Sequence record: EU863409 | Strand: one strand, 5' to 3' | DNA length: 64,000 nt | DNA from: Escherichia phage JS10 | Part shown: one piece after another, positions 1-64,000 of the stretch | Layout: each line of letters starts with the position of its first letter | Position numbering within the stretch: the first letter of the stretch is position 1 | Notes under the pieces: model-generated | Seen by the model: the letters and a program-made list of their open reading frames with translations, nothing else | The model's database searches: none | What the model was told of the DNA's origin: nothing | Position numbers and translations under genes: made by a program

Positions 1-399
1 CAAGACGAATTGGCTTATGGTGTATTAAAGAATGGTCTGCCTCTTTATGCCGATATGAATAGTCCATGTGATTATGTTATTGTTGGTGTAAATGCTCAGA
101 TGGGTGAAGGACAGACGGTCGCATCTTTATATTATGCGCCTTATACGGAAGGTTTGGATGTGGTTGATGAAGAAGGTGATACTTCAGTAGGTGAATTTAA
201 GGTTATTGTTGACCCAGAAAGCTTACAACCTACAGTAGCATTGCTTGCTCGTTATGCATTGACTGCAAACCCTTATACCGTCGCTAAGGACGATAAAGAA
301 GCCCGCATTATTGATGGCTCTGATATGGACAAAATGGCTAACCAAAGCCAGTTGAGTTCTTATCTTGGTGTAAAACTTCCTCCATTGGATAAAAACTAA
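1..399 (+). CDS. 24: gp23/gp24-family capsid protein, C-terminal part (5' end outside window); gp24 (head vertex) by synteny
   Basis: Open frame runs from the window edge to the stop at 397-399; lies immediately upstream of rnlB as gene 24 does in T4; followed by a hairpin terminator. Confidence 0.5.
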   Translation, partial: QDELAYGVLKNGLPLYADMNSPCDYVIVGVNAQMGEGQTVASLYYAPYTEGLDVVDEEGDTSVGEFKVIVDPESLQPTVALLARYALTANPYTVAKDDKEARIIDGSDMDKMANQSQLSSYLGVKLPPLDKN

Positions 400-432
400 A
401 AAGGGACCTCACGGTCCCTTTACTGTTTATTT
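395..432. terminator. Bidirectional rho-independent terminator between convergent gene 24 and rnlB
   Basis: Hairpin agggacc-tcac-ggtccct (about 402-419) with an A-run upstream and a T-rich run downstream. Confidence 0.6.
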
Positions 433-1455
433 GGATACTAGTTCAATCCATACAGCTCGTAGCGTATCTTTAACGCACTCAACGAGCTGCTTTTTAACTT
501 CAACAGGGTTTTCTGCATCGGTTAATTCTAATTCTTCACGGGCTGCCTCTTCCAAAATATCTTGGACCGTCAAGCCCATTACCTTTCCAAAATCTTTAGG
601 TGTTACTTCACCAATCTTACTGATAACGTTATTGATACGGTTAACTGTCACATAATCTGTGAATTGCCACATCAAGTCCATATCGTCTTGGGACAATACT
701 ACTGCAGCCTTAATAGGCTTATCAGATTTTTTCTTCTCGCTGAATTTAGAGTTCTTACATTTAATCGCTACACGATTTCCATTAGGAAGCCAGATTGGAA
801 CATCAGGTTTCAGTACAAAGCCTTCAGCCGTAAATACTTTACCTTCGACCTTAGGAATAAAATCGGTTGAGTTAGCAATGGTTAAACCTGCATTATCCAC
901 TGCAAAATTGTAATCTGGGATAACAGAATCAAAATCATTCGGCAGTTTAATAAGGTCTTCAAAGCTACCTGTGGCTAAGCACGGAGCAACCTTAAACTTA
1001 TGGATAATACAGAAAGCTTCCATAAGGGTATCAGTTAAAACGGATTCGGTGCCATCTTCTTTAGTAACACGGATATCAAATACATAAAAGTCTTTATCGC
1101 CGTAATCCACATTCTTCTGGATACCCGTACCAGCGAACTCGCCATAAATTTGGTACGACTGATAATTAATAGATTCGATTAGATGTTGAACAGATTTAAT
1201 AGAATCAGCATAGTTCTTAAGTACAATTTCATAGCCATAGAAATCTTCGGCCGGGAGAATTGGGCCAGTGCGCTTGGCGCACGTGACTGCGTCACGTTCT
1301 ATGATTAAACTAAAGTTGGTTCCATGAATCTTCTCACGTGCTACCCATTCACCACCAGTCAAACCATGGGTACGGAGTTTTTCGATAAACTTACTGTTGT
1401 AATGGTTTTCCAGACTGCTATATTTCTTGAACATATTATTTGCTTCCATAATCAA
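427..1455 (-). CDS. rnlB: RNA ligase 2 (Rnl2)
   Basis: 342 aa; N-terminus [16 protein letters not shown]...[15 protein letters not shown] matches T4 Rnl2 as I recall it, including the KxHGxN nucleotidyltransferase motif. Confidence 0.9.
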
Positions 1456-1804
1456 TTTTAACTAATTTACCTTTAAGGTAACCATAATTTGAAGGTTTAC
1501 AATCAGACATATACATGCTTTCTACCAGAGTGTGGTGCCTAGCATGGTGTATTTCTGTTTTCCACAACCCTATATTAGTAACTTCTTTGGCCCTTGGCAT
1601 AACTATAACAAGTCCTAACCAAGATTTCCATATAACAGGACACAAATACGGGTCCTTCAATGATGAGAATTCATGTTCTGTTATATTGCAATAGAGTCCA
1701 GTTAAAAACAGTTTCCAACTATAGAAGCTTGGTATCTTAATGGCGTATCGTTTCGTCAGGAAGACCTGCCGGGTTGCACCATTTCTTTTTCTGATAAATG
1801 GCAT
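1436..1804 (-). CDS. hypothetical protein (24.2-position)
   Basis: 122 aa ORF with ATG start, co-oriented with rnlB, in the T4 24.2 position. Confidence 0.45.
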
Positions 1805-1919
1805 AAAACCACCATAATAAATATAATTAAATAGAAGAGCTAGTAATCTTCTGTCACCAAGCCAAATGGTTTAACGGAAGGACCTAGACCCATTATAACA
1901 CACCTAAATTTAAAGCATA

Positions 1920-2168
1920 TTACTTTGAACTAGAACGCGCTTTGCGCCGAACCTTGTTGTTCAATCTTTTACGATAAACAACCTTTTCTTTTGATTTAAA
2001 TTTCTCTTTGGCTTGTTCTACATCGACCCAAGCTTTAGCCATGTCCTTAGCAGTACCACCTAATTTTTTAGCAATTTCTATAAAATTTAGTCCAGATTCG
2101 TGTAAAAAATGTACTTTAACCTTATCCATAACAATTCTCTTGTTGAGTTGGTAAAGCCATCTTAACAT
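1920..2168 (-). CDS. small basic protein, possibly DNA-binding (24.3-position); alternative start at internal Met near 2129
   Basis: 82 aa ORF; Lys/Arg-rich C-terminus; segment LNFIEIAKKLGGTAKDMAKAW resembles a helix-turn-helix. Confidence 0.4.
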   Translation of the reverse strand: MLRWLYQLNKRIVMDKVKVHFLHESGLNFIEIAKKLGGTAKDMAKAWVDVEQAKEKFKSKEKVVYRKRLNNKVRRKARSSSK

Positions 2169-2199
2169 AGGATTTTTAACTTGTAAACAGGAGTATTAA

Positions 2200-3207
2200 A
2201 TGGCAGATTCTATTTTTGGTCATGACGGTCGAGGGACCTTTTCCGGTATTGCTTTAAAGGAATCGGATACTGTTATCCCTTTTGAAAAAATTCTTACTAA
2301 AGAAAGTCTTATAAACCCGGCAAGATTGGTAGGGAGTAATTCGTATGGCTTAGGCTTGGTTAGTAAATCCGGAAGAGCTGAAGTTCTGGCCCATTTGGGG
2401 ATAACCGAAGAAATGTTATCCCCTGGTATCCCTGGCCCTAAAGGTGAAAGCATTGTAGGACCGAGAGGCCCGGCTGGTCCTGTAGGCCCTGTGGGTCTAA
2501 ATTGGAAAGGAACATGGAGTGCTGCAACAGCCTATGTTAAGGATGATGCAGTAGGGTACAATGGGGCTTCTTATTTTTGCGTTCAGGATTCTACCGGTAA
2601 TAATCCTGCTGAAGAAAACAGCCTTTACTGGGCCTTATTGGCTTCTCAGGGTGCACAAGGCGAACAGGGTATCCCGGGTAAAGATGGTGAGCAGGGTCCG
2701 CAAGGTGTTCAAGGTCCTCCTGGGGTGGATGGGATTGATGGACTTGACGGAGCTACTGGCCCTCTAGGTCCTCAGGGTCCTCAAGGCGAACCTGGTAAAG
2801 ATGGCACAGATTTGTTTTCATTCCATAAGTATACCAACGTTGCTGCTGGGTACGGTGAAATAAAAATACCTGGGGTCGCCAATACGGTTCTTAGAGTTAG
2901 ATTGGTTAACAACCAAATAGAATACAGCATTTTAAGTAAAGGTGGGACTACCCGATATTGTGATTATCACTTTGTTGCTCCTAGTGTTTCGGGTGGAACG
3001 GTTACTACCGGTGGCGGAACTAAGACTTTGTCTCCTACAGGCTCATTTGTTATAGTAAGTGCGGCATATAACGGGCTACGTCCTATTAATATAACCTTAA
3101 AGGAATGGGGTTCTAAAACAATTTCAGAAATAACAGTATTTCAACACGGGCGCAGTGTAGATTCTAATAAACCTATATTGGTTAAAATGGTTAGTTTCCC
3201 TTATTAA
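2200..3207 (+). CDS. collagen-like repeat protein with a CBM5/12-like aromatic motif
   Basis: 335 aa; AGGAG RBS before the ATG; Gly-X-Y tracts (GIPGPKGESIVGPRGPAGPVGPVG; GAQGEQGIPGKDGEQGPQGVQGPPGVDGIDGLDGATGPLGPQGPQGEPGKDG); motif TWSAATAYVKDDAVGYNGASYFC...P...LYWALL resembles chitin-binding type 3 domains. Confidence 0.8.
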   Translation: MADSIFGHDGRGTFSGIALKESDTVIPFEKILTKESLINPARLVGSNSYGLGLVSKSGRAEVLAHLGITEEMLSPGIPGPKGESIVGPRGPAGPVGPVGLNWKGTWSAATAYVKDDAVGYNGASYFCVQDSTGNNPAEENSLYWALLASQGAQGEQGIPGKDGEQGPQGVQGPPGVDGIDGLDGATGPLGPQGPQGEPGKDGTDLFSFHKYTNVAAGYGEIKIPGVANTVLRVRLVNNQIEYSILSKGGTTRYCDYHFVAPSVSGGTVTTGGGTKTLSPTGSFVIVSAAYNGLRPINITLKEWGSKTISEITVFQHGRSVDSNKPILVKMVSFPY

Positions 3208-3218
3208 TTGGAGGTAGC

Positions 3219-4079
3219 ATGTCTATACAAGTAAATGGACCTCATTATGAATTGGTTGGGAGAACGGTAACTCTTAGGGCTGTTTTATCTGAATCTTTAA
3301 CTGACGCTGATATAAAATGGTACAAAAACGGTGTAAACGTTCCATTATTAGATAAAGAAGACCCGATGTATCTAAATCTTTGGGATGTAGGGTTTCCGGC
3401 TTCTGGGACCTATTATGCAATAGCAACCGATAAACTTACACAAGAGGTTTTTCAAAGCGACGATTTTGTTTTAGAAATAGGAATGGAGCCTAGAGATATA
3501 GTTATTTCCGTAGAAAATTTAGATGCTATCGTAAAGGCGGCCATAGGTCAAAAAGTTTCTTTACAACCTTTAATTTCTATGGGTGCCACGCCCTGGGCTG
3601 AAGTCGAGTGTGAATGGTGGAAATACGATAAAATGGTTTCAAATGTAAAGGATTTGGACGTTGATATAAATCCTTCTATGTACGGGACATATTCACTTAA
3701 TGTTTCTGCTACCGCTGAAGGAGCCTATAATCCGTATCATGATATAGTTACGGTAGATATCATGCCTTTAGATGGTATTTTACCAGAACCTGAAGTGTGT
3801 CCTTTTATATACTCGAATGATTTAAATCAATATTTGTCTTATCCTGGTGGAAGAAATAGGGCTCATATGTGGATAGGTTGGTGGGTATTGGATGAGATAA
3901 AAGGAGCCCTTGCTAAAGACCAGGATTGGGCTATCAATATAGAAGATAGCAATTTTAGGTATAAGTGTGAGCTCATGAAAGTGGCAGAACTTTTGTCACG
4001 ATATCCTGATGTAGAAATACAGGAATCAAGAAATGGATACATTTTGAATAGGAAGCACCTGACATTAAATGTCATATAA
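3219..4079 (+). CDS. Hoc-like protein: Ig-like N-terminal region plus Hoc-type C-terminal capsid-binding region
   Basis: 286 aa; GGAGG RBS; Ig-like segment IKWYKNGVNV...SGTYY; C-terminus WIGWWVLDEI...DW...EDSNFRY...YPDVEIQESRNG parallels the canonical Hoc C-terminus at 4124-5533. Confidence 0.8.
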   Translation: MSIQVNGPHYELVGRTVTLRAVLSESLTDADIKWYKNGVNVPLLDKEDPMYLNLWDVGFPASGTYYAIATDKLTQEVFQSDDFVLEIGMEPRDIVISVENLDAIVKAAIGQKVSLQPLISMGATPWAEVECEWWKYDKMVSNVKDLDVDINPSMYGTYSLNVSATAEGAYNPYHDIVTVDIMPLDGILPEPEVCPFIYSNDLNQYLSYPGGRNRAHMWIGWWVLDEIKGALAKDQDWAINIEDSNFRYKCELMKVAELLSRYPDVEIQESRNGYILNRKHLTLNVI

Positions 4080-4080
4080 C

Positions 4081-4112
4081 AAAACGGGAGAGCGAAAGCT
4101 CTCCCGTTTTTA
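4081..4112. terminator. Bidirectional rho-independent terminator between the Hoc-like gene and hoc
   Basis: Hairpin cgggagagc-gaaa-gctctcccg flanked by an A-run and a T-run. Confidence 0.65.
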
Positions 4113-4123
4113 TTTAGCCAAAA

Positions 4124-5533
4124 TTAGTAAAAATAAATTATACCTGTGTCAAGAGCCGAACGATGGATAATTCTTCCATTTCGTGATTCTTGTACATCAA
4201 CCTCTGGATAATCCGCAACCATTTTTTGAAGAGTGTAGCGATGGAGATAATAATTGCTATCTGGGTCATCAGTTTTCCAATCTTTACCTTCAAGTGTCAT
4301 TTTCTGGATTTCATCCATAACCCACCAACCGGCCCAAATATACGCTGAATTACGAACCGGCAGCGGATGGACGTAAGGTAGTTCGCCTTCCGGTTCAGGA
4401 GCAACTTTAGGCGTAATTGTTACATTACCAGATTTTTTGACAGTCACAGGATTATAGTCGGTAGCCGAAACCACAACAGAAACTTCAATAACCTGTGAAC
4501 CTTCAGCACTTGTATCGACTACTAAAGTATCTGTGGTGCCGGCAACAGGTGAACCATCTTTCTTCCAAGAATATGCAAAAGTAGCACCAGCAGGCGCACC
4601 TGCTACGGTAGCTTTAAAAGAAGCTGGAGTTCCTTCCGGAGTATTAATAGAGGCCGGCGCTAAAGTAACAGAAACACCTGTCATGGTCTTTTTAGTAATT
4701 GTTACACTTCCGGTTTTGGTAACGGTTAAATCGTTATAATCCGTACCTTTTAGGACTACCGAAACTTCAATAGTGTAAGAACCTACTGTAGATGTATCAA
4801 CAGCAAGGGTATTACTGCTTTCGCCCGGAATAATAGAACCATTTTTCTTCCAAGAATAAGTTGCATTTACGCCGGAAGGAGCGCCAACTACATCCGCTTT
4901 AAACTGTGCAGATGAGCCTTTCTCTGTACTAATTGAGGCTGGTGTTAAAGTAACGGAAGCACCTGATATAGTTTTCTTAACAAAAGTTACCGCAATACCT
5001 TTAGTAGCTGTAGCCGGGTCATATTCAGGGGCGGTAACAGTAACTTCACAGTTCAACGTGTAATTTGCTTCTGCTGCTTCAGTTACAGTAATAGTTTTAC
5101 CAGTTTGACCTGAAATTACAGTTGTATTACGTTTCCAAACATAAGCCATTGTAGCGCCAGCAGGGACACCCGATACGTTAGCAGTAACAACTTGGGATTG
5201 ACCGATTTCTTTAGAAACGGAAGTAGGGTCTAAGGTCAAAGAAAGAGCCCCAATGGTCTTATTAGCTACAGTAACTTCAAAAGTTTTTTCAGCTACCTCA
5301 GGTTCGCCTTCGGTCGGAGTAGAAGTTGCTACTACTTTTAAAACTTTCTTACCAGCTGGAGCCGCACCGGTATATCTCAAAACATTGGTGGCCTCTGGAT
5401 TAGAAGCACCGTCAATGGTCCATACATATGTAACGGTTCCTTCTACAGCTGCACCTGTTGCGGTAGCAGTGTAGTTGGCGCTTTCGCCTATTTTAATAGA
5501 CGCAGCGCCGGCTATACTTACAGTAAAAGCCAT
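4124..5533 (-). CDS. hoc: Hoc, highly immunogenic outer capsid protein (Ig-like repeats plus capsid-binding C-terminus)
   Basis: 469 aa; several Ig-like repeats (AT[FY][AS]WKK[ND]GS...), C-terminal WAGWWVMDEI...YPEVDVQESRNG; position as in T4. Confidence 0.85.
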   Translation of the reverse strand: MAFTVSIAGAASIKIGESANYTATATGAAVEGTVTYVWTIDGASNPEATNVLRYTGAAPAGKKVLKVVATSTPTEGEPEVAEKTFEVTVANKTIGALSLTLDPTSVSKEIGQSQVVTANVSGVPAGATMAYVWKRNTTVISGQTGKTITVTEAAEANYTLNCEVTVTAPEYDPATATKGIAVTFVKKTISGASVTLTPASISTEKGSSAQFKADVVGAPSGVNATYSWKKNGSIIPGESSNTLAVDTSTVGSYTIEVSVVLKGTDYNDLTVTKTGSVTITKKTMTGVSVTLAPASINTPEGTPASFKATVAGAPAGATFAYSWKKDGSPVAGTTDTLVVDTSAEGSQVIEVSVVVSATDYNPVTVKKSGNVTITPKVAPEPEGELPYVHPLPVRNSAYIWAGWWVMDEIQKMTLEGKDWKTDDPDSNYYLHRYTLQKMVADYPEVDVQESRNGRIIHRSALDTGIIYFY

Positions 5534-5542
5534 ATTTTACCC

Positions 5543-6214
5543 TTATTTTAAAGTTACGAAAGATGAATTACGCGTTTCACGTACTAATACTGAACCATTA
5601 CGATTAATGTAATAAATCAGACTGAATAGTGTTTGGTGGGCAGATGGGTGTTGGAAATCTTTAGGGCGTTCTTTCCAATCAGGGGTTTCGGTAATCCATT
5701 GATAAATCCACCAAGGCACGGTACAATACCCTGGGTTTTTACCAATGAGTAAAAGATTAGGGCTAAAGTTTTCAGGCAAAGAGAATACAGGTTTTTCCGA
5801 TTCAATAACCTTGGTTACGGCCTCTTTGAATTTCTCTTCGACAAACGGAACATCTTCTTCAATAATCTCTACCTTAGGAAGTTCGGCTACCTCAATAACT
5901 TCAACTACTGCTTCAGGGGCATCAAATAATAGGGTAGCTTCTTCTTTGGCAGGTTCCGCACCATCAACAAATTCGTTAGCGCCTGTGAGTTCGTCGGCGG
6001 CATCAATCAAATCAGAAATAGACAAACCTTCGGTTTCTGGAAGTGGTTCATCAGCCAAGGCTTTAAGGCCTTCAGAGATATCGATAATCAAATTATCAAA
6101 CGAACGGGTTTTCTTAAGTTTTAAACCGAATTGTTCGCCGTATTCGATTAACTTAGCTTTAGCTTCTTTTTTATCTTCGAGTGCACGAAGCTCTTCAATA
6201 TATTGAGTATCCAT
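5543..6214 (-). CDS. inh: Inh-like protein (inhibitor of prohead protease), by synteny
   Basis: 223 aa acidic protein between hoc and uvsW; size and position match T4 inh. Confidence 0.55.
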   Translation of the reverse strand: MDTQYIEELRALEDKKEAKAKLIEYGEQFGLKLKKTRSFDNLIIDISEGLKALADEPLPETEGLSISDLIDAADELTGANEFVDGAEPAKEEATLLFDAPEAVVEVIEVAELPKVEIIEEDVPFVEEKFKEAVTKVIESEKPVFSLPENFSPNLLLIGKNPGYCTVPWWIYQWITETPDWKERPKDFQHPSAHQTLFSLIYYINRNGSVLVRETRNSSFVTLK

Positions 6215-6233
6215 AATTAGTCTCTTGTTGGTG

Positions 6234-6241
6234 TATAAATA
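6234..6241 (+). promoter_or_regulatory. T4-type late promoter TATAAATA upstream of uvsW
   Basis: Exact TATAAATA about 30 nt upstream of the uvsW ATG. Confidence 0.5.
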
Positions 6242-6247
6242 TAATTA

Positions 6248-6255
6248 TATTTATA
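6248..6255 (-). promoter_or_regulatory. T4-type late promoter TATAAATA (- strand) upstream of inh-hoc
   Basis: Forward tatttata is TATAAATA on the - strand, about 35 nt upstream of the inh start. Confidence 0.45.
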
Positions 6256-6269
6256 ACTGAGAATTAGAC

Positions 6270-7766
6270 ATGCAAATTCAAGTACATTTTGATAATTTTA
6301 GTCATGTTCGTGTCGAGTGTGATGAATCCACCTTCTACGAACTCAGAGACTATTTCAGCTTTGAAGCTGATGGATATAAATTTAACCCTAAATACCGTTA
6401 CGGGCAATGGGATGGGAGAATTCGTCTTCTAGATTATAACCGTAAACTTCCATATGGTCTAGTCCCACAAATTAAAAAATTCGCTGACCAGTTTGAATAC
6501 TCTCTGTGGATTGACCCACGTATTCTTGAACAGGAAGATATTTCTCGCGAAGATTTTGACTCATGGGTAGCTTCACAAGAGATTTATTCAGGTTCTACCA
6601 AGATTGAGCCGCATTGGTATCAGAATGAAGCCGTATACAACGGTCTGACGAAACGTCGTGCAATTCTGAATTTACCTACATCTGCAGGTAAATCATTGAT
6701 TCAGGCGCTCCTGAGTAGATATTATGTTGAGAACTATGAAGGTAAAATTCTTATCTTAGTTCCTACTACTGCACTTGTTGACCAGATGATTAATGACTTC
6801 ATTGATTATCGTTTGTTCCCTAAAGCTGCTATGCTTGGTATTCGTTCAGGTACTGCTCGTGATTCCGATGCAATGATTTATGTTTCAACTTATCAAACGG
6901 CTATTAAACAACCTAAAGAATGGTTTGCTCAGTTTGGTATGTTTATGAACGACGAATGCCATTTGGCGACAGGTAAATCAATTTCTACCATCATCGAAGG
7001 CCTAACCAATTGTATGTTTAAATTCGGTTTGTCTGGTTCTTTAAAAGACGGTAAAGCCAATTTAATGCAATATATGGGTTTGTTTGGTGATGTGTTTAAG
7101 CCAGTATCCACTTCGCAGTTAATGGAAGAAGGACAGGTTACAGACCTTAAAATCAACAGTATTTTCCTTCGTTATCCGGATGAATTCACTGTTAAGATGA
7201 AAGGTAAAGATTACCAATCAGAAATAAAGGTCATTACTAAGGCTACTCGTCGTAATAAATGGGTTGCTAATTTAGCTGTTAAACTCGCTAAGAAAGAAGA
7301 GAACGTATTCCTGATGTTTAAAAACATCGAACACGGTAAAACTCTTTTTGAAATGGTTAAAGAGCAACATAAAGAAGTTTATTACGTATCAGGTGAAGTT
7401 AATACCGAAACGCGTAATGCTCTGAAAGTAATGGCGGAAAATGGTAAGGGTATTATTGTTGTGGCAAGTTATGGTGTGTTCTCTACTGGTATTTCCGTTA
7501 AGAACCTTCATCATGTTGTATTTGCTCATCCGGTAAAATCCAAAATCATTGTACTCCAGACAATCGGTCGTGTACTCCGTAAACATGCTTCTAAATCAAC
7601 AGCACAAGTTTGGGACATTATAGACGACATGGGCGTTAAGCCTAAATCAGCAAATGCTAAAAAGAAATATGTTCATTTGAATTATGCATTAAAACATGCC
7701 TTAGAACGTATTCAACGTTATGCTGACGAGAAATTTAATTACGTAATGAAACAGGTGGATTTATGA
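6270..7766 (+). CDS. uvsW: UvsW DNA/RNA helicase (SF2)
   Basis: 498 aa; N-terminus VHFDNFSHVRVECDESTFYELRDYFSFEADGY and Walker A LPTSAGKS match T4 UvsW as I recall it. Confidence 0.9.
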   Translation: MQIQVHFDNFSHVRVECDESTFYELRDYFSFEADGYKFNPKYRYGQWDGRIRLLDYNRKLPYGLVPQIKKFADQFEYSLWIDPRILEQEDISREDFDSWVASQEIYSGSTKIEPHWYQNEAVYNGLTKRRAILNLPTSAGKSLIQALLSRYYVENYEGKILILVPTTALVDQMINDFIDYRLFPKAAMLGIRSGTARDSDAMIYVSTYQTAIKQPKEWFAQFGMFMNDECHLATGKSISTIIEGLTNCMFKFGLSGSLKDGKANLMQYMGLFGDVFKPVSTSQLMEEGQVTDLKINSIFLRYPDEFTVKMKGKDYQSEIKVITKATRRNKWVANLAVKLAKKEENVFLMFKNIEHGKTLFEMVKEQHKEVYYVSGEVNTETRNALKVMAENGKGIIVVASYGVFSTGISVKNLHHVVFAHPVKSKIIVLQTIGRVLRKHASKSTAQVWDIIDDMGVKPKSANAKKKYVHLNYALKHALERIQRYADEKFNYVMKQVDL

Positions 7767-7990
7767 AGTCCTTTAAAGAAGTTATCTATGAAGCCTCTAT
7801 CGAGAGCTTCATGTCTAAAATTAGTTCTTGTCAGACCATGGAAGGTCTGGAGGAATTAGAGAAGTATTACAAAACTCGTAGTAAGGAAGCCGAACTTCGT
7901 GATTCGGATGATATCAGCGTACGCGATGCATTGGCTGGTAAGAGAGCCGAATTGGAGTCGATGGACGACGAGGAAGAGGAAGATTTCTAA
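7763..7990 (+). CDS. uvsW.1: UvsW.1 small acidic protein
   Basis: 75 aa ORF overlapping the uvsW stop (ATGA), as for T4 uvsW.1. Confidence 0.65.
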   Translation: MKSFKEVIYEASIESFMSKISSCQTMEGLEELEKYYKTRSKEAELRDSDDISVRDALAGKRAELESMDDEEEEDF

Positions 7991-8025
7991 ACAAAAAAGG
8001 CCCAACCTTTCGGAAGGGCCAATAA
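7990..8025. terminator. Hairpin terminator, stronger for the - strand
   Basis: Imperfect hairpin ggccc...gggcc with a T-run on the - strand side. Confidence 0.4.
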
Positions 8026-8050
8026 CCATAAAATGGCTATACACACTAGA

Positions 8051-8218
8051 CTAAAGTAATAATTGTGTTTCGTTCAGCTGTTCTTCAGTGTTTTCCGTAA
8101 CAGGCATGCTTTGAACGTAATTATAACATGAACCCGGATGAACCGGACCTTTTTCTGTTTCAACAACCAATGCAGCATCGATTGGAGTTTTACAGACAAC
8201 GCAAATCTTATCTGACAT
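8051..8218 (-). CDS. small Cys-containing protein (uvsY.-2 position)
   Basis: About 55 aa ORF MSDKICVVCKTPIDAAL... with GGAGA RBS; below the track size cutoff; coordinates from my reading. Confidence 0.35.
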   Translation of the reverse strand: MSDKICVVCKTPIDAALVVETEKGPVHPGSCYNYVQSMPVTENTEEQLNETQLLL

Positions 8219-8246
8219 GATTGTCTCCTTAGTTTAACTTACATAT

Positions 8247-8345
8247 CTATTTATTACTTGCTAAAGCGGCATTAATGAATTCTTGGAGAAGTTTCATCTT
8301 ATCGGCATCTACTTTAATGGGTTTGGTATTTTTAGTACGTCTCAT
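8247..8345 (-). CDS. very small basic ORF (about 32 aa), start overlapping the uvsY stop
   Basis: ATG overlaps the uvsY TAA (TAATG); may not be translated. Confidence 0.2.
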   Translation of the reverse strand: MRRTKNTKPIKVDADKMKLLQEFINAALASNK

Positions 8346-8779
8346 TATTTGCCAGCCTCAAATTGTCTCATTTCATGCATGGTCTTAAGGTTAAAACCTC
8401 GCGCCTTAATAGCATCCAGTGCTGAACTACAAAAGTCCTGTAATAAGGCCCAATACTGGATTGATGTATCTATTTTAATCACGCTAGAATCTGCGGCCAT
8501 TACAGTCTTTAATTCTGACTTCTCGTATTGGTCCATACAAACCTCATCACCAGGCTCTCCACGTCCCGTGTAGAAATCTAATCGCTTCTTAAGTGAGGTC
8601 TTTTTCTGGATTTCTAATCGCATTATCTCTTTCTTACAATTCGTATACAGCCTTAGCCATTTGCTGTGCAGCAAAACATTGTTCTGTACTTCATACTGTA
8701 AACGAGTCCCATCAATCTTTAAATCTTCATCTAATGCATCTTGGAATGATTCCAATTTATATTCAATCTCTTTACTCAT
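8345..8779 (-). CDS. uvsY: UvsY recombination mediator
   Basis: Track ORF 8345-8812; start taken at the internal Met (MSKEIEYKL); ...KLQYEVQNNVLLHSKWL...DTSIQYWALLQDFCSSALDAIKARGF matches T4 UvsY. Confidence 0.85.
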   Translation of the reverse strand: MSKEIEYKLESFQDALDEDLKIDGTRLQYEVQNNVLLHSKWLRLYTNCKKEIMRLEIQKKTSLKKRLDFYTGRGEPGDEVCMDQYEKSELKTVMAADSSVIKIDTSIQYWALLQDFCSSALDAIKARGFNLKTMHEMRQFEAGK

Positions 8780-8837
8780 CGCATGTTTCCTGTGTAATAA
8801 CCATAAGACCATTATACACTATTCATTTGAACAGCAA

Positions 8838-9227
8838 TTAACCACTCTGTGAGAGCTGGATTCTAATTTGCTCTAATGTATCCGGGTCATCAACAATACT
8901 AAACTGGACGGATACTATAATAGAGTTGTCATCATAAACAGGGGTAACGCCTACGGCAAGAGCAGAAATTCTGGGTTCGAAGTTCCGCACGGCGGAAACT
9001 ATATTACGCTTAATGGTATCCGTAATTAATGGGGTAATATTCTCAAATAGTTGATTACTGATATCACAACCAAATTCAGGCATAAAAGGGCGAGAACCCT
9101 TACGAGTGGTAATAATGCCTAACAAACTATTTTTTACTGCACGGGCCCCTGTAGCTTTAGCGACGTCTCTATTCCAAGACGTCCTCATTTCGGGGTCCAA
9201 ATCTGAATACATTTTATCGATATTCAT
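8838..9227 (-). CDS. 25: baseplate wedge subunit gp25
   Basis: 129 aa; ...LLGIITTRKGSRPFMPEFGCD... matches T4 gp25. Confidence 0.85.
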   Translation of the reverse strand: MNIDKMYSDLDPEMRTSWNRDVAKATGARAVKNSLLGIITTRKGSRPFMPEFGCDISNQLFENITPLITDTIKRNIVSAVRNFEPRISALAVGVTPVYDDNSIIVSVQFSIVDDPDTLEQIRIQLSQSG

Positions 9228-9850
9228 TACATCACCTTAAAGAACTCTTTAAGTCCCTCAATAACGTGGACGGTATGCTCACCACATTCACAAGAAATAG
9301 GTATGGCCAAAATAGGCTTAGGGGCGACTAGAGCATCATAAACTTCTTTTACATCTTTTTCTGTTATCACAGAATAAAGGTCGTCTAGTTCCGCATCACT
9401 TAAATCAGAAAGAAGAAGCTTTTCACCTGCAGAAGTTAAAATATAATCGATACATCCTGCAACCATCATAGCCCTATTTTTGTCTTCAAAGAGCTTAGGA
9501 TATCTGAACACTATTTTAAAGTTGCCGAAGTCCTTAATAATATCAGGCTCTTTACCTAATGTAGCGCGGGTTAACGTCATAGGGACAACCTGGGAGCGGC
9601 CACAACTGCAAACCCACTCACGTTCTATATTCACTTCAGCTAGTGAATGGGCCCACAGGTTTATCACCAGGAGCTCAGATTCTTGCTTGTTTAAACCACG
9701 AGCATCTGTGCAATTCAAAATGAGTTCATTGATAAAGGGCTCTATTCTGTCTTCTAATTTAGCTTGGAGCAAGTCCTTATACTCTCTGAGGGTAAATGCT
9801 CTGCATTTTATGGTCTTGTTTTTAATTTTTACGTCAAAAGTATAATTCAT
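9227..9850 (-). CDS. 26: baseplate hub subunit gp26
   Basis: 207 aa; synteny between gp25 and gp51; start overlaps the gp25 stop. Confidence 0.75.
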   Translation of the reverse strand: MNYTFDVKIKNKTIKCRAFTLREYKDLLQAKLEDRIEPFINELILNCTDARGLNKQESELLVINLWAHSLAEVNIEREWVCSCGRSQVVPMTLTRATLGKEPDIIKDFGNFKIVFRYPKLFEDKNRAMMVAGCIDYILTSAGEKLLLSDLSDAELDDLYSVITEKDVKEVYDALVAPKPILAIPISCECGEHTVHVIEGLKEFFKVM

Positions 9851-9868
9851 TGTCTTCTCCTTTAAGCT

Positions 9869-9880
9869 TATTTATAAATA
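9869..9880. promoter_or_regulatory. Back-to-back late promoters inside the palindromic TATTTATAAATA between divergent genes 26 and 51
   Basis: TATAAATA on the + strand (9873-9880) and on the - strand (9869-9876). Confidence 0.45.
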
Positions 9881-9897
9881 CATCAATAAGAGGATAC

Positions 9898-10653
9898 CCT
9901 ATGGCTAATATAGTACGTTGCGAAATGCCTGATGGAGTCCACCGATTTAAACCTTTTACAGTAGCTGATTATCGTGATTTTATTTTGATTCGAAATGATA
10001 TGAATAATAAATCACCTGAAGAGCAAAAACAAATTTTAGATGAGTTACTGGAAGAATACTTTGGTGAGTACCCTGTGTCATGGCGCCCATACATGTTTAT
10101 TGAATTGTATACGTCATCTCTCGGCAAGACCAAAATTCCTATCCGATACACTTGCAGTAAGTGTGAAAAGGATAGACAAGTTTTATTCAATTTGAAGCAG
10201 ACCAAGTTAGTTAACCCTACAATTGAAGTGGCTGGCTTGAAATTGACATTCAAATTCCCTGAAATAGAATATCATGATAAATCTGAATTGATTTTGAATA
10301 CCCTCCAGACAGTAGAAGATGAAAATGGGGTTTATAACTGGTCAGACCTTTCTGAAGAAGACCAGTTAGCCGTAATAGATGCTATAGACTTATCTACTTT
10401 AGAGGATATAGTCAAACAAACAAGCCCTATTCATTTCGAGCTCAAATATGGGTGCTGTAATCGTAGAACAATTACATACACTGACGTTTTAGAAGTGTTT
10501 AAACTTATAGTCAATCCGGATGAGATATTTTTATTTTACCAAATAAACCATTTACTGGTAAAGAACAATTATTCATTAGAAAGCATTATGCAGATGATTC
10601 CAATCGAACGCGGTATTGCTTTGTCTTTGGTTGAAAAGGACCTTAAGAAATGA
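9898..10653 (+). CDS. 51: baseplate hub assembly catalyst gp51
   Basis: Track ORF starts at 9850 with a non-ATG codon; the ATG at 9898 (MANIVRCEM...) has RBS AAGAGG and gives about 251 aa, like T4 gp51. Confidence 0.75.
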
Positions 10654-11819
10654 GTTCAAAAACTATGCAGCGTGAAGGCTTTCCTAATATTAGTATACGC
10701 CTTTACGAAGATTATGACGCCTGGTTAGAGCATCGTTTTGTTGAACTAGGCGCGACATTTACTACCCTAACAATGCGAGATGGTCTTTATGGTAATAATG
10801 AAGGATTGCTCCAGTTTTATGATGCAAAAAACCTTCATACTAAAATGGATGGTGAACAAATTATCCAAGTTTCTGTTAAGAATGCCAACTCGGAACGTAC
10901 CCAATCAAGAATTTACGGAAGTAAACACTTTGCAGTAGGGGTGGATTCTAAGGGCGACAATATCATAACAATACAACTCGCCCCTATCCACTTTTTAGAA
11001 AATCTTAAATTCGGACGTATGTTCTTCCCTAGTGTTCAAGAAACATTAACCGAAATGATTGGGGTTATTTATCAAGACCGACCACTCCTTGCACCTCCAT
11101 TGAACGGGATAAACGTTTATGTTCCTAATGTTCCGTGGTGTGATTCTATGGACAGATATATGGAATTTGTACGAGAAGTTGGTATGGCCGTTGAATCCGA
11201 TAAATTTGTATTTGTCTGGGAAGATATAGATGGTATTTCTATCATGGACTACGAATTTATGGTTAATCAAGAGCCTATCAATTTTGTGGTTGGTGAGCCT
11301 CGTTTAATAGGCCAATATGTCCAAGATATGGATACTCCTATTGCATTTGATTTTGAGTGGTTAACTAAAGCCAACCAACATACCCGAAAACCGTACGAAA
11401 ATGCTACAGTATATGCCCATTCGTTCCTAGATAAAAACGCCACACGAATTACTTTTGGTGACGGGCAAAACAGTATATTGGTTTCTCGTTCAGGTGGATA
11501 TTCTGATTATACCTACCGAAACGGGTTTGAAGAAGCTGATAGATTGGTTACTATGGCCCAGTATGATGGGTACGCTCATTGCAAGGTATATGGGAACTTT
11601 GAATTAACTCCGGGTGATAAGATTAACTTCTATGACCCTAAAAACCAATTCCAATACGATTTTTATGTAGACGAAGTTATTCATGAAGTGAGTAACAATA
11701 CATCAATTACAAACCTTTATATGTTTACTAATGGTAAGCCTATTAAGATTGAAGAGCCACCGAAGGTTAAAAATGAACTTAAAACTGATACTCCCGATCA
11801 AGAAAATAACGCTGGGTGA
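10650..11819 (+). CDS. 27: baseplate hub subunit gp27
   Basis: 389 aa; synteny and size match T4 gp27. Confidence 0.85.
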
Positions 11820-12294
11820 TAAAGAGATTTCCATTCCTAAATTGGGTCTTAAACACCAAAAATTGGTTAAAGATGAAAAAGACCCTTATAAAGCTCTTCA
11901 TATATTAATGAGTTCCATTTATAAGGGTTTAACTGCAGCCGAAACCGATTTCGCTGCTCTTCATCTTTTAGAATTCAACGGACGGCTAAAAGAAAAGGTA
12001 ACTAAGGATGGGTTTACGTATAACCTAAATGACCTTTATATCTGCCAACGTCTTGAATTCCAATTCCAAGGTAAAACATTTAAATTTAAATCACATGAAC
12101 CGTTCCAAACATTTGGTCCTGTTGATAGTGTATTACAATCTCTTTACCTTGGGGACGATGTACCAGATTTTCTGGATATGCCTGCCTTTGTTGCTACATG
12201 GGCCGACGATATAACTTCTACTGTAGCTATCCCTGGTCCTAATGGTCCTATTAAAGGATTGCTTAAAATCATGGATATCTTAAATGAAGAATGA
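11773..12294 (+). CDS. 28: baseplate hub distal subunit gp28
   Basis: Start taken at internal Met [11 protein letters not shown] (track ORF begins at 11731); overlaps the gp27 end. Confidence 0.7.
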
Positions 12295-14020
12295 ATCTAA
12301 TCAGAATAGTTTTCGTCGCAATAAACTGATTGAAGAAATGGCTCCTCAGCGTCGTGCTGAGGCGCTAGCCCAAACCCAGAACGACGAATTAGGAAATATA
12401 ACAGAAGCTTTATCAGAAACCCAGGCGGCGTCTGAATTGCTCTCTGAAGTTGTTGAAACAAAGTCTAATCAGATTATTAATTCTATAGACCGAGTAGATA
12501 AAAGTGTTCAGGATGTTGTCGCCGGAACAGAATTAACGGCTGAAGCTATATCAGAGCAAACCCAACAATCTAAAGCTCTTTCGGATGCATTAAACGAAAA
12601 GATTAATAAGCTTTCTAATATGTTGGAGGCTAAATTCTCTGGTATTTCTATTCCGCCGGAAGGGAGCTCATTAAAGGTTATTGAAGACTCTATTCCAGAA
12701 GAACCTAAGGCCGAAACTCCTAAAGTCCCGGCAGTTATTGAAGATATTCTTCCGCCTGAAGATAATAAACCTGATGCTGAATTTGTACCAGAGCCTCCTA
12801 AAAATTCGGATGAAGGTAAAGAAGGTGATAAGTCTTCTCTTTCCGATAAAATCGAAGCCCTTACAAAAATAACCGAAAAAGGATTTAAAGCTTCTATAGG
12901 CGTCGCTGATAGAATTTCAGGTATGCTTTTTAAGTATACTATTACTGCTGCTGCAGAAGCCGCTAAACTGGCAGCAGGCCTGGCCCTTTTAATATTTGGT
13001 ATAGATGCTATTCGCGTATACTTCCAATATTTCATGGACCAATTTAATGAAGGATGGAAAAAATTTAACGATAAGTTTAAAGAGTGGGGTCCGTTACTTG
13101 AAGGATTAATGACATGGGCCAAGAATGCTGAAGCTATGTTTAGCGAAAGAAATTGGCTAGGTCTGGCTGAAGCTATTATTCGCGGTATGGTTAATCTTAC
13201 CAAAAATATGGCACAACTGCTAATGCTCGGTATTTCTAAATTGATTTCTGCTATTTTAAGTAAAATACCGGGTATGGGTGATTTGGCTGAAAACGTAGAG
13301 GCATCCGCTTTAATGTCGTATCAACAAAATACCGGAGCCACTTTAGATGACGAAGACCAAACTAAAGTAGCCAAGTACCATGATAGACGTTCAGCTGAGG
13401 CTTTAGAAACAGCCGAGAAAATGAATAAGAAGTATAAGGGTAAACCTGAGCTTATAAACCAGGCAGAGAAATACGGTAACCTTACTAAAGAACAAGCCGA
13501 CCAATTACGCGCTGGTGGAATTGACACAAGCTTCCGTAACCTCCCTGAAGAAGAACGTTTAGAGTATTTTAAGAAACGTGATAAAGCACAGGCTGATATT
13601 ATTCGTTTAACTCAAACCGCCGATAATATAATGAAGCCTGATTCTAAAGATATCGAAAATGCCAAGGCATTTAAAGCGGATATCGAGAAACAATTGGCTG
13701 ACCCTATTATGGCTAAAGGTGGAGCACCTAAAGACCTTAATATCCAGCAATTACTTGATAAGATGAATAAATCTTTAGAGAAATTTAATGAAGCTGAAAA
13801 GCCTAAACCTGCTTCTGTAGCGGAATCTCCTGAAAATACCCAGGTTAAAAAGGTTGACGAGCAAATGAGAGCAAAGGAAAATGCTAAATATAGTCAGCAA
13901 GCTCCAACTCAAATAAATCAGCAAACGAATATCAAGAAAACGAGTAAGACTAGTTATAATTTACCACCACAGTCTTCCACTCCTGCTCCTGGTATGCGTC
14001 AAGCTACTAAAGTTAATTAG
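12284..14020 (+). CDS. 29: baseplate hub subunit / tail length determinator gp29
   Basis: 578 aa, extended charged helical protein; synteny. Confidence 0.85.
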   Translation: MKNESNQNSFRRNKLIEEMAPQRRAEALAQTQNDELGNITEALSETQAASELLSEVVETKSNQIINSIDRVDKSVQDVVAGTELTAEAISEQTQQSKALSDALNEKINKLSNMLEAKFSGISIPPEGSSLKVIEDSIPEEPKAETPKVPAVIEDILPPEDNKPDAEFVPEPPKNSDEGKEGDKSSLSDKIEALTKITEKGFKASIGVADRISGMLFKYTITAAAEAAKLAAGLALLIFGIDAIRVYFQYFMDQFNEGWKKFNDKFKEWGPLLEGLMTWAKNAEAMFSERNWLGLAEAIIRGMVNLTKNMAQLLMLGISKLISAILSKIPGMGDLAENVEASALMSYQQNTGATLDDEDQTKVAKYHDRRSAEALETAEKMNKKYKGKPELINQAEKYGNLTKEQADQLRAGGIDTSFRNLPEEERLEYFKKRDKAQADIIRLTQTADNIMKPDSKDIENAKAFKADIEKQLADPIMAKGGAPKDLNIQQLLDKMNKSLEKFNEAEKPKPASVAESPENTQVKKVDEQMRAKENAKYSQQAPTQINQQTNIKKTSKTSYNLPPQSSTPAPGMRQATKVN

Positions 14021-14022
14021 GA

Positions 14023-15117
14023 TTGATAATGAAAGTAAAAGAAATTGACATTGACGTAGCCTCCTTATTTAAAGGAGGTTCAAAAACCTCCGCGGGCCAA
14101 TCTAAAGCTAAACCAGCCCAAACTACGGTAACTGCCCAGTATCCAGCCGAAAGGGCCTCTGGCAATGATACCTCTACAGATATGGTGTTAAACGATTTAT
14201 ATAAAAATGGATTACTTTTTACGGCATATAATTTTAGCTCTCGCGTATCACCTGATTTACGTAACGACCGCTCAAGCCAAATGACCAAAAAGTTTTCAAA
14301 AGCTGCAGGTAAACTTACCAGTAATACTGGAGGGTTCAGTGCTGTTAAAAACCTGTTTAGTAACAACTCTAAAGGAGTTAAATTTGATAGCCAGGCTTTA
14401 GCCAATATTTTGCTCCCTCGTTCTAAATCTGATGTTGATTCGGTTACGCATAAATTTAATGATGTAGGCGAATCATTAATTACTAAAGGTGGTGGTACTG
14501 CTACGGGTATTTTGAGTAACGTTGCCAGTACTGCTGTATTTGGTGCATTGGAATCTGTAACTAACGGTGTAATGGCCGATTCCGGTGAGCAAATATACAC
14601 AACCGCACGTAGTATGTATGCAGGACCAGATAACCGTACTAAGGTATTCACTTGGGAAATGACCCCTAGAAACGCCCAAGACCTTATTCAGATTATTAAA
14701 ATATACGAAATCTTTAATTATTATTCTTATGGTGAAACAGGCAACTCTGCCTTCGCCGGTGAATTAAAAGAGAAGATTGATACTTGGTACCGTTCCACAT
14801 TTAAAAAAGAAGCTATTGATAACTTTGACGGCAAGCTATTAGGAGAAGGTATCACAAGTTTCCTTTCTAATGTTATTGTGGTAAGTAACCCAACTATTTG
14901 GTATATTCGAAACTTTGGTAATACAAGTTCATATGACGGACGTGAAGATATTTTCGGACCGTGCCAAATCCAAAGTATACGATTTGATAAAACTCCCGAC
15001 GGACATTTTAATGGTTTGGCTATTGCTCCTAACTTACCATCCACGTTTAGTTTAGAAGTTACTTTCCGTGAAATCATTACTTTGAACCGTGGCTCACTTT
15101 ATACGGAAGGATTCTAA
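14023..15117 (+). CDS. 48: baseplate tail tube cap gp48
   Basis: 364 aa; synteny and size match T4 gp48. Confidence 0.85.
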   Translation: MIMKVKEIDIDVASLFKGGSKTSAGQSKAKPAQTTVTAQYPAERASGNDTSTDMVLNDLYKNGLLFTAYNFSSRVSPDLRNDRSSQMTKKFSKAAGKLTSNTGGFSAVKNLFSNNSKGVKFDSQALANILLPRSKSDVDSVTHKFNDVGESLITKGGGTATGILSNVASTAVFGALESVTNGVMADSGEQIYTTARSMYAGPDNRTKVFTWEMTPRNAQDLIQIIKIYEIFNYYSYGETGNSAFAGELKEKIDTWYRSTFKKEAIDNFDGKLLGEGITSFLSNVIVVSNPTIWYIRNFGNTSSYDGREDIFGPCQIQSIRFDKTPDGHFNGLAIAPNLPSTFSLEVTFREIITLNRGSLYTEGF

Positions 15118-16070
15118 TGTATACTTTACAAGAATTTCAAAACCAGGCAATTAATATTGACCTACAAAGGAATAACCTGTTTAGTGTAGTATTTGCTACA
15201 GTTCCTTCTTCTAAATCCCAAGCGCTCCTCGACCAGTTCGGTGGAGCTTTATTTAACAATATCCCGTTGAATACCGATTTGTTTGGAATTACCCAAGGAG
15301 ATTTAACCCAAGGTGTTACGACATTAGTGACAGCGGGCACTCAGAAGTTGATTCGTAAGTCCGGCATAAGTAAATATCTGATTGGAGCTATGTCATCCAG
15401 GGTTGTGCAGAGCTTACTAGGTGAGTTTGAAGTAGGTACATATCTGATGGATTTTTTCAATATGGCTTATCCTACGGCAGGTCTTTTAGTCCATGCCGTT
15501 AAAATTCCGGATAATACTTTGAACTATGAAATGGATTTGAACCACAACTCGCCTAATATCAAAATTACCGGAAGAGAATATTCCCCATTGGTATTAAGCT
15601 TCCGTATGGATTCTGAAGCTGCTAACTACCGTGCTTTTAATGATTGGGTCAATAGTGTCCAAGACCCTATTACACAATTAAGAGCATTGCCTGAAGATGT
15701 TGAAGCTGACATCCAAGTCAACCTTCATTCTCGTAATGGATTGCCACATACGGTGGTAATGCTTAATGGATGTGTTCCTGTTAGTGTTTCATCGCCGGAA
15801 TTATCCTATGATGGTGATAACCAAATTGCTTCGTTTGATGTTACATTTGCTTATAGAAGTGTGCAGACGGGTGCAGTTGGTAAACAAGCTGCTTATGAAT
15901 GGCTGGAAGATAAAGTCCTTAAAGGCGTAGCAGGTATAAGTGAGAGTAACTCATTAAGTGCTTCTGTAGCTAAATTAAGCCGACTTTCAGGAGCTTCTAG
16001 TGGATTGACCGGATTGGTTAATACATTTGGTGGGCGTGCTATTAATAATGGAATATCCAGGTTGTTATAA
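15117..16070 (+). CDS. 54: baseplate tail tube initiator gp54
   Basis: 317 aa; synteny and size. Confidence 0.85.
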   Translation: MYTLQEFQNQAINIDLQRNNLFSVVFATVPSSKSQALLDQFGGALFNNIPLNTDLFGITQGDLTQGVTTLVTAGTQKLIRKSGISKYLIGAMSSRVVQSLLGEFEVGTYLMDFFNMAYPTAGLLVHAVKIPDNTLNYEMDLNHNSPNIKITGREYSPLVLSFRMDSEAANYRAFNDWVNSVQDPITQLRALPEDVEADIQVNLHSRNGLPHTVVMLNGCVPVSVSSPELSYDGDNQIASFDVTFAYRSVQTGAVGKQAAYEWLEDKVLKGVAGISESNSLSASVAKLSRLSGASSGLTGLVNTFGGRAINNGISRLL

Positions 16071-16105
16071 CAAAAAAGGAGAGCTTACGCTCTCCTTTAG
16101 GGGTT
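16070..16105. terminator. Bidirectional terminator between gp54 and the leftward early genes
   Basis: Hairpin aggagagc-ttac-gctctcct with an A-run upstream and T-rich run downstream. Confidence 0.6.
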
Positions 16106-16395
16106 TATTTACGGAACGAAATGAAACCTGCTGCGGTCATTAATGGCTGCTTTTTAACAAAGACCGTGATAGAAATAGGAGCTTCAGATTCAAGCTGACC
16201 GGTTACTACACCATTAAAGATATTTTCAGTTTGTTCAGGTTGTGAAAAATTTTCAACCGGGCGTAAGTCGAACTGTTTGTCTTCGCCGAAAACTCGGCGT
16301 AATTCATTACCGACTGCACTGTCGAACTCTTCAGAAGCAGGGATAACGTTTTCAACTACCAGTTCTTGACCGTTAAAGCGGAATGTAGATTTCAT
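16105..16395 (-). CDS. hypothetical protein downstream of alt
   Basis: 96 aa ORF with ATG start and a GAGGA-like RBS. Confidence 0.5.
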   Translation of the reverse strand: MKSTFRFNGQELVVENVIPASEEFDSAVGNELRRVFGEDKQFDLRPVENFSQPEQTENIFNGVVTGQLESEAPISITVFVKKQPLMTAAGFISFRK

Positions 16396-16452
16396 AATGT
16401 TCTCCTCATGTTTGTGTAAGGTAATAGTACCACATCCTTGTGGTGTTGTAAA

Positions 16453-18576
16453 CTACATTTTGAATTTATTTGGTAAAGAAGAGATGTCCAAAGATGCAGC
16501 AAGGATTTCCATAGCCTCATTACTTTCTGAAACAGATTCTGAAACTAGGAATTCTTTAAACCCATTCATCAATTTAACTTCACCGGTTTCCATCAGATGG
16601 TCGCCATCGTAAACGGACTCACTGAGTTCTGAAGGAGATGTCACTGTAGCTTCCATAAGGTATTTGTGAGATACTCTATCATTCATAGCAAAAGCCGCTA
16701 CTTTATCAACCTTCAACAATAATCCGCGCGGAAGGATAATTTCTGCTTCTTCAGAATATTCCGTAAGGTCACCAGGAGCGATAACTTTAACTGCTTCAGC
16801 ACCTCGAATAACCATACCGATTTCAGCAATCCTGTCTGCAGGGCCTTCAGGTGCAATTGGATTACCGAACTCATCTTCTTCCCATTCTACCTCTTCATCA
16901 TCAACTTCACCTACGTCAGATGAACTACCACTAGCCAATTTAAACAACTCATCGGCGGAGGATAAAGAACCTTCATCACCAACAAAAACTGCTTGGTTGT
17001 CGAGGGCCATATAATTTTTACCAAATTCGCCAAAGATGTTAGGCTTTAATGAAGCGGACACAAAGTTCTTAAAGTAAAATGTTTTGTTATCAATATTATG
17101 GCGTAGAATTTTGTATGGTAAATCCTGGCCACGATACAAAATAGTACCCTTAGGAAGTTTAATACCCTTAGTAAATGCTGAGTCTAAATCCTTAATCAAT
17201 TTAATAGCTGTTGTATTGTTTTCGGATTCAGGTTTACCTAAAAGGAATAAGTTCATAGGAGCATATTCAGCTGCACAATATTCGATAATGGCATTACTTT
17301 CGTCTTTTGTCAAGCCCTTAGGTTTAATGAGCTCGCCTGAATAAGCATACGCATCGCCAATAGAATCGTTAATTAGTTTATAAACGGCTTCCATAGCGAA
17401 AGCAATTCGGGATGCTTTCTCTGAAGGAGACCCCTGAAAACGGGCACTCAGGTTATTAACAATTCTCTTAATAATATCCAGACTATTGGTAGTATTGATT
17501 TGAGAAAGGCCGCTTAAAAGTCTATCGACTTCCGTATTAAAAAACGCCATATTATTAGAGTAAATTTCAAACCCTTGTTTATCTCTATTAGCATAATTTA
17601 GTTTAAATTTACTATCAGTCATTAAAGCGTGCGTGAGAGCAATGGTGTATCTAAAGTTGGCAAGGTCCTCACTCTTAGATTTAAACTGAGAGGCCTGTCG
17701 CATTTTAGTAATAGCACCTTTTTTAAAGTTCTGGCTAATCTGCTCAATACCTTCGTTCTCAGGGCCTTCGGCCGAGTGAACAGGTACAGAAACTTCAAAC
17801 TCGTTATAAACCTGCAATTCTTTAGGTGATAAAGTTTCAGGTTCGGCAGTAGAATACTGCGCTGCTGCAGCCATACGACGGGAAATTTTAGTACGAGAGA
17901 TAACGGCCTTATCGGTACGTTTCTCTTCAACCTGTGCAATAGATGCCGCTACGGCTTCGACCTTACTTACGGCCTGTCCGGTTTTCTTAGAAACATAAAC
18001 TTCACCGACTTTAGACTCAACCTTGGTATAAAGGTCCGCATCAATTTCAGGCATACCCTTGATATCTTCAATATTAGTGCCACGACGTGCTAAAAGAACG
18101 TATGTATGTTTACCACTAAACTGGAACATATCATCAACAACTTTAAACTTACCACCAGTACGAGCCATAGCCAAACGAGCTAATACACGCTGAACAGTAG
18201 GACCCTTACCTTTCATTTTCTTGGTAGGGAAACGGAACAAAACTGCATCCATTTTAAGTTTACTTACTTGTTCGTATATCGTATCGAAAATAGTATTCAA
18301 TGCACCAAGAGGGTCAGAACCAAGGCCACCTTTGAGTTCAGCTGGAGCACCCTTGCTCGACAAACTCATTAAAATAACATGAACGTATTTGTCGCCAGGC
18401 TTAACCATTTTAATAGCGTCTCCTTGAGACGCATAAGATACCATACGAGCAACAAGATTATCATTACCCGGTGCTTTAATAGAGAAAATCTGTGGGATAC
18501 CGGAGCCCGGCTTAAGATTTGTTACTGGATAGTTTTTAGCGGAATCACTATCAAAAACTTCGTTTAAATTTTCCAT
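16453..18576 (-). CDS. alt: Alt-type ADP-ribosyltransferase (packaged head protein), paralog 1
   Basis: 707 aa; C-terminal domain has the R (YRGQ), S-x-S (FVSASL) and E-x-E (EAEIILPRG) ADP-ribosyltransferase motifs; position between 54 and 30 as T4 alt. Confidence 0.85.
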   Translation of the reverse strand: MENLNEVFDSDSAKNYPVTNLKPGSGIPQIFSIKAPGNDNLVARMVSYASQGDAIKMVKPGDKYVHVILMSLSSKGAPAELKGGLGSDPLGALNTIFDTIYEQVSKLKMDAVLFRFPTKKMKGKGPTVQRVLARLAMARTGGKFKVVDDMFQFSGKHTYVLLARRGTNIEDIKGMPEIDADLYTKVESKVGEVYVSKKTGQAVSKVEAVAASIAQVEEKRTDKAVISRTKISRRMAAAAQYSTAEPETLSPKELQVYNEFEVSVPVHSAEGPENEGIEQISQNFKKGAITKMRQASQFKSKSEDLANFRYTIALTHALMTDSKFKLNYANRDKQGFEIYSNNMAFFNTEVDRLLSGLSQINTTNSLDIIKRIVNNLSARFQGSPSEKASRIAFAMEAVYKLINDSIGDAYAYSGELIKPKGLTKDESNAIIEYCAAEYAPMNLFLLGKPESENNTTAIKLIKDLDSAFTKGIKLPKGTILYRGQDLPYKILRHNIDNKTFYFKNFVSASLKPNIFGEFGKNYMALDNQAVFVGDEGSLSSADELFKLASGSSSDVGEVDDEEVEWEEDEFGNPIAPEGPADRIAEIGMVIRGAEAVKVIAPGDLTEYSEEAEIILPRGLLLKVDKVAAFAMNDRVSHKYLMEATVTSPSELSESVYDGDHLMETGEVKLMNGFKEFLVSESVSESNEAMEILAASLDISSLPNKFKM

Positions 18577-18579
18577 TAT

Positions 18580-20664
18580 TTACCCTTGGATGAATTTTTC
18601 TGGTATGTCATAGAGGTCTATGCATGAAGCCAAAAGAGGCAGTACGTCAAACCGTGTAGATTTAACAAATGAATCAAAAGATACAGGGCTTTCGGAAGTA
18701 TCGAAGTCATCTTGGTATACGACCAACTCACCGGTTTCCATTAGTACGTCACCATCATACACTACAGATTCTTGAAGCTCATCCGTCGTCATAACTTCGG
18801 CTTGAACGAGTTTTGTATTACTAGATGTCGTTCCGTCATTATTAGAGGCATCAGTTATTTTATTAACTTTGACCATCAATCCGCGTGGTAGAATAACTTC
18901 AGCTTCTGTTGCTATTCCAAGACTTCCTGGATATACCGCATTAACTTTATGGGCTCCATCAATTGCCCATCCTATTTGAACTTTAACGTAATCAGGGTTT
19001 TCTTTATACGCTCTTATTTCATTAGGATTAATGGTTATTCCTTCTTCATTTTTATCGACTGTCAATTCGTTGCGAACTTCCGGTTCTAAAAGACCAACCC
19101 CGGCATGTGTAACACCAAAACGTCCAAAAATGATAGGAGTCAGTGAAGTAGATACAAAATTTCTAAAATAAAATACCTTATTTTTAACTAGTGCTTCGTA
19201 TATAGGAGCGGTCATACTCTGTGCACGATAAACTGTAATGCCTTCTGGTATACGGTCACCATTTTCAAAAGCTGAATCAAGATTATTAACAGCAGATTCA
19301 ATAGACCTTTCATTCATTACATCATAGTTCTGAGGATTATAACGTCCTAAAAGAAGATTATTGATGTCGGTATAACCTGAGCCGCAGTATTCTCTGATGC
19401 CGCGCTTTTGTGATGGGGTGTATTTAGAACCATCACGAGCGATAGTAATATCGACCATAATACCACCACCTACACCGGCAAAACTATAAATGCGTTTTTT
19501 AATGAACTTGGTCTTGGCCGCTTTCCACTTGGACTCGGTTAATTCATTCCAGACGTCGTCAGGTTGACCTTTACGAGTTTTGTTATGCATAGCCAGCCAT
19601 TCGCCTTTATATTCTTCAAAAACCGTATTAATAACAGAGGCATATTTTTCTAGAGCTTTAACAGATGTCAAAGGTTCGTTTTTGATGGCTGTAAGAATTT
19701 TATCTTTAATTTTCTCTTGGATTTCACCTATACCGTGAAGAGGAAACATTTTATATTCGTAATGCAATTCTTCAGCAGTGCCTTCAGCTACTATATTAGC
19801 AACTTTATTTTTAGCCGCAGGAGAATTGTTATTAGTGACCATTTCCTGTGCCTCAGGGATTAATGGAGCTGTTGCAGGTTTATTAAAATCTGCTGCAGTA
19901 GCTTCATATTTCTTAAACAGTTCACTTTCATTACGATAAGATTCTAAAGACTGACTTGCTGCAATAGCGCGACGAGAAATCTTAGTCTTGGTTATAACCA
20001 TTTTATCAGTGCGACGTTCTTCAACTTTAGCAATACTGCCGGCAATAGCAGTTTCTTTAGTAACCTGCACACCTTCTTTTTTAGAAATATAAACTTCACC
20101 AACATCAGAATCTACCTTAGTATACAATTCGGCATTAATTCCTGGCATACCTTTGATATCTTCAATATCAGCTTGTTTACGAACTACTAGGATATAAGTA
20201 TGTTTACCGGTAAATTGGTACATAGCCGGAACTACTTTGAAGCGTCCACCAGTTTTTTGAGTTACCAGACGTTGGATAATCCGTTGGACAATAGGCCCTT
20301 GCCCTTTCATTTTCTTGGTTGGAAAACGGAACATCACAGCATCCATACGAAGCTTTTTAACTTGTTCGAATACTACGTCGAAAATGGTATTAATAGCATC
20401 AATAGGAGTAGGGCCTAAGCCGCCTTTAAGTTCGGCTGGAGAACCTTTAGCCGAAAGGCTCATAAGGATAACGTGGGCGTATTTATCACCTAATTTAACC
20501 TGTTTAATAGCATCGCCTTCAGAGGCATAAGATACCATACGAGCAACTAATTGGGATTCGACATCACCAATCTTCCAAATCTGGGGTACTTTAAGTTTCG
20601 GGTTTAAGTTTACAGTAGGCAGCGTGCCTTCAGACTCAAACACTTCATTTAATTGTTCGGTCAT
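18580..20664 (-). CDS. Alt-type ADP-ribosyltransferase, paralog 2
   Basis: 694 aa; N-terminal ~230 aa close to paralog 1; C-terminal YRAQ / FVSTSL / EAEVILPRG motifs intact. Confidence 0.85.
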   Translation of the reverse strand: MTEQLNEVFESEGTLPTVNLNPKLKVPQIWKIGDVESQLVARMVSYASEGDAIKQVKLGDKYAHVILMSLSAKGSPAELKGGLGPTPIDAINTIFDVVFEQVKKLRMDAVMFRFPTKKMKGQGPIVQRIIQRLVTQKTGGRFKVVPAMYQFTGKHTYILVVRKQADIEDIKGMPGINAELYTKVDSDVGEVYISKKEGVQVTKETAIAGSIAKVEERRTDKMVITKTKISRRAIAASQSLESYRNESELFKKYEATAADFNKPATAPLIPEAQEMVTNNNSPAAKNKVANIVAEGTAEELHYEYKMFPLHGIGEIQEKIKDKILTAIKNEPLTSVKALEKYASVINTVFEEYKGEWLAMHNKTRKGQPDDVWNELTESKWKAAKTKFIKKRIYSFAGVGGGIMVDITIARDGSKYTPSQKRGIREYCGSGYTDINNLLLGRYNPQNYDVMNERSIESAVNNLDSAFENGDRIPEGITVYRAQSMTAPIYEALVKNKVFYFRNFVSTSLTPIIFGRFGVTHAGVGLLEPEVRNELTVDKNEEGITINPNEIRAYKENPDYVKVQIGWAIDGAHKVNAVYPGSLGIATEAEVILPRGLMVKVNKITDASNNDGTTSSNTKLVQAEVMTTDELQESVVYDGDVLMETGELVVYQDDFDTSESPVSFDSFVKSTRFDVLPLLASCIDLYDIPEKFIQG

Positions 20665-20694
20665 AATAATTCCTCTTTAATAACCGTATTTATG

Positions 20695-20720
20695 CCATAA
20701 AAGGCCCGAAGGCCTTAAAG
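20695..20720 (-). terminator. Hairpin terminator (- strand) upstream of the alt paralogs
   Basis: aaggcc-cgaa-ggcctt followed by a T-run on the - strand. Confidence 0.4.
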
Positions 20721-20927
20721 TGGTAGCAACGTACGATATACTTCGAATGTCGGGCCTTTTTCATACCGGTCAAAAGTATCTTTGAAATCAGCAAAAGCTA
20801 TTTCATCCTCAAACTCGAGGATGATTTGAGAGGCCGCGGTGGTGTTTGTATTTGTTACAACAATTGTTTCTAAATAAGCTTTCATATTATAGTCCAGTTT
20901 GAGACCAATCACCAAATACATCTTCAA
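20715..20927 (-). CDS. hypothetical small protein
   Basis: 70 aa ORF between ligase and alt; 5' end overlaps the ligase 3' end by about 40 nt. Confidence 0.35.
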   Translation of the reverse strand: MKMYLVIGLKLDYNMKAYLETIVVTNTNTTAASQIILEFEDEIAFADFKDTFDRYEKGPTFEVYRTLLPL

Positions 20928-22410
20928 ATGTATCAGCTTCTGTTTTATCGAAACGCCAACCTTTAATAATTGGAAGGAAAATACCTACAGTATCAGTACG
21001 TCCTTTAGAATGAACCCAACCATTACATTCACAGTCAGCAATACGTCCAATCAACTTACCTTCACGGGCTTGTTTCATAAGAAGTTCACGGTCTAAATCA
21101 GGACGGTCTTCTAATGGAATCAATACCTTTTTACCTGATTTATCTTTCTTATGGGTAGTATCTTTAAAACCTGAACCACAGTCAGATGTAATTCGACGAC
21201 ACCGCGATACCAGCTCGACACCACCAAGTTTGTTTGGGTCTTTAGAGTGTTCATAATAACCTACCACTTCTAAAGCGATATCGATTACTTCTTTGAACTT
21301 GATAAGATTCTTAGAACGGCGGTTTTCCCAGTAGGAGTCCATGTTCTTAAGGATAATACCTTCCAGGCCTTGGTCGACATATTTCTTATAAACAACTTTA
21401 GCTTCGTCAAGATTATTAACCCATTGGTTTTCGATAGCTTCAACACGCGTTGTACCATGCAATACGACATTATGAGCAACCATAAGTTCTAAGGCTGCAA
21501 AGCGTACATCATACTTATCGCCTTTAATTTTACCTTCGGAATATACGACATCCAATGGGACATAATCCCACGCCTGTAATACCATACCTGCTGCTTCGGT
21601 TGGAGTAATAGTTCCTTGAAGAGCCTTGTTAGCCAACCCGTTTGAAGTAGAACGATCGGCTACGGTTTGGAATTCCTTGGCTTTACTTAATTCAGGAAGT
21701 TCCTCATCAAACATACTAAACAAATCATTAGACGCTTTAGGTTCTACTTTAGGAGTGTGGTAAACTAATTCACCGTCAATCATAACACCATTAGGATGGC
21801 GCTGTCGAGCTTCTTCAGTCATGGCCATTAATTCAGCCGCCAAAAGATTAAGCCCTTGGTATTCATTACCACCGCGAGTAAGGAATGTTACGCCATCGTT
21901 ACGAACTTCAGCAAAACAACGAGCACCGTCAGCTTTTAATTGGGCGAACGCAGGCCATTTAATATTTTTCTTAATCAAATCTTCATCATAAGAACTAGCC
22001 AACATTTGAGGTTGTTCAGGGATTAAACCTTTCCAAACCTTGTTAGCAATAGAAATCGATGCACCACATTCAAGGTCACGCATCATTACGCGACGTAATA
22101 CCTCAGCGTCAGGACCCTTAGCATCGGCAATAATTTGGGCAAGCTCTTCAATAGCAGCATTACCCGTAATCTTACGGGTGGCTAATGTGAACTCGGCGAA
22201 ATCAAGAAGGTCTTCAAGAGTAATCATACCAAAGGATTGAGACGTAAATCCAGGTTCAGGCCACTTTTTAATACCGTAGTTTAAACGACGGGTATAAGCC
22301 ATACGATATACACGTTTCAGAAGCTCGTTATCCTTTTCACGAGCAATAATAGCTTCTTTAGATTTAGTAGAATCAATAGAAGCAATTTCGTTTAAAATAT
22401 CTAAAATCAT
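20887..22410 (-). CDS. 30: ATP-dependent DNA ligase gp30
   Basis: 507 aa; MILDILNEIASIDSTK..., active-site region FAQLKADGARCFAEV matches T4 DNA ligase. Confidence 0.9.
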   Translation of the reverse strand: MILDILNEIASIDSTKSKEAIIAREKDNELLKRVYRMAYTRRLNYGIKKWPEPGFTSQSFGMITLEDLLDFAEFTLATRKITGNAAIEELAQIIADAKGPDAEVLRRVMMRDLECGASISIANKVWKGLIPEQPQMLASSYDEDLIKKNIKWPAFAQLKADGARCFAEVRNDGVTFLTRGGNEYQGLNLLAAELMAMTEEARQRHPNGVMIDGELVYHTPKVEPKASNDLFSMFDEELPELSKAKEFQTVADRSTSNGLANKALQGTITPTEAAGMVLQAWDYVPLDVVYSEGKIKGDKYDVRFAALELMVAHNVVLHGTTRVEAIENQWVNNLDEAKVVYKKYVDQGLEGIILKNMDSYWENRRSKNLIKFKEVIDIALEVVGYYEHSKDPNKLGGVELVSRCRRITSDCGSGFKDTTHKKDKSGKKVLIPLEDRPDLDRELLMKQAREGKLIGRIADCECNGWVHSKGRTDTVGIFLPIIKGWRFDKTEADTFEDVFGDWSQTGL

Positions 22411-22670
22411 TTTACCGTCCTTACAGTTTGTGTACTTCTATTATAAGCTACTTCATCTAAAAGCTCATTTAAAGTTTTGTGATACGATATAATACGCTTA
22501 TCTTTAATATCATATTCAGTAACATACATAAATCCACGCCGAACACATTGGATAAAGATATCTTCATCTTTGGCTTGGAAATATACAGGATTCAATCGAA
22601 GGAATTGTCTAAAGTTTCCATAATCATGGGATTTAGGGATTCCATCAGTAATAGTATGAACAACAAACAT
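22407..22670 (-). CDS. hypothetical protein (30.1-position)
   Basis: Start taken at internal Met (MFVVHTITDG) abutting the upstream stop; track ORF is 22407-22703. Confidence 0.4.
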   Translation of the reverse strand: MFVVHTITDGIPKSHDYGNFRQFLRLNPVYFQAKDEDIFIQCVRRGFMYVTEYDIKDKRIISYHKTLNELLDEVAYNRSTQTVRTVK

Positions 22671-22671
22671 A

Positions 22672-23310
22672 TTAACCTCGTGCAATCCATTCAACGGCTG
22701 CATTATTACGAAGGGATTCGATTGCTGCGATATCGTCCCATGAATTAACCTTTACGGCTAAATTAGGTTTAAAGTCGCGTTCACCACGGGCTAACCAATA
22801 AACTTGGATATCCATGAGAATATTAGATGCAGCATCACAGTGGTGAGCCAAATCGTCAACATAAAACTTAATGCGTTTGCCGTACGTATTTTTAGCTCTT
22901 ATGAACAGGTCTTCTTTTGATTCTGAATGACCACACATCAGAATCTCCTTGAATGCGCCAGGGAACAAAGCATTCAAATTGAATTGTCTATTCAGCAGAG
23001 CATCAATTGAGTCGCCTAGCGCAGTCACGGCCACAAAATCGAAGTCTTTTTTGAGCTTGTTGATGTGTTTTAATGCGTCCATGTAAGGGGACAGATAACG
23101 AATAAAATCCGACTGATTATATTTCTCAATTAAACGTGCGCCTAATTCGTCGTCACAATTAAACAGTTCGCCTGGAGATAAGAAACGTTCGTCCTGAATC
23201 ATATTCAAAATATGTTCTAAAGGCAAATTATATTTCTGTGCGAAATAAGGCAAGCCGGACTGCCAACTTAAACATACTCCATCGATATCTGTTAAGATAA
23301 CTGGTTTCAT
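22672..23310 (-). CDS. HAD-superfamily hydrolase-like protein
   Basis: 212 aa; N-terminal ILTDIDGV (HAD motif I) and later FYVDD. Confidence 0.55.
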   Translation of the reverse strand: MKPVILTDIDGVCLSWQSGLPYFAQKYNLPLEHILNMIQDERFLSPGELFNCDDELGARLIEKYNQSDFIRYLSPYMDALKHINKLKKDFDFVAVTALGDSIDALLNRQFNLNALFPGAFKEILMCGHSESKEDLFIRAKNTYGKRIKFYVDDLAHHCDAASNILMDIQVYWLARGERDFKPNLAVKVNSWDDIAAIESLRNNAAVEWIARG

Positions 23311-23774
23311 AATAAATCTCTCAATTTGTTTAGGATGTCGATAAACTCTTTTTCAGTTAGTATTGTATCACATTCTTTGAGGTGGCTTGCCATTGAATGC
23401 TTTAAAACCTTACCTTTAGTGGCTTGTAAAGCTTCTCGGAATCCTTTGTTCTGGAGCGCTGCTTCAAAATACGCACTTTCGTAAAGCTCTTTCCACGCTT
23501 CGGAATATCTTGAAAACGGGGTTCCAAGCCAGAACAACGTGCCACGGTCCTGAGCTCTAGCATAAGCTCGTCCAGCTTTTTGCGCGTCTAACCCGGACAT
23601 CCTAAATATACGTCTTTGTTGTTCAACATTTTTCACCTTACACCCTTGGAGGAATCCTTCGAGTCCACCAAATTGGATACCATCCATAACGAAAGGCCAT
23701 TTAGCAAAGTTACTTAATGCACATGATGGCCACGGAAAGTTACTTCTAATTTCTAACTCAGACATCTTTGACAC
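23307..23774 (-). CDS. NADAR / YbiA-like domain protein
   Basis: 155 aa; LSNFAKWPFVMDGIQFGGLEGFLQGCK parallels the YbiA-family SNFxxWP...DG...E..FQ core. Confidence 0.55.
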   Translation of the reverse strand: MSKMSELEIRSNFPWPSCALSNFAKWPFVMDGIQFGGLEGFLQGCKVKNVEQQRRIFRMSGLDAQKAGRAYARAQDRGTLFWLGTPFSRYSEAWKELYESAYFEAALQNKGFREALQATKGKVLKHSMASHLKECDTILTEKEFIDILNKLRDLL

Positions 23775-23973
23775 TTATAATTTCAACATCGGCCCAATAA
23801 CCATAACCCGGCAGTCGGTCTTCAATGGATAAACCACCGTCATGTTTAGGCATTTTAATTGTCATGATATAAGGTTCTAAATGGTCCGCCGTATGAGGAG
23901 AAACATCAGTCACACGATAAGTCACTTCAACCATTTCCGTACCTAACAATTTCTGAATCAGTTTCTTAACCAT
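23758..23973 (-). CDS. hypothetical protein
   Basis: 71 aa ORF in the early gene array. Confidence 0.4.
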   Translation of the reverse strand: MVKKLIQKLLGTEMVEVTYRVTDVSPHTADHLEPYIMTIKMPKHDGGLSIEDRLPGYGYWADVEIISVKDV

Positions 23974-23974
23974 A

Positions 23975-24169
23975 TTATCCTCGCTTCAAACATTTGATTA
24001 CAGACAATTCAGAACCCATGCGCACGTCTTCAGTGCCATCGACCCATAGGACCGTGTAGGCTTCTTTAATAGTAGCATTACCCAATTTAAAAGCAGGTAA
24101 AACCTTTGAAATCATACCAGGAATACCAACGCCTTTTAACTGAACGGTTTGTGATAAGAATAGTTGCAT
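23975..24169 (-). CDS. hypothetical protein
   Basis: 64 aa ORF in the early gene array. Confidence 0.4.
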   Translation of the reverse strand: MQLFLSQTVQLKGVGIPGMISKVLPAFKLGNATIKEAYTVLWVDGTEDVRMGSELSVIKCLKRG

Positions 24170-24456
24170 TAGAACCTCATCTGAAATCCATGTGATTTAA
24201 CATTACCGCCGTAGATGTCAGAAGTATTGACTTCGCGGGCAGCGCTAGGGTCGATGTTAATATCATGGTTGAGCTTAGTGATTGCTAGGGTGTCACGACC
24301 ATTGACTGTACGGAATTCTACTGGACAAACCACATCAGCATAGGCCTTAATGGATTCACGAGTAGGCTGTTTGTCAGCAGGAACATCTTTACCTGCCTTA
24401 GAGAAAACAACTTCACAGAAATTTTTACGAGTATCGAAATAAGTGGTCATAAACAT
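24169..24456 (-). CDS. hypothetical protein
   Basis: 95 aa ORF, first gene behind an early promoter cassette. Confidence 0.5.
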   Translation of the reverse strand: MFMTTYFDTRKNFCEVVFSKAGKDVPADKQPTRESIKAYADVVCPVEFRTVNGRDTLAITKLNHDINIDPSAAREVNTSDIYGGNVKSHGFQMRF

Positions 24457-24469
24457 AATATTTTTTCCT

Positions 24470-24518
24470 CATCAGTTGATAGGTCTATAGTATCATGCCT
24501 ACTGGAGATGTATACCCT
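24470..24518 (-). promoter_or_regulatory. Early promoter cassette (GTATAC-N17-TACTAT plus conserved leader)
   Basis: Conserved motif ttgataggtctatagtatcatg...gtatac read on the - strand; RBS GAGGAAAA follows. Confidence 0.5.
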
Positions 24519-24540
24519 TTTTTAAAGATTTAGAAACAAA

Positions 24541-24563
24541 AATGGGACTCCGAAGAGTCCCAT
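24541..24563 (-). terminator. Rho-independent terminator (- strand)
   Basis: gggactc-cgaa-gagtccc hairpin followed by a T-run on the - strand. Confidence 0.55.
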
Positions 24564-24566
24564 AAC

Positions 24567-24728
24567 TTATGCAATAACTTTACCGAAGCAAGCAGCATCT
24601 GCACGCAATACTGCACGAGCACGAGCTTGAAGCTTATCAACTACCTGATTGATACGCTTGTTAGACGCACGCTTGTAACCAGCGCGTTTAGAGGTTCCGT
24701 CAACTACTTTAACTTCTTTCTTAGCCAT
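24567..24728 (-). CDS. possible small basic protein (about 53 aa)
   Basis: ORF MAKKEVKVVDGTSKRAGYKRASNKR... ending just before the terminator; no strong RBS. Confidence 0.3.
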   Translation of the reverse strand: MAKKEVKVVDGTSKRAGYKRASNKRINQVVDKLQARARAVLRADAACFGKVIA

Positions 24729-25027
24729 TTTTTAAATCTCTTAAATTAGGATGCAGGACTTATTGACATTGCCTGCGCAAGCCCTCAAGGGGAACATAGG
24801 TTTTAGATATTTAACGACAGGATAACCGTAAACCTCGTCATCATAGCTCTTATCTGTTGCACACCGTTAGCTTAAAGGTTCCGGGTTCGATTTCTCGAGG
24901 ATAAGATATATACTGATGGATATATAGGCCTTGAGGCGTACTCCCGATTGGCCATCACCTCGGGGTAGCATGCACTTGCCGCTATAAAATACCATTCAAG
25001 AGGTACACCGTAAAACTGCTGTGGTCT

Positions 25028-25056
25028 TAAAACTATAATGATTCGCAAATCATTAA
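25028..25056 (-). terminator. Hairpin terminator following rIII
   Basis: taatgatt-cgca-aatcatta stem-loop followed by a T-run on the - strand. Confidence 0.45.
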
Positions 25057-25082
25057 TCAGACAGTTCGACGGCTCCTCGATT

Positions 25083-25331
25083 TTACTTCAGGGTAATAAT
25101 AAAATGACGTACTGCTTTACGAGCTGCTGAAGCCAAAGGCTTAGCATATTTCAGTTCATCTTTTGCTTCCAGTTCAGCAGCCAGAGCGGCCTGAGCCGGA
25201 TTAAGATGTTTGAAATAACGCAGGATTTCCAGTGCTTCGGCTTCAACATCAATAGATGCGCCGTAGTTTTCGTGACCGTTGTTCCAAGCGTTGCGTTGCA
25301 GTTCAAGAGCGTGATTCAGATGTTTGTTCAT
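25083..25331 (-). CDS. rIII: rIII lysis-inhibition accessory protein
   Basis: Start taken at internal Met (MNKHLNHALELQRNAWNNGHENYG..., 82 aa); close match to T4 rIII as I recall it. Confidence 0.85.
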   Translation of the reverse strand: MNKHLNHALELQRNAWNNGHENYGASIDVEAEALEILRYFKHLNPAQAALAAELEAKDELKYAKPLASAARKAVRHFIITLK

Positions 25332-25469
25332 TTTAAATTCTCGATTCGAGATAAAGATTGGTGGACACGTTCTTCTGAATTTCACTTCCTTTCGGCAAGT
25401 CTCTCAGTTGTAGTCCACCGCTTAGGATTCTCCGGTTAACTAACTAGTCCGGCAGCCAATCCATATTAT

Positions 25470-25477
25470 TATTTATA
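25470..25477 (-). promoter_or_regulatory. Late-promoter-like TATAAATA (- strand) upstream of rIII
   Basis: Forward tatttata at the 3' end of gene 31. Confidence 0.3.
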
Positions 25478-25801
25478 TCACTTATAAAGACACGGAATAG
25501 CTTTATAGTGACAGGTAACGAATTTCTGTTTAATTTCTTTAGGCTGTTTAATACCTAATGCAACTAAAGGATGTGGCACGTTAGCAATCTTACCAACAGG
25601 AAGTGGAGTCAAATCACCTACTTCACAAAAACCTTCAGGGACATCGGGTCCTACAGAATAAATTTCACAAAGTTCAGGGATTTCACCTTGATGAAGTTTG
25701 CCAATAACGATACCAGATGCAGTAGTTTCTTCATCACCAGCTTGTTTTGGTTCGGAAACGAGAATAACATATTCTCCGACCGCTTTAATAGGAAGTTCCA
25801 T
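25478..25801 (-). CDS. 31: gp31 co-chaperonin (GroES-like)
   Basis: 107 aa; ...[18 protein letters not shown]...[15 protein letters not shown]...[14 protein letters not shown] matches T4 gp31. Confidence 0.9.
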
Positions 25802-25859
25802 ATTTAATCCATGTTGTTTTGTTGATAGATTAATAATAACACGCTATTCTTAAAGCATA

Positions 25860-26126
25860 TTACAGGACAAGCAGAGTTTCAGTCTGAAGCCCATTAATAG
25901 AAATCAGTTTATCGAAACGGAACGAGCGCCAGTCATTAACCTTGGTATCAAATACACGAATATAATTAACCGGTTCTTTATTAGCTTCTGGGCCCGGTGC
26001 TTGAATTTCTTTATACGGGAGAAGGTCCAGGTCGCGAGTACATGTCATACGACGAACGCTACCATCCGCCTTTTCAAACAGAACTTCGTGAGTACCCCAC
26101 GGACAGAATAGTCTTAGCTTTTTCAC
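25860..26126 (-). CDS. hypothetical protein (31.1-position)
   Basis: 88 aa ORF. Confidence 0.5.
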   Translation of the reverse strand: MKKLRLFCPWGTHEVLFEKADGSVRRMTCTRDLDLLPYKEIQAPGPEANKEPVNYIRVFDTKVNDWRSFRFDKLISINGLQTETLLVL

Positions 26127-26162
26127 GGAGTCGAATAGTTTCTTGTTCAGTTAAAATCATAA

Positions 26163-26396
26163 TTATTCCAGAATAGTTTTAATAGTGGTTGCATTACGCT
26201 CTTTTAGAGCTCTTAATAGGCTATGGCAATTATCAAGAATAGGCACCGTTTTGTATTTCATGTTGGCATAAACCCACTCAGATTTATAGTACGATTTCCA
26301 TCGAGAGAAAAAGTACTTTTTGTATTCTACTGAATAGGCTACTAAGCTTTCACCTTTTGAATTCAGACCTGAAAACTTAACTAGACGAAATTTCAT
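26163..26396 (-). CDS. hypothetical protein (31.2-position)
   Basis: 77 aa ORF. Confidence 0.5.
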   Translation of the reverse strand: MKFRLVKFSGLNSKGESLVAYSVEYKKYFFSRWKSYYKSEWVYANMKYKTVPILDNCHSLLRALKERNATTIKTILE

Positions 26397-26941
26397 TATT
26401 CACCACAATAGTTTTGAATTGATTCCCAGTTCAGAGAACGGAGACCGGTACGGTTATACTGGATAACTTCGATGCCGGATTCACGGAGGATATCATCCCA
26501 CCCTTCAGGATTTCGGTCATAGAGTTCAGCATAAACCAGCGTTTTAATTCCGGACTGCGCAATAGACTTAGCACAATCTGCACATGGGGACAGTGTCACA
26601 TACATCGTAGCACCGTCAATAGAACTTCCTGTACGAGCTGCGAACAGGATAGCATTCAGTTCAGCATGGATTTCATTTTTGGATGACCATGCGGCATGAG
26701 CCATACGATGTTCTTTAAGAAGAATCGATTTATGGGACATTCGTGCCGTGTCATACACAACACGAGTCCAGTCCTGTTCCACTGCATGGTCACAACAGTT
26801 AACACCACCAGACGGAGAACCATTATACCCTGTAGAAATAATGCGACCATTCTTTTCAATAACCGCGCCCACTTTCCATGAACAACATTTTGATTCCTGA
26901 GAAATCAGATAGGCAATCTGAAGATATGTACTTGCTTTCAT
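26396..26941 (-). CDS. cd: dCMP deaminase
   Basis: 181 aa; zinc-binding HAELNAI...PCADCAK cytidine/dCMP deaminase motifs. Confidence 0.85.
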   Translation of the reverse strand: MKASTYLQIAYLISQESKCCSWKVGAVIEKNGRIISTGYNGSPSGGVNCCDHAVEQDWTRVVYDTARMSHKSILLKEHRMAHAAWSSKNEIHAELNAILFAARTGSSIDGATMYVTLSPCADCAKSIAQSGIKTLVYAELYDRNPEGWDDILRESGIEVIQYNRTGLRSLNWESIQNYCGE

Positions 26942-27171
26942 TCTACGAACACTCGCTGCGCTTCGACCAGACCATCAGAACCAAGTTTTAACTGGGTAAT
27001 CTGGCCGCCATTTTTAGGATTAACGATAACCAATACCGCACGTGGTGATTCCTGGATTACTCGCAGAGTCGCATCAGGAAAACGTACAGAAACCTTATTA
27101 ATCAGGGCCTGAGCAAATTCTTTAACTTTAACTTGAAACTGCTCTACAGTAATAGGTTGTTCGCTCAGCAT
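26938..27171 (-). CDS. hypothetical protein
   Basis: 77 aa ORF overlapping the cd start (ATGA). Confidence 0.45.
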   Translation of the reverse strand: MLSEQPITVEQFQVKVKEFAQALINKVSVRFPDATLRVIQESPRAVLVIVNPKNGGQITQLKLGSDGLVEAQRVFVE

Positions 27172-27725
27172 TAGATGGTCTCCAACTTAAGTTGTTTGGT
27201 AGTGGTAGCTTGGGTAACGTCGCCTTTAACAATATAACACACTTGGTGGAACGAACTGGTCAAAAGCTCTTCGGCTTGACGGTCGGCTTGTTCCTTTGTG
27301 TTATGGCGAGAATGAACTTCAATCTTACCATTTTTAATGATAAGCACTTTCCAATCCGCGGTGGCTTTTACCGGTTTAGGTCCACCATTTTCAGAAATAC
27401 TCACCGAGGCCAGTGGACGTACTACTTCAATAAAGTATTCGAATTCATGGCCAAAAAGGCCTGTTGAATTAAAAAGAACAGCATTTACATCATCAGGATT
27501 ACCTGTGATTTTGCTCGGGTCGACAAACATCATCTCGTCATATACACGAATTCGGCTTACACGTTCACGCCCATTATGGTAATCAATTTCAACTTCAAAC
27601 GGATTCATACCTACATACTTGGCAAAAGCTGTATTGAGGCCATAAGAGCCGTTATTAGTGAATTTGTTTTTAGTGTATTCGCTAATGAACTTATAAAACT
27701 TACGCTCTTCAAAGAACTTACCCAT
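27171..27725 (-). CDS. hypothetical protein
   Basis: Start taken at internal Met MGKFFEERKFY with GAGG RBS; track ORF is 27171-27836. Confidence 0.5.
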   Translation of the reverse strand: MGKFFEERKFYKFISEYTKNKFTNNGSYGLNTAFAKYVGMNPFEVEIDYHNGRERVSRIRVYDEMMFVDPSKITGNPDDVNAVLFNSTGLFGHEFEYFIEVVRPLASVSISENGGPKPVKATADWKVLIIKNGKIEVHSRHNTKEQADRQAEELLTSSFHQVCYIVKGDVTQATTTKQLKLETI

Positions 27726-27787
27726 TTCGATTTCCTCATTTGTTTCGGTAGGACTACTATACCACAGTCCTACCATGATGTAAACAC

Positions 27788-28066
27788 TTAAATTGCTTCG
27801 ACAACTACCGTTTGTTTCTGGAAGTCCATTTTGCATGAAATAGCCAAAATGTGGTCATCAATTTTAAATGGAACAATTGCAAATGCTGCACCAGTCGTGA
27901 GTTGGACAGTGATTGCATCAACTGCATCCGGGAACATGATTTCCAGAATAGCAGACAAACGTCCGTGCACTTTTAATTCAGTCGACGTGTCGACAGGTTC
28001 GTATAGGTAATCAGATACAATCTGACTAAAAACCACTTTAACAATTTCAGAATAAGTAGGGAACAT
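27788..28066 (-). CDS. hypothetical protein
   Basis: 92 aa ORF. Confidence 0.5.
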   Translation of the reverse strand: MFPTYSEIVKVVFSQIVSDYLYEPVDTSTELKVHGRLSAILEIMFPDAVDAITVQLTTGAAFAIVPFKIDDHILAISCKMDFQKQTVVVEAI

Positions 28067-28073
28067 AATTACC

Positions 28074-28289
28074 TCAGTGTACTGTATGGACCTTCACGTT
28101 AACAATAAACCGGTCAACGACTTCAGTCAGAGGAACGAACTCAACATAGTACTCACCTTTGTAACGTTCATTCAGGTCATTACGAAGGGCTGCTAGTGAG
28201 TTAATGAGGGTAGGAGACATATTAAGCCCTACCAGTTTCTGAAGCTCTTTATAAGCTTCTTCTTCAACTTCATGGTGTTTGTTATACAT
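28074..28289 (-). CDS. hypothetical protein
   Basis: Start taken at internal Met (MYNKHHEVEEE...); track ORF is 28074-28394. Confidence 0.4.
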   Translation of the reverse strand: MYNKHHEVEEEAYKELQKLVGLNMSPTLINSLAALRNDLNERYKGEYYVEFVPLTEVVDRFIVNVKVHTVH

Positions 28290-28478
28290 AATGTTTTTCC
28301 AAGAAGGCAAGGAGTTCTGGCGCCGATTTAAAAATACCACCATCGACCCTGTCTTCATCTCTATAGTCCATAACATCCAGGCCAATACGTCCATCAGTTA
28401 AAGGCCATACGCTGAAGAAAAAGCATTTACGTTTTTCAATTTCTTCGATTGTACGAAAAATCTTTTCGATATTATTCA

Positions 28479-28479
<1 letters not shown>
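28282..28479 (-). CDS. hypothetical protein
   Basis: Start taken at internal Met (MNNIEKIF...) overlapping the pseT stop. Confidence 0.4.
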
Positions 28480-29700
<1,221 letters not shown>

Positions 29701-29704
<4 letters not shown>

Positions 29705-30198
29705 ACACCAAGCTCCTTATAAAGCTCTTCACGGCAGGTTTTAAGGATTTTACCAGTTTCATAAGCAACACTTTCAGGAACATCGCCGAGGGTTACTGCG
29801 GATTGCATTTGACCATGGCGCTTAGCTGCGTATTCAAAACTTTTTACTAGCTCACGAATACGTTCTTTTTCTTCATAAAGCGATTGGTTTTCTTTATAGC
29901 ACGCCGTAACATCTAAGATTGAATTCCACACATCAGAAGGAATAGGTTTGGACAATTTCAACACTCGGCTCGGGAAATCATTCCATGGGGCATAGTATTC
30001 AACTTCTGTAATAACTCCACCTTTACATTCTGTAATAAAAAATCGAGCTTTACCTTCCAAAGGTGTTTTACGGCAAGAACCAATTCGGGCCAGATTTTGG
30101 AAGAATTCGTCTTTACACTTCATGATATTATTAGCGTTCTCAACATACCATAATATTTTCATATCCAATTCCTCAATTTTTATAATCCGTAGGAGCAT
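29701..30198 (-). CDS. hypothetical protein
   Basis: 165 aa ORF; an alternative start at Met13 has a better RBS. Confidence 0.45.
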
Positions 30199-30329
30199 TA
30201 TACTCTGCTCCCAAGAGTTTGTAAACTACTTTCCAAAAATGCCATTCATACACAGGCTGAACACGATACCAAAGCAAAAACATGCAGCACCGAATTTAAA
30301 AACATCCCACCCATCGATACAGGCTTCAA

Positions 30330-30620
30330 TCATTTGCACTTCTCCTCTTTTAGTCCAGAACGATAATAACATAACATAGATTTCTGGTCTTGTACATATC
30401 TTTTTACGTCGTTCAACCAAATGCGATGTTCTTGCGAGTCTTCAAACGGCATTCCAACCCAGGCCTTACCATCGATTACCTTAACCTGCCATTTAACATT
30501 ATGTTCGGCAATAGGTTGTGGCCATGAAGGGTGGAGTTGTTGTTTAGGCGCTACAGGAACATCCTGGGCACATCCAACTAACAAGCCAATAGATAACATT
30601 ACAGCAGTCAATTTAATCAT
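30330..30620 (-). CDS. o-spanin-like outer-membrane lipoprotein (T4 PseT.2-type)
   Basis: 96 aa; signal peptide with lipobox LLVGC; immediately downstream of the i-spanin-like gene. Confidence 0.55.
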   Translation of the reverse strand: MIKLTAVMLSIGLLVGCAQDVPVAPKQQLHPSWPQPIAEHNVKWQVKVIDGKAWVGMPFEDSQEHRIWLNDVKRYVQDQKSMLCYYRSGLKEEKCK

Positions 30621-30970
30621 TCTGTGATGCTCCTGAAGTCTTGGGTAAAGGAATCGAAGGACTTGTTGATTTGTTTTTCGACCAATCCTGGCTTACTTGC
30701 CACCACGTGCGCCTTCTTCGAATCTTTACGGAGCTTTTCATTTTCTGCCTTAATTTTATCCATTCGGGCATTCATTTCAGTAGTACGGAATTCAATATCC
30801 GAGTATTGACCACGAAGGTCCTCTACAGCTTCGGCGTTCTGTTTAGCTGTTTGCTGGGTTGTTTTCAGTTCTTCAGTTAATGTATCAATACGGCTTGATT
30901 GATACGAAATAAAACCGTAAGCACCTACTGCAATGGCCCCAGCTAAAAGGTAAATACTTAATTTAGACAT
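30617..30970 (-). CDS. i-spanin-like protein (T4 PseT.3-type)
   Basis: 117 aa; N-terminal transmembrane helix followed by a charged coiled-coil region. Confidence 0.55.
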   Translation of the reverse strand: MSKLSIYLLAGAIAVGAYGFISYQSSRIDTLTEELKTTQQTAKQNAEAVEDLRGQYSDIEFRTTEMNARMDKIKAENEKLRKDSKKAHVVASKPGLVEKQINKSFDSFTQDFRSITE

Positions 30971-31458
30971 TTGGTAATAATCTCGATGATGTCATCACGT
31001 GACAGGGAGTTGATAAGAACCGTTTTAGGGTTTTCACACTGGATTTTATACGTTTCGAACATCACGCACAATTCTTCAGCGGTATGGTAAGGGCTCGAAA
31101 TGCCAAGGCGATTAAACTTGTCGCTTAATGGGTCGCAAATCAAATAAAATGTGATTCCTGCGATTTTGACATTAGGTTGGCTGATATTAATGAATATCTC
31201 AGCATCATACTTAGAAAGGTTGTTTTGGAGAAACTCAACCATAGAGTTAACAGCTTCAGGCATGGCTTCACGCTTTTCTTCTGCATAACGGGTAGAGTAT
31301 TCTTTTTGCTTAATTTTCTTTTTAGCATTTTTAGCTAAAGTAACACGAAGATCGGTTAGGTACCCTACTGCACGAGAACCTTTAAAAACTTGGATACCGT
31401 CAGTAGAGTCACCAAAAGCTTTAACAACCATTTCGTTGGTAATCATTTGCATATTCAT
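30958..31458 (-). CDS. hypothetical protein in the alc position
   Basis: 166 aa; size and position match T4 alc, but I cannot confirm the sequence. Confidence 0.35.
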   Translation of the reverse strand: MNMQMITNEMVVKAFGDSTDGIQVFKGSRAVGYLTDLRVTLAKNAKKKIKQKEYSTRYAEEKREAMPEAVNSMVEFLQNNLSKYDAEIFINISQPNVKIAGITFYLICDPLSDKFNRLGISSPYHTAEELCVMFETYKIQCENPKTVLINSLSRDDIIEIITKCLN

Positions 31459-31477
31459 TTTGTTTTCTCCTCATTAG

Positions 31478-31518
31478 TTGGTAAGTCTATACTAACACAT
31501 CATGAGGAGATGTAAACT
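31478..31518 (-). promoter_or_regulatory. Early promoter cassette (GTTTAC-N17-TAGTAT)
   Basis: Variant of the conserved cassette upstream of the 30958-31458 gene. Confidence 0.45.
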
Positions 31519-32665
31519 ACTCTATTACAATTTCTTTCAAATATTTTTCAGGGATTTGGGCCTTATGATTTTTCAAGAACACAGAGTTAATCTGGTCCAT
31601 GACCGTATCATAATTAATACCGTCTACGTACGCCTGCATAAGAATAGAGAACAGCCCTGGGAAGTCTTTGAGGATTAACTGACCGGTGACAGCATAGTCT
31701 TTACGGTCACGGCCCTTGAGCTGAGAATACGCTGCTTCTAACAAAGCCAAGGACTGTTCTAAGTAGTCTAAATGGATACGTTCAAATGCATTGATTTTCT
31801 CGATAGCAAATGAATCAGTGCTGAACAAACCTCGGAGGTCATCGGTTCCACCAGCCACTACAACTTCAAACAAACGTTCGTTGTTGTTAATGGAATCTTT
31901 GGTATGATGCAGTGCGCTATACCAAGCGGTTTTGAGTTTAAAGAACGTGCCATCTTTAAGTACAAAGATAAAGCCTTCAATACCCTCTTGTTTACGGATA
32001 TTGTCAACAAAATCACCTTCGGTGAGTTCATAGCTTTTAACCAAATGCTTACGCAGAGCGCCATCTTTAAACAGTTCAGCGTAAGGGATATATTCACCCG
32101 TTTCGTTATTACGAACGTTCAGTAAGATAAGGTTTGTTTCTTGGTAAGCCAGCACAATACGGTTAGTAGGCGAAACATACTCGAGGTTACATGTATAGCC
32201 TGCTTTAGTAATTTCTTCTAAACGAGCAGCGAAGGCCTCGTTTTCAGGGAGTCGAAGGAAACGTAAAGAATCGTGTACCATCGACGAGTGGATAGAGCCT
32301 TTAGATTTAACAGAAAGATATTGTCTGTCCATGAAGGTAGAAATCAAGGAACCATCTTCCTTAGCCATTACGAGGTCGATATTTTCTTGTGATAAATCTA
32401 AACCAATAGTCAATGGGTTTTCATCGAGATTAAAGAACTTTTGCATAGGACGAGCCGCGATACGTACAGGACCGTTCTCGTCCATTTCAAACATAATGCC
32501 TCGGCACTCTAGTGCGCCGTCTTCCAACCAATCACTGTACGATGCATAGTTATAACTAAAGATGCGATAGTTGACTCCTAGCGCACTCTGGAAGTCTTTA
32601 AAGAAGAACTTAGATTTAGTTGAGTTTTTAACCAAAGTCATCAAGTTATCATATAATTCAATCAT
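31517..32665 (-). CDS. rnlA: RNA ligase 1
   Basis: 382 aa; ...YRIFSYNYASYSDWLEDGALECRGIMFEMDENGPVRIAARPM.KFFNL... matches T4 Rnl1. Confidence 0.9.
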   Translation of the reverse strand: MIELYDNLMTLVKNSTKSKFFFKDFQSALGVNYRIFSYNYASYSDWLEDGALECRGIMFEMDENGPVRIAARPMQKFFNLDENPLTIGLDLSQENIDLVMAKEDGSLISTFMDRQYLSVKSKGSIHSSMVHDSLRFLRLPENEAFAARLEEITKAGYTCNLEYVSPTNRIVLAYQETNLILLNVRNNETGEYIPYAELFKDGALRKHLVKSYELTEGDFVDNIRKQEGIEGFIFVLKDGTFFKLKTAWYSALHHTKDSINNNERLFEVVVAGGTDDLRGLFSTDSFAIEKINAFERIHLDYLEQSLALLEAAYSQLKGRDRKDYAVTGQLILKDFPGLFSILMQAYVDGINYDTVMDQINSVFLKNHKAQIPEKYLKEIVIE

Positions 32666-33075
32666 TGCTTTATCCTATGTTGGGTATTCCAAGGTGGATT
32701 AAATTTCTTTATGAACATTGGCTCTTCAAGAGACATGGTCTCAACTGACATAGTTCCAAGTTCGTTAGTCATCGACAGATTAAAGCACTGTCTAGCATAG
32801 AACTCTACCTTTTTACCTGCCATTAATGCTTCATGAATCAGAATGGACTTGGTCGAATCCGACGTTTGGTCCTTACGATTAATAGCGGTTCGGTAGTAGT
32901 TGATGCGCTTACGAAGATTTTTAGTCTTCCCGATGTAGACTAGTATATCATCAACCGCTATAGCATATATGACATTTTGTTTATTTGGAACCGTGATAGG
33001 GGCTATAGTAGCATCTGTTTGGAGCTCCAGTGTAACGTACTTGATAAAGCTAAATTCATCTGCGATTTCTTTCAT
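32662..33075 (-). CDS. denA: endonuclease II-like GIY-YIG nuclease
   Basis: Start taken at internal Met (MKEIADEF...), about 137 aa; GIY-YIG-like IYAIAVDDILVYIGKTKNLRKRINYY; synteny. Confidence 0.6.
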   Translation of the reverse strand: MKEIADEFSFIKYVTLELQTDATIAPITVPNKQNVIYAIAVDDILVYIGKTKNLRKRINYYRTAINRKDQTSDSTKSILIHEALMAGKKVEFYARQCFNLSMTNELGTMSVETMSLEEPMFIKKFNPPWNTQHRIKQ

Positions 33076-33079
33076 AGCA

Positions 33080-33100
33080 ATAAGGGGCCGAAGCCCCATT
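33080..33100 (-). terminator. Possible attenuator hairpin between nrdB and denA
   Basis: ggggc-cgaa-gcccc hairpin with only a weak U-run. Confidence 0.3.
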
Positions 33101-33102
33101 CC

Positions 33103-34242
33103 TTAAAAATATTTCTTGTATGACGCCATTACTTTTTCATCGACATCATTATCAATTTGTGCTACAAGGTAAGAACTGATTTCCACTTCCTGAGGAGCGG
33201 CCTGTACAGCATCAGAGTTCAGGTATTCGCGAATCCAAGGATATGGATGGCGAGTAGGAGCATCAGTAATAGGACACGGTAAGCCACATTGCTTCATACG
33301 AGAAACTGTCAGGTAATCGACAAAAGCACCCATGTTCTGAGTATTTAATCCAGGGCAAGTACCATCTTTGAACAGGTGGCCAGCCCACTCTTTTTCTTGT
33401 CGGTTAACTTCCATGAAAATATCAACTGCTTCTTGTTCACACTCTTGAGCAATTTTAACCCATTCATCACCATCAGTACCAAGCTGGAGTTGACGAATAA
33501 TATATTGGGTGCCTTTAAGGTGAAGCTGTTCATCACGTGCAATGAACTTCATAATCTTAGCATTACCTTCCATGATTTCCATATTCTTATGGAAGTTAAA
33601 GGTACATGCAAAAGATACATAAAAACGAATAGCTTCCAATGCGTTGATTACATGGAGGCAGAGGTAAAGAGAACGCATTAGTTCGTATTTGGCCTGTTTT
33701 ACGCCTTCGCTAAACTCATGATATTCTTCTAAAGCATTCTGGTAAAGTCGGGTTTTCTCAATAACATCATCATAATAACGACCAATAGATTCAGCACGTT
33801 TCATGATAGCTTCATCTAACAGAATTTCATCAAATACCTTAGATGGGTCTGTATAGAGGTTACGCATGATATGGGTATATGAACGAGAGTGAATAGTTTC
33901 ACTAAAGGTCCATGTAGCAACCCACGTATCAAGGCTAGGGTCTGAAATCAATGCTTGGAGTGCAGCAGAAGGAGCACGTCCCTGGATACTATCCAGAAGT
34001 GATTGATACTTCAGGTTATTGGTAAAAATATTTTGCTGGAATTGTGGAAGCTTATTAAACTGGGCCGCATCCATCATCAAGTTAACTTCCTCTGGACGCC
34101 AGAAGAAACTCAACTGCTTTTCACAAAGCTCTTCGAATACTTTATGACGCTGGATATCGTAACGAGCAATACCCAATCCTGAACCAAAGAACATCGGTTC
34201 GACTAAAACATCAACTGGGGTAGTATTAAAAACTGTAGACAT
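33103..34242 (-). CDS. nrdB: ribonucleotide reductase small subunit
   Basis: 379 aa continuous ORF with di-iron RNR beta features; synteny. Confidence 0.9.
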   Translation of the reverse strand: MSTVFNTTPVDVLVEPMFFGSGLGIARYDIQRHKVFEELCEKQLSFFWRPEEVNLMMDAAQFNKLPQFQQNIFTNNLKYQSLLDSIQGRAPSAALQALISDPSLDTWVATWTFSETIHSRSYTHIMRNLYTDPSKVFDEILLDEAIMKRAESIGRYYDDVIEKTRLYQNALEEYHEFSEGVKQAKYELMRSLYLCLHVINALEAIRFYVSFACTFNFHKNMEIMEGNAKIMKFIARDEQLHLKGTQYIIRQLQLGTDGDEWVKIAQECEQEAVDIFMEVNRQEKEWAGHLFKDGTCPGLNTQNMGAFVDYLTVSRMKQCGLPCPITDAPTRHPYPWIREYLNSDAVQAAPQEVEISSYLVAQIDNDVDEKVMASYKKYF

Positions 34243-34295
34243 GTTATTCTCATTTGTTAGTGACTCATCCGTGAGTCAATTATAATCAGATTTTA

Positions 34296-36551
34296 TTAAA
34301 GCTTACAAGCTGCACAATCATCGGCTTTAGGAGTTTCGATTTCATAATCGTCAGTACCAGAGCCATCACGGGTGTTATGATAGTAAAGGTTCTTACCACC
34401 AAAGTACCAGAAATATAACAGGTCATCAAGCATTACTGACATAGGAACTTTTCCTTTCTCATAATTCTGAGGGTCGTAATACGTATTCGCTGATGCTGAT
34501 TGGCAAACCCATTTCAACATAATTGCCACTTGGGTAAGATAAGGTTTATTACCTTTCTTAGCGAGGCTCCAAGCGTAATCATAAAGGCCTTGGTTATGTT
34601 CTACATTAGGAACTACCTGACGGAAGTTACCTTCTTTAGATTCTTTAATACTTACCGGACCACGCGGAGGTTCGATACCGTTGGTAGAGTTGGAAACCTG
34701 GCTGCTTGACTCGCATGGCATAAGTGCTGATAATGTGCTATTACGGATGCCATGTTTAGCCAAGTCTTCCCGCAACGCCGACCAGTCACAAACATAGTTT
34801 GGGGCTGCGATTTGGTCAATCTTTTTATTGTACCAGTCGATAGGAAGCTCGCCTCGAGACCACTTAGTGTCTGAATAATACTCGCAAGGTCCTTTTTCTT
34901 CGGCCAACTTGATTGATGCTCGGATAAGTCCATACTGTAATCTCTCAAACAGTTCATGAGTTAAATCGTTTGCGTCTTCATAAGAAGCAAAGTTGCTTGC
35001 CAGCCATGCTGCGTAGTTAGTAACACCCACACCAAGGTTACGACGTTTCTTAGCCTTAAGAGCTTCAGGAACAGGATAATCTTGGTAGTCTAACAAGTTA
35101 TCAAGTGCACGTACCTGTACTTCAGCAAGTTCGTTGATTTTGTCTTGGTCTTGCCAATCGAAGTTATCCAATACGAATGCAGACAGAGTACATAAACCAA
35201 TTTCAGCATCAGGACTATTCACATCGGTAGTCGGGATGGCAATTTCACAACACAAGTTGCTCTGACGAATAGGAGCTTTCTCACGAATGAATGGCGTGAA
35301 GTTGTTAGTGTTATCAACGAATTGAGGATAAATTCGTGCAGTGCCTGAACGTTCGGTCATGAACAATTCAAAGAGGTCGCGTGCTTTAATACGTTTCTTA
35401 CGAATACTAGGGTCTTTTTCTGCGGCTTCATACAATTCACGGAAACGTTCTTGGTCTTCAAAATAAGAATAATAAAGCTCGCCACCCATTTCATGAGGAC
35501 TAAACAGGGTAATATAATCATTCTTACCGAAACGTTCCATCATCAGGTCGTTTAACTGGATTCCGTAGTCCATATGACGAATACGGTTTTCATCGACACC
35601 TTTGTTGTTTTTCAGAACGAGCAGATTTTCAACTTCCAAATGCCAAATAGGATAATAAGCAGTAGCAGCGCCGCCACGGATTCCACCTTGTGAACATGAT
35701 TTAACAGCAGTCTGGAAATGTTTCCAGAATGGAATAACACCAGTATGTTTGACTTCACCCATGCCAATACGAGAACCTTCAGCACGAATCATACCAACGT
35801 TAATACCAATACCTGCACGTTTAGAAATGTATTCAATTATTGAGTTTGCAGTTTTGTTAATAGATTTCAGTGAGTCACCTGCTTCAATAACAACACAAGA
35901 ACTAAATTGACGGGTTGGAGTACGTGCACCAGCCATAATAGGAGTAGGCAACGAAACCTGACGAGTACTTACAGCGTCATAAAAACGAATAATATGTGCT
36001 AAACGGTTGCCCGGCTCGTCTTGGTGTAAGGCCATACCAATACACATTATAGCGAACTGAGGAGTTTCGTAGATTTTACCTGTTGTTTTATCTTTAACCA
36101 GATATTTCTCTTTAAGCTGCATTGCACCAGCATAGGTTAATTCGAAATCGCGTTCATGCTTGATATGAGATTCCAGGAAAGTAATTTCTTCTGCAGAATA
36201 TCGAGACAACAATTCAGGGTCATATTTACCTTCGTTAACACAATAGGAAATATGGTCGATAAAACTGCGTGGTTCAAACTGGCCATAAACTTCTTTACGC
36301 AGTGCAAACATCAATTGCTTTGCAGCAACATACTGATAGTCAGGCTCTTCAACCGAGATAAGGTTGGCCGCTACCTTAACAGTCAGATTTTGGATATCTT
36401 TGGTAGTCATACCATCACGAAGGTGGGTTTTGATTTCTTCGTATAATTCATAGGGGTCGATTTGGGTTCCTTCACAGCCCCAAGTCAGAACTTTAATAAT
36501 TTTTTGTGCGTCAAAATCTTGGGATACACCACTACTTTTTTGTACTTGCAT
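34296..36551 (-). CDS. nrdA: ribonucleotide reductase large subunit
   Basis: 751 aa; N-terminal ATP-cone, catalytic region, C-terminal Cys pair (CAACKL). Confidence 0.9.
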   Translation of the reverse strand: MQVQKSSGVSQDFDAQKIIKVLTWGCEGTQIDPYELYEEIKTHLRDGMTTKDIQNLTVKVAANLISVEEPDYQYVAAKQLMFALRKEVYGQFEPRSFIDHISYCVNEGKYDPELLSRYSAEEITFLESHIKHERDFELTYAGAMQLKEKYLVKDKTTGKIYETPQFAIMCIGMALHQDEPGNRLAHIIRFYDAVSTRQVSLPTPIMAGARTPTRQFSSCVVIEAGDSLKSINKTANSIIEYISKRAGIGINVGMIRAEGSRIGMGEVKHTGVIPFWKHFQTAVKSCSQGGIRGGAATAYYPIWHLEVENLLVLKNNKGVDENRIRHMDYGIQLNDLMMERFGKNDYITLFSPHEMGGELYYSYFEDQERFRELYEAAEKDPSIRKKRIKARDLFELFMTERSGTARIYPQFVDNTNNFTPFIREKAPIRQSNLCCEIAIPTTDVNSPDAEIGLCTLSAFVLDNFDWQDQDKINELAEVQVRALDNLLDYQDYPVPEALKAKKRRNLGVGVTNYAAWLASNFASYEDANDLTHELFERLQYGLIRASIKLAEEKGPCEYYSDTKWSRGELPIDWYNKKIDQIAAPNYVCDWSALREDLAKHGIRNSTLSALMPCESSSQVSNSTNGIEPPRGPVSIKESKEGNFRQVVPNVEHNQGLYDYAWSLAKKGNKPYLTQVAIMLKWVCQSASANTYYDPQNYEKGKVPMSVMLDDLLYFWYFGGKNLYYHNTRDGSGTDDYEIETPKADDCAACKL

Positions 36552-36584
36552 AATTTCCTCAATATGTTAGGTTCTACATCTATA

Positions 36585-36625
36585 ATAACATAGAACCTGT
36601 TAAGCATGGACTGATATTTATAGGT
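36585..36625 (-). promoter_or_regulatory. Candidate promoter region upstream of nrdA (MotA-box-like TGCTTAA and TATAAATA-like elements)
   Basis: On the - strand: tataaata followed by tccaTGCTTAAcaggttctatgtTATTAT. Confidence 0.3.
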
Positions 36626-36911
36626 CTTCTAATGAGAACGTATCTTTGAAAAGTTTGTTAACAACCAGGGCTATCACATCCCCATGACAGTCCTTAGGTT
36701 TACAGGTACACGCTATTCGCATACCTCTAAGGGTTTCAAGGTGTTCTCTTTTAATTTCACCTGATTTTATTTTAGCAATAAAGTATTCTTTAAAGTTCTT
36801 GATGTTTTCCTCACGAGTCCCATCTTTAAATGGATTACCCCACATAGTTCCACGCTGGATATTGACATCAAAATCTTCTTTATACTTGTTAACAACTCTA
36901 CAGACTCTCAT
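36618..36911 (-). CDS. DUF4326-like protein
   Basis: Start taken at internal Met (MRVCRVV...), about 97 aa; motifs RGTMWGNPF and CTCKPKDCHGDV. Confidence 0.45.
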   Translation of the reverse strand: MRVCRVVNKYKEDFDVNIQRGTMWGNPFKDGTREENIKNFKEYFIAKIKSGEIKREHLETLRGMRIACTCKPKDCHGDVIALVVNKLFKDTFSLEDL

Positions 36912-36972
36912 TATAGCACCAAATTCAGCCCAATCATAATAACCAAAAATAAGGTACCAGCGATTTGAATTT

Positions 36973-37829
36973 TCATACAGCCATCTTAGCCTTAATAGTA
37001 GGGTGTGATTCATAACCTTTAAGAACAAAATCAGACGGCTTCATTGAATCAATCCAAGACAGTTGTGTCTTAGTGTCCCAAAGAATAAACTCTTCCGGTA
37101 AATCAATCTCGAGTTCACAAAGATCTTTAGGTTCGCGACGAAGAACTTCTTGGCATTGTTCAACGTGATTAGAATAGATGTGCGTATTGCCGCCTGAGAA
37201 CACTAAATCGCCAGGAATAAGATTACACATCTTAGCTACAATATGCACAAGAGCGGCGTAAGAGGCGATATTAAATGGCAATCCTAAGAACACGTCAACA
37301 GAACGTTGGTACCACTGGAGGTCAAGATGGCCGTTACGAACGTTGAACTGATAAAAACAATGACATGGCGGAAGAGCCATCTGGTTGATTTCAGCCGGGT
37401 TCCATGCGGATACGATTTGACGTCGGTCATTAGGCATCTTTTTAATACGGTTGATAATTTCTACAACCTGGTCGACACCACCAAAATCTCGCCATTGTTT
37501 CCCATATACAGGACCGAGTTCGCCGCTATGATAACCTAGGTCTTTGGCCTGATTTTCATAGTTCTCGTCCCAAATAGTTTTACCGTCAATTAATGAACCG
37601 TGAGTACGGAAACGAAGGTCGTTAACGTTTGTTGAACCCGAAAGGAACCAAAGGAGCTCAGCAATACAGGCTTTCCATGCTAATTTTTTAGTTGTTACTG
37701 CAGGAAAGCCTTTAGTTAAATCAAAACGTAATTTAGTACCGAACAGTGCAATTGTACCGGTGCCGGTACGGTCGTCGGTTTCGTAGCCATTTTCCAGGAT
37801 ATCTTTAATTAAAAATTGATATTGTTTCA

Positions 37830-37842
<13 letters not shown>
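36973..37842 (-). CDS. td: thymidylate synthase (intron-less)
   Basis: 289 aa continuous ORF; active site LPPCHCFYQF. Confidence 0.9.
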
Positions 37843-38951
<1,109 letters not shown>

Positions 38952-38952
<1 letters not shown>

Positions 38953-39197
38953 TATAGCACCTCAACATGTGTGATATCGTTTGGCCAAATGATGTCATGA
39001 TGGTTATAATAGGAAATATCTCCCTTAACAAAACGATAATTATTACCACGGCCTTGCTCCCAGGCCAAAGATACCTTATGGAGGTTTTCATAACGGTCCC
39101 TGACCCAAAAGGATTCGTCATATGCTGTATTATTATAAAGTCTATCCAATTCTGCTTCGGTACCAGTAAACTCTTTTAAATTGATAGTAATTTGCAT
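38952..39197 (-). CDS. hypothetical protein
   Basis: Start taken at internal Met (MQITINLKEF...) with GAGGAAAA RBS; track ORF is 38952-39338. Confidence 0.45.
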
Positions 39198-39207
39198 TAT
39201 ATTTTCC

Positions 39208-39447
39208 TCACGCTTTCTTAGCGATTTTCCAGTCAGCTTTAAATTGGTCAACATCAGAATGGTGAATCCAGAAACCAGATGAGCTACCATCTTCATAAAG
39301 AGGACAACCATCACACTCATCTTTCCAGCCCATTTCACACAAAGCTTGTTCGGCTTTTTCCAGAGCTTCCGGATTGTTACCTTGGATTGTAAAGTACCAT
39401 TTGCCTTTAACTTCAGAATCTTTAATTGATTCGCGTTGTAATTTCAT
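39208..39447 (-). CDS. hypothetical protein
   Basis: 79 aa ORF behind an early promoter cassette. Confidence 0.5.
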   Translation of the reverse strand: MKLQRESIKDSEVKGKWYFTIQGNNPEALEKAEQALCEMGWKDECDGCPLYEDGSSSGFWIHHSDVDQFKADWKIAKKA

Positions 39448-39461
39448 TTTATTCTCCTCAA

Positions 39462-39504
39462 GTTGATAAGGCTATAGTATCACTACCATAGCCTTAGGTA
39501 AACA
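39462..39504 (-). promoter_or_regulatory. Early promoter cassette
   Basis: ttgataaggctatagtatcac...gtaaac variant. Confidence 0.45.
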
Positions 39505-39505
39505 C

Positions 39506-39751
39506 TTATTTTTGAATTAAGCCCATATAAAATTCAGCGTCTTCAGCATGCATACCATCGCAATATTCATCAGCCATAAAGCGGGTAAGGTCTTCAAGAG
39601 GACCTTGGACTTCAATTTGCATACTACAGAATTGTGTGTCTTTGATATAAGTCATAGTCAAAGAAGGATAACGATTACGGATAACTTCGTAGGTGTATTC
39701 AAAATCAACGATATCAATATTAACCTTAGCCATTTTATTTTCCTCACTCAT
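39506..39751 (-). CDS. hypothetical protein
   Basis: 81 aa ORF behind an early promoter cassette. Confidence 0.5.
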
Positions 39752-39754
39752 TAG

Positions 39755-39795
39755 TTGATAGGTCTATAGTATCATGCCTATAGACCATGTAAACA
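39755..39795 (-). promoter_or_regulatory. Early promoter cassette with stem-loop (GTTTAC-N17-TACTAT)
   Basis: ttgataGGTCTATAGtatcatgcCTATAGACCatgtaaac; inverted repeat spans the -10 region. Confidence 0.55.
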
Positions 39796-39796
39796 T

Positions 39797-40057
39797 TTAT
39801 TTTTGAATTTTATCAAGCCATTTACCAAGTTTAATCATTTCTTTGGTAGCTTTTTCCATACTTCTGAATTTAACCAGTAAGGGTTGAGCATCAACACCCA
39901 TAACTAAGGTGGTTACAAGACTATGTTCGCCTACAAGCCATAACGAATACGTTTGGATATCGAGGCCGTAATTTCGGTCTTTATGAACTCGTACACCCAT
40001 CACTTCAAATTTCTCACTGGCTTTTTCTACTGCATCCAGGAAATCATCTTTAGTCAT
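39797..40057 (-). CDS. hypothetical protein
   Basis: Start taken at internal Met (MTKDDFLD...) abutting the upstream stop; track ORF is 39797-40120. Confidence 0.4.
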   Translation of the reverse strand: MTKDDFLDAVEKASEKFEVMGVRVHKDRNYGLDIQTYSLWLVGEHSLVTTLVMGVDAQPLLVKFRSMEKATKEMIKLGKWLDKIQK

Positions 40058-40058
40058 G

Positions 40059-40457
40059 TTAGGCCTTAAAAGTTTTTTGCAAAAGTTCAATAATTTGGTC
40101 GACGTTCTGTTCAGTGACAATGCAATGGATTTGGGTCACGCCGGTCTTAGTAACAGGTTTGTCAACTTCATCTTGTCCATCATATTCACGGAAGCAATAG
40201 AACTCATCTTCATGCAATTCAAAATATTCCTCTAGTGTTCCGTCTGCACTAAAAATCTTGCCATTAGCACATTTGATTTTAGTTACAAATTTATCCCCAT
40301 CTGTGGTCGTTGTATCCTTTACTTCAAACCACCCACCATTTTCTTGGATAATATCGACCATATCATTATTATTGATAGGGGTGATATTAATAAAAGCTTT
40401 GATACACTCAGGGCGAAGTTCGTATTTTTTACCAATTTTCATTTTTTTAAATTCCAA
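40059..40457 (-). CDS. hypothetical protein, tandem paralog A
   Basis: 132 aa; shares ...EYFEL.E.EF..F.E.DG... pattern with the adjacent 40447-40818 gene. Confidence 0.55.
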   Translation of the reverse strand: MEFKKMKIGKKYELRPECIKAFINITPINNNDMVDIIQENGGWFEVKDTTTTDGDKFVTKIKCANGKIFSADGTLEEYFELHEDEFYCFREYDGQDEVDKPVTKTGVTQIHCIVTEQNVDQIIELLQKTFKA

Positions 40458-40818
40458 AGGTAGCTTTAATCAAGGCAACAACTTCTGCCGCATTTTTGTG
40501 GTTTACCTGTACATGGATAGTTTGGGTATCAACGGCAGGAGCATCGCCATCAACTTCCAGGAAGTGACAGAATTCCCATTCACCGAGTTCAAAGTACTCA
40601 TCAGCACCGCCCATACTATTCAGGATGGTGCCATCTTTCATTTCAACTTTTTCAACAAAATAATCACCTTCAATATAACTCATATCCAGGACTTTGAAGG
40701 AATTGCCATGTTGTTCCAACAATCTGACTATGCACGAATTATAATTATCATCAGGACTACCAGCGATGAATTGTTTTTTGGCAGCAGGGTCTAATACGTA
40801 AAATTTACCAATTTCCAT
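40447..40818 (-). CDS. hypothetical protein, tandem paralog B
   Basis: 123 aa; paralogous to 40059-40457. Confidence 0.55.
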   Translation of the reverse strand: MEIGKFYVLDPAAKKQFIAGSPDDNYNSCIVRLLEQHGNSFKVLDMSYIEGDYFVEKVEMKDGTILNSMGGADEYFELGEWEFCHFLEVDGDAPAVDTQTIHVQVNHKNAAEVVALIKATFGI

Positions 40819-40834
40819 TTTTATTTCCTCATGT

Positions 40835-40877
40835 AGTTGATAGGACTATAGTATCATGTTTAAAGGCATTGTAAACC
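40835..40877 (-). promoter_or_regulatory. Early promoter cassette
   Basis: gttgataggactatagtatcatg...gtaaac. Confidence 0.5.
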
Positions 40878-40884
40878 ATTAAAT

Positions 40885-40913
40885 GCCAAAAAGGGAAGAC
40901 CGAAGTCTTCCCA
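40885..40913 (-). terminator. Rho-independent terminator downstream of gene 32
   Basis: gggaagac-cgaa-gtcttccc hairpin followed by a T-run on the - strand. Confidence 0.6.
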
Positions 40914-40928
40914 TTATAAATCAATAAC

Positions 40929-41834
40929 TTATAGACCAGCTAACAGGTCGTCCAGACCATCGTCATCAGAAGGACTTACTGATGGCTCAGGAGTAGTGGA
41001 ACGGGTCGGTGTAGACGGTTTGGAATCATATGCATCAAGGTCTGCACTGAATGCGTCCAGGTCATCACCAATCTTATCAGCAGCTGCAGAAGCTTTAGCG
41101 GCAGCACCACCAAGAGCAGCAGTACCAACAACTTTCTTAAACTTGGCTTCGTTAGTTTCAAAGGATTTGAACTCGAGCAGTTTAGAAAGGTCGTGCATTT
41201 CTTCCATCAATTTAGCTTGGTAAGCTTCATCATTGATGTTAGGAATTTCAGACTGACCCATGAATTTGGAATCGTCGTAGTTTTTGAAGTCACCAACTTT
41301 CTTAGATTTCAGTACGAAGTTAGCACCATCAAACGGACACGTTACGTCAACCGGCACTTCACCAATATCAGTATCAACTTCAACCATCTGGTTGATTTTA
41401 TCCATAATTTTCTGACCGAAACGGAATTTAAACACTTTACCTTCGTTAGCAGGCACTGCACTATCCTTAATAACAAGGATATTAGCCCAGAAGGAAGTTT
41501 TACGTTTCATCAGTTTGTATTCGGCGTTATTAGTATTATACGTATCGTTCTGGTTCATGTATTTACATACAGGACAAGAATCGAAATCACCGTGAGTAGA
41601 CGTACAGTTTTCAATATACCATTGACCATTTTTCTTAAAGCCGTGGTTAACGAGCTTAACGAATGGAGATGGATTTTCTTCGTTTTTCGAAGGTAGGAAA
41701 CGAATTACCGCAGTACCAACACCATTGTCATCTTTCAATTTCCATTCAGCTTTATCATCGGAAGAGAAAGAAGAACCACCTTTCATTGCAGACAGTTGAG
41801 CAGCCAGTTGGGAAGGGTCTTTACGTTTGAACAT
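40929..41834 (-). CDS. 32: single-stranded DNA-binding protein gp32
   Basis: 301 aa; MFKRK...[20 protein letters not shown]...[20 protein letters not shown] matches T4 gp32; acidic C-terminus. Confidence 0.9.
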
Positions 41835-41924
41835 ATTATTTACCTTAGCAGATTTTAGCAGTTGTATTTTATTAACAGTTTTTAACAGATTGAGTTAGTA
41901 TATTAACACATTTAATATGAAGCA

Positions 41925-42578
41925 TTAAAACTTACAAGATTTGATAGTTTCAATGAACAATTTACGAGCTTCTAAATTATCGATTATAAGAATTTTCTTA
42001 TAAGCATTTAATTTAGTCGAATACTTAGACCACACTAAATCGTTGGTCTGTTCATCATGTTTATTTATTATATCCATAAATGAATCAAGCAAAATAAACG
42101 TTTCGAATGAAATAACATTCGATTGAAGGAGCTTAAAAATATAGCTCGAGTTAACTTTTTTATTATATTCAAAAATTTCAGAAAGCGCTTGAACTTCCAC
42201 TTTCTTACTGAAATAATAGATGTTTTTGATATCATCCTCAAAAACTTGTTTTATTCTTTTAAGTCTACCGATATATTCTCGGTAAAAGACTAAGGCGTCA
42301 GCATCACTGATGTCGCCAATCCATGCGTCTTGGTTAGCCACCAAGTTACTCATGAAGATAAGAGCAAGCTCTTTCAAAGTGTATTTATCACTCAATTTCT
42401 CGAAGAAATATTTGTCACGACGTTTTTGGTAAGCCGTATCAGAGATTCGCATGACCCAGTTATATTTTATAACGTCGTATTTGGCGTTGAAGTGATGTTT
42501 GAGCATTAAGTATAGTGAATATACGCTCTTACCATTCACCATACGATTATTGTTTGGTGGCATGCGAATCTTAATCAT
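41925..42578 (-). CDS. 59: helicase loader gp59
   Basis: 217 aa; ...YDVIKYNWVMRISDTAYQKRRDKYFFEKLS...ISNLVANQDAWIGDISDADALVFYREYIGRLK matches T4 gp59. Confidence 0.9.
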   Translation of the reverse strand: MIKIRMPPNNNRMVNGKSVYSLYLMLKHHFNAKYDVIKYNWVMRISDTAYQKRRDKYFFEKLSDKYTLKELALIFMSNLVANQDAWIGDISDADALVFYREYIGRLKRIKQVFEDDIKNIYYFSKKVEVQALSEIFEYNKKVNSSYIFKLLQSNVISFETFILLDSFMDIINKHDEQTNDLVWSKYSTKLNAYKKILIIDNLEARKLFIETIKSCKF

Positions 42579-42877
42579 AACAAGAAATCCAGGGTATTAG
42601 TTTTTTGCGTTCGTGCCATTGAAGGCCGAAGCAAGTTATCATCAATGGCCTCGTTCATAATTTTATCAATAATTCCTGCAGGCAAATAACGAGCAAAGTT
42701 ACCTTCAGGGATGCTGTTCTCTTCCAACCATGCGGTAGCCGCTTCGAGGTAACTACAACCTTCAGCCTCAACAAAGGCCTCAATATCAAGGCCATTCTGT
42801 TGTTTATTTACCAATACATGGACAGGTTCAGAAGCGGTATTAACCGCTCCATCAAAATCATTCAAAGATTGTGTCAT
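42575..42877 (-). CDS. 33: late-transcription coactivator gp33
   Basis: 100 aa acidic protein with C-terminal hydrophobic LDFLL clamp-binding-type tail; synteny. Confidence 0.65.
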   Translation of the reverse strand: MTQSLNDFDGAVNTASEPVHVLVNKQQNGLDIEAFVEAEGCSYLEAATAWLEENSIPEGNFARYLPAGIIDKIMNEAIDDNLLRPSMARTQKTNTLDFLL

Positions 42878-43136
42878 ACAGTTCTACCACTTCAGTTTTT
42901 TCGTCTTCGAAACGTTCACGAGTGCCTTTATGATACAGGGAGAACAGCTGGTTAAACATTTTACCGTCTACACCAAGTTCGGTCTTAGCACGGTCTTTGA
43001 TATCTTTAATTTCGTCACCATATGCTTCCATTTTTAATTTGGTATCGGAAGCAGTTTTAATCAATTGGGCTAGGGTATTACCATGTTCTTCTTGGTTGAA
43101 TTCAACTTTCACTTTTTCTTTAGCCATTATATTCAC
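42858..43136 (-). CDS. dsbA: DsbA-like dsDNA-binding protein
   Basis: 92 aa; position between rnh and 33 as in T4. Confidence 0.55.
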   Translation of the reverse strand: MNIMAKEKVKVEFNQEEHGNTLAQLIKTASDTKLKMEAYGDEIKDIKDRAKTELGVDGKMFNQLFSLYHKGTRERFEDEKTEVVELYDTIFE

Positions 43137-43137
43137 C

Positions 43138-44085
43138 TTAATAAAAATCAGCTACTGTAGCAGTTAGTTTAGACAAACCTGATTTAACGAAATAAGGATA
43201 AACTTTAGATTTCGAAGGTTTGTCATACGTATTATATCTTTCAGTAATTAAAGCAACAATATCATCTGGGATAAAGTCCATATCAATTAAGATTTGGTTT
43301 TCACAGAAACGTTCATATTGTTCCTCAGTAAGAAGTGTTTTAATTATATCATGGTCATAATAATTCAGAGCAATTGCTTCAAGTTCCTTGGCACGAGTGC
43401 TAGGAGTACGTTCGCCTTCAACCATTGTCAACCAATAATCACCACGAACTTTAATACTTGCAACGTTGTCCTTGCGGTCACCTTTAATAACCTTAGTCAC
43501 GCAATCAAGCAGAGCATCACCAGATTTTGTTTTGACGAATTTTTTCTGCATTGGAGACCATTGTTTTACACCAGGGAATTTATGAAGTTGGGTAAAGTCA
43601 CCATCAGAAGAGCCAATCATAACAGGATGGCCTAAAGCCGTAAGGATGCGAGTCAATACAGCAATATGGTCATCAGCCTCGATTGTATCGATATTCATAA
43701 CAATATAAGGCATGTTTTGTTCAAGCTCATCCACAATAATATGCATTGCAGTGAATAAGCCTTCCCAATCAAATGGTGATTCGTCACGTGCCTTGGCACG
43801 GTTTTTCTTATAATAAGAAGAATATCGACGACGCCAATAACCTGATTTAGAGTTATCAACACAAATGATTAATTGGTTGTAACCTTGTTTTTTAAAGTCT
43901 TTAATGTTTTTCTTAATTGAATTCAACACGAGGTGTCGAAGCATTGCTGTGGTTACTTTAGGAAATCCAGCGTTTTCACCAAATTCTTGGAAGGCTGCCG
44001 CCATAATGATTTGGCTGAAATCCAGGAGTAAAAATCCGTCTTTTTGTTGGTCTTCTTCAGGAAGTAAAAAATCTAAATCGTTCAT
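43138..44085 (-). CDS. rnh: RNase H (5'-3' exonuclease / flap endonuclease)
   Basis: 315 aa; ...CVDNSKSGYWRRRYSSYYKKNRAKARDES.FDWEG...IEADDHIAVL...SSDGDFTQLHKFPGVKQWSPMQKK matches T4 RNase H. Confidence 0.9.
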   Translation of the reverse strand: MNDLDFLLPEEDQQKDGFLLLDFSQIIMAAAFQEFGENAGFPKVTTAMLRHLVLNSIKKNIKDFKKQGYNQLIICVDNSKSGYWRRRYSSYYKKNRAKARDESPFDWEGLFTAMHIIVDELEQNMPYIVMNIDTIEADDHIAVLTRILTALGHPVMIGSSDGDFTQLHKFPGVKQWSPMQKKFVKTKSGDALLDCVTKVIKGDRKDNVASIKVRGDYWLTMVEGERTPSTRAKELEAIALNYYDHDIIKTLLTEEQYERFCENQILIDMDFIPDDIVALITERYNTYDKPSKSKVYPYFVKSGLSKLTATVADFY

Positions 44086-44104
44086 ATGAACCTCTGTCCA
44101 ATTA

Positions 44105-44146
44105 GTGTAGAAGGTTATTATATCATGGCCCTGGAAGAAGTAAACA
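44105..44146 (-). promoter_or_regulatory. Early promoter for rnh (GTTTAC-N17-TATAAT)
   Basis: On the - strand: GTGTTTACttcttccagggccatgaTATAATaac. Confidence 0.55.
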
Positions 44147-44152
44147 CTTTGC

Positions 44153-44160
44153 TATAAATA
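44153..44160 (+). promoter_or_regulatory. Late promoter TATAAATA for the tail fibre operon
   Basis: Exact TATAAATA about 33 nt upstream of the gp34 ATG. Confidence 0.55.
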
Positions 44161-44192
44161 GTTCTATACCCTGAAAACGAAAAGGAAATAAA

Positions 44193-47100
44193 ATGGCTGA
44201 TATTTTAAAACCTGCATTCCGTGCTACATCCGGACTCGATGCTGCGGGCGAGAAAGTTATCAATGTTGCCAAAGCCGATTACAATGTACTAGATGATGGC
44301 GTCAACGTTGAATTCTTTATAGATGAGAACACCATCCAGGCGTACGACGAGACGCGCGGATATAAGAAAGGGTTTGCCGTAATCCATGACCAACGTATTT
44401 GGGTTGCTCAACGTGATATCGCTGCACCATCTGGAACTTTTGTACCCGGTTATTGGACTGCTACCCGTACTGACCCTAAATGGATTACAGTAGCATCTCC
44501 TACGCGCCAGTTGGCTTCCGGTGAATATATTGCGGTGGACTCAGCTGCTAGCTTTACTACATTTACTCTGCCTCCTAACCCTACTGATGGTGATACCATT
44601 GTAATCAAGGATATCGGTGGCCGTGTAGGTTATAATGAAATCAAGGTTCAATCTAGTTCTGCTCCAGGCGGCGGTAATCAGAAAATTGTTCGATTTGGTA
44701 ACCAGTTCTCTGAAACTCTGATAACCAAACCTTTTTCTTATAACATGCTTATCTTTGCTAACCGTCTTTGGCATTTCTGGGAAGCAGGTAACGAAGAACG
44801 TGGTATTCGCGTAGAGCCTAATACTGCACAGTTCCAAGCTCAAGCGGGTGATAACGTTTTACGTCGTTATACTTCAGGTGCAGTAATTAAATTTACTCTT
44901 CCTAAGTATGCGAACCAAGGTGATATGGTTAAAACCGTAGATATCGATGGTCTTGGAAGTAAGTTCCACTTAATCGTTGAAACCTTTGATGCATCGTCTT
45001 CATTAGGTAAGCCTGGTCAGCATAGCATGGAATTCCGTACCTCTGGTGATGGGTTCTTTGTTTATAACTCTGTTGAAAAAGTGTGGTATGTTTGGGACGG
45101 TGACCGCCAAACTCGACTGCGTGTTATTCGTGATGACGTAGAACTTTTGGCTAACGAAAGTATTATTGTTTTTGGTCCTAATAACACAACTCCACAAACT
45201 ATTAATATCACTTTACCTACTAGCGTAGCACAAGGCGATACTATTAAAATCGCATTGAACTATCTTCGTAAAGCACAGACAGTAAATATTAAGGCTGCTG
45301 TAGGTGATAAAATTGCTTCTTCGGTCCAATTGCTCCAGTTCCCTAAACGTTCTGAATATCCACCAGATACTGAATGGGTGTTGAATGACGTATTGACCTT
45401 TAATGGTAATATAAGTTATACCCCGGTTATTGAACTGAGTTATATCGAAGACACCACTACAGGCGGTAAATATTGGGTTGTTGCCCAGAACGTTCCTACG
45501 GTAGAACGTGTGGATTCTAAGGATGATTTAACTCGTGCTCGTCTTGGTGTTATTGCCCTTGCGTCTCAGACCCAGGCAAACGTCGACCATGAAAATAATC
45601 CTGAAAAAGAACTTGCAATTACTCCGCAGACTTTAGCTAATCGTGTTGCCACTGAAACTCGTCGTGGTATTGCTCGTATTGCTACGACTGCTCAGGTGAA
45701 CCAAGACACCACTTTCGCTTTCCAGGATGATTTGATTATTTCTCCTAAGAAATTAAACGAACGTACTGCAACCGAAACTCGTCGTGGTGTAGCCGAAATT
45801 GCTACGCAACAGGAAACTGATGCTGGTGTTGACGATACCACCATTATTACTCCTAAGAAGCTACAGACGCGCCAGGGCACTGAAAGTCTTTCAGGTATTG
45901 TAAAATATACCTCTACGGTAGACACCACTCCTGCGACTGCTAGGGACACTGTAGGTACTAACGTTTATAATAAGAACGTAGGCAATTTGGTTATTTCTCC
46001 TAAAGCTTTAGACCAATATAAAGCTACTCAAGCCCAACAAGGTACGGTATATCTTTCTACCCAGTCAGAAGTTAATACCGGACAATCTGCTAGCGGATTT
46101 GCTAACAGTGCAGTTTCTCCTGAAACGTTGCATGCCCGTGTGGCTCTTGATACTCGTACAGGGTTAATTGAAATTGCTACGCAAGTAGAGACAGATACTG
46201 GAACAGATTATACTCGTGCGGTAACGCCTAAAACGTTAAATGATAGGAAAGCTACGGAAGGATTGACTGGTATTGCTAGAATTGCAACCCAAGAAGAATT
46301 TGATGCAGGCACGTTAGATAATGTTATTTCAACTCCGTTGAAAATTAAAACAAGACTTAATGATACTGCTAGAACTTCTGTCTCAGCAGCCAGCGGTTTG
46401 ATTGAATCAGGAACCTTATGGAACCATTATACACTAGATATTAGAGAAGCAAATGAGACCCAACGTGGTACCGCTCGTCTGGCTACCCAGACCGAAGTCA
46501 ATGTTGGCACCGATGACAAAACCATCATCACTCCTTTGAAATTACACTCTAAAAAATCTACTGAAAGTTCTGAAGGTATTATTCGTGTTGCAACGAATAC
46601 CGAAACCACTGCAGGAACTTCTAAAGTTCTGGCTGTAAGCCCTTCTGGTTTAAAATATGTAGTACAGTCCGAAACCACTTGGGAAGCTACTGCACTTCGC
46701 CGTGGATTTGTTAAATTGACCGAAGGTGCTTTGACTTACTCAGGAAATAAAGTTACCGGTTCTGGTGTTAAATTTAACTCAGGTACAGGCCTTTATGAGA
46801 ACGACGATACTGTTCTGAATGCAGCCAACTATCCTAAAACAGGTTATGCGGTTTCATCTTACGAGATGAATAAAACTTTACAGAACTTTTTACCTATAAA
46901 TGCTACGGCTGTGAACTCCGAGAAATTGGATGGCCTGGATTCACTTCAGTTCATTCGTAGAGACGTCGACCAAACGGTTAATGGTTCTTTAACCCTAACC
47001 AAACAATTGAACCTGGCAGCCCCTCTGGTGTCTTCTAGTACTGCTACATTTACGGATGTTACAGCTACTAATTCTACCTTTGGTACAGTGAACGTTGTTA

Positions 47101-48161
47101 ACGGAACTAATAAATGGAAAATAACATCTCCATCTACTGGAACTACGTTAACTATCGGCGATACTACTAACGTATTGACATTAAACACTGCTACAGGTAA
47201 TGTTGCTGCACTTAATAACCTTAGCGCTGGTAATGATGTTCAGGCCAAAAATAACTTTGTGTTAAATGGAAGAACTATCGCAACCACCACTGGTGAAGCT
47301 TCTGGTGCTACATTGTCTTTAGGCGATAACTCACAGAATTTAGTGCTCAAAACTCTTGATGCTGGTAATATCGTAGCTAATGGTGGCGGTGCTTATAAAG
47401 TTCTTACCGAGAAAAACGCAGTAGAAATTGTAGACAGAAACTTTGTTAACCAAGCCGGTGATACAATGTCCGGTGTACTCCGTGTGAATGCCCCGGTTCG
47501 TGTATTTGGTACTAAGCCTACATTAGCTTCTCAGGTTCCTACGGCAGAGACAGTTGGCTTCTGGTCTGTTGATATCAATGACGAGGCTACTTATAGTAAG
47601 TTCCCTGGTTATTGGACTATGAAGACCAAACGTCAAGTTAATATTGACACGGTCCAAACTAAACCTGCTGGTGTTTCTGATGAGATATGGAATGCTTCTG
47701 GTTGGTTAACAGAAACCGGTGCATTTAGTTCTCCGGCCATTCGTTATCGTAACGAAGACGGTAGTTTTGGTGATGAAGTTCTTGGTACGTCTGGTCAGAA
47801 ATTACGTGGTGCTTGGTTTGATTATTCTGTTCGTGATAAGGAAGTTAAATATCCTGGTACATTAACTCAGTTTGGTAATACGTTAGATTCATGTTATCAG
47901 GATTGGGTGTGTTATCCTACAGGACTGAATGGCGGTACTATTCGCTATACCCGCACCTGGCAGAAGAATAAAAACGCATGGACTACGTTCTCAATGGTCT
48001 ATACGGCAGATAACCCTCCTTCTGCGGAAGATGTTGGTGCACTGCCGGCAGATAACGCTACAATGGGTAACATTACAATCCTCGATTGGTTGCGTATTGG
48101 TAACGTTCGCATTATTCCTGACCCAGTCACTAAATCCGTTAAGTTTGAGTGGATTGAATAA
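44193..48161 (+). CDS. 34: long tail fibre proximal subunit gp34
   Basis: 1322 aa; many copies of the tail-fibre repeat (ETRRG[IV]A.IAT...E..G.DD...I.P..L); synteny. Confidence 0.9.
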   Translation: MADILKPAFRATSGLDAAGEKVINVAKADYNVLDDGVNVEFFIDENTIQAYDETRGYKKGFAVIHDQRIWVAQRDIAAPSGTFVPGYWTATRTDPKWITVASPTRQLASGEYIAVDSAASFTTFTLPPNPTDGDTIVIKDIGGRVGYNEIKVQSSSAPGGGNQKIVRFGNQFSETLITKPFSYNMLIFANRLWHFWEAGNEERGIRVEPNTAQFQAQAGDNVLRRYTSGAVIKFTLPKYANQGDMVKTVDIDGLGSKFHLIVETFDASSSLGKPGQHSMEFRTSGDGFFVYNSVEKVWYVWDGDRQTRLRVIRDDVELLANESIIVFGPNNTTPQTINITLPTSVAQGDTIKIALNYLRKAQTVNIKAAVGDKIASSVQLLQFPKRSEYPPDTEWVLNDVLTFNGNISYTPVIELSYIEDTTTGGKYWVVAQNVPTVERVDSKDDLTRARLGVIALASQTQANVDHENNPEKELAITPQTLANRVATETRRGIARIATTAQVNQDTTFAFQDDLIISPKKLNERTATETRRGVAEIATQQETDAGVDDTTIITPKKLQTRQGTESLSGIVKYTSTVDTTPATARDTVGTNVYNKNVGNLVISPKALDQYKATQAQQGTVYLSTQSEVNTGQSASGFANSAVSPETLHARVALDTRTGLIEIATQVETDTGTDYTRAVTPKTLNDRKATEGLTGIARIATQEEFDAGTLDNVISTPLKIKTRLNDTARTSVSAASGLIESGTLWNHYTLDIREANETQRGTARLATQTEVNVGTDDKTIITPLKLHSKKSTESSEGIIRVATNTETTAGTSKVLAVSPSGLKYVVQSETTWEATALRRGFVKLTEGALTYSGNKVTGSGVKFNSGTGLYENDDTVLNAANYPKTGYAVSSYEMNKTLQNFLPINATAVNSEKLDGLDSLQFIRRDVDQTVNGSLTLTKQLNLAAPLVSSSTATFTDVTATNSTFGTVNVVNGTNKWKITSPSTGTTLTIGDTTNVLTLNTATGNVAALNNLSAGNDVQAKNNFVLNGRTIATTTGEASGATLSLGDNSQNLVLKTLDAGNIVANGGGAYKVLTEKNAVEIVDRNFVNQAGDTMSGVLRVNAPVRVFGTKPTLASQVPTAETVGFWSVDINDEATYSKFPGYWTMKTKRQVNIDTVQTKPAGVSDEIWNASGWLTETGAFSSPAIRYRNEDGSFGDEVLGTSGQKLRGAWFDYSVRDKEVKYPGTLTQFGNTLDSCYQDWVCYPTGLNGGTIRYTRTWQKNKNAWTTFSMVYTADNPPSAEDVGALPADNATMGNITILDWLRIGNVRIIPDPVTKSVKFEWIE

Positions 48162-48169
48162 GAGGTATT

Positions 48170-49291
48170 ATGGAAAGATTTATGGCAGAATTTGGACAAG
48201 GATATGTCCAGGTTCCTACATTATCTGAAAACAATGCTGTAAGGTATAAACTTAGTATAGCTGGTAGTTGTACTAAGTCTACTAAAAAAGCGTATGTTAA
48301 ATTTCAAGATGGGGACTTCGGTCCCCAGAATTTTCAAAATGGACTAAACCTTATAGAAATTGATGTTAGTGCCGAACCTAAAGTGGTGGCTAACAAAACT
48401 TATAGCTTTACAAAAGATTTTGATGTTATCTCTGAAGCTTTTATTACTTACATAAGTTCAATACCAGCCAATAGAATAGTTTGTTTAGTATCTTCTGGTA
48501 GATTAAATGCTTCACAAAATCTTATTGATTGGTTCCGTGCAGCAGGAAGTACCGCATTTCCATCTAAATGGCTAATAGACCGCTTCGAGCCGTCTTATTC
48601 AGCCTTTTACGTGTCCGGTAGAAATACTATAGTGATGGAACACGTCCTTTATAATGATGGGGTGTTTGTTGAAGATGTTTCTACACCATTAGAAGTCGTT
48701 TTTGACGATATCAGTGATGTAGGCGGGACCGGGTATCCTATAAGAATAGTAGAAGATGAAAACACTTATCTAAGTAATGGTGGAGAAGAAATAAAACGTT
48801 TCCCTACCGAATCTCCTACTACTCCTTGCGCCGATTATAACATGAAGCCTGGGGAATTCTTTTATCTTAAATTCCAAATGATGTGTGACCAGGAATTAAA
48901 AGATTTAGGGACCTCTCAGATGTCTGTTAGATTTTTTAATGCCTCAGGTGCTTTAACAGGGTCGGTTAATATGGAAGTTCCACCTAATGTCCCTGCTGGG
49001 TCTTGGATGACTTTTGAGCGGGTAATTGAAGTTCCTGCTAATACTGAAACATTTACATTGTATGCAAGAAAAACAGTGGCCGATGGAGTCGGCGGTGTAC
49101 GTAATGTGATGTTTGGGGAAGTATCAGAGCCAGAATCACAGCCTAAATCAGCCGAATTTGGTGTAAATGGTATTCGTATGAATTTCGGTACCGAAACTAA
49201 GAATATGGGTACTACCATAGCCCAGTTATACGATAAAACAGGTACTAAACCGGGACAGGTTTGGGTGTCTGAATTTAGAGAAAAATATTAA
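48170..49291 (+). CDS. 35: long tail fibre hinge connector gp35
   Basis: 373 aa; synteny and size. Confidence 0.8.
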   Translation: MERFMAEFGQGYVQVPTLSENNAVRYKLSIAGSCTKSTKKAYVKFQDGDFGPQNFQNGLNLIEIDVSAEPKVVANKTYSFTKDFDVISEAFITYISSIPANRIVCLVSSGRLNASQNLIDWFRAAGSTAFPSKWLIDRFEPSYSAFYVSGRNTIVMEHVLYNDGVFVEDVSTPLEVVFDDISDVGGTGYPIRIVEDENTYLSNGGEEIKRFPTESPTTPCADYNMKPGEFFYLKFQMMCDQELKDLGTSQMSVRFFNASGALTGSVNMEVPPNVPAGSWMTFERVIEVPANTETFTLYARKTVADGVGGVRNVMFGEVSEPESQPKSAEFGVNGIRMNFGTETKNMGTTIAQLYDKTGTKPGQVWVSEFREKY

Positions 49292-49320
49292 GGAACCTTC
49301 GGGTTCCTTTTTCGTTTTCT
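49292..49320 (+). terminator. Rho-independent terminator after gene 35
   Basis: ggaacc-ttcg-ggttcc hairpin followed by tttttcgtttt. Confidence 0.6.
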
Positions 49321-49367
49321 ACAGCCATAAATATATAAAAAGGCTATAACTCCCAAAGGAAACTCAA

Positions 49368-50015
49368 ATGGCAGATTTAAAATTAGGTTCTACAGCAGGA
49401 GGTTCGGTATTATGGCACCAAGGTAATTTTCCTTTAACGCCTGTATCAAACGACCTTCTTTACAAAACATATAAAGTTTACACCGAGTATAATAAACCTC
49501 AAGCAGTTGATAACGATTTCGTTTCAAAAGCTAACGGTGGTAATTATCAGAACAACGTGTATTTTGAAAAAGGTTTGACCTTTAATGATACTAATGGATA
49601 TGGTATTAAATTAGGAGCAAGAACCGCCGGAGCCCCTTTCACAGCTTCTTTCCGTATTAAAGGTGCTTTTGGATATGAAACGGAAGATGGTACTCCGTTT
49701 ATGATATTTGACCCAAGTACAGTAGTAGGTGCTAAACGCCTCACAGTAATGGGTGATTCATTATTCCGTCAAGTTTATGACGAATCAGGTCGTGTATTCA
49801 GCCCAGGCAACACCCCTACTAAAGCTCAAGTAGGATTATCGTTAGTAGATAACGCAAAACAGGTCCAAATAAATAATACTAACATGCAAACAATGACCGG
49901 AGTACTTGCTGCTCCTAACTTTATTTCGCTGAATCCGGCCTCTGACGCAGGACACGTTCCTCGTTTTGACCAGATTGTCATTAAAGATTCTATTCAAGAT
50001 TTTGGTTATTATTAA
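49368..50015 (+). CDS. 36: long tail fibre distal connector gp36
   Basis: 215 aa; synteny and size. Confidence 0.8.
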   Translation: MADLKLGSTAGGSVLWHQGNFPLTPVSNDLLYKTYKVYTEYNKPQAVDNDFVSKANGGNYQNNVYFEKGLTFNDTNGYGIKLGARTAGAPFTASFRIKGAFGYETEDGTPFMIFDPSTVVGAKRLTVMGDSLFRQVYDESGRVFSPGNTPTKAQVGLSLVDNAKQVQINNTNMQTMTGVLAAPNFISLNPASDAGHVPRFDQIVIKDSIQDFGYY

Positions 50016-50023
50016 GAGGCATT

Positions 50024-53000
50024 ATGGCTACTTTAAAGCAAATCCAATTTAAAAGAAGTAAAGTGGCCGGTGTACGTCCGACACCGGCCCAGTTGGCTGA
50101 AGGCGAACTGGCTATTAACTTAAAGGACCGTTTACTTTTTACTAAAGACGATACTGGAGCGATTATCGACCTTGGCTTTGCTAAAGGTGGTAATATCGAC
50201 GGAAACGTTATTCATAACGGTAACTACAACCAGACCGGCGATTACACTCTTACGGGTGTATTTACTCAAATAGGTGATTTTAATCTCAACGGTATTGCTC
50301 GCGTAACTCGTGATATTATTGCTGCAGGTCAGATAATGACACACGGTGGCGAACTTATTTCTAAGAGCGCCTCAACTTCTCACCTTCGTTTCTTTGACGG
50401 TAATGATCGCGAACGTGGCATTATTTTTTCTCCTAATAATGCAGGAGCAACCAACCAAATAGTTAATATTCGCGTACAGGATTATTCTACTGCAAGCGAA
50501 AGCACTTATGCATTTTCAGGTAATGGTTTATTTTCTTCTCCTGAAGTTTTTGGATGGAAATCCGTATCAACTCCAGTAATTTATACTAATAAAGTTATTA
50601 CCAATGGTAAAGTTGCTGGCGATTACGATATATCTTCATTATCAAATAACACTCCATTGGCAGAAAGCGAAACGGCTATTAACCACCTCCGTGTTATGCG
50701 AAATGCTGTAGGAGCAGGTATTTTCCACGAAGTTAATGTTAATGACGGAATAGCCTGGTATTCCGGAGATGGCTTAGACACTTATCTTTGGTCGTTTACC
50801 TGGTCCGGTGGATTGAAAGCCGGTCATTCTATTTCTGTAGGTCTTCCAGGTGGCCCTAAAGGATATTCTGAATTAGGGACGGCTTCAATTGCTCTTGGTG
50901 ACAATAACACTGGTTTGAAATGGAAACAAGACGGCCAGTTCCATACAGTTAATAATGGAGCTTATACTTTACTTACAACTCCGACTGAAGTTACAAGCCT
51001 TAAACAGTTAGTTGCGGGTTATTCAACCAACGGTTCTGATTTAATTCTTCCTACAACTCAAAACTATCCATTAGTTATTGTTAATACTACTAATGATAAA
51101 AACGGCTTCGGCGACGGTCAAACTCTTTTAGGTTATCACCAAAGCGGTAAATATCACCATTATTTTCGTGGTAAAGGCGTAACAAACGTTAATACCGATG
51201 GTGGGTTGTTGGTTACTCCTGGTAACGTTGAAGTCCGTGGTGGTTCTGTTAATATTGACGGTCGTGGTAACGCTTCCACTGTGCTTTTTAAAGGAAGTAC
51301 CTCAGGATATAGTTCAGTTGATAATATAGAGCTCAAAGGTTGGGGTGACACTTTTAATACGGTAGGTGGTTCTCGTAAAAACGTATTGGAAACATCTGAT
51401 GCTACCGGCTGGATGCACTATATTCAACGAAATACGGCAGGTAAAGTCGAATCTTATTTAAACGGCACGATGAACATCGCCGAAGGATTGTCTGTCAGTC
51501 AAGATACATCCTTAAAACGCAATCTGTATGTTTCCAATGAAATTAAAGTCCGCGCTGCTAGTGGTCTTCGTATTTGGAATGATAAGTATGGTGTTATTTT
51601 TCGAAATTCAGAAGACCAGCTGCATATTATCCCAACCAATGTTAATGCTGGTGAAAGTGGCGGATTAGGTCCATTACGCCCATTAAGTATTATGCTAGAC
51701 ACCGGTCGGGTTAAAATCCCTAACTTAGAAGCAGACCAGGTTTCTTTTAAGGGCACCGGTGTATTGGAATTCCCTAATAGTAGCGGCGCATCTTATGCCA
51801 ACCAGAACACGACTAAAGCTCCGTTGTATCAAGCACTTGATGCTGCAACTCAAGCATTTTACCCTATTACTAAGCAGAAAAATGTTGATTCGAACGTAAC
51901 TGTTACTCAAGGTATGGACCGAGCTACAAGTGAATATCGAATTGTTGCTCAAGGTGATTTGCTTGGTGATGGTGATGCTACAGGATTAAAATATTGGCGC
52001 TTTACCAAAGAAGGTAACTTCATGGCTCAGAACCGCTTATATGCAGGTACAGCTTTCATGAATACTGATGGTAATATTGCAGGTTCTATTTGGAACAAGT
52101 ATAGCGGTGCTACTAACCTTGACGCAGCGGTGAGTACTCGTGTGGCTAAAGAAGGCGACACAATGACAGGCCGCTTAACTCTTAAAACCAATTCAGACGC
52201 TATTGTTATTGATTATCCGGCAGATGAAGCTGGTTATGTTAAGGGTAAAAAAGGTGGTGTTGATAACTGGTATGTAGGTAATGGTGGTGCTGATAACGGT
52301 TTAGCCTTCTGGAGCTTCCAATCCCAAGGTGGTATTAATATCACCCATAATGGTGAGGTTGTTTTATCTCCACAAGGTGCTTCAGTATTCAATATAAACC
52401 GAGACCGTATTTATATGAACGGTTCCAACTGGATTGCACATAAATCTGGTGCATGGGGTGACCAATGGGGCTTAGAAGCACCTTATTTCCTTGAGTTTGG
52501 TAGTGTGGGTGAAGACAGTTATTATCCCATTATTAAAGGCCGATCTGTAATTAGTGGTCAGGGTTATACTACTTCTGTTGAATTAGGCATGCGTCGTACT
52601 CCACAAGCATGGGGACAAGCGATAATTCGAGTAGGTAATGCCGAGCGTGGCGACGGTCCTGTAGGTATTTTCGAATTCCACTCTAGCGGTTTATTTTACG
52701 CCCCGACTTTAGTCCAGACTCCTGCCATTGGTGTTGGTACTGTTAACGGATTAGGCTCTCCTAGTATTGCTATCGGTGATAATGATACTGGATTAGTTCA
52801 TGGTGGTGACGGCCGAATCAATATGGTTGCAAATGGTATACATATTGCATCTTGGTCTAGCTCTTACCATATCCATGAAGGTCTTTGGGATACCACTGGT
52901 GCTTTGTGGACTGAGCAAGGAAGAGCTATTATGTCTTATGGTCATCTTGTTCAGGCAAACGACAGCTATTCTACATATGTCCGTGATGTTTATGTCCGTT

Positions 53001-53335
53001 CTGATATTCGCGTTAAAAAAGACCTCGTTAAATTTGAAAATGCTTCTCAGAAGCTTTCCAAAATTAATGGTTACACTTATATGCAGAAACGAGGCCTGGA
53101 TGAGGAAGGTAATCAGAAATGGGAACCTAACGCCGGTTTAATTGCTCAAGAAGTTCAAGCTATTTTACCTGAATTGGTTGAAGGTGACCCTGATGGTGAA
53201 GCTTTACTTCGTTTAAACTATAACGGTGTAATTGGTTTAAATACAGCTGCAATCAATGAGCATACTGCTGAAATAGCAGAATTGAAATCAGAGATTGAAG
53301 AACTTAAAGCTTTAGTTAAATCATTGTTAAAATAA
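50024..53335 (+). CDS. 37: long tail fibre distal subunit gp37 with C-terminal intramolecular chaperone-type domain
   Basis: 1103 aa; C-terminal ...[30 protein letters not shown]... then coiled coil; SDxRxK is the signature of self-cleaving fibre chaperone domains. Confidence 0.85.
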
Positions 53336-53366
53336 TAAGAGGGGCTTAGGCCCCTTGGAGGTTTAT

Positions 53367-54140
53367 ATGGCAGTTGAAGGACCGTGGGTAGGATGGTCTG
53401 CAAGGGTACAAACTGGGGACCCTTGGATGGCAGGAGCAGCCGTAAGATTAAGAATGGGTGTTCCATTTTGGATGAGTAATATGATAGGTCGATCTGTTGA
53501 AGTAATTCACACGCTTGGGGCCGACCATAACTTTAACGGGCAATGGTTTAGAGACCGTTGTTTTGAAGCCGGCGGTGCTCCTATAGTGTTTAATATCACA
53601 GGCAACTTAGTATCATATACTAAAGATGTTCCATTGTTCTTTATGTACGGTGATACTCCTAATGAATATGTTACTTTGAATATTCATGGTGGTGTTCATA
53701 TGTGGGGCCGAGGTGGCAACGGTTCAGTAAATGGAAGCCCAGGCACTAATGGCGGTGACGTAATCCAAAATGATATTGGTGGGCGACTTCGCATTTGGAA
53801 TTATGGTGTGATAGCCTCCGGTGGTGGTGGCGGCGGTGCCGTATCATTACAGAATAGTTGGCCTGCAAATTCTACAGCAGGTGGCGGTGGCGGCAGACCA
53901 TTTGGTCTCGGCGGCGGTGGTGTTAATTGGCCAGGTGGCAATGCTAGTTATGATGGTCCAGGTGGCGCCGGTTACACTTCCCAATTCGGCGGAGGCAATG
54001 GCGGTGATGCTGGAGGTTGGGGCGGAGATGGATGGGGTAATAACTTATCCAGGTCAGGTGGGGGTGCTCCTGGTAGAGCAGTATTCGGTTCCTCCCCATC
54101 ATGGGGCGCTACAGGCACTATCTACGGCTCATGGTTATAG
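53367..54140 (+). CDS. 38: gp38 tail fibre adhesin (T2 type, glycine-rich motifs)
   Basis: Start at ATG with GGAGG RBS (track ORF begins at 53355); about 257 aa; several poly-Gly tracts ([21 protein letters not shown]). Confidence 0.8.
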
Positions 54141-54151
54141 TACATAAGCGC

Positions 54152-54159
54152 TATAAATA
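54152..54159 (+). promoter_or_regulatory. Late promoter TATAAATA upstream of holin t
   Basis: Exact TATAAATA about 20 nt upstream of the t ATG. Confidence 0.5.
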
Positions 54160-54177
54160 TCTTTAAAGGAGAAAAGT

Positions 54178-54831
54178 ATGGAACCAAAAGTAGGATTTTC
54201 ATTATCAGACCTACTTTTTGGACTTCTTGATAGAATTTTTAAAGATACTTCTTCCGGGAAAGTAGTTTTTTCCCGGGTCCTAGTCGTAATATTATTGTTC
54301 TTTATGGCATTAGTTTGGTATAAAGGCGAATATATTCTAAACTTTTATAAAGAGACAACTTATGCCTCTTATACTGAAATGATTAGACAAGACCAGGACA
54401 ATAGATTTAAAATTGCGGCTATCGAGCAGCTCCGAATAGTGCATTCTTCTTCAGGCGCAGACTTCACAGCAATATATTCTTTTAGACCAACCAACATGAA
54501 TTATTTTGTGGACATGGTTGCTTATGAGGGTAAATTACCGGAAACGGTAGACGCAAAAAATACGGGAGGATTTCCGATTGACAAAACGTCAGTAGAGTAT
54601 ATGGCGGGAGTTAACGGGAACTATTTTGAATCAAGTACAGAAACTGTGTTCCTTCCTACAAAGAAGAAAACCCATTTCACGTATATGTTTTCATGTCCGT
54701 TTTTTAATTTGGATAACATCTATGCCGGTTCGATATCATTATACTGGTATGACATCAAACCGGATTTAGGATTTCCTAGACTTTCGTCTATGTGTGGTCA
54801 GGCCGGGAGGACATTAGGTCGAACTCGTTAA
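54178..54831 (+). CDS. t: holin T
   Basis: 217 aa; N-terminal transmembrane segment and large periplasmic domain; ...SDLLFGLLDRIFKD...YSFRP.NMNYFVDMVAYEGKLP... matches T4 T. Confidence 0.9.
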   Translation: MEPKVGFSLSDLLFGLLDRIFKDTSSGKVVFSRVLVVILLFFMALVWYKGEYILNFYKETTYASYTEMIRQDQDNRFKIAAIEQLRIVHSSSGADFTAIYSFRPTNMNYFVDMVAYEGKLPETVDAKNTGGFPIDKTSVEYMAGVNGNYFESSTETVFLPTKKKTHFTYMFSCPFFNLDNIYAGSISLYWYDIKPDLGFPRLSSMCGQAGRTLGRTR

Positions 54832-55103
54832 AAATTGGAGGTATACATCATTAGATAACGGTGTATATCTTCATACCCTTCATTAAATTGCTCAATAAGA
54901 GTATCACGTTCATCTTCAGTTAAAGACTTAAAGAGTTTATTAAAAGATAGACCGTTAAGTTCCTTTCCATGTTCATTACGAATACCTAACTCATTCAAAA
55001 AGGCAATAAACTCATCACGACGTTGCATGATGTCTTCACAATCCGTTTTAATCAAAATGGAAACAATAGTAGCAATTTCGGAAACGATTTCAATTTTAGT
55101 CAT
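54828..55103 (-). CDS. asiA: anti-sigma70 protein AsiA
   Basis: 91 aa; ...IVSILIK...FIAFLNELGI...EQFNEGYEDIHRYLMMYT matches T4 AsiA. Confidence 0.85.
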   Translation of the reverse strand: MTKIEIVSEIATIVSILIKTDCEDIMQRRDEFIAFLNELGIRNEHGKELNGLSFNKLFKSLTEDERDTLIEQFNEGYEDIHRYLMMYTSNF

Positions 55104-55134
55104 AATATTCTCTTCAATTCAGTACGACATTATC

Positions 55135-55174
55135 TGATAAGGCTATAATAACATATCCTTAGTAATTGTAAACA
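55135..55174 (-). promoter_or_regulatory. Early promoter for asiA (GTTTAC-N17-TATTAT)
   Basis: On the - strand: GTTTACaattactaaggatatgtTATTATagcc. Confidence 0.5.
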
Positions 55175-55317
55175 TGTTCTTCGTTCTTTTTAACATATTC
55201 CTGATACATTTCTTCAATAGGTTCCTGGAACTTAAAATCAGCTCCTAGGAATTCCTCAAAGCACTCCTGCTCACGTGTACGCATGCCTGATACGGTGTTC
55301 TCTAAGTTATGACTCAT
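55159..55317 (-). CDS. possible small acidic ORF (about 52 aa) between arn and asiA
   Basis: ATG-initiated ORF MSHNLENTVSGMRTREQ...; overlaps the asiA promoter, so doubtful. Confidence 0.2.
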   Translation of the reverse strand: MSHNLENTVSGMRTREQECFEEFLGADFKFQEPIEEMYQEYVKKNEEHVYNY

Positions 55318-55327
55318 AGGTTAATCC

Positions 55328-55609
55328 TCAATCAATGTAGTCTTCTAAACCGAAACCATCAATTTCTTCTTGAATTTCTCTTAATACTTGTTCTTCATCT
55401 AGACCGGACCCAAAAGTTACTTTAACATACCCGGGGCGTTCACCAGAGAACCGAATTGTGTATTCTGGTTGGATATAACCAAAACTACTATCCAAATCAC
55501 AAAGGATTTCTGCATAGGTTTCGTCGCCAACAGCAGCATGAATTTTTAAAAGTTCATCAATGAGAATAACTAGTTCAGTTGCTTCGCATGCCTGGAGTTT
55601 AGTAATCAT
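55328..55609 (-). CDS. arn: Arn-like acidic protein (anti-restriction, by synteny)
   Basis: 93 aa strongly acidic protein next to asiA, as T4 arn. Confidence 0.5.
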   Translation of the reverse strand: MITKLQACEATELVILIDELLKIHAAVGDETYAEILCDLDSSFGYIQPEYTIRFSGERPGYVKVTFGSGLDEEQVLREIQEEIDGFGLEDYID

Positions 55610-55698
55610 AGCCTTTACCCTTATGCTTCTGTTTACGTTTGGACTCTTTAAAGTTTTTCTTCTTGTCCTTATGGACTGAAGCCTTATTGAAATCGTGC

Positions 55699-55980
55699 TT
55701 AGCTACCAGATTGATCACGTAATTTCCTTAATTGATATTCAAGAGAACTGATAATTTCTTTATTAGTTGCAATATACATATCACGTAGGAACGGCTTCAA
55801 CCCTTCCATATTCCCATGGATTGTCTTAGAACTAATATTCTTTATATATTCATGGTCTAATGCATCCCAAGCCGGCTGGTTGACGTAAGTTCCCCAGTTG
55901 TCTTCAACCATAACATTCAGACGTTTAATGTGGTTGATATGGGCTTCGATTGCATCAATCTGGAGTTGTTTAAGATTCAT
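55699..55980 (-). CDS. hypothetical protein
   Basis: 93 aa ORF. Confidence 0.5.
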   Translation of the reverse strand: MNLKQLQIDAIEAHINHIKRLNVMVEDNWGTYVNQPAWDALDHEYIKNISSKTIHGNMEGLKPFLRDMYIATNKEIISSLEYQLRKLRDQSGS

Positions 55981-56468
55981 TAGTAAAGGTCCTCAGAGTA
56001 AAGTTCTTTTTCACTACCACCACGTTCAATACGAACTTGATTAGCATATGTTGCAATAATCATTGCTTCTTCGCGAGTCCAATAATTTGAGTATTGGTCG
56101 ATAAATCCTTGGTCATCACCGCAAACATGCTCTGACACAAGTTTATCACTTACTTGGTCAAGCACTTCCGCCATATCTTTAGAATAATGACGAGCTCCTG
56201 GAATAACCAGAGTCCCGCCGTCTTTTAACTTAAAGCGGTTGGCTGCGCATACAATTCGACGTTGGTATTTTTCATTGTTATTCCAATGAGCAATCTGCCA
56301 ACATATTTCAGGAACCTCTTCCAAAACATCCTCTTCCGAATATTCAGTGTAATCACCGTAGGCTCGTAATTTAGCTGCCAGACTTTTAGGCGTTTCACGA
56401 GAAAGAGCTTTATCTAATAAAGCCATACGGTCTTTAAAGGATAATTCTTTACCTTTTAAGGGATTCAT
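55980..56468 (-). CDS. hypothetical protein
   Basis: 162 aa ORF. Confidence 0.5.
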
Positions 56469-56824
56469 TTCACAATTACCTTATAGCCTTTAACTTTAGA
56501 AAATGATTGGATTTTGGAACCAGTTTCAATCAACATATCTTCATTAGAAGAAGATAGCATGATATCCACGATTTGACCTTTACCGTATGGGTTGATAGAA
56601 ACTTCTTCCTTGGCAATCATAGCTAAAAATCTATTTAACTGCATACCAAATTCAAGAGTCACTTCATGAATACGAAGGTTAAGCTGGTATACTTTCTTAA
56701 CACCGTTAACTAAGGAAGCCATTTCACCCCATGCATTACGTTGTTCTTCGCAAGGCTCTTCAATCAATTTAAGGGAATGGCCTTCACCGTCCCAGTTAAG
56801 TTCCATCGGAATCATTTGAACCAT
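56465..56824 (-). CDS. hypothetical protein
   Basis: 119 aa ORF. Confidence 0.5.
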
Positions 56825-57141
56825 CCTTTAACACGTTGCCATAAAGTTTTCTGTTGAGCTTTATTTACACCAATTGAACGAATGACCGGTTGTGATTCCT
56901 GGTATTCTTTGTAGTCAGCTTTATAGACTTCATAAGCCGCTGGAACAAAGGTGCTGATGGCTGCCATAAAGTTCTTACGAATTCCCATAGAAGCTTCAGA
57001 ACCGCCACGGATGATTAAGTATTTACCCGCTTTAATCTTAACAATAGTGCCGAGATAAGCGCCATGGTACCAAATATCCCAACCTTCTTGAGTAGGTTCT
57101 GCACAACGACGAAGTTCATTAACAATATTCAGCTTGTTCAT
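56812..57141 (-). CDS. hypothetical protein (motA.1-position)
   Basis: 109 aa ORF directly downstream of motA. Confidence 0.5.
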   Translation of the reverse strand: MNKLNIVNELRRCAEPTQEGWDIWYHGAYLGTIVKIKAGKYLIIRGGSEASMGIRKNFMAAISTFVPAAYEVYKADYKEYQESQPVIRSIGVNKAQQKTLWQRVKGWFK

Positions 57142-57159
57142 AATAATTTCCTCAGTCAG

Positions 57160-57792
57160 TTAAATTGCGTTGGTTACGGTTTTGATAACTTCAGATGATA
57201 CGTTTTGGAAGTCGATATAAGTATTCTTACCACCAGTCTTAATCTTAACATCAAGATTCAAAGAAGTAAACACTTGTTTTTCTTTATCAGTCATATTATA
57301 ACCGAAGATGCGCATCATTCCGTCACGACGGACTTCGATTTGACGAATACCGTTAGTACGTTTAGCGAATCGAACTTCAAGATTGCTACGGTTTTCAGCG
57401 ATTTCACGAATCTCGATACGGTCTTCTAACAAAGATTTAACTTCATCAGCCAATACTACCATTTCAGGAGTAACACCACGTGAACTACGTGTTTTACGTT
57501 TTTCCAACATCTCTGGAGCATTTTCAGAAGCGAACAGGTCAGCAGCTTTTTGAACTAGGTCCATTGCTTCACCTGTAGCCACCAGTCCATCACCAGATTT
57601 TTCGATGAATCCTTTCTTAATCAATACACCAATGTTAGAGTTAACTACCGCTGCACTAAATTGTTCACTCAGGGCTTCACGGACTTCGCCTGAAGTGATG
57701 AAGTTATGCTTGATGATATGTACTAAGATTGAAGCGGTTTTTTCATTCAGGGCGTCTTCAGAAGCTTTGATGATATAAGTAATTTTAGACAT
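57160..57792 (-). CDS. motA: MotA middle-transcription activator
   Basis: 210 aa; MSKITYIIKASEDALNEKTASILV...SNIGVLIKKGFIEKSGDGL matches T4 MotA. Confidence 0.85.
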   Translation of the reverse strand: MSKITYIIKASEDALNEKTASILVHIIKHNFITSGEVREALSEQFSAAVVNSNIGVLIKKGFIEKSGDGLVATGEAMDLVQKAADLFASENAPEMLEKRKTRSSRGVTPEMVVLADEVKSLLEDRIEIREIAENRSNLEVRFAKRTNGIRQIEVRRDGMMRIFGYNMTDKEKQVFTSLNLDVKIKTGGKNTYIDFQNVSSEVIKTVTNAI

Positions 57793-57814
57793 TTTAATCT
57801 CCGTTTCAGTTCAT

Positions 57815-57860
57815 TTATTTGATAGGTCTATAGTATCATGTTTAAAGCAGAAGTAAACTT
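57815..57860 (-). promoter_or_regulatory. Early promoter cassette for motA
   Basis: tttgataggtctatagtatcatgtttaaagcagaagtaaac. Confidence 0.55.
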
Positions 57861-57898
57861 TATTTTGAGCTCTTTTTCAAGAGCTCTAATAAAAGTAC

Positions 57899-58126
57899 TT
57901 ACTTAATGTTCAGATTACGAACTTCGATTTCGTCTTCAGGGGCAAAATCAAACTGTTTGAATTCTGTGTCACCTTTAAATTTAAAAATCATTGTGAAGAA
58001 AGTCAGAACACCGGGTTTTTCTTCACGAACTCCACAGATATCATATTCAATACCATCTACAACCAGTTTGTTAGCAGTCAGAGCATTTTTAGCTTTAACG
58101 ATTTCGTTTTCGATTTTAAATTTCAT
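57899..58126 (-). CDS. hypothetical protein
   Basis: 75 aa ORF flanked on both sides by near-identical promoter cassettes. Confidence 0.5.
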   Translation of the reverse strand: MKFKIENEIVKAKNALTANKLVVDGIEYDICGVREEKPGVLTFFTMIFKFKGDTEFKQFDFAPEDEIEVRNLNIK

Positions 58127-58149
58127 TTTTGTATCTCCGGGTTGTTTGT

Positions 58150-58197
58150 TTCAGTTCATTTATTTGATAGGTCTATAGTATCATGTTTAAAGCAGAT
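58150..58197 (-). promoter_or_regulatory. Early promoter cassette (near-identical copy of the one at 57815-57860)
   Basis: tttgataggtctatagtatcatgtttaaagcagatgtaaac. Confidence 0.55.
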
Positions 58198-58221
58198 GTA
58201 AACACTTTTTTGCACTAAACC

Positions 58222-58252
58222 CAAAAAGGAACCCGAAGGTTCCTTACTTTTT
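58222..58252 (-). terminator. Rho-independent terminator (- strand)
   Basis: ggaacc-cgaa-ggttcc hairpin followed by a T-run on the - strand. Confidence 0.55.
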
Positions 58253-58348
58253 AAAGTGGGCCGCTATTAAACCTATAGCTAAGCCTGTTGCCAGGCCTAG
58301 GATAACAGCAAAGATACAGAGTAGCAAGAACTCGACTCCAAGGCTCAT
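58244..58348 (-). CDS. possible small hydrophobic membrane peptide (about 34 aa)
   Basis: MSLGVEFLLLCIFAVILGLATGLAIGLIAAHFKK; GGAGG RBS; ATG overlaps the gp52 stop; followed by a terminator. Confidence 0.35.
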   Translation of the reverse strand: MSLGVEFLLLCIFAVILGLATGLAIGLIAAHFKK

Positions 58349-59724
58349 AGAGCCTCCAAATCTTTAACATACTCAGTTACAACATCAGTGGTTTTCCAGT
58401 ATTGATGCTCTTCTTTCTTAGCCTTGGCTTCCAAAGCCAGTTTCTTAGCTTCATCGGACGTGATATGGAAAATATTCATTGCTACGAGTTTATCAGCGTA
58501 TTCGCCGTAGACTTTATTACCGGTTAATTCTTCGGTTAAAACCTTACGGGTCTTACCTTGGATAACCACTACACCATCAATAACATCTTTAATGAATGTG
58601 GCTTTAGCCAATGCCAGTTTGAAAGCTTCTTCGGTTTCGATGATTTTACCATCAATACGTTTTTGTACAAAGGTCTTACGGACCTCAACGAAATCACGAA
58701 TCAGTTCAACTACATCTTCGTAAACCTTAAGTTTACCTTTCTCATTAATGACGGTCAGGTTTTGCGAACGACGTTCGATTAACCCGAAGTCCTTCATGAT
58801 TTTTTCATGCTTCTTATTTTCTTCAGTAGGCAATTCATATTCTTTACGAATCTTAACCTTGAAGCCGAAACCATTCTCGTCACAGTCGTCATCATACGTG
58901 ATATACCCTTTGTCTTCTAAAGGGTCCAACACCTTAGCCACATACGTTTCACGGTCGTATTTGTACGGGATTTCTGTGATATGCATTTGGGTTCGAGATG
59001 TGAACTTATACGTGCCTCGTAGTTCATAACTACCTGGTTCAATCTCAACCACATCGCCACGGAATTCCGGATAAGCCACCTTAGGCTTGGTTACGCGTTT
59101 TTCTTGAAGAACCTGCAATACAGCTTTCTTAACAGAATCAAAACTATGAGGAAGAATATTAGTTGCATAACCAGTTGCAATACCGGAAATACCATTAAGA
59201 AGAACAGTAGGAATAATAGGCAGATAAAAAGCTGGTGGCTTATGTTCGACATCCGCATGAACCGGAGCATATTCTGTATCCTTATAAACCTTTGCGAAAT
59301 TAGTTCCAATTCGTGCAAAAATATAACGAGAGGCCGCAGCCTTTTGAACCAGTCGAGAACCGAAGTTGCCCTGACCATCCAACAGTGGGAAGTTGTTGTT
59401 CCATGTGTTAGCCATCAGAGCACCTGCTTCTTGAGCAGAACCTTCACCGTGGTGATATCCAAGGTCGGCTACACCACCTGCAATAGAAGCCAGTTTGTGG
59501 AATTTTTCTTTATTACCACGAGCCATATCAAGACAACGAGCAACTACAAAACGTTGTACAGGTTTAAAGCCATCAATCATATTTGGAATGGCTCGGTTTT
59601 CGACAGTATACATTGCATAAGCCAATGCTTCGTTGTCGATAATACTTTTTAAGTCACGAGGAGTAAAAGTATCGTCGTAAACATCTAAAGCCTGTTTAAA
59701 AAGGGTATCAATTACATCAGCCAT
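58345..59724 (-). CDS. 52: DNA topoisomerase II medium subunit gp52
   Basis: 459 aa; GyrA/ParC-like N-terminus (...AMYTVENRAIPNMIDGFKPVQRFV...). Confidence 0.9.
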   Translation of the reverse strand: MADVIDTLFKQALDVYDDTFTPRDLKSIIDNEALAYAMYTVENRAIPNMIDGFKPVQRFVVARCLDMARGNKEKFHKLASIAGGVADLGYHHGEGSAQEAGALMANTWNNNFPLLDGQGNFGSRLVQKAAASRYIFARIGTNFAKVYKDTEYAPVHADVEHKPPAFYLPIIPTVLLNGISGIATGYATNILPHSFDSVKKAVLQVLQEKRVTKPKVAYPEFRGDVVEIEPGSYELRGTYKFTSRTQMHITEIPYKYDRETYVAKVLDPLEDKGYITYDDDCDENGFGFKVKIRKEYELPTEENKKHEKIMKDFGLIERRSQNLTVINEKGKLKVYEDVVELIRDFVEVRKTFVQKRIDGKIIETEEAFKLALAKATFIKDVIDGVVVIQGKTRKVLTEELTGNKVYGEYADKLVAMNIFHITSDEAKKLALEAKAKKEEHQYWKTTDVVTEYVKDLEAL

Positions 59725-59728
59725 AATT

Positions 59729-59869
59729 TTACCATACTAGTGAATGAATAGCCATAATAACATCGGAAATAAAAAGCACAACTTGGATAAGCCCGAATAT
59801 TACTCCATAATACAGTGCTACTAATAAAGCAGCAAGGGCTAACGAGTAACCCAAGATTTTCTTAATCAT
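59729..59869 (-). CDS. possible small membrane protein (about 46 aa)
   Basis: Hydrophobic ORF; ATG start inside the track ORF 59729-59917 (which begins with TTG). Confidence 0.3.
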   Translation of the reverse strand: MIKKILGYSLALAALLVALYYGVIFGLIQVVLFISDVIMAIHSLVW

Positions 59870-60023
59870 TTTTAATCGTCTTAAGTAAACCGACAAAAGT
59901 AGAAAGAATCCAGCCAATAAACAGAAAACTTAAGAATACCGGACCAGGGGTCCACACACCTAAAAAGAAGCAAACCGAACAGACTATAGCCGTAATAAGT
60001 TCAATAAAAACTAGGATAATCAT
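59862..60023 (-). CDS. possible small membrane protein (about 53 aa)
   Basis: MIILVFIELITAIVCSVCFFLGVW...; GAGGAAAA RBS; overlaps the next small ORF. Confidence 0.3.
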   Translation of the reverse strand: MIILVFIELITAIVCSVCFFLGVWTPGPVFLSFLFIGWILSTFVGLLKTIKND

Positions 60024-60110
60024 ATTTTCCTCATTAGCGTCCGAAGACGCCTTTAGTTTTAAGATTGTTACGATAGAACTGCATCACATGTTCGTTATGG
60101 AAATTACTCA

Positions 60111-60560
60111 TTAGTAAGCCTGCAGAACGAATTTGAAGTTATCAGCCAACATGCGGTTCATTTCTTCCAGGGTCTGGAGGTCAGAACTATGGTTGCGGGT
60201 GAAAGCCATTGCAATTTGACCTTTACCAAAGCCTGTGGTCAGAGGTTTCATTTTAGAAGCCGGCACATAAAGGACTTCATACACAACACCATTCACAGCC
60301 ATAGTGCGAGCTGATTGAGAACGTTTCTTACGGATGTTAGCCACAATACCATCAAGACCTTGAGCTGAACGTTGGTTACCGACATAAAAGCGAGCGGCTA
60401 CGACACGAGAATCTGCTTCACCTTTAACAAAGAAGTAGAAGCCTGGCTGGGCTGAGATTTCTTTAGAAGGCTTACCATTTTGGTATTCACCATTCTTAAC
60501 ATAAGCAACAGTAGTAGCACCAGCAGACAGAACGTTACCGCGAGTCATATAAGTATTCAT
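60111..60560 (-). CDS. ndd: Ndd-like protein (nucleoid disruption), by synteny and size
   Basis: 149 aa; position between gene 52 and rIIB as in T4; sequence not independently confirmed. Confidence 0.4.
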
Positions 60561-60594
60561 ATCAATTTCCTCAGTAGATTAATGTTTTGTTATC

Positions 60595-60640
60595 CAGTCA
60601 ACGAGAACCATTATAACATGATTCTCGAGGTTGTAAACTA
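60595..60640 (-). promoter_or_regulatory. Early promoter (GTTTAC-N17-TATAAT) with flanking inverted repeat
   Basis: On the - strand: GTTTACaacctcgagaatcatgtTATAATgg; cgagaa/ttctcg inverted repeat. Confidence 0.45.
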
Positions 60641-60982
60641 TTTTTGTAGCTGTTCTAAAATAAATCCGCTCGTATAAAAGGAAGCATTATAAACCTTATT
60701 CAGTGGGTTCAAAGCGCGTCCGTAAGTATCACGTAATTCTTTGATAACATTTTCGTAACTCACATAGTAAGCACTACGATAGTCAGGGTCCATGCTCATA
60801 CGGAATTTGATGAATCGATAAAACCCTGTATCCGGGTCTTGAACGAAAACGAAATCCGCGCTTGCCATAGTTTTTGAATCTAACCCAGTAACCAGTTCTT
60901 GATTGAAGGCTGCCAATGCCTCTTTAAGACTGAGTTGCTCAAAGAACATAACCTTAGCATTACCAAAAAATACTTTAGACAT
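60638..60982 (-). CDS. hypothetical protein
   Basis: 114 aa ORF. Confidence 0.5.
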   Translation of the reverse strand: MSKVFFGNAKVMFFEQLSLKEALAAFNQELVTGLDSKTMASADFVFVQDPDTGFYRFIKFRMSMDPDYRSAYYVSYENVIKELRDTYGRALNPLNKVYNASFYTSGFILEQLQK

Positions 60983-60996
60983 GATAATTTCCTCAA

Positions 60997-61296
60997 TTAT
61001 TCAGAGTCGACTTCTTCTGATAATTCCATCAGTTCATCAACCGTGAAACACTCGGTATTATTTTCAATAGCAAAACGCTTTTGATAAAAAGGATAATCCA
61101 AACAGTTTTCAGTACGAATGGGCCGCTCACTATTATCCATTAAAGGAGAAATGCGAATCAATTGTTGACCATTACCTAAGACAAATTTTTCACCAACTGC
61201 GATATCTTTAAAAAGTTTCATAATATTTTCCTCAGAATTAAAGAACTTCTTCAATTTGGATGTATTCGCTATATCCTTCCTCGATGAGGATATCAC
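60997..61296 (-). CDS. hypothetical protein
   Basis: 99 aa ORF; the real start may be the internal Met near 61221. Confidence 0.4.
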   Translation of the reverse strand: MISSSRKDIANTSKLKKFFNSEENIMKLFKDIAVGEKFVLGNGQQLIRISPLMDNSERPIRTENCLDYPFYQKRFAIENNTECFTVDELMELSEEVDSE

Positions 61297-61384
61297 GGGC
61301 GCAGTCAGCGCTGATATAAAAATTAAAACTAACGGTAGTAATCACTTTACCATGCAACTTTACTTTATAAATTCGATTACCCAT
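61238..61384 (-). CDS. hypothetical small protein
   Basis: Start taken at internal Met (MGNRIYKVKL...) with GAGGAAAA RBS; track ORF is 61238-61426. Confidence 0.35.
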   Translation of the reverse strand: MGNRIYKVKLHGKVITTVSFNFYISADCARDILIEEGYSEYIQIEEVL

Positions 61385-61394
61385 AATATTTTCC

Positions 61395-61505
61395 TCAGAA
61401 GTTAAAGAATACACGTACATGGTCAATCATAAAAACGATTGGGAAAATGCTCAATACCATTAACAACACAAACATGTTCCAAATTGCTTTAAGTAAGTTT
61501 TTCAT
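61395..61505 (-). CDS. possible small hydrophobic peptide (about 36 aa)
   Basis: MKNLLKAIWNMFVLLMVLSIFPIVFMIDHVRVFFNF, directly behind an early promoter cassette. Confidence 0.3.
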   Translation of the reverse strand: MKNLLKAIWNMFVLLMVLSIFPIVFMIDHVRVFFNF

Positions 61506-61517
61506 AATCATCTCCAT

Positions 61518-61562
61518 TAGTTGATAGGTCTATAATATCATGTCTAATGGAGATGTATACTG
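61518..61562 (-). promoter_or_regulatory. Early promoter cassette (GTATAC-N17-TATTAT)
   Basis: ttgataggtctataatatcatg...gtatac. Confidence 0.5.
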
Positions 61563-61650
61563 ATTTATGCCAATTTCCACAACAATAAACTAAAACATAC
61601 GCAAATCACTGGGATACAGGCTATCCAAATAAGGCACCACATTTTGCTAC

Positions 61651-61911
61651 TCATAATACTATCTCTTTTATTTCCATAAACCCATCATTCAGTGCATGGC
61701 GGAGTTCATAATGGATATCTATATCATCGACATTATCTAATTTACCGTCGATAAGTTTTTGTAAATCTTTTTTTGACGCTATCAAAGGACGAAGAAATCT
61801 ACAATTAGAAAGGGATAATTCCGTAATAACATCTTCACCTGATGCATCGTACATTGCGGCAACAACTTTACCCGTAACTTTGTGTTTAGCGTAATATAAT
61901 TTGATATCCAT
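61651..61911 (-). CDS. hypothetical protein
   Basis: 86 aa ORF behind an early promoter cassette. Confidence 0.5.
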   Translation of the reverse strand: MDIKLYYAKHKVTGKVVAAMYDASGEDVITELSLSNCRFLRPLIASKKDLQKLIDGKLDNVDDIDIHYELRHALNDGFMEIKEIVL

Positions 61912-61929
61912 TTTGTTTTCCTCTCATGT

Positions 61930-61973
61930 AGTTGATAGGAAGATAGTAACACCATCCATGGTGTATGTAAACA
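61930..61973 (-). promoter_or_regulatory. Early promoter cassette (variant)
   Basis: gttgataggaagatagtaacacc...gtaaac. Confidence 0.4.
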
Positions 61974-61986
61974 CTTATTTTTAAAA

Positions 61987-62505
61987 TTATAAGGCGAGAT
62001 ACCAGCCGTTGTAATTGCTCTTACGGACCAGCTTTTTGATGGATTCTCTGTCACCAGAGAACTTAGGAGTGAACAGGACGTCGCCTGCCTCATTTACTGA
62101 AGTGTCGAATATAATTATACAGTCTGCAACTTTATGATTCAAGAGCGGTCCCAGGTTAATCCCTGTTCCATAAGGGAAGTCACCAGAGTATCCTGTAGTG
62201 CAGGAAATCCACTTAGAATCAGATTGGTGGGTCTTGACCTCTACACGTAGTCCACAATACATAGGATGGGCTAAAACATCCCAGGCGTAGGTATAAGGGT
62301 CGTCATGGTCTTCCAGACCACTGTTGACGTATCCTTTTAACCAATCAGCAACCATGTACTCTGCATACGTTGCAATAACACACCGAGTCAATACTTCTTT
62401 CTTATCTTGGGATGGGTCTTGGCTTAAGGAATACAATACGGTATCCTTAATCTTGACCTTCATTTCACCCGTTAAATCAGATGTCTTCAGGGTAAATGTC
62501 GGCAT
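61987..62505 (-). CDS. hypothetical protein in the denB position (possible endonuclease IV)
   Basis: Track ORF 61987-62607 begins with GTG; first ATG is MPTFTLK, giving about 172 aa; assignment by position only. Confidence 0.3.
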   Translation of the reverse strand: MPTFTLKTSDLTGEMKVKIKDTVLYSLSQDPSQDKKEVLTRCVIATYAEYMVADWLKGYVNSGLEDHDDPYTYAWDVLAHPMYCGLRVEVKTHQSDSKWISCTTGYSGDFPYGTGINLGPLLNHKVADCIIIFDTSVNEAGDVLFTPKFSGDRESIKKLVRKSNYNGWYLAL

Positions 62506-62803
62506 CTTCGACAGTCGAACTAGTCCCGGATTTGACGGATTCATAATCACCACCAATATACAATTCTTCGACGTGAACATTACCAAAATAGATACGAGAG
62601 TTTTCACTCAATTTACTGTGGTCTAATTTTTTAAGGTTTTCAACTGAATCGAAAATCACATCTGTTGCAAAAAGATGGCCTGTAGCTTTATCAGATTTGA
62701 TTACATCCACACAATAAACCTTATCGGCCACATGATTACCTTGGAGATAACTATCTTTGATATCTTCGTCGCCGACGTTCATGAAATTAATCATTTTACT
62801 CAC
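62477..62803 (-). CDS. hypothetical protein
   Basis: 108 aa ORF. Confidence 0.45.
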   Translation of the reverse strand: MSKMINFMNVGDEDIKDSYLQGNHVADKVYCVDVIKSDKATGHLFATDVIFDSVENLKKLDHSKLSENSRIYFGNVHVEELYIGGDYESVKSGTSSTVEDADIYPEDI

Positions 62804-62993
62804 CGAAATAAGAAATACGAACCTCTAAACAATGAGCGTATGCACCCATCGCGTCCAGTTGTGCAATAAGTAACCCTTGTTGACGGATATCAAGAGTTTC
62901 AAAAACACCGCCTTTAATAAACTCTTCAAGTGCATTAATTTTCAAGACCAGTTGGGCATATTCATCAATTACACGTGCTTGGTAATCTAACAT
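62796..62993 (-). CDS. hypothetical protein
   Basis: 65 aa ORF directly downstream of rIIB. Confidence 0.45.
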   Translation of the reverse strand: MLDYQARVIDEYAQLVLKINALEEFIKGGVFETLDIRQQGLLIAQLDAMGAYAHCLEVRISYFGE

Positions 62994-63031
62994 AATTCCT
63001 CATTAGGAGGCCGGAGCCTCCGTTTATTGAT

Positions 63032-64000
63032 TTAGTATTTGTATTCGTTTGCGAACTGTTCGGTGACGTCTTCCAGAACTTCATAATAACACACACGCAT
63101 TTTAGCATCACCGTAATCGACCGGGATACTAACAACATCACGCGGGTTAACTTTGCATGAAACTACTTTACAGTTAGAGTTACCAAAATGACCAATATAG
63201 CTACGAGAGCAAACGTGCAGACCACTTGAACAAGTTACTTCATCGTCATCATTTACACGCGAACGAGGCATTTTAACTGGCTTACCTGGCGAGTTATCAA
63301 ACGTACCCGTACGGCAGTCGGTGTAATCGGAGTTAACAACTTTCCATGCGATAAAGTGGCCGTCTTCAGTGATTTTGATATCGTTCGCGACCAGGAAGTC
63401 GAACAGACGCTGTACAGCTTTTTCACTTGGGTTTTCTAACAGATTCTCAAGGAACGGCAGGTAGAATTCAAAATCTTCGCCATTTTCCATTGAGGTGATA
63501 ATACGGTCAATCAACCCTGAACGCAATTCGATACCTTGATAAACCAGACGTCCACCTTCAATACGAACGTTACCTTTAACGAAAGCCTTAACAGCTTCTT
63601 TAATGGAAATCAGTTTAATCGCGTCATCAAAACGGGATTCTTTAAGGGCCTGTACGATGGCATCAAAGTGTTTGTTCTTATTAGTAGTATTCCATACTGT
63701 ACGACCTTCAGTGATGGATACGAATTTAGAACTGGCGTTCCAGATAATTTCCGGACGAGAACCACCAATAGTAACTTCAACAGGAACTGCACGAGGCTCG
63801 TTAGGAACCGTTACTTTAATATTTCCGGTAATAACCACTTGTGAACGTTTAGCTTCTTCAGCATTTTTCAGAACTTTACGGACCGTATCAACCGAGATAC
63901 CAAAATCTTCAGCCAGATCAGATTGGGTATAATTACCTGAAGCATACATAGAAGTAATTAAGGTTTGTTCGTATTCAGAGACACATTTAATATTGTACAT
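63032..64000 (-). CDS. rIIB: rIIB lysis-inhibition / membrane-associated protein
   Basis: 322 aa; MYNIKC...SGNYTQSDLAEDFGISVDTVRKVLKNAEEAKR...FEFYLPFLENLLENPS.KAV.RLFDFLVANDI.ITEDG matches T4 rIIB; the ATG falls on the last three bases of the window. Confidence 0.85.
   Translation of the reverse strand: MYNIKCVSEYEQTLITSMYASGNYTQSDLAEDFGISVDTVRKVLKNAEEAKRSQVVITGNIKVTVPNEPRAVPVEVTIGGSRPEIIWNASSKFVSITEGRTVWNTTNKNKHFDAIVQALKESRFDDAIKLISIKEAVKAFVKGNVRIEGGRLVYQGIELRSGLIDRIITSMENGEDFEFYLPFLENLLENPSEKAVQRLFDFLVANDIKITEDGHFIAWKVVNSDYTDCRTGTFDNSPGKPVKMPRSRVNDDDEVTCSSGLHVCSRSYIGHFGNSNCKVVSCKVNPRDVVSIPVDYGDAKMRVCYYEVLEDVTEQFANEYKY

Follow-up and report, generated by a model that had tools for sequence, protein, structure and literature searches.

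Hoc is the usual example given of a capsid adhesin in phages, with parts in mucus adherence and in environmental sensing, and it is a major platform for phage display. The coliphage JS10, assigned to Dhakavirus, encodes beside its canonical hoc gene a collagen-like fibre and a second, shorter Hoc, and the question raised by this locus is whether these two proteins act together, and where on the virion they might do so. The window analysed here is the whole 64,000-nucleotide stretch of JS10 DNA (record EU863409); the features discussed are collected in Table 1.

Layout of the cassette and domains of its products

The two + strand open reading frames, called ORF1 and ORF2 below, were found exactly at the positions first given to them, 11 nt apart. 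The gene order given for T4 (24, rnlB, 24.2, 24.3, hoc, inh) was right: nothing is encoded on the + strand from 24.3 to hoc. Comparison with T4-like genomes bore out a variable insertion: the cassette is absent from T4 and variable among Dhakaviruses, Bp7 being without it. The first-pass annotation had presented the pair as an extra module. This holds in the sense of an insertion relative to T4, but the cassette is neither unique nor unannotated, as many T4-like phages have the pair; both genes have had names in GenBank since 2009. The bidirectional terminator shared with the convergent hoc gene is also real, and consists of a 13-bp stem and a GAAA loop (4081-4110) with U-runs on both strands (dG of -23.1 kcal/mol on the + strand and -22.7 kcal/mol on the - strand, z about -8). 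A foreign origin judged from base composition was considered and set aside, because GC reaches its peak of 0.52 over the Gly/Pro-rich collagen tract and elsewhere in the cassette stays at the genomic value of ~0.38. Four antisense ORFs (2220-2453, 2781-2930, 3274-3426 and 3863-4075, all on the - strand) were discarded as shadows of coding frames.

Table 1. Coordinates of the features of the JS10 cassette and of its surroundings
Feature	Position	Strand	Description
Cassette upstream region	2130..2199	+	overlaps possible 5' end of divergent 24.3-like gene
ORF1	2200..3207	+	335 aa, collagen-like fibre; JS10 'tail fiber-like protein' YP_002922525.1
ORF1 N-terminal anchor region	2200..2424	+	aa 1-75, FGHDGRG motif
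Collagen tract 1	2425..2502	+	aa 76-101: 3 triplets, two-residue break, 5 triplets (aa 87-101)
CBM5/12-like aromatic knob	2503..2649	+	aa 102-150, NWKGTW..Y..DD.V.Y.G..Y....
Collagen tract 2	2650..2811	+	aa 151-204, 18 uninterrupted Gly-X-Y triplets; local GC peak 0.52
Beta-sandwich tip domain	2812..3204	+	ORF1 C-terminal, aa 205-335
ORF1-ORF2 junction	3208..3218	+	11 nt with GGAGG Shine-Dalgarno for ORF2
ORF2 (Hoc-2)	3219..4079	+	286 aa; JS10 'hoc head outer capsid protein' YP_002922526.1
Hoc-2 Ig-like domain 1	3219..3494	+	aa 1-92, proposed docking site for fibre anchor
Hoc-2 Ig-like domain 2	3495..3773	+	aa 93-185
Hoc capsid-binding domain	3810..4076	+	aa 198-286
Bidirectional intrinsic terminator	4081..4116		common to cassette and convergent inh-hoc late transcript
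Canonical hoc (Hoc-1)	4124..5533	-	469 aa, four Ig domains and C-domain

ORF2 had been described as a second protein of the Hoc type, having Ig-like domains and the Hoc capsid-binding domain, and PHROG 1149, PDB, AF2 and Foldseek all agree on this. It matched PHROG 1149 at 3.7e-44 and the solved T4 Hoc (5vf3_Z) at 1e-16 by phmmer. The AF2 model (pLDDT 88) shows two beta-sandwich Ig domains (aa 1-185) followed by an alpha/beta C-domain, and its best Foldseek match in the PDB was the Hoc of RB49 (3shs, E 1.3e-11); the match to Pfam ig was only E 0.27. The Hoc signature motifs reported for both proteins were recovered (WIGWWVLDEI / WAGWWVMDEI, DW, EDSNF / DPDSNY, YPDVEIQESRNG / YPEVDVQESRNG). The residues of T4 Hoc with gp23-contact and structural roles (PMC10385173), namely Y293, R300, W306, W309/310, D313 and E355-G359, are all conserved in ORF2, which keeps Y198, R212, W218, W221/W222, D225 and ESRNG269-273. 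The JS10 lineage differs from the Hocs of that study in that T4 His295 is replaced by Asn (Asn200 in ORF2) and in an insertion carried by the beta1-beta2 loop. With a Hoc capsid-binding domain placed behind Ig-like domains, ORF2 should use the Hoc site. That it is a genuine short Hoc, predicted to use this site, is well supported by the sequence and the model, and it is designated Hoc-2 below; the canonical Hoc-1 would presumably compete with it for the hexamer centres. Ig domain 1 (Ig-1) is present in every Hoc-2, including minimal forms of 166-195 aa in which it is the sole Ig domain, and Ig-2 is missing from the Hoc-2 forms of Cronus, L025 and L036.

In ORF1, the collagen Gly-X-Y tracts proposed at the outset were confirmed by Pfam (PF01391, 41.4 bits for a cutoff of 27.2); their pLDDT is <50 in the AF2 monomer model. 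The lectin motif placed between them is indeed CBM5/12-like, but ORF1 itself stays under the family threshold (PF02839, 23.2 vs 26.2 bits, E 7.3e-5, the match spanning profile positions 1-28 of 44). Homologous knobs exceed this cutoff in many relatives (39.1 bits for P0155, for example), so we call the knob CBM5/12-like and regard membership of ORF1 in the family as unproven. It is modelled as beta strands with a pLDDT of 81-91, and the chitin-binding domain of ChiA1 (1ed7) matched it weakly (E 0.21). The tip is common to VR25 (55% identity) and to collagen fibres of Drexlerviridae, Vequintavirinae and a podovirus.

At the other end of ORF1, the core of the anchor corresponds to aa 1-45, with G7, H8, G10, R11, G12, G16, L19 and F28 invariant, and aa 46-75 form a helical linker ending in LGITEEML. 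The pLDDT of the anchor is 36-67 in the AF2 monomer model, such low confidence being expected if the segment folds on a partner. A sequence-profile comparison of the anchor with the PDB gave no match. TPR proteins matching aa 46-74 in a large-library search were rejected as spurious helix-to-helix matches. Nor did ORF1 match DUF1737 (PF08410), and no T4-type or other known tail-attachment domain was detected in it.

Pairing, joint exchange and co-divergence of the two genes

Genes for an anchor-bearing fibre and for a Hoc-2 were found adjacent and co-oriented in 18 T4-like lineages belonging to several genera, with gaps of -11 to +12 nt among the relatives and the gene order reversed once. In 10 isolate lineages (Dhakavirus, Gelderlandvirus, Roskildevirus, Ishigurovirus, other Aeromonas phages and Pantoea phage Phynn), all fibre genes with the FGHDGRG anchor adjoin a Hoc-2 gene. 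The same adjacency was seen in 4 metagenomic lineages, among which L025 has the reversed order. Searching from the Hoc-2 side gave the same answer: the anchor was present in all four of the complete upstream genes, and two more cases were consistent. The anchor is rare (21 of 50,697 phage records, ~18 of 1.84e9 cluster representatives), N-terminal in all cases, and found only on fibres encoded beside a Hoc-2. A scan of IMG/VR for the anchor motif yielded only 4 loci, all copies of known isolates.

The pair also stays together when its surroundings change. It was found in unrelated contexts, after gp24, by tk, by NAMPT and by Acb1, and the fibre gene lies beside Hoc-2 even where the pair sits far from hoc and inh. 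In PspYZU05 and AP1, both partners have been lost together by deletion. On this basis a two-gene module was defined as a fibre with an N-terminal FGH[DN]G[RL]G...F..IL anchor adjoining a co-oriented short Hoc with the conserved Ig-1, and JS10 carries such a module, with a spacing of 11 nt. In VR25, a fibre whose anchor is short and divergent is encoded beside a Hoc-2 with a different Ig-1, a single case that fits co-variation.

Full-text searches of the literature gave no paper connecting the fibre gene with Hoc-2, and none with virion proteomics, microscopy or binding data on either protein. Both genes were already known and annotated; the new point is their strict pairing. The conserved N-terminal anchor and this pairing, the most informative feature of the locus, had been missed in the first-pass annotation.

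Comparison of backbones showed that the two genes are swapped jointly between near-identical ones. JS10 and CLB_P2 have RnlB proteins that are 99% identical, and their anchors are only 50% and their Hoc-2 proteins 51% identical; CLB_P2 and CGG4-1, for which RnlB identity falls to 56%, share 71% in the anchor and 64% in Hoc-2. In Mantel tests, anchor distances correlated with those of Hoc-2 Ig-1 (r 0.57, p 4e-4, n=14; r 0.74, n=10), more strongly than with the Hoc-2 C-domain (0.23) or with RnlB (0.24, not significant). The C-domain itself tracks the backbone (0.42, p 0.007). The fibre tip and Ig-1 gave 0.43, below the anchor and Ig-1, though tip and Ig-1 are the physically closer pair. The divergence of the anchor therefore follows Ig-1 of Hoc-2 and not the backbone, with the reservation that a Mantel test retains the confounding effect of co-transfer of adjacent genes.

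Possible arrangements of the fibre and Hoc-2 on the virion

The reading that we prefer, to which we give a little less than an even chance, is that of a two-component capsid-fibre module, in which Hoc-2 would be a capsid adaptor that gives the head an exchangeable fibre for adhesion. The C-terminal domain of Hoc-2 would bind gp23* hexamers at their centre, in the way of T4 Hoc, and would consequently share the Hoc site or compete for it. ORF1 would form a trimeric collagen-like fibre of roughly 25-30 nm (estimated by counting 0.286 nm for each of 80 collagen residues and adding knob and tip), bearing a CBM5/12-like knob and ending in a beta-sandwich tip that can be exchanged. Its anchor (aa 1-45) would dock on Hoc-2, with Ig domain 1 as the likeliest site, so that the head would display fibres, and these would adhere weakly and reversibly to surface glycans. 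The bacterial envelope is the likeliest target, given a tip common to other coliphage fibres, and mucus is also possible.

Display of ORF1 on the capsid is suggested on genomic grounds by its linkage to Hoc-2, by the head-module context, and by analogy with Drexlerviridae, in which a homologous fibre body carries DUF1737. The fibre body alone does not indicate a capsid location, since the tip domain of ORF1 is also found in a fibre encoded within the tail-fibre gene cluster of a Vequintavirinae phage. Three further points count against Hoc-2 as an adaptor. Hoc binds as a monomer and a collagen fibre is a trimer, which makes a mismatch in stoichiometry; linkage and co-divergence of adjacent genes could result from co-transfer alone; and JS10 has no recognisable late promoter upstream of the cassette.

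On this last point, the absence of a late promoter 5' of ORF1 that had been noted stands: TATAAATA does not occur upstream, and neither a MotA box nor a T4 late box was found in the JS10 region preceding the cassette. The nearest late-like box on the + strand, AATAAATA at 1816-1823, was set aside, since boxes of this kind turn up about once per kb by chance. The sigma70-like TTGTTG-N17-TAACAT reported there does exist, slightly displaced, at 2140-2168, and is no better than chance: its -35 has only 3/6 matches, it was not picked up by our scan, and it runs into the 5' end of the coding sequence of the divergent 24.3-like gene. Sites found by the sigma70 scan of JS10 were no more numerous than in shuffled sequence. 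CLB_P2, dhabil and L025 have conserved the segment TTAACTTGTAAACAGGAG of the upstream region. Exact late promoters are present 42-75 nt upstream in four relatives (ABTNLsp5, L027, Phynn and L034), for a background of 0.06 exact boxes per kb per strand, and the cassette may be expressed late in JS10 as well.

Alternatively, the two proteins may be independent capsid decorations whose genes were acquired together, Hoc-2 being an Ig-type adhesin at hexamer centres and the fibre anchoring itself to such places as quasi-threefold sites or the centres of hexamers, in the manner of SPP1 gp12 and phi29 gp8.5. Direct binding is known for collagen-like or trimeric head fibres, as these two examples show (PMC7602432); the homologous fibre of Drexlerviridae has its own capsid anchor, DUF1737, in cis; and the head-gene context and the late promoters of relatives fit equally well. 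We nevertheless consider this arrangement rather unlikely, as it leaves three observations unexplained: that the anchor never occurs without an adjoining Hoc-2, whichever gene the search starts from and in either gene order, that Ig-1 is the only Ig domain always retained, and that the divergence of the anchor follows Ig-1 and not the capsid-encoding backbone.

Existing annotation points elsewhere. ORF1 belongs to PHROG 5073, 'tail fiber protein' (1.1e-69 over aa 4-202), and is labelled tail fibre(-like) in RefSeq, which together with the tip shared with the Vequintavirinae tail-fibre cluster and the lack of a late promoter in JS10 would suit an accessory fibre of the tail, neck or baseplate, Hoc-2 then being an unrelated decoration in the same variable hot spot. 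However, the PHROG 5073 label is unverified and the group spans head-module proteins of Drexlerviridae. In about 20 lineages the fibre gene was always beside Hoc-2, usually among gp23, gp24, hoc and inh, and never within a tail or baseplate module; the failure to detect a T4-type tail-attachment domain in ORF1 also speaks against it. An accessory tail location is in our opinion unlikely.

Fibre genes are often followed by the gene of their chaperone, as in T4 gp37/gp38 and lambda Stf/Tfa, and this layout, with only a weak sigma70-like element upstream in JS10, could suggest that Hoc-2 is an assembly chaperone of the fibre or that the cassette is an early non-structural moron; we judge both very improbable, a chaperone having no need of gp23-contact residues and an ESRNG loop that are invariant across subfamilies, and the reversed gene order of L025 and the exact late promoters of four relatives pointing the other way.

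Consequences and comparison with known systems

Returning to Hoc-2 as an adaptor, the wider picture would be that of a Hoc paralogue turned, in many T4-like phages, from adhesin into adaptor, mounting interchangeable, tail-fibre-like trimeric receptor-binding fibres on the capsid, with a cassette exchanged horizontally between genera and a swappable specificity of the head for host or mucus; we hold this tentatively, with the balance somewhat on the side of doubt. If true, the heads of T4-like phages would have a second level of surface recognition, modular in nature, with a bearing on host range, adsorption kinetics and gut persistence; CLB_P2, JS10 and relatives are phages that have served in therapy or been put forward for it. 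The label 'tail fiber protein' would then be wrong for many entries in Straboviridae and Drexlerviridae, and the anchor and Ig-1 would make a natural non-covalent tag for the display of trimeric proteins on T4-type capsids. The pairing of fibre and Hoc-2 is a new variation on capsid decoration.

The fibre body also has relatives in Drexlerviridae, where AugustePiccard bas01_0010 and e4/1c e41c_0011, encoded in the head module, have the same succession of collagen, knob, collagen and tip as ORF1 (39% identity to aa 76-335, E 2e-52). These body homologues carry an N-terminal DUF1737 (26.7 and 31.6 bits for a cutoff of 24, both matches being partial, 28 of 53 profile positions), and the DUF1737-collagen gene lies directly upstream of the major capsid gene. 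In phi24B, DUF1737 (gp84) was seen by cryo-EM to bind hexon centres (bioRxiv 10.64898/2026.04.10.717836), and capsid binding of the Drexlerviridae collagen proteins is predicted through this family. ORF1 differs from them by having the FGHDGRG anchor in place of DUF1737, and a Hoc-2 gene as neighbour.

Second short Hocs beside a T4-type Hoc have been described in Serratia phage Muldoon (314 aa) and Enterobacter phage PG7 (Fokine et al. 2023, PMC10385173), a study that makes no mention of the pairing with a fibre. Like them, ORF2 coexists with a longer canonical Hoc in one genome. Unlike them, it belongs to a distinct Hoc-2 clade, with a conserved Ig-1 and an invariable anchor-fibre partner.

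SPP1 gp12 and phi29 gp8.5 are trimeric head fibres that bind capsids directly (PMC7602432); both are fibrous appendages, dispensable for capsid stability and thought to help adhesion to the cell surface. SPP1 gp12 is a collagen-like trimer, bound reversibly at hexamer centres, and ORF1 is likewise collagen-like; no sequence relationship was found between the cassette and either protein. They act as single components on the capsid, whereas the anchor of the cassette is proposed to work in trans, through a Hoc paralogue.

In its organisation, the cassette resembles modular tail-fibre systems with adaptors, in which the N-terminal attachment is conserved and shaft and tip are freely exchanged; as in those systems, the tip is shared horizontally with unrelated coliphages. 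It departs from them in that it lies among head genes, and in that the proposed mount is the capsid, reached by way of a decoration protein.

A collagen fibre gene and a short hoc next to hoc

Coliphage JS10 is a Dhakavirus of the Straboviridae (genome record 171,451 bp), and the closest record in the phage collection, the unannotated Esco_phi_B-01, is 96.6% identical to the window at the nucleotide level. Both + strand genes reported in the first-pass annotation, ORF1 and ORF2, were confirmed at the coordinates given there; the convergent canonical hoc (Hoc-1) is found downstream, and the bidirectional terminator proposed between ORF2 and hoc is real and strong. The two products are already annotated, with exact matches to ACL78402/YP_002922525 ("tail fiber-like protein") for ORF1 and ACL78403/YP_002922526 ("hoc head outer capsid protein") for ORF2. 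The 24.3-hoc interval is without + strand genes in T4, in agreement with the first-pass annotation, and in the Dhakavirus Bp7 24.3 runs straight to hoc. The cassette formed by ORF1 and ORF2 is therefore a variable insertion. The gene 24 terminator separates it from the gene 23-24 late transcript.

Features of the cassette and its surroundings in JS10
Feature	Position	Strand	Remarks
Gene 24 terminator	400-421		placed after gene 24
CATAATAAATATAATTAAATAG	1811-1830	+	24.2/24.3 intergenic; one-mismatch late box AATAAATA overlapping a perfect TATAAT
DUF2774 (24.3-like) ORF	1920-2168	-	start ambiguous
ORF1 (collagen-like fibre)	2200-3207	+	335 aa
ORF1 N-terminal region	aa 1-75
ORF1 collagen tract 1			3+5 triplets
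ORF1 knob	aa 102-150		CBM5/12-like, 23.2 bits vs Pfam cutoff 26.2
ORF1 collagen tract 2			18 uninterrupted triplets
ORF1 C-terminal domain (tip)	aa 205-335
ORF1-ORF2 spacer	11 nt	+	holds GGAGG Shine-Dalgarno for ORF2
ORF2 (Hoc-2)	3219-4079	+	286 aa
ORF2/hoc terminator	4081-4116	both	13-bp stem, dG ~ -23 kcal/mol, z ~ -8 each strand
hoc (Hoc-1)	4124-5533	-	469 aa
Late box before uvsW	6234-6241	+	exact TATAAATA
Late box of inh-hoc operon	6248-6255	-	exact TATAAATA; own late promoter

Around the cassette, the Pfam match of the DUF2774 ORF begins at residue 14 and its relatives are annotated in long or short form, the intergenic region 5′ of ORF1 being 31 or 70 nt accordingly. The late promoters of uvsW and inh-hoc stand back to back. 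The annotation of Bp7 (L032:3517-5020) splits uvsW into two CDSs of 213 nt and 981 nt that do not adjoin; an HNH homing endonuclease gene comes next, and uvsW may be interrupted.

ORF1 is classed as a collagen-repeat protein and belongs to PHROG 5073. The collagen tracts that had been noticed in it were upheld (41.4 bits for a cutoff of 27.2), whereas the CBM5/12 motif stayed below threshold. Its tip is mobile: collagen proteins from Drexlerviridae (AugustePiccard, RobRod40, e4/1c), Vequintavirinae (A7_1, A5-4) and one podovirus have it too, and the VR25 fibre ends in a tip with 55% identity to it. In T4-like phages, the relatives of ORF1 mostly have another tip.

Profile, structure and contact-residue comparisons agree with the earlier description of ORF2 as a Hoc-type protein with Ig-like domains and a Hoc C-domain. 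It matches PHROG 1149, "Hoc-like head decoration" (3.7e-44), and the solved T4 Hoc (5vf3; 1e-16). An AlphaFold2 model built with 24 homologues (mean pLDDT 88) has two Ig-like sandwiches (aa 1-185), Ig-1 and Ig-2, and an alpha/beta C-domain (aa 198-286), and among solved structures it matches best the Ig string of RB49 Hoc (E 1.3e-11). Among the T4 Hoc residues that grip all six gp23* subunits, tabulated by Fokine et al. 2023 (PMC10385173), Y293, R300, W306, W309/W310, D313 and the E-S-R-N-G loop are all kept. The sole departures are Asn in place of His295 and a beta1-beta2 loop lengthened by 7-9 inserted residues, both common to the JS10, CLB_P2, CGG4-1 and L025 lineages. Every computable defining feature of the Hoc family is thus present, and ORF2 is very probably a capsid-binding Hoc. 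A second Hoc is already a known kind of protein, since a shorter one was noted in some phages such as Muldoon and PG7 (PMC10385173). Salmonella phage CGG4-1 has three successive Hoc paralogues (L005:3998-8590), a 285-aa Hoc-2 on the + strand and 944-aa and 279-aa proteins on the - strand. In two metagenomic T4-like loci (L022:5888-6175, L023:5887-6174) the canonical hoc is a bare capsid-binding domain of 95 aa with zero Ig domains, adjoining a full fibre and Hoc-2 cassette.

Strict pairing of the anchor fibre with Hoc-2

The first ~45 residues of ORF1, referred to below as the anchor, follow the consensus M-A-D-x-x-F-G-H-D-G-R-G-x-F-x-G-x-x-L ... I-x-F-x-x-I-L, in which eight positions are invariant over nine phages of five genera. 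Among 50,697 phage records, tblastn detected the anchor in 21, every one from Straboviridae. When 1.84 billion cluster representatives were searched exhaustively with HMMER, 32 matched, of which ~18 are genuine, all N-terminal on collagen fibres; the others, TPR proteins aligning to a helix at aa 46-74, are spurious.

A full-length anchor fibre always has an ORF2-type short Hoc as its immediate, co-oriented neighbour, the two genes being -11 to +12 nt apart. This holds for the isolates JS10, CLB_P2, dhabil, dhaeg, ABTNLsp5, Salmonella CGG4-1, Erwinia Cronus, IT22, FBB1, Aeromonas 65, AS4, GomatiRiver_11 and Pantoea Phynn (whose anchor fibre has zero collagen), and likewise for four metagenomic lineages reached via fibre homologues. 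Adjacency and orientation are kept even in L025/26, where the order is reversed (a 195-aa Hoc-2, then the fibre, 9 nt apart). To avoid ascertainment bias, the search was also started from Hoc-2 family members with a Hoc-2 profile: an anchor-bearing fibre was upstream in all 4 having a complete upstream gene. A fifth member, outside this count, overlaps a 492-aa collagen gene; for a sixth, the contig breaks off early, with the C-terminus of a fibre still visible. The pair is found between 24.3 and hoc, but also directly after gp24 paralogues (Cronus, FBB1, L036), or adjoining thymidine kinase (Aeromonas 65, L033), an NAMPT gene (Phynn) or Acb1 (L027).

Apparent exceptions to the pairing are scars. 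In IME08, a 24-codon ORF, MPDNPLYGHDGRGVSLELTSESTF (stop), with the anchor remnant MPDNPLYGHDGRG, lies directly 5′ of hoc-2 (L003:1905-1979), and a second anchor-fibre gene 1.5 kb away, after gp24b, is frame-disrupted (L013:2704-4103). This second anchor is in another reading frame than the CDS annotated as "tail fiber-like" (gp169), suggesting either a frameshift or an error in the sequence. In PspYZU05 and AP1, anchor fragments alone are left, one deletion having taken the rest. The only Hoc in this region of Pseudomonas phage PspYZU05 (L008:3729-4393), 132 aa long, aligns with the second half of Ig-2 and the C-domain, after a 49-aa anchor fragment, and looks like the product of one deletion spanning the fibre/Hoc-2 junction. 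In VR25, a tiny ORF, MPDILERKDLLYNRHYFNKY (stop), joins a JS10-type fibre start to a Hoc-2 end (..GYILERKDLVY; L010:4139-4200) and looks like what a deletion left of an older cassette. Downstream of it lies another cassette of fibre and Hoc-2, of VR7 type and divergent in both anchor and Ig-1. Scar and cassette together indicate cassette turnover at this locus.

Joint inheritance of the pair, and its expression

The fibre and Hoc-2 genes behave as a single hereditary unit. RnlB, a neighbouring protein used as backbone marker, is 99% identical between JS10 and CLB_P2, but the anchor 50% and Hoc-2 51%; between CLB_P2 and Salmonella CGG4-1 the values are 56%, 71% and 64%. Mantel tests were run over 14 lineages, ten of which also have RnlB. 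Anchor divergence correlates with that of Ig-1 (r 0.57, p 4e-4, 14 lineages; r 0.74 for the ten with RnlB), compared to 0.23 with the Hoc-2 capsid-binding domain and 0.24, not significant, with RnlB. The fibre tip, closer to Ig-1 on the DNA than the anchor, gives 0.43, and the C-domain versus the backbone 0.42 (p 0.007). Such a pattern would arise if the C-domain were constrained by the resident capsid and Ig-1 by the fibre anchor, but neighbouring genes are transferred together in any case, so it is no more than suggestive. In line with such constraints, Ig-1 is the sole Ig domain kept in the minimal Hoc-2 of Cronus (166 aa), L025 (195 aa) and L036 (171 aa).

In agreement with the first-pass annotation, which had left the timing of expression undecided, neither a late box within 120 nt 5′ of the cassette nor a MotA box was found in JS10, CLB_P2, dhabil and L025. 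Exact TATAAATA boxes occur at -42 in ABTNLsp5, -43 in L027, -75 in Phynn and -63 in L034, and one-mismatch boxes at -30 to -45 in VR25, L022, L024, AS4 and GomatiRiver_11. With the background of the window (0.0625 exact boxes per kb per strand), we calculate ~0.2 exact boxes for 24 upstream regions of 120 nt; the 4 observed support the view that some lineages, at least, express the module late, as structural genes. A transcript from the element at 1811-1830 would cross the 24.3-like gene antisense, into the cassette; this element was rejected as promoter evidence, its frequency being that of chance.

A probable capsid location and a proposed adaptor model

The annotation of ORF1 as a tail fibre failed the test of gene neighbourhood. 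AugustePiccard bas01_0010 is collinear with ORF1 aa 76-335 (collagen, knob, collagen, tip; 39% identity, E 2e-52). This gene and its e4/1c homologue belong to the head module, with a prohead protease or GDSL-type "head decoration" gene on one side and the major capsid gene on the other; annotated "tail fiber" or "collagen repeat", they lie immediately 5′ of the latter (L029:2877-4310 and L031:2383-3900). The upstream neighbour in AugustePiccard encodes the GDSL-esterase "head decoration" protein. At both N-termini DUF1737 replaces the FGHDGRG anchor (26.7 and 31.6 bits for a Pfam whole-protein cutoff of 24, the matches being partial at the individual-domain level). DUF1737 of phi24B gp84 is a capsid-binding domain placed on hexon centres by cryo-EM (bioRxiv 10.64898/2026.04.10.717836), and the Drexlerviridae DUF1737-collagen proteins are probably head fibres mis-annotated as tail fibres. 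One fibre body would thus have a capsid anchor in cis in siphoviruses, and in T4-like phages a different anchor and a neighbour protein with a T4-type hexamer-centre binder. As a caveat, an ORF1-type tip also occurs within a protein of the tail-fibre cluster of a Vequintavirinae phage; the anchor, not the body, would therefore decide the mounting site. Altogether, a head association of ORF1 seems to us rather likely.

In the model we propose, Hoc-2 would be incorporated into the virion as an adaptor, its C-domain on hexamer centres, sharing or competing with Hoc-1 for sites. The distal Ig-1 would hold a trimeric collagen fibre by its N-terminal anchor, and the knob and tip of that fibre may make weak multivalent contacts with surface glycans. 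A problem is the mismatch in stoichiometry between a monomeric Hoc and a trimeric fibre, and we hold the model as a whole tentatively, as plausible but slightly doubtful. ORF1, ORF2 and second Hocs were all on record; neither the strict fibre/Hoc-2 module nor the adaptor reading was found described in the literature, and a Hoc-2 acting as fibre adaptor is a specific hypothesis. Functionally, the pair resembles the head-fibre and decoration systems of phi29 gp8.5, SPP1 gp12 and the DUF1737 proteins (PMC7602432), from which it differs in being two-component.

Follow-up and report, generated by a model that had tools for sequence, protein, structure and literature searches.

The gene at 2200..3207 of Escherichia phage JS10, which encodes a collagen-like fibre, and the short hoc gene next to it form a two-gene cassette that undergoes modular exchange. 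Our analysis of the window, by which we mean the whole 64,000-nucleotide stretch of JS10 DNA (record EU863409) that contains the pair, suggests, with some reserve, that the gene product could well be a collagen-like accessory fibre of the capsid, probably a homotrimer, that is linked to the short Hoc. A collagen-like fibre with a small chitinase-type knob is an ordinary phage-fibre design; the linkage to the short Hoc, which the initial annotation of the sequence had missed, is the more interesting result.

The ORF at 2200..3207 on the + strand opens with ATG and encodes 335 residues. Its product is 100% identical to the JS10 (Dhakavirus) "tail fiber-like protein" YP_002922525.1 (UniProt C4MZS1), a name that is an automatic or similarity-based label. 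The reading frame is genuine and is backed by homologues; comparison with phage Esco_phi_B-01 gives four synonymous codon changes and one non-synonymous change. An exact T4 late promoter (TATAAATA) is absent upstream of 2200, where the sole near-matches are one-mismatch sites at 1816 and 1822. The protein consists of five parts: a 75-residue N-domain, a broken short Gly-X-Y run, a 48-residue CBM5/12-fold module, 18 Gly-X-Y triplets and a 131-residue β-sandwich. The features of the gene are as follows.

2189..2193, + strand: Shine-Dalgarno sequence AGGAG, read from the sequence, 6 nt 5´ of the ATG at 2200
2200..2424, + strand: N-terminal domain "type A" (aa 1–75), with the motif FGHDGRG...IPF..IL...GITEEML; the presumed virion-attachment end
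2425..2496, + strand: short collagen segment (aa 76–99), three triplets, an "IV" break and 4–5 triplets; ~7 nm long if triple-helical
2497..2640, + strand: CBM5/12-fold module (aa 100–147), in line between both collagen segments; recognised by PF02839, by a profile match to 1ED7 and by Foldseek
2650..2811, + strand: long collagen segment (aa 151–204), 18 unbroken Gly-X-Y triplets; ~15 nm
2812..3207, + strand: C-terminal β-sandwich domain (aa 205–335 plus the stop codon); the presumed distal knob

The initial annotation had described two uninterrupted Gly-X-Y runs, of about 8 and 17 triplets, rich in Pro, Gln, Glu and Lys. The second of these is real and has 18 triplets (aa 151–204), whereas the first is broken: it reads GIPGPKGES (three triplets), then a two-residue "IV" interruption and then GPRGPAGPVGPVG(LN) (4–5 triplets). 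In the long run Pro (8) and Gln (7) are abundant as described, but Asp (6) is found in place of Glu and Lys. When the protein was shuffled 20,000 times the longest Gly-X-Y run was usually 2–4 triplets and reached 8 once, compared to 18 in the real sequence. The collagen assignment is also borne out in Pfam, where Collagen (PF01391) scores 41.4 bits against a cut-off of 27.2, sufficient for membership.

The chitin-binding-type motif quoted in the initial annotation, TWSAATAYVKDDAVGYNGASYFCVQDSTGNNPAEENSLYWALL, is present verbatim at residues 105–147. Residues 100–147 alone score 27.9 bits with PF02839 (cut-off 26.2 bits), but the full-length protein scores a sub-threshold 23.2, its match spanning just profile positions 1–28 of 44 with the alignment ending at model position 28–29. 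The sub-threshold score counts against the initial reading as it was worded. PF02839 is also matched by 33 of 40 sister modules, and a profile built from the phage modules aligns end-to-end with the ChiA1 chitin-binding domain, 1ED7 (E 2.7e-7). In the AlphaFold model the module has a pLDDT of ~83 and superimposes on the chitinase CBM5/12 domains 1WVV, 2D49 and 4HMC at 1.0–1.5 Å over 42–46 residues with a Foldseek probability of 1.00; the corresponding E-values are merely 6e-3 to 2e-2 because the domain is small. By profile and by predicted fold, the module is a true CBM5/12 homologue. It shares with the bacterial chitinase domains (ChiA1 ChBD 1ED7; ChiC 2D49/1WVV; MmChi60 4HMC) a small β fold and aligned core residues W106, Y112, V118, Y120, G122, Y125, P136 and W144 (phage numbering). 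Unlike them, it lacks the ligand-binding Trp segment and matches the first two-thirds of the Pfam model only, and whereas the chitinase domains are attached to an enzyme the phage module is embedded in a collagen rod.

The pairing of collagen repeats with a chitin-binding-type module therefore stands as regards the fold, but less so as regards chitin. In the HMMER alignment W687 of ChiA1 has no counterpart, as the "AGW" of 1ED7 ("SLAGWEP") is an insertion relative to the phage module. We take W687 to be the residue of the ChiA1 ChBD that is essential for chitin binding and, because its segment is deleted, judge chitin binding through the canonical site unlikely. Nor does the module form the lectin tip that had been envisaged: it is an in-line node between two collagen segments, and the tip is the separate β-sandwich domain. 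The module lies between Gly-X-Y runs in 118 of the 121 homologues retrieved, in 1–5 copies each. It is found in the solved fibres 8KEC, 9RKV and 8FQC, and the same fold occurs in solved tail fibres of cyanophage A-1(L) and Agrobacterium phages 7-7-1 and Milano, as well as in an Anabaena contractile injection system. The collagen-CBM-collagen combination, which had been flagged as notable, is thus commonplace.

The two ends of the protein behave differently from one another in evolution. Across 21 phage records and 12 proteins from metagenomes the type-A N-domain is kept at 35–55% identity, whatever C-terminus follows. Its AlphaFold confidence is poor (pLDDT 33–67), and sequence searches against the PDB, Pfam and PHROGs returned no relatives; its first ~30 residues can be aligned with another N-terminus, "type B", which is that of VR25, Kosakonia phage 305 and A5-4. 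By contrast, the C-terminus is exchanged freely, including with head-module collagen genes of Drexlerviridae, and at least three C-terminal types are found on type-A N-domains. The C-terminal 131 residues, described initially as Gly/Thr/Ser-rich and β-like, indeed contain 14 Gly, 13 Ser and 13 Thr, together with 14 Val, and are predicted to be all-β, with 10 strands and a mean pLDDT of 85. They do not correspond to the C1q/TNF jelly-roll trimerisation head of BclA-like bacterial collagens. Word-indexed searches with this domain alone or with its alignment gave 1–2 proteins and an exhaustive search gave 14 matches; the domain is genuinely rare.

The placement of the gene in a head-decoration locus, not among tail genes, was correctly recognised at the outset. 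It is flanked on one side by rnlB/24.3-like genes and on the other by two hoc genes, inh and uvsW, while the long tail fibre genes gp34, gp35 and gp37 are 42 kb away at 44193–53335, where the full long-tail-fibre set is present. Downstream of the fibre gene are the following features.

3210..3214, + strand: Shine-Dalgarno sequence GGAGG of the downstream gene, in an 11-nt intergenic gap
3219..4079, + strand: short Hoc paralogue (286 aa), with two Ig-like domains, the first of type A, and a Hoc capsid-binding domain (WIGWWV.DEI...ESRNGYI)
4086..4105, no strand assigned: bidirectional terminator-like site (consensus scan only), a GC-rich hairpin that has T-runs on each strand and closes the fibre/short-hoc pair and the convergent hoc
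4124..5533, − strand: canonical long Hoc (469 aa), with about four Ig-like domains and a capsid-binding domain

The short Hoc, which is identical to the JS10 "hoc" entry YP_002922526.1, falls in the PHROG for Hoc-like head decoration (E 3.7e-44). Its C-terminal ~190 residues align with the last Ig domain and the capsid-binding domain of canonical Hoc, and the long Hoc would compete with it for the same capsid site.

A fibre gene with an adjacent short Hoc was found in 30 isolate records and four metagenome loci. The two genes are co-oriented, with an 11-nt gap here, a 4-nt overlap in Aeromonas phage 65 and one shared base in metagenome locus L015. Of the phage records, 21 have the type-A N-domain and 23 the type-A short-Hoc Ig region; 18 have both, adjacent in every case. 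In IME08 a type-A N-domain and short Hoc are separated by rnlB, and the N-domain is in a different reading frame. Twelve Straboviridae records have the type-B short Hoc, and these are precisely the 12 with a type-B fibre N-terminus; no mixed A/B pair was seen among the 30 records. The short Hoc adjoins the fibre in all four metagenome loci examined, with the gene order inverted in L016.

The pair also moves as a unit. WG01, a congener, lacks exactly these two genes (junction 2192/4134). The backbone of KIT01 is 90% identical to the window, yet this phage carries a type-B cassette that is complete and shares 96% identity with the one in VR25. The pair recurs in unrelated neighbourhoods, namely near tk/pseT in Aeromonas phage 65, directly 3´ of gp24 in Cronus, and in L015. 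The type of the N-domain and that of the short-Hoc Ig region remain matched though the segment between them recombines, and between JS10 and Esco_phi_B-01 divergence shifts sharply at the gene boundary. The matched types could, however, come in part from physical linkage, and with only two types seen the independent events are few. A duplicated gp24 was considered as a correlate of the cassette and ruled out, as WG01 has two gp24 genes and no cassette. The literature that we searched contains no description of the fibre gene or of the cassette.

On the genomic evidence, we infer that the protein, probably a trimer, may be present in the virion, be located on the capsid, dock on the short Hoc and act as an adhesin. 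The fibre would be ~30 nm long. From its N-terminal anchor outwards it would consist of a short broken triple helix, three CBM5/12-fold nodes arranged as a ring, a second triple helix of 18 triplets and a distal β-sandwich knob. The short Hoc, which carries the domain for the centre of gp23 hexamers, would take some hexamer centres in competition with the long Hoc, and the fibre N-domain would dock on it, probably through the outermost Ig domain of matching type, or would bind to the capsid immediately next to it. The exchangeable knob would then extend past the Hoc layer as a low-affinity adhesin for glycans or proteins of bacterial or gut surfaces and may raise encounter rates, as is thought for Hoc and other head fibres. 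There are precedents for such an arrangement in gp12, the collagen-like capsid protein of SPP1, and in the head fibres of phi29 (PMC7602432), in phages with two Hocs and in Hoc capsid-binding domains fused to other cargo, for example a GDSL esterase (PMC10385173). In phage 7-7-1, too, the capsid fibres have been proposed to stand on a base of Ig domains (PMC12796354).

A capsid fibre on or beside a dedicated short Hoc would provide T4-like phages with a second exchangeable surface-adhesin layer besides Hoc. This would bear on phage adherence to mucus and bacterial surfaces and could inform capsid-display engineering. As JS10 and CLB_P2 were obtained with therapy in mind, it would also matter for how immunogenic therapeutic phages of the Dhakavirus type are and for their pharmacokinetics. 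It would further correct the widespread use of "tail fiber protein" for genes that are perhaps not tail fibres, a label that misleads host-range prediction based on the annotation of receptor-binding proteins.

More specifically, and more tentatively, the fibre and short Hoc may constitute a two-component capsid appendage, in which a dedicated Hoc paralogue provides the socket at the hexamer centre and its outer Ig domain matches the N-domain of the trimer in type. If so, the fibre would be a plug-in head fibre of T4-like phages whose distal knob is traded with unrelated coliphage families. The pair would then be nature's equivalent of engineered Hoc display, and for the first time a decoration protein would be seen to anchor another. 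A Hoc paralogue as, or linked to, a dock for a separate trimeric fibre is not described in the literature searched. The docking geometry is a difficulty: Hoc binds as a monomer, one per hexamer (PMC10385173), whereas a collagen fibre is a trimer, a mismatch that counts against docking.

The foremost alternative, which we consider doubtful, follows the annotation and makes the protein an accessory fibre of the tail or neck, for instance a whisker or side fibre, whose adjacency to hoc reflects no more than a hypervariable insertion hotspot. Both GenBank and PHROG (phrog_5073, E 1e-69) label it a tail fibre. The collagen-CBM5/12 stalk is shared by solved tail fibres and by proteins that have either a T7-tail-fibre N-terminal domain or a tail-collar domain, and homologues bear PF03906 or PF07484. 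These labels, and the stalk in genuine tail fibres, count against a capsid fibre. Moreover, the collagen-like proteins of E. coli prophages are believed to serve as side tail fibres (PMC3368898). However, the label derives from the collagen/CBM and C-domain regions only, the N-domain alone matching no PHROG or Pfam family; in Pfam, PHROGs and the PDB this domain also matches none of the known baseplate- or neck-attachment domains and, with gp34, gp35 and gp37 encoded elsewhere, the protein does not qualify as a T4-type tail fibre (gp12, gp34–37, Wac).

Relatives with the same C-domain in other families speak in part for a head association and in part for this alternative. In Vequintavirinae they closely follow the major capsid gene and an Inh-like gene, and a homologue there is directly upstream of head-tail connector genes and beside another, giant collagen-like protein, a position that would suit a neck fibre. 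In Drexlerviridae, by contrast, the relatives are immediately upstream of the major capsid gene, between it and the protease/scaffold genes and far from the tail-tip genes. Their N-terminus is DUF1737, for which no PDB relative was found and which thus gives no hint as to attachment. The neighbour of the AugustePiccard homologue, annotated "putative head outer capsid protein", was considered as a Hoc-like protein and rejected, as it is a GDSL/SGNH esterase; the Hoc pairing therefore does not reach Drexlerviridae. A tail or neck fibre would, in addition, leave unexplained the short-Hoc neighbour in 34 loci and three neighbourhoods and the joint loss of both genes. Were the protein merely an accessory tail fibre, the finding would be routine.

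It is also possible, though unlikely, that the fibre binds the gp23/gp24 shell directly through its own N-domain, the short Hoc being an independent second decoration that is merely co-selected and co-transferred in an "adhesion cassette". SPP1 gp12, a collagen-like trimer, binds hexamer centres unaided (PMC7602432), and direct binding involves no mismatch of trimer on monomer. The fibre gene comes straight after the gp24 vertex genes in both IME08 and Cronus. The type-B N-terminus is also present in 13 Vequintavirinae-like records that have no T4-type Hoc; the N-terminal motif thus cannot depend solely on the short Hoc. Yet direct binding alone does not account for the match of N-domain and short-Hoc Ig type in 30 of 30 records despite recombination between them, and the fibre and short Hoc would compete if both used the hexamer centre.

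That the protein is instead a soluble collagen-like glycan binder freed at lysis (a decoy, biofilm or mucus binder, or immune modulator) is highly improbable: it does contain a carbohydrate-binding-module fold, and its virion and capsid location is argued from genomics, but it has the architecture of a virion fibre (an N-terminus conserved by lineage, then a rod, then a C-terminal knob that can be exchanged), its gene is always inside structural head modules, and inspection of its sequence reveals no signal peptide or hydrophobic segment.

Among known systems, several head appendages offer parallels to the favoured capsid fibre. The gp12 gene of SPP1 lies directly upstream of the major capsid gene, like the Drexlerviridae relatives here. 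SPP1 gp12 is likewise a collagen-like accessory protein from the head module, trimeric in SPP1, that binds hexamer centres with a proposed role in host adhesion (PMC7602432). However, gp12 has 64 residues and ~8 triplets, without a CBM node, C-terminal knob or Hoc-type partner, and its capsid binding has been demonstrated, whereas the present fibre is likened to it by architecture and gene position only. The resemblance to Hoc and short Hoc paralogues resides in the partner gene, which encodes Ig-like domains as well as the capsid-binding domain of Hoc, whereas no Hoc domain is present in the fibre.

The collagen-like prophage proteins EPclA–D of E. coli O157, gp33 of A-1(L) and the 7-7-1 and Milano fibres share with the JS10 protein an N-terminal attachment domain, a noded collagen/β rod and an exchangeable C-terminal binding domain (PMC3368898). 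EPclA–D and the phage fibres with in-line nodes differ in that they have tail-type N-domains (PfN and others) and reside in tail-gene loci, whereas the present fibre has an unrelated N-domain, a Hoc paralogue as neighbour and a head locus. Finally, phi29 gp8.5 and the 7-7-1 capsid fibres are, like the proposed JS10 appendage, non-essential trimeric or flexible fibres on capsids, thought to help in first host contact; the phi29 fibres are α-helical and occupy quasi-3-fold sites, and the 7-7-1 capsid fibres emerge from pentamers.

The ORF at 2200-3207 (plus strand) is a genuine gene, encoding 335 residues from an ATG start with AGGAG six bases 5' of it. The protein has the same sequence (100% identity) as the 'tail fiber-like protein' YP_002922525.1 of Escherichia phage JS10, and the product of the downstream short hoc gene is likewise identical to that of a JS10 'hoc' entry; database entries for this exact fibre protein date back to the deposition of the JS10 genome. 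The first 12 kb of the window share 95.7% identity with the Dhakavirus Esco_phi_B-01 and 90-95% with other Dhakaviruses, and the locus has the gene order of T4-like phages:

before rnlB, end of gp24
427-1455, minus, rnlB
between rnlB and the 24.3-like gene, small inserted ORF
1920-2168, minus, 24.3-like DUF2774 gene
2200-3207, plus, fibre gene
3219-4079, plus, short hoc
4124-5533, minus, canonical hoc
after canonical hoc, in order, inh, uvsW, uvsY and gp25

The genes for the long tail fibres (gp34, gp35 and gp37) are found at 44193-53335, 42 kb from the fibre gene. The inserted ORF (1436-1804, minus, 122 aa; phrog_4301, unknown function) is without a DNA counterpart in dhabil or WG01, in which homology skips 1436-1805, and from this comparison looks like a small strain-specific insertion. 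Two ORFs inside the fibre gene, 2220-2453 (minus, 77 aa) and 2561-2767 (plus, other frame, 68 aa), are by-products of Gly/Pro-rich coding sequence, without support as genes.

The fibre protein is organized as follows:

aa 1-75, conserved N-terminal domain, motif FGHDGRG...IPF..IL...GITEEML
aa 76-99, short collagen segment: two blocks of 3 and 4-5 triplets, split by the two residues 'IV'
aa 100-147, CBM5/12-like module
aa 151-204, long collagen segment: 18 uninterrupted Gly-X-Y triplets
aa 205-335, Val/Gly/Ser/Thr-rich C-terminal domain, a predicted ten-strand beta-sandwich (AlphaFold pLDDT 85)

The AlphaFold fold of the N-domain is not confident. The longest Gly-X-Y run in 20,000 shuffles was 8 triplets, compared to 18 in the protein, and Pfam Collagen gives 41.4 bits, above its cut-off of 27.2. 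At 0.286 nm per residue, the helices would measure ~7 nm and ~15 nm and the whole rod roughly 30 nm. The initial annotation, which noted collagen repeats and a chitin-binding-type motif, was right except for small details, one being that it took the first Gly-X-Y run, broken after 3 triplets, as uninterrupted.

The CBM5/12 homology of residues 100-147 is real. PF02839 gives 27.9 bits with the module alone (threshold 26.2) and 23.2 within the full-length protein, and is matched by 33 of 40 sister modules. The module profile aligns over its whole length to the chitin-binding domain of ChiA1 from Bacillus circulans (1ED7; E 2.7e-7), and the predicted structure superposes on chitinase CBM5/12 domains at 1.0-1.5 Å. 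Thus, the motif proposed in the initial annotation stands as to fold and family. The canonical chitin-binding site, however, is not conserved, because the 'AGW' segment of 1ED7, which contains W687, the residue essential for chitin binding by ChiA1, is missing from the phage module and the Pfam match stops at position 28-29 of the 44-position model. Chitin binding therefore appears doubtful. Nor is the pairing of collagen with this module the notable combination it was thought to be. The module lies between Gly-X-Y runs in 118/121 homologues (two homologue searches), in 1-5 copies per protein and with many different N- and C-terminal domains, and tblastn located the design in 148 phage records. 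The fold also recurs in solved structures of fibres from cyanophage A-1(L), from the Agrobacterium phages 7-7-1 and Milano, and from an Anabaena contractile injection system (PMC10966104). We regard the module as one of the standard in-line nodes found in phage fibres.

Two types of fibre N-terminus, A and B, were distinguished. The type-A N-domain is common, at 35-55% identity, to proteins of Dhakaviruses, Erwinia phages Cronus, IT22 and FBB1, Salmonella phage CGG4-1, Aeromonas phages 65, AS4, AhFM11 and AP1, and metagenome contigs, where it carries at least three different C-terminal domains. Conversely, the C-terminal domain (C1) is rare, with 14 matches among 1.84 billion cluster representatives, and also occurs, at 40-56% identity, with other N-termini: type B in VR25/VR26 and Kosakonia phage 305 (Straboviridae) and also in A5-4 (Vequintavirinae), and DUF1737 in AugustePiccard, e4/1c and RobRod40 (Drexlerviridae). 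An N-terminus conserved within lineages, a rod and a C-terminal knob exchanged horizontally constitute the classic virion-fibre layout of proximal anchor and distal binding tip. The protein is very probably a virion fibre, collagen-like and trimeric, that belongs to a widespread modular family.

Only 11 nt separate the fibre gene from short hoc, which lies downstream and has its own GGAGG. Its 286-residue product is a Hoc paralogue with two Ig-like domains, of which the first is distinct, plus the conserved capsid-binding domain of Hoc. In the gap between short hoc and the convergent hoc gene, a perfect GC-rich hairpin at 4086-4105 (GGGAGAGC...GCTCTCCC) with T-runs on both strands forms a bidirectional terminator-like site at the end of the pair. 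The two genes behave as a unit. The type-A fibre N-domain is found in 21 phage records and the type-A short-Hoc Ig region in 23; the 18 records with both have them adjacent and co-oriented (18/18). A type-B short Hoc occurs in 12 Straboviridae records, the very 12 that have a type-B fibre N-terminus. All four metagenome loci examined have a short Hoc partner, in inverted order in one (L016). The cassette also occurs in unrelated neighbourhoods in Aeromonas phage 65 (4-nt overlap), Cronus and metagenome locus L015. The congener WG01 lacks precisely both genes, homology resuming at 2192/4134. KIT01 matches the window at 90% identity in its backbone and has a complete type-B cassette that shares 96% identity with the one in VR25. 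Pseudomonas phage PspYZU05 (L012 4501-5165) retains a decayed remnant of both genes, with an in-frame stop in the fibre N-domain, the collagen region deleted and the short Hoc cut to 132 aa, capsid-binding domain kept. IME08 has both genes with rnlB between them, the fibre gene lying between 24b and rnlB, away from its short hoc. Its gp169 'tail fiber protein', as annotated, begins within the collagen region, and the type-A N-domain (MVDETLFGHDGRGNF...) is just upstream in another frame (L011 1575-1800), reflecting a frameshift, a sequencing error or a pseudogene.

Among the records compared, none combined a type-A with a type-B partner. The segment between the type-matched fibre N-domain and first short-Hoc Ig domain is the part of the cassette most prone to recombination, and C-domains swap there; DNA similarity to dhabil breaks off just inside the fibre gene and does not return before the capsid-binding part of short hoc. 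Between JS10 and Esco_phi_B-01, the fibre genes have 5 nucleotide differences (4 synonymous codons and 1 non-synonymous) and the short hoc genes 59 differing codons (43 synonymous, 16 non-synonymous). This sharp jump in divergence at the gene boundary implies recent recombination, with its breakpoint between the fibre gene and short hoc. Because the matched elements flank a recombining segment, type matching exceeds simple linkage, with two types only and hence few independent events. The conserved cassette seems to be new; no description of the fibre gene or its pairing with short hoc was found in the full-text literature searched. A study of phages with two Hocs and of Hoc capsid-binding domains with other cargo, including a Hoc-GDSL fusion in phage PG7, makes no mention of collagen-like genes (Fokine et al., PMC10385173).

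The genomic association with head genes extends to other phage families. In Drexlerviridae, C1 relatives are encoded immediately 5' of the major capsid gene, the same position as that of the gp12 gene in SPP1. SPP1 gp12 is a collagen-like capsid protein (PMC7602432). In Vequintavirinae, the genes of C1 relatives closely follow the major capsid gene and an Inh-like gene and precede the connector genes. In A5-4 (L010 6365-11475), three genes separate the major capsid gene from the C1-type collagen gene, encoding a 194-aa protein with an N-terminal segment also present in T4 Inh (phrog_3259/1051), a giant collagen-like protein of 1263 aa that contains nine Gly-X-Y runs, and a 211-aa protein with no assigned function. 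The 'putative head outer capsid protein' of AugustePiccard/Bas01 (L003 4005-5294), considered as Hoc-like, has no Hoc similarity; it is a GDSL/SGNH esterase (PF13472, E 4e-13; phrog_9703 'head decoration') whose gene adjoins the collagen gene. The Drexlerviridae head module possibly combines a capsid-displayed esterase with a collagen fibre.

From these gene arrangements we tentatively favour a capsid-borne accessory fibre that would be functionally coupled to short Hoc at the hexamer centres. Short Hoc would provide or flank the docking site there and the C-terminal knob would act as an adhesin. The same stalk occurs in true tail fibres, a weak point of the capsid reading, and an accessory tail or neck fibre, less likely, is the strongest competitor. 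Coupling to short Hoc has weak points of its own: type-B N-termini occur in Vequintavirinae without a T4-type Hoc, and a trimer docking on a monomeric Hoc would be a geometric mismatch. That the fibre binds the capsid directly and is only co-selected with short Hoc is slightly less probable again. A non-virion protein is very unlikely. The conserved cassette makes the idea of a head fibre directly testable.

Two tandem duplications were also noted. The window begins inside the second of two gp24 (vertex protein) paralogues (10-399), an arrangement also found in relatives (loci L001, L002, L006-L008, L011 and L014) and independent of the fibre cassette, WG01 having the duplication without the cassette. 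Full-length tandem paralogues of an Alt-like RNA polymerase ADP-ribosyltransferase lie on the minus strand at 16453-18576 (707 aa) and 18580-20664 (694 aa), both matching phrog_802 with E < 1e-250.

Follow-up and report, generated by a model that had tools for sequence, protein, structure and literature searches.

Within a window of 64,000 nucleotides, the whole 64-kb stretch of record EU863409 that we analyzed, phage JS10, a Dhakavirus and T4-like coliphage, carries two converging genes that a sequence-only reading had described as a pair of Hoc paralogs (Table 1). Both open reading frames were recovered at exactly the positions, strands and lengths claimed for them (286 aa, plus strand; 469 aa, minus strand), and we refer to their products as the short and the long Hoc. 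The genes do end tail to tail at one terminator, as had been proposed: a single perfect 13-bp hairpin with its core at 4086-4105, flanked by T-runs on both strands and with a dG of about -23 kcal/mol in either orientation. The short hoc frame is intact and has its own strong GGAGG ribosome-binding site. Immediately upstream of it lies a gene for a collagen-like fibre.

Table 1. Features of the hoc region of phage JS10, in positions of the window
Feature	Position	Strand	Remarks
Collagen-like fibre gene	2200-3207	+	335 aa; first gene of the cassette
Short Hoc-type gene	3219-4079	+	286 aa; 11 nt 3' of the fibre gene
Short Hoc, Ig-like domain 1	3219-3488		
Short Hoc, Ig-like domain 2	3501-3767		
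Short Hoc, C-domain	3798-4076		
Bidirectional intrinsic terminator	about 4080-4112		between the short Hoc gene and hoc; AAAACGGGAGAGC-GAAA-GCTCTCCCGTTTT
Canonical hoc	4124-5533	-	469 aa
Long Hoc, T4-type capsid-binding C-domain	4127-4402		
Long Hoc, four Ig-like domains	4403-5533		
inh (inhibitor of prohead protease)	5543-6214	-	upstream of hoc, same late operon; from the annotation of homologous loci
Second copy of TATAAATA	6234-6241	+	faces uvsW
T4-type late promoter motif TATAAATA	6248-6255	-	upstream of inh-hoc

The long hoc gene is located downstream of inh behind the late promoter motif TATAAATA, of which no exact copy was detected upstream of position 2200 or 3219 in JS10. In ABTNLsp5, Phynn and L020 the motif does lie ahead of the fibre gene, and in IME08 and FBB1 the fibre gene directly follows gp24. 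In JS10, a terminator at 400-421 follows gp24, which makes it less likely that expression comes from read-through of the late gp24 transcript. At homologous loci, the assignment of inh is supported by a match to Pfam Phage_Inh in L015.

Two Hoc-family proteins with a homologous C-terminal domain

The two proteins had been said to share a clearly related C-terminus of about 70 aa. BLASTP aligned the pair across 196 aa at 29% identity (E = 4e-20), far above chance, so the relationship stands, while the length needs correction: the shared C-domain spans about 90 aa, with 37% identity across a core of about 80 aa. Residues 122-284 of the short Hoc matched the T4 Hoc chains 5vf3_Z and 8t1x from solved capsids (phmmer against the PDB, E = 1e-16), the C-domain aligning with T4 Hoc residues ~281-376. 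The short Hoc also matched PHROG 1149, 'Hoc-like head decoration' (3.7e-44), and PHROG 21694 (2e-10); the long Hoc matched PHROG 1149 (1.2e-120) and Pfam Ig_3, I-set and Ig_2, and its C-domain is 87% identical to that of T4 Hoc. BLASTP, the PDB match and the AF2 fold agree that both belong to the Hoc family and have a homologous capsid-binding C-domain in common.

The displayed parts of the two proteins are different, as the sequence-only reading had it. The AF2 model of the short Hoc (pLDDT 85) consists of two beta-sandwiches (residues 1-90 and 95-183) followed by a beta/helical C-domain (194-286), and its best Foldseek match in the PDB was to the Ig domains of RB49 Hoc (3shs, E = 3.4e-11). 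Model and structural match agree with the earlier estimate of about two Ig-like domains; Pfam Ig models gave no match above threshold on the short Hoc sequence. The several Ig-like repeats recognized in the long Hoc number four, the third and fourth being 60% identical. No significant sequence similarity was detected between the Ig domains of the short and the long Hoc (z < 4).

The residues of T4 Hoc that contact gp23 or hold the contacting loop have been set out previously (PMC10385173), and 13 of these 16 are kept in the short Hoc and 14 in the long Hoc, making binding to the same capsid site plausible for both. Those kept in the short Hoc are, in T4 numbering, Y293, R300, W306, W309, W310, D313, Q354, E355-S-R-N-G359 and Y360 (Y198, R212, W221, W222, D225 and E269-S-R-N-G273 being among them in its own numbering), while three are replaced (H295N, H299G and Y304H). 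The ESRNG loop, the Trp pair, R300 and D313, which matter for gp23 binding in T4 (PMC10385173), are kept throughout the short-Hoc family. Judged from these sequence comparisons, both Hocs most likely bind the centres of gp23 hexamers. Short Hocs of the Dhaka/Gelderland group have an insertion of about 9 aa in the beta1-beta2 loop, which contacts gp23 in T4, and with this insertion and the replacement of H295, H299 and Y304, the site or orientation of the short Hoc could differ. The Cys pair C194/C250 was considered as a marker of the short-Hoc family and rejected, as it is widespread in Hoc C-domains.

A collagen-like fibre gene coupled to the short hoc gene

The fibre protein is composed, in order, of an N-terminal domain conserved among all short-Hoc partners (aa 1-75, with the motif GHDGRGxF...LGIT), collagen G-X-Y runs (20 overlapping triplet windows), a CBM5/12-like module (aa ~100-135), further collagen, and a variable, beta-rich C-terminal domain (aa ~203-335), the last of which is common to VR25 and collagen proteins of the Drexlerviridae. 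It matched Pfam Collagen (1.2e-10) and CBM_5_12 (7e-5) as well as PHROG 5073, 'tail fiber protein' (1e-69). The name derives from annotation transfer on the basis of collagen and CBM similarity; no experimental evidence for a tail fibre was found in the literature searched. The fibre is presumably trimeric; modelled as a full-length monomer in AF2 it reached a pLDDT of 44, too low for the model to be of use.

The N-domain of the fibre is rare. Exhaustive HMMER searching of 1.84 billion proteins detected about 18 representatives, always N-terminal to collagen; multi-repeat TPR-like matches (GRAEVLKALGRL) from the same search were spurious on inspection. A word-indexed protein search with the N-domain profile gave no match, and scans of IMG/VR with the N-domain and with the Ig region of the short Hoc brought up no genomes beyond those of CGG4-1 and Aeromonas 65, which were already known. 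Across the phage collection, the N-domain is restricted to genomes that have a short Hoc or a remnant of one. It has no homology to any other open reading frame in the window and no profile-profile relation to the short Hoc, and the fibre is therefore not a third carrier of a Hoc domain.

In more than 20 phages and metagenome contigs, spanning at least six genera, the short hoc gene directly follows a collagen-like fibre gene on the same strand, with a gap of 0-12 nt or an overlap. The pairing is present in dhabil, CLB_P2, CGG4-1, ABTNLsp5, TH15 and VR25, in Aeromonas phages 65, AS4, GomatiRiver_11 and AhFM11, in Erwinia phages FBB1, Cronus and IT22, in Pantoea phage Phynn, and in three unrelated types of metagenome contig, and it persists in genomic contexts as different as those of L020, Aeromonas 65 and Phynn. 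Near-identical Dhakaviruses differ in whether the two genes are present, absent or swapped. MX01 lacks them, and nucleotide identity between JS10 and dhabil is at most 70% across 2234-4164, with flanks at 83-95%. The natural unit at this locus is not the pair of hoc genes but the fibre gene together with short hoc, a conserved, mobile and accessory two-gene cassette. The convergent geometry of the two hoc genes merely reflects the insertion site of this cassette.

In IME08 the short Hoc persists beside a fibre gene cut down to 24 codons, and the genome still has another fibre copy with this N-domain. Between JS10 and Esco_phi_B-01, dS is 0.017 for the fibre and 0.32 for the short Hoc, indicating different histories, and in VR25 a truncated fibre N-domain is paired with a differently derived Hoc-like protein. 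Mirror-tree distances of the fibre N-domain correlate with those of the Hoc Ig domains at r of about 0.7, which is compatible with co-evolution and equally with plain co-inheritance, and no evidence was drawn from this value. Literature searches (JS10/JS98 hoc, Dhakavirus Hoc, VR7, Cronus, and head fibre with collagen and Hoc) found no account of the pairing and no virion proteomics.

Proposed explanation, alternatives and known systems

We consider it probable that JS10 has Hoc-family decoration proteins of two old lineages, the short one being part of a fibre cassette and docking, as predicted, at hexamer centres. The canonical Hoc, encoded in the late inh-hoc operon, has four Ig-like domains in series on a capsid-binding domain of T4 type; the short Hoc, encoded by the second cassette gene, combines two Ig-like domains and a diverged capsid-binding domain in a fixed architecture; and the fibre, encoded by the first, joins a family-specific N-domain to an exchangeable C-domain. 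Like T4 Hoc, a dispensable protein present as one copy per expanded gp23 hexamer, the short Hoc would dock through its C-domain at the centre of expanded gp23 hexamers, where it would share the ~155 hexamer sites with the long Hoc or compete for them, resulting in mixed decoration. With lower confidence, the cassette as a unit may add a second adhesin to the head, and the conserved Ig domains of the short Hoc may dock the conserved N-domain of the fibre.

The short and the long Hoc are old, separate lineages rather than a recent duplicate pair: their C-domains are only 37% identical while that of the JS10 long Hoc is 87% identical to that of T4 Hoc. Short Hocs group in clades of their own that span genera in a C-domain tree, and a dN/dS of 0.10 against Esco_phi_B-01 reveals purifying selection on the JS10 gene. 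A recent local duplication of hoc that left a redundant or decaying short copy would account for the adjacency of the genes and for their common C-terminal domain, and decayed versions do occur in PspYZU05 and Cronus (166 aa). Nevertheless, dN/dS and the C-domain tree already contradict duplication, the JS10 frame is intact behind a strong ribosome-binding site, and a true tandem duplicate, that of Muldoon, looks different and sits in the canonical clade; we regard this origin as scarcely credible.

Whether the fibre cassette functions as a unit is less certain. The reduction of the adjacent fibre gene in IME08, the discordant dS values and the VR25 pairing count against it, and we give a chance slightly short of even to the alternative that the short Hoc is an independent decoration protein and the fibre a separate tail or neck fibre, or its own capsid binder like SPP1 gp12, the two genes being adjacent as co-regulated late accessory genes that move together. 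Such independence would fit the 'tail fiber protein' annotation of the fibre family and the finding of neither a sequence relation nor a fusion between the fibre N-domain and Hoc, and the collagen trimer of SPP1 gp12 can bind hexamers directly. It does not, however, readily explain why the N-domain is confined to genomes with a short Hoc or its remnant, given that every T4-like phage has all the other candidate docking partners (gp23, neck, baseplate), why the pairing survives such different contexts, or why IME08 retains another fibre copy with this N-domain. The most specific reading of a unit role, in which the short Hoc is a dedicated capsid adaptor with its C-domain in gp23 hexamer centres and its two Ig domains holding the fibre N-domain, is put forward tentatively and is rather unlikely as it stands; anchoring a trimeric fibre to a monomeric Hoc poses a problem of stoichiometry. 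Association of the fibre with the head is suggested by its C-domain, which recurs in Drexlerviridae on a collagen protein whose gene is flanked by those for a 'head outer capsid protein' and the major capsid protein. Genes downstream of tail-fibre genes often act on the fibre, as in the gp38/gp57-like logic of T4, and the short Hoc, encoded directly downstream of the fibre and translationally close to it, might instead reuse a Hoc C-domain away from the capsid, as an assembly chaperone or tip adhesin. The beta1-beta2 insertion and the three substituted contact residues point in this direction, yet the ESRNG loop, Trp pair, R300 and D313 are kept across the family, the conserved end of the fibre is its N-terminus and not its variable C-terminal tip, and Pfam and PHROG searches detected no similarity to known fibre chaperones, leaving this role very improbable.

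The pairing of short Hoc and fibre may mean that fibres are present on the phage head, and it provides a concrete candidate for head fibres in T4-like phages. If the adaptor reading is true, the cassette would equip T4-like phages with exchangeable 'head fibres' whose ligand-binding tips can be swapped, with siphoviruses sharing them too, and would constitute a modular, horizontally mobile head-adhesin system undescribed for the Straboviridae. JS10 would also offer a natural case for mixed occupancy of the Hoc site and, with two orthogonal Hoc-type anchors, a possible scaffold for phage display or the engineering of host adhesion. These considerations bear on the purpose of Hoc-type decorations, for which adherence to mucus or surfaces and the dispersal of virions are examples.

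The presence of two Hocs in JS10 is already known, as its GenBank record names both genes hoc, and the short protein matches the entry 'hoc head outer capsid protein [Escherichia phage JS10]' at 100% identity. Members of the same family are recorded as 'hoc' twice over in JS10 and IME08, as 'Hoc I' in CGG4-1 and as 'hoc-2 (second copy of the hoc gene)' in Aeromonas phage 65; labels of relatives include 'Hoc I/II' and 'hoc-2', and JS98-type phages are also annotated hoc. Annotated for years, two Hoc paralogs in one phage, as first stated, add nothing new. The GenBank records name the gene and are silent on its function and on any connection with the 'collagen-like' or 'tail fiber-like' gene beside it, and the strict coupling of the short-Hoc lineage to that gene is apparently undescribed. 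Phages with two Hoc-like proteins, including Serratia phage Muldoon with its 314-aa Hoc and Enterobacter phage PG7 with a Hoc-like pair, were discussed by Fokine et al. 2023 (PMC10385173), and the idea that other modules can be displayed by reusing the capsid-binding domain of Hoc has likewise been published.

T4 Hoc (highly immunogenic outer capsid protein; 5vf3, 8t1x) and RB49 Hoc (3shs) have N-terminal Ig-like domains, as do both JS10 Hocs. The long Hoc is a near-orthologue of T4 Hoc. By contrast, the short Hoc has two Ig-like domains where T4 Hoc has three, its C-domain is 35-37% identical to the T4 type, does not have the C-terminal GIIY tail and contains the loop insertion, and its gene lies on the opposite strand behind the fibre gene, whereas the T4 type lies behind inh. 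The pairs of Fokine et al. 2023 (PMC10385173) resemble that of JS10 in combining a common Hoc capsid-binding domain with different N-terminal modules in one phage. The short Hoc of Muldoon also has two Ig-like domains, but it is encoded as a tandem copy directly downstream of long hoc without a fibre gene, and by its C-domain it belongs to the canonical clade (61% identity to the JS10 long Hoc and 38% to the short Hoc); the JS10 short Hoc type, unlike that of Muldoon, forms a lineage of its own and is coupled to a collagen-like fibre gene.

Precedents for fibrous, trimeric and non-essential head appendages are SPP1 gp12, a collagen-like trimer bound at the centre of capsid hexamers, and the head fibres of phi29 (gp8.5). 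The JS10 fibre differs from these in having its own N-domain, a CBM5/12-like module and a dedicated Hoc-type partner gene. The 'collagen repeat protein' of the Drexlerviridae (AugustePiccard bas01_0010; e4/1c gp11) shares with the JS10 fibre the collagen runs, a CBM-like module and a C-terminal domain that is 46% identical, and it is encoded in the head module adjoining a 'putative head outer capsid protein'. However, its N-domain (about 105 aa) is different, and its neighbour is a GDSL-type protein and not a Hoc.

Organization and ancestry of the two hoc genes

The two hoc genes of JS10 lie in the gp24-uvsW segment of a T4-like genome, whose features are listed in the table. The sequence-only reading had described a convergent pair of Hoc paralogs, a 286-aa protein (short Hoc) and the canonical 469-aa protein (long Hoc), with related C-termini and different displayed domains, and both ORFs were borne out as described. 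They end tail-to-tail at one terminator, a GC-rich hairpin of 13 bp flanked by T-runs at both ends, with a dG of about -23 kcal/mol on either strand.

Features of the gp24-uvsW segment
Feature	Coordinates	Strand	Remarks
gp24 C-terminus	10-399	+	
Bidirectional terminator	400-421		Perfect hairpin in gp24/rnlB gap; same design as the terminator separating both hoc genes
rnlB	427-1434	-	
122-aa ORF	1436-1804	-	PHROG 4301, unknown function, E=2.7e-40
gp24.3/DUF2774 gene	1920-2168	-	
Collagen-like (fibre) gene	2200-3207	+	
286-aa gene (short hoc)	3219-4079	+	
hoc (long)	4124-5533	-	
inh	5543-6214	-	
uvsW	6270-7766	+	

Within the phage collection, JS10 is closest to Esco_phi_B-01 (96.6-97% nucleotide identity). 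A segment of ~370 bp with the 122-aa ORF, between rnlB and gp24.3, is missing in dhabil, IME08, and ABTNLsp5, and also in the 97%-identical Esco_phi_B-01, and is therefore a JS10-specific insertion. The 55-bp inh-uvsW intergenic region carries two overlapping divergent TATAAATA late-promoter motifs (6234-6255), one directed toward each gene.

BLASTP confirmed that the two Hoc proteins are significantly related through their C-termini (E=4e-20). The short Hoc also matched T4 Hoc as resolved in capsid structures (E=1e-16), and PHROG 1149, "Hoc-like head decoration", was hit by both proteins. In the AF2 model of the short Hoc (11 homologues as input, pLDDT 85), beta-sandwiches occupy residues 1-90 and 95-183, and a beta-plus-two-helix C-terminal domain (C-domain) occupies residues 194-286. 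The top PDB match of the model was the Ig-domain string of RB49 Hoc, in agreement with the expected two or so Ig-like domains. The several Ig-like repeats noted in the long Hoc number four, compared with three in the Hoc proteins of T4 and IME08; because its adjacent domains 3 and 4 (aa 187-377; Ig region 4403-5533, - strand) are 60% identical, the sequence indicates that a domain was recently duplicated within the protein, relative to the three-domain form. No significant sequence similarity was detected between the two Ig domains of the short Hoc and any of the four in the long Hoc. The earlier interpretation thus held as far as homology and different displayed domains are concerned.

We considered whether the two genes are recent duplicates. 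Within the C-domain core, the short Hoc is only 37% identical to the JS10 long Hoc, which is itself 87% identical to T4 Hoc, and a neighbour-joining tree places the fibre-linked short Hocs in separate clades; recent duplication was therefore rejected. The JS10 and dhabil short Hocs are 67% identical in this core.

Predicted capsid binding by the short Hoc

The residues with which T4 Hoc contacts gp23 or keeps the binding loop in place have been listed (Fokine et al., 2023, PMC10385173). When C-domains from the whole Hoc family were aligned, 13 of these 16 residues proved to be retained in the short Hoc (Y293, R300, W306, W309, W310, D313, Q354, the E-S-R-N-G loop, and Y360; T4 Hoc numbering) and 14 in the long Hoc. 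The substitutions in the short Hoc are H295 to N, H299 to G, and Y304 to H. Short Hocs of Dhakavirus and Gelderlandvirus additionally carry an insertion of ~9 residues in the beta1-beta2 loop, which touches gp23 Asp336 in T4; the inserted segment is the lowest-confidence part of the AF2 model. Comparison with Esco_phi_B-01 revealed 47 synonymous and 20 non-synonymous differences in short hoc (dN/dS 0.10), and the gene is under purifying selection. Given the retained contact residues and this selection, hexamer-centre binding is the most economical inference. The short Hoc is thus predicted, with good probability, to decorate the capsid by docking at the centres of gp23 hexamers and hence to share these sites with the long Hoc; as the sequence-only reading proposed, the two may compete there.

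Two cysteines of the short Hoc, Cys194 (3798-3800) just before beta1 and Cys250 (3966-3968) in helix 2 of the C-domain, are both present or both absent in 31/31 aligned Hoc-type C-domains from the window and comparison loci L001-L028. Both are missing in T4 Hoc and the JS10 long Hoc, and both are present in short Hocs, CGG4-1 HocII, the VR25 long Hoc, and both Muldoon Hocs. This pattern suggests a disulfide or tight contact.

Pairing of short hoc with a collagen-like fibre gene

An 11-nt gap separates the end of the fibre gene from short hoc, and the latter has a GGAGG site of its own. The fibre begins with an N-terminal domain of ~75 aa (GHDGRGxF...LGIT) and ends with a C-terminal domain of ~130 aa; between them lie collagen repeats on both sides of a CBM5/12-like module. 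In the collection, ~18 phages encode a full-length short-Hoc relative and 16 the fibre N-domain; in the 14 phages common to both lists, coordinates place the fibre gene directly upstream of short hoc on the same strand. The remaining cases were judged by eye. A pair whose N-domain has diverged is present in ABTNLsp5, TH15, and Phynn, the Phynn fibre being entirely devoid of collagen; PspYZU05 retains decayed remnants of both genes, and AP1 only a 78-aa N-fragment. In IME08 (L002, 3397-3471), a 24-codon remnant (MPDNPLYGHDGRG...F*), the fibre N-terminus joined to its last codons, directly precedes short hoc. A second IME08 fibre copy behind gp24 (570-1966) is apparently frameshifted, with a stop or frameshift at ~774-779, and this split could be a sequencing error or mark a pseudogene. 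The pair takes a variant form in VR25 (Gaprivervirus), where the N-domain is truncated and the Hoc-like partner is of different descent. The pair is also found on three unrelated metagenome contig types, one with a different gene neighbourhood. Searched exhaustively with HMMER, 1.84 billion representatives yielded only ~18 true carriers of the N-domain, N-terminal and followed by collagen every time, and no fusion of it to a Hoc domain. Short hoc thus pairs obligately with the fibre gene, and the two together form the natural unit, a fibre/short-Hoc cassette.

The cassette is accessory and mobile, since it is missing in MX01, where gp24.3 adjoins hoc, and identity between JS10 and dhabil falls to 70% or less across 2234-4164, compared with 83-95% in the flanks. 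Against Esco_phi_B-01 (L026), window positions 2200-4079 form a sharp mosaic: dS is 0.017 for the nearly identical fibre gene, 0.32 for short hoc, and an intermediate 0.084 for long hoc. This pattern implies a recombination breakpoint between fibre gene and short hoc.

Possible location of the fibre and comparison with other phages

The conserved end of the fibre is its N-terminus, usually the virion-attachment end of phage fibres; the C-terminal domain can be exchanged and comes in at least four types. The short Hoc might tether the fibre to the head as an adaptor, a reading of low probability; stoichiometry, the IME08 remnant, the discordant dS of the two genes (0.017 versus 0.32), and the VR25 variant all speak against it. 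A T4 late promoter precedes the fibre gene in ABTNLsp5 (-42), Phynn (-75), and L020, another comparison locus (-43); an exact TATAAATA was not found before the JS10 fibre gene. In IME08 and FBB1 the fibre gene directly follows gp24.

At 46-56% identity, the C-terminal domain type of the JS10 fibre recurs in VR25 and in a Drexlerviridae protein, the "collagen repeat protein" of AugustePiccard and others. The gene for the latter belongs to the head module, with the gene for a "putative head outer capsid protein" on one side and that for the major capsid protein on the other. In the siphovirus AugustePiccard (L023, 2591-5396) it follows such a protein of 429 aa with a GDSL-like motif (GDSYTYG), reminiscent of the GDSL-type Hoc-like protein of PG7 (PMC10385173). 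A collagen-like trimer at hexamer centres has a precedent in SPP1 gp12.

The two-Hoc finding, as the sequence-only reading put it, is already public. A JS10 entry, "hoc head outer capsid protein [Escherichia phage JS10]", is 100% identical to the 286-aa protein; IME08 (2010) has two genes annotated "hoc" in the same convergent layout; dhabil has two annotated "head outer capsid proteins"; and a gene of Aeromonas phage 65 is named "hoc-2, second copy of the hoc gene". Salmonella phage CGG4-1 (L006, 4998-9590) has three Hoc-type genes at one locus: that for the short "Hoc I" is linked to a fibre gene, and the others encode the 279-aa "Hoc II" and a 944-aa protein that is annotated as hypothetical and carries a Hoc C-domain at its end. 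Muldoon and PG7 as phages with two Hoc-like proteins, and the reuse of the C-domain for display of other ligands, have been discussed explicitly (Fokine et al., 2023, PMC10385173). We found no mention in the open-access literature of a short-Hoc lineage genetically locked to a collagen-like fibre gene, which is what our analysis adds, although it may have been described elsewhere. Unlike the JS10 short Hoc, that of Muldoon is encoded by a tandem copy directly behind long hoc without a fibre gene, and it sits in the canonical clade, 61% identical to the JS10 long Hoc.

Follow-up and report, generated by a model that had tools for sequence, protein, structure and literature searches.

The alt locus of Escherichia phage JS10

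The window analysed, a stretch of 64,000 nucleotides of Escherichia phage JS10 (EU863409), contained two adjacent genes of the Alt family, designated altA and altB here. Both were taken from the list of open reading frames (ORFs):

18580..20664, minus strand: altA, 694-aa Alt-family ADP-ribosyltransferase, upstream copy
16453..18576, minus strand: altB, 707-aa Alt-family ADP-ribosyltransferase, downstream copy

Alt is an internal head protein that enters the host with the phage DNA and acts as an arginine-specific mono-ADP-ribosyltransferase on host proteins, ahead of any phage gene expression. T4 Alt is present in about 40 copies per head, and a small N-terminal peptide is removed from it by gp21 (PMC9958956). 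Once injected, T4 Alt, the only Alt for which this is known, modifies Arg265 of the RNA polymerase alpha subunit as well as other proteins (PMC2988021).

The gene order at the JS10 locus (30 / alt.1 / alt / alt / alt.-3 / 54) agrees with that of T4. The profile phrog_802 (Alt-like RNA polymerase ADP-ribosyltransferase) covered residues 1-693 of AltA (874 bits) and 1-707 of AltB (835 bits). Similarly, Pfam family PF03496 (ADPrib_exo_Tox; gathering threshold 23.4 bits) was matched above threshold by both AltA (123.2 bits) and AltB (64.7 bits); NCBIfam returned no match to either protein. In BLASTP comparisons, T4 Alt aligned over about 700 aa with AltA (47% identity, E = 0) and with AltB (33% identity, E = 2e-104). 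AltA and AltB themselves were 65% identical over residues 1-240 (E = 1e-102; about 65-66% across domain comparisons) and 34% identical over the C-terminal 300 aa or so (E = 3e-38), with nothing significant between these two matches. Per region, identity amounted to 11-15% for the middle regions, about 40% for the ADP-ribosyltransferase (ART) domains, and about 41% for the C-tails. The catalytic motifs were located in both proteins, namely VYRAQ (at 478), FVSTSL (503), and TEAEVILPRG (586) in AltA, and LYRGQ (480), FVSASL (505), and EEAEIILPRG (609) in AltB. Selection on altA and altB is strongly purifying (dN/dS of 0.03-0.08 among four Dhakaviruses).

A preliminary description of this DNA, made from the letters alone, had reported two adjacent ORFs of about 700 aa with closely similar N-termini, differing middle regions and C-termini, and an R / S-x-S / E-x-E triad kept in both intact copies. 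All of this was borne out by the minus-strand ORFs of 694 and 707 aa, lying 3 nt apart, and by the identities, motifs, end-to-end phrog_802 matches, and dN/dS values given above. It is thus supported, as far as sequence goes, that altA and altB are tandem Alt paralogues, both intact. Small plus-strand ORFs within altA and altB were rejected as antisense artefacts; the resemblance between two of them is due solely to their position on the strand facing the duplicated N-domain.

Predicted expression signals

Three sites around the two genes were retained, only sites with positional support being kept, as a scan of the region for sigma-70 promoters and terminators gave a number of sites no higher than in shuffled sequences:

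20687..20714, minus strand: hairpin GGCCTTCGGGCC with T-run, followed by CATAAATA, upstream of altA
18574..18588, minus strand: altA-altB junction CAAGGG TAA ATA ATG (altA stop, one codon, altB start, in frame)
16075..16098, minus strand: terminator-like hairpin with T-run, downstream of alt.-3

The exact late-promoter string TATAAATA was absent near altA and altB. The site CATAAATA matches this canonical string at 7 of 8 positions and is equivalent in position to the late promoter of T4 alt; the same hairpin followed by TATAAATA occurs at the equivalent place in T4, RB68, and T2. T4 alt is expressed late (PMC9697503). The terminal Q-G codons of altA form a Shine-Dalgarno-like AAGGG ahead of the altB start, and the junction, in the form CAAGG(G/A)TAAAT(A/C/G)ATGGAA, is shared by IME08, JS98, MX01 (twice), T4, RB68, and T2. 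Hence, altA and altB seem to share one transcript that starts at the counterpart, by homology, of the late promoter of T4 alt, probably with translational coupling, and the hairpin at 16075..16098 likely represents the end of the alt transcription unit.

Domain architecture and catalytic residues

Each protein could be divided into an N-terminal domain, a middle region, an ART domain, and a C-tail:

19951..20664, minus strand: AltA N-terminal domain (aa 1-238), with identities of 66% (AltB N-domain) and 45-46% (Tequatrovirus N-domains)
19420..19950, minus strand: AltA middle region (aa 239-415), class I, T4/T2-Alt-like
18745..19419, minus strand: AltA ART catalytic domain (aa 416-640), with R480, S505-T-S507, and E587-A-E589
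17857..18576, minus strand: AltB N-terminal domain (aa 1-240), a compact alpha/beta domain
17317..17856, minus strand: AltB middle region (aa 241-420), class II, all-helical in the AF2 model
16627..17316, minus strand: AltB ART catalytic domain (aa 421-650), with R482, S507-A-S509, and E610-A-E612
16843..17025, minus strand: AltB-specific acidic insert (aa 518-578), 61 aa between S-x-S and E-x-E, predicted to be disordered

The first module is an N-terminal alpha/beta domain of about 240 aa that is conserved within a genus and in which L-x-E↓(V/L)F is the putative propeptide site. Its presumed function is to guide the protein into the prohead core; for AltB as well, head packaging and delivery are the presumed role of this domain. 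An L-N-E↓V-F motif at about aa 4-9 of AltA is the predicted prohead-protease site, an L/I-x-E motif occurs at residues 4-7 of all Alt copies compared, and residues 1-13 are predicted to be disordered. Both proteins may be cleaved by the prohead protease. A GNAT-fold acetyltransferase, a fold marked by a beta4-(Q/R)xxGx(G/A)-alpha3 acetyl-CoA loop, was considered as a candidate identity for the Alt N-domain.

The second module, a middle region of about 180 aa that is probably helical, falls into two classes. The AltA middle region is 68% identical to that of RB68 Alt and 13% to that of AltB. With hhalign, it matched the middle region of the third MX01 copy (97% probability), and the AltB middle region matched the P0004-type one (96% probability). 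Between the AltA/T4 class and AltB, no homology was detectable with this method (0.3% probability).

The third module is the ART domain, for which the E-x-E motif is the arginine-specific form among R-S-E transferases, so that arginine specificity of both proteins may be assumed. The AltA domain is 93% identical to that of RB68 Alt. Among 68 family members, S507, E610, E612, and LPRG (AltB numbering) are invariant, and R482 is kept in at least 90%. The S-A-S of AltB deviates from the S-T-S found in at least 90% of the family, although the family member P0011 likewise carries S-A-S. The AltB model had a pLDDT of 85-96 outside the insert, and its Foldseek matches in the PDB were Vis, Certhrax, C3bot, iota, CDTa, and VIP2 (E-values of 7e-7 to 2e-4, target TM-scores of about 0.6, sequence identities of 12-19%). 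As modelled, the AltB domain is a C3/VIP2-like R-S-E fold. In HMMER alignments, the VYRAQ of AltA stood opposite 'LIVYRRS' of iota toxin, and its EAE opposite 'EYE'. A sequence search of the PDB gave no match for AltB and only weak iota/CDTa matches for AltA, and therefore no solved Alt structure exists among its entries. The E577A variant of Alt is inactive (PMC11404850); since the E-x-E glutamates of T4 Alt (NP_049811) are E574 and E576 by count, the published numbering is probably offset.

The insert of AltB contains 17 D/E against 2 K/R residues, is about 30 residues longer than its equivalents in AltA, T4 Alt, and RB68 alt.-2, and has a pLDDT below 50 at 518-539, 550-565, and 573-578. Judged from sequence, either the S-A-S or the insert could alter or lower the activity of AltB. 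It may even be asked whether AltB is a catalytically dead paralogue that now serves inside the head, in a structural role, or as a decoy for substrate binding, given the replaced S-T-S, the long acidic disordered stretch within the catalytic domain, the lower Pfam score, and the description of Alt as a head core protein (PMC11404850). This is very improbable, as all five catalytic residues (R482, S507, S509, E610, and E612) are present, the well-modelled ART core matches active toxins, dN/dS inside the cassette (codons 241-650) is as low as 0.02-0.09 among the four Dhakaviruses, and S-A-S is not confined to AltB.

Tandem alt genes in other phages

The pair is already annotated as alta and altb in JS98 and IME08, which belong to the genus Dhakavirus, as does JS10, under the name Alt RNA polymerase ADP-ribosylase. 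AltB is 100% identical to the JS10 protein entry P0001, and the IME08 proteins are 97.7% (alta versus AltA) and 96.5% (altb versus AltB) identical to those of JS10. A full-length tandem pair occurs in T2 and RB68 too, and MX01 has three alt copies. At least 80% of the C-terminal part of AltB was matched in 457 phage records, and the Alt N-domain was found at 1809 places in 1200 phage records. Paralogues of alt in T4-like phages were already described by Nolan et al. 2006 (PMC1524935); alt is not mentioned in Petrov 2010. The tandem alt pair is thus already known and common among T-even phages, contrary to the novelty implied by the preliminary description. Its picture of T4, with a single intact alt plus alt.-1, alt.-2, and alt.-3, agrees with the T4 record, but the contrast drawn from it does not hold, as the same GenBank record describes alt.-1 and alt.-2 as the first part of alt, duplicated long ago. 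Indeed, T4 alt.-1 plus alt.-2 and the N-terminal part of the second RB68 copy (alt.-2) share 86% identity, indicating that T4 retains a truncated copy. Judging by this similarity, alt.-1 and alt.-2 are what T4 has left of an AltB-type gene.

In the searchable literature, no experiment on JS10 AltA or AltB was found, and virion proteomics was found for single-copy phages only, not for two-copy ones. Both copies are presumably packaged and injected.

Mosaic structure of the Alt proteins

N-domains from different slots of one genus share 66-70% identity, as against 41-46% for N-domains of different genera. The middle region and ART domain together behave as a cassette. For that of AltA, identity amounts to 82% with T2 and RB68 Alt, 51% with T4 Alt, and only 50% with JS98 alta, the N-domain and tail of which are 98% identical to those of AltA; per block of 50 residues, identity between JS98 alta and AltA was 26-78% over aa 251-650, against 98% in the flanks. 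AltB shares 52-54% (cassette) and 61-67% (tail) identity with the second Alt of T2 and RB68. Hence, the N-domain tracks the phage genus and the cassette tracks type across genera. Alt proteins are thus mosaics, and cassette exchange extends even to JS10 versus JS98.

A recent duplication confined to Dhakavirus, after which the C-terminal halves diverged rapidly, would account for the likeness of the AltA and AltB N-domains (66%, versus 41-46% to any Tequatrovirus N-domain). Such an origin is quite unlikely, since the cassette and tail of AltB are closest to the second copy, and the cassette of AltA to the Alt, of T2 and RB68; moreover, the gene junction is conserved in both genera. In addition, identity at the four-fold sites of the common N-domain is only 49% and its longest identical nucleotide run is 23 nt, and therefore the split of the N-domains is old. 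The same two values led to rejection of a recent gene conversion between them. For the likeness of N-domains within a genus, better explanations are a gene conversion of long ago or a co-adaptation of the copies to the prohead core of their phage. The earlier term tandem duplication thus stands insofar as paralogues lie side by side, and is too simple insofar as their N-domains sort by genus and their cassettes by type.

Proposed roles of AltA and AltB

The most probable reading, with a probability of about 0.8, is that altA and altB are two tandem late genes encoding paralogous members of the T4 Alt family, with exchangeable cassettes and most likely directed at different sets of host proteins. 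AltA carries a warhead of the T2/RB68-Alt type, and AltB is of the type of the full-length 'alt.-2' found in T2, RB68, RB32, and many other T-even phages. In this arrangement, the middle region and the C3/VIP2-like ART domain behave as the exchangeable cassette between constant flanks, the fourth module being a short slot-specific C-tail. As the cassette is what appears to be exchanged, AltA and AltB most likely modify different host proteins; the sequences make distinct target sets plausible.

AltA and AltB could also be redundant, acting on one common set of targets (Arg265 of RNA polymerase alpha together with the usual substrates of Alt), the duplication merely raising the injected dose. 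The arginine-specific E-x-E in both copies, the packaging domain common to both, and the single apparent operon are in line with this. It is unlikely all the same, as a dosage duplicate would be expected to remain similar or to disappear, and the AltB and AltA types have instead stayed apart in two genera, with ART domains only about 40% identical and middle regions without detectable homology. Moreover, the residues preceding E-x-E are unlike (TEYSEEAE, with an aromatic residue, in AltB versus GIATEAE in AltA).

Beyond the assignment of different targets to AltA and AltB, the alt locus of T-even phages may tentatively be regarded, at somewhat below even odds, as a cassette-exchange array with constant arms and swapped warheads that supplies one to three injected ADP-ribosyltransferases with different targets. 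The genus-specific N-terminal capsid-delivery domain, the short C-tail, and the in-frame tail-to-head junction would serve as constant recombination arms, between which the warheads would be swapped within and between phage genera. The sequence side of this proposal is borne out by the present comparisons, with at least five warhead types in two middle-region classes that lack detectable homology. Their targets might be, for example, RNA polymerase for one, and host defence or toxin-antitoxin proteins for others. No description of this organisation of the alt locus was found in the searchable papers.

Phage and host ADP-ribosyltransferases are under active study, as in the cases of ModB RNAylation and CmdTAC. 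The duplication itself adds little, having been noted from the annotation of the T4 genome onwards and by Nolan et al. 2006. Rather, T4 is atypical at this locus, as T2 and hundreds of other T-even phages have a second intact Alt. A comparison of AltA with AltB, aided by the natural cassette swaps between the otherwise near-identical phages JS10 and JS98, would offer a simple route to the determinants of target choice by Alt.

Comparison with known systems

T4 Alt (gpAlt) belongs to the same family and occupies the same locus, between alt.1/gene 30 and alt.-3/gene 54. It shares the four-part layout, the R-S-E motifs, and the L/I-x-E at residues 4-7 with AltA and AltB, as well as a late promoter element at the equivalent upstream position. 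T4 differs in having one intact copy where JS10 has two, the remnant of its second Alt consisting of two ORFs of 61 and 67 aa, and in its cassette, AltA being nearer to T2/RB68 Alt. The alta and altb genes of JS98, JS10, and IME08 in GenBank are the same two genes, although JS98 alta has a different middle region and ART cassette. The second Alt ('alt.-2') of T2, RB68, and RB32 occupies the same downstream slot as altB, 3 nt past alt and in frame, and shares its middle-region class and KFKM tail end; it differs by an N-domain that is only 45% identical and by the lack of most of the acidic insert.

C3-like and VIP2/iota-type toxins (PF03496) have the same catalytic fold and R / S-T-S / E-x-E arrangement as Alt. 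These toxins are secreted or are components of binary toxins, whereas Alt adds a phage-specific N-domain, a helical region, and delivery by the capsid. Beside the Alt cassette, no immunity gene was found that would make it a polymorphic toxin system; the next gene is another alt or alt.-3, the latter being conserved whatever the cassette. The payload of the Alt N-domain is nearly always an ART domain, 5 of 10 scanned N-domain proteins of atypical length having no Pfam ART match. Finally, the N-domain of Alt is not MuF, which sets it apart from the polymorphic-toxin-like and MuF-fused phage effectors (Iyer et al., PMC5512222, PMC9503650), yet Alt resembles these effectors in combining a constant delivery module with a fast-evolving, variable payload.

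Organization of the alt locus

The window stems from a coliphage of the T4 type (genus Dhakavirus), and a 5-kb region of it was 92-98% identical to the corresponding DNA of the phages Esco_phi_B-01, NC-G, dhaeg, and IME08. The preliminary description had placed two adjacent ORFs of about 700 amino acids here, and both were found as reported, on the same strand:

18580-20664, minus strand: altA, ORF of 694 amino acids
16453-18576, minus strand: altB, ORF of 707 amino acids, 3 nt from altA

This pair, coding for Alt-type ADP-ribosyltransferases (ARTs), was flanked on one side by alt.-3 and homologues of the genes 29, 48, and 54, and on the other side by alt.1 and gene 30 (DNA ligase), which is the gene order of T4. 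The AltB protein was identical (100%) to the corresponding entry of phage JS10. A terminator-like hairpin was located downstream of alt.-3. The features of this small neighbour were:

16105-16395, minus strand: alt.-3 homologue after altB, 96 amino acids (phrog_1739)
16424-16452: T4-early-like promoter-like site of alt.-3, TTTACA-17-TACTAT with TG

T4 is known to escape the CmdTAC defence system through C-terminal extensions of Alt.-3 (PMC11618068).

Paralogy and integrity of both copies

The two proteins had been described as similar in their N-termini and different in their middle regions. Indeed, residues 1-240 of AltA and AltB were 65% identical (BLASTP, E=1e-102) and the last ~300 residues 34% identical (E=3e-38), with no significant BLASTP match between these two segments. 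The R / S-x-S / E-x-E motifs named in the preliminary description were found in both proteins. In a 68-member family alignment, S507, E610, and E612, followed by LPRG (AltB numbering), were invariant, and R482 was at least 90% conserved. Furthermore, HMMER aligned VYRAQ of AltA with LIVYRRS of iota toxin and EAE of AltA with EYE of the same toxin, both proteins exceeded the threshold of Pfam PF03496, and phrog_802 ('Alt-like RNA polymerase ADP-ribosyltransferase') matched each of them end to end. Together, these results confirm the initial observation in every detail. A second Pfam family, PF26846, occurred in the precomputed annotation of every Alt homologue retrieved.

AltB displayed two peculiarities, namely S-A-S, versus S-T-S in at least 90% of its relatives, and a strongly acidic insert inside the ART domain, between S-x-S and E-x-E:

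16843-17025, minus strand: AltB acidic insert, amino acids 518-578, 61 residues, predicted disordered, 17 D/E versus 2 K/R

This insert is about 30 residues longer than its counterpart in AltA, T4 Alt, or the second copy of T2/RB68. Both copies are nevertheless intact, as supposed before, since neither peculiarity eliminates a catalytic residue and dN/dS among four Dhakaviruses was 0.03-0.08 per gene for altA and altB. Codons 241-650, spanning the middle region and ART domain, gave values just as low. In the AlphaFold model of AltB (pLDDT 78, pTM 0.74), residues 420-650 formed a confident ART core, which matched Vis, Certhrax, C3bot, Plx2A, iota, CDTa, and VIP2.

Expression and gene junctions

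Upstream of altA, the alt.1 stop codon was followed by a hairpin (GGCCTTCGGGCC) with a T-run, a promoter-like site (CATAAATA, matching the canonical late promoter at 7/8 positions), and a strong Shine-Dalgarno sequence:

20699-20714, minus strand: hairpin GGCCTTCGGGCC and T-run after alt.1

Hairpin and T-run were identical in T4, T2, RB68, JS98, IME08, and MX01, whereas their flanks had diverged, and they agree with the conserved terminator upstream of alt of Nolan et al. 2006 (PMC1524935). In T4, T2, and RB68, the same hairpin precedes the canonical late promoter TATAAATA, at a position equivalent to that of CATAAATA in the window. The alt gene of T4 is a late gene (PMC9697503).

The altB gene starts in the same frame as altA, one codon past the altA stop (18574-18588). 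The junction CAAGG(G/A)-TAA-AT(A/C/G)-ATG-GAA was kept in IME08, JS98, MX01 (both junctions), T4, RB68, and T2, its Shine-Dalgarno-like AAGG coming from Q-G codons. This conserved in-frame junction and the AAGG make it likely that altA and altB are co-transcribed and translationally coupled. In the window and in the loci of MX01 (L002), T4 (L003), RB68 (L004), JS98 (L005), and T2 (L007), successive alt copies were always in-frame, with a spacer of the stop plus one codon (TAA-ATN-ATG); read-through of this stop would fuse both proteins. The two MX01 junctions were identical over 51 nt, which points to the alt-alt junction as a probable recombination site for copy gain or loss.

Mosaic structure of the Alt proteins

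Eleven Alt proteins were cut into the N-domain, a cassette of middle region plus ART domain, and the C-tail, and then compared. The N-domains clustered by genus and by slot, i.e., the upstream (A) or downstream (B) gene position, with 97-99% identity within a slot, 66-70% between different slots within a genus, and 41-46% between genera, regardless of slot. The cassettes clustered by type, across genera, and the tails by slot, B tails being 61-67% identical across genera. The AltA cassette was 82% identical to that of T2/RB68 Alt, 51% to that of T4 Alt, and only 50% to that of JS98 alta, and the AltB cassette 52-54% identical to that of the second gene copy in T2/RB68, versus 28-35% for all others.

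JS98 alta (L005, 1690-3777) and AltA of the window shared 98% identity before residue ~250 and beyond residue ~650, whereas residues 251-650 showed 26-78% identity per 50-residue block; the cassette has thus been cleanly replaced from one sister phage to the other. In contrast, AltB was nearly identical in both (dN 0.004). Similarly, Alt of RB68 (L004, 1642-3735) and T2 (L007, 1404-3497) was 99% identical to T4 Alt (L003, 2455-4503) in the N-domain but only ~51% in the cassette. The 82% identity of the RB68 and T2 cassette to that of Dhakavirus AltA implies that cassettes were transferred between phage genera. In addition, the Bp7 protein (P0006) joined a T4-like cassette to an AltB-type N-domain (92%), and the third copy of MX01 (L002, 4082-6127) combined a B-type N-domain (91%), an A-type tail (68%), and a distinct cassette with E-Q-E. 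Such third copies, between the A and B copies, were present in MX01, AnYang, QL01, C6, and others. Profile-profile comparison (hhalign) divided the helical middle regions into two classes, one with AltA, T4 Alt, and the MX01 third copy (97% probability), the other with AltB and P0004, another Alt family type (96%); the middle regions of AltA and AltB matched at 0.3% probability.

The four-fold sites of the AltA and AltB N-domains were 49% identical and their longest identical run was 23 nt, indicating that these domains diverged long ago. This rules out a recent event as the source of the N-domain resemblance within a genus, which is therefore ascribed to old conversion or to co-adaptation to the phage's own head. 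Two plus-strand ORFs, 18221-18382 (53 amino acids, in altB) and 20315-20530 (71 amino acids, in altA), had similar translations (MVGKRN.TASI...PPLSSAG.PL); they were rejected as genes, being antisense to the duplicated N-domain, with their likeness a by-product of the duplication. No description of cassette exchange at the alt locus was found in the searchable literature; this view is the sole addition beyond known facts and is of moderate interest.

Putative delivery and targets

The N-domain, when modelled alone, gave a confident alpha/beta fold (pLDDT 88) in which residues 1-13 were disordered. In every copy, residues 4-7 contained L/I-x-E and (V/L)F came next, a motif that fits the N-terminal processing of gpAlt in T4, from which the prohead protease cuts a small peptide (PMC9958956). 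The domain was rare by sequence (70 representatives in 1.84 billion proteins, nearly all of 600-710 amino acids). Its fold recurred, in a BFVD search with the AltB N-domain model, at 11-20% identity in large uncharacterised phage proteins (500-1280 amino acids) of Vibrio phage VP-1, Erwinia phiEa2809, Dickeya RC-2014, Shigella MK-13, and Agrobacterium Atu_ph07. A Pfam ART match was absent in five of the ten atypical-length N-domain proteins scanned, including P0170, P0171, and P0173, which suggests, as compatible evidence rather than proof, that the N-domain is a delivery module, possibly with other payloads.

Both proteins would be made late and, by analogy with T4 Alt (~40 copies per head; PMC9958956), be put into the prohead core by their shared N-domain. 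They may be trimmed after L-N-E, injected along with the DNA, and then, as fold and motifs indicate, move ADP-ribose from NAD onto arginines of host proteins. The E-x-E form of R-S-E transferases denotes arginine specificity. AltA and AltB probably differ in their targets, in view of their unrelated middle regions, ART domains of ~40% identity, and differing residues just before E-x-E (TEYSEEAE in AltB versus GIATEAE in AltA).

Occurrence of alt copies among T-even phages

The tandem alt pair is real and intact, and it had been read correctly; it is also ordinary, has been annotated before in its phage group, and is shared by most T-even phages. The records of IME08 and JS98 already name these genes alta and altb, phages such as MX01, AnYang, QL01, and C6 carry three copies, and partial and full-length alt paralogues have been reported in RB49, 44RR, and T4 (Nolan et al. 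2006; PMC1524935). The C-terminal 467 amino acids of AltB were covered for at least 80% in 457 phage records (tblastn); among the matches listed, those at 97% coverage were T2/RB68-like phages (~50% identity). Across 1200 records, the Alt N-domain was found at 1809 positions. Both RB68 and T2, a classical phage, possess a 697-amino-acid alt, followed 3 nt on by a second gene of 685 amino acids. According to the T4 GenBank record, alt.-1 and alt.-2 'together reflect an old duplication of the first part of gene alt'. They were 86% identical to the N-terminus of the RB68/T2-type second gene and only 56% to T4 Alt; T4 has therefore lost the greater part of a second alt gene that T2 and RB68 kept.
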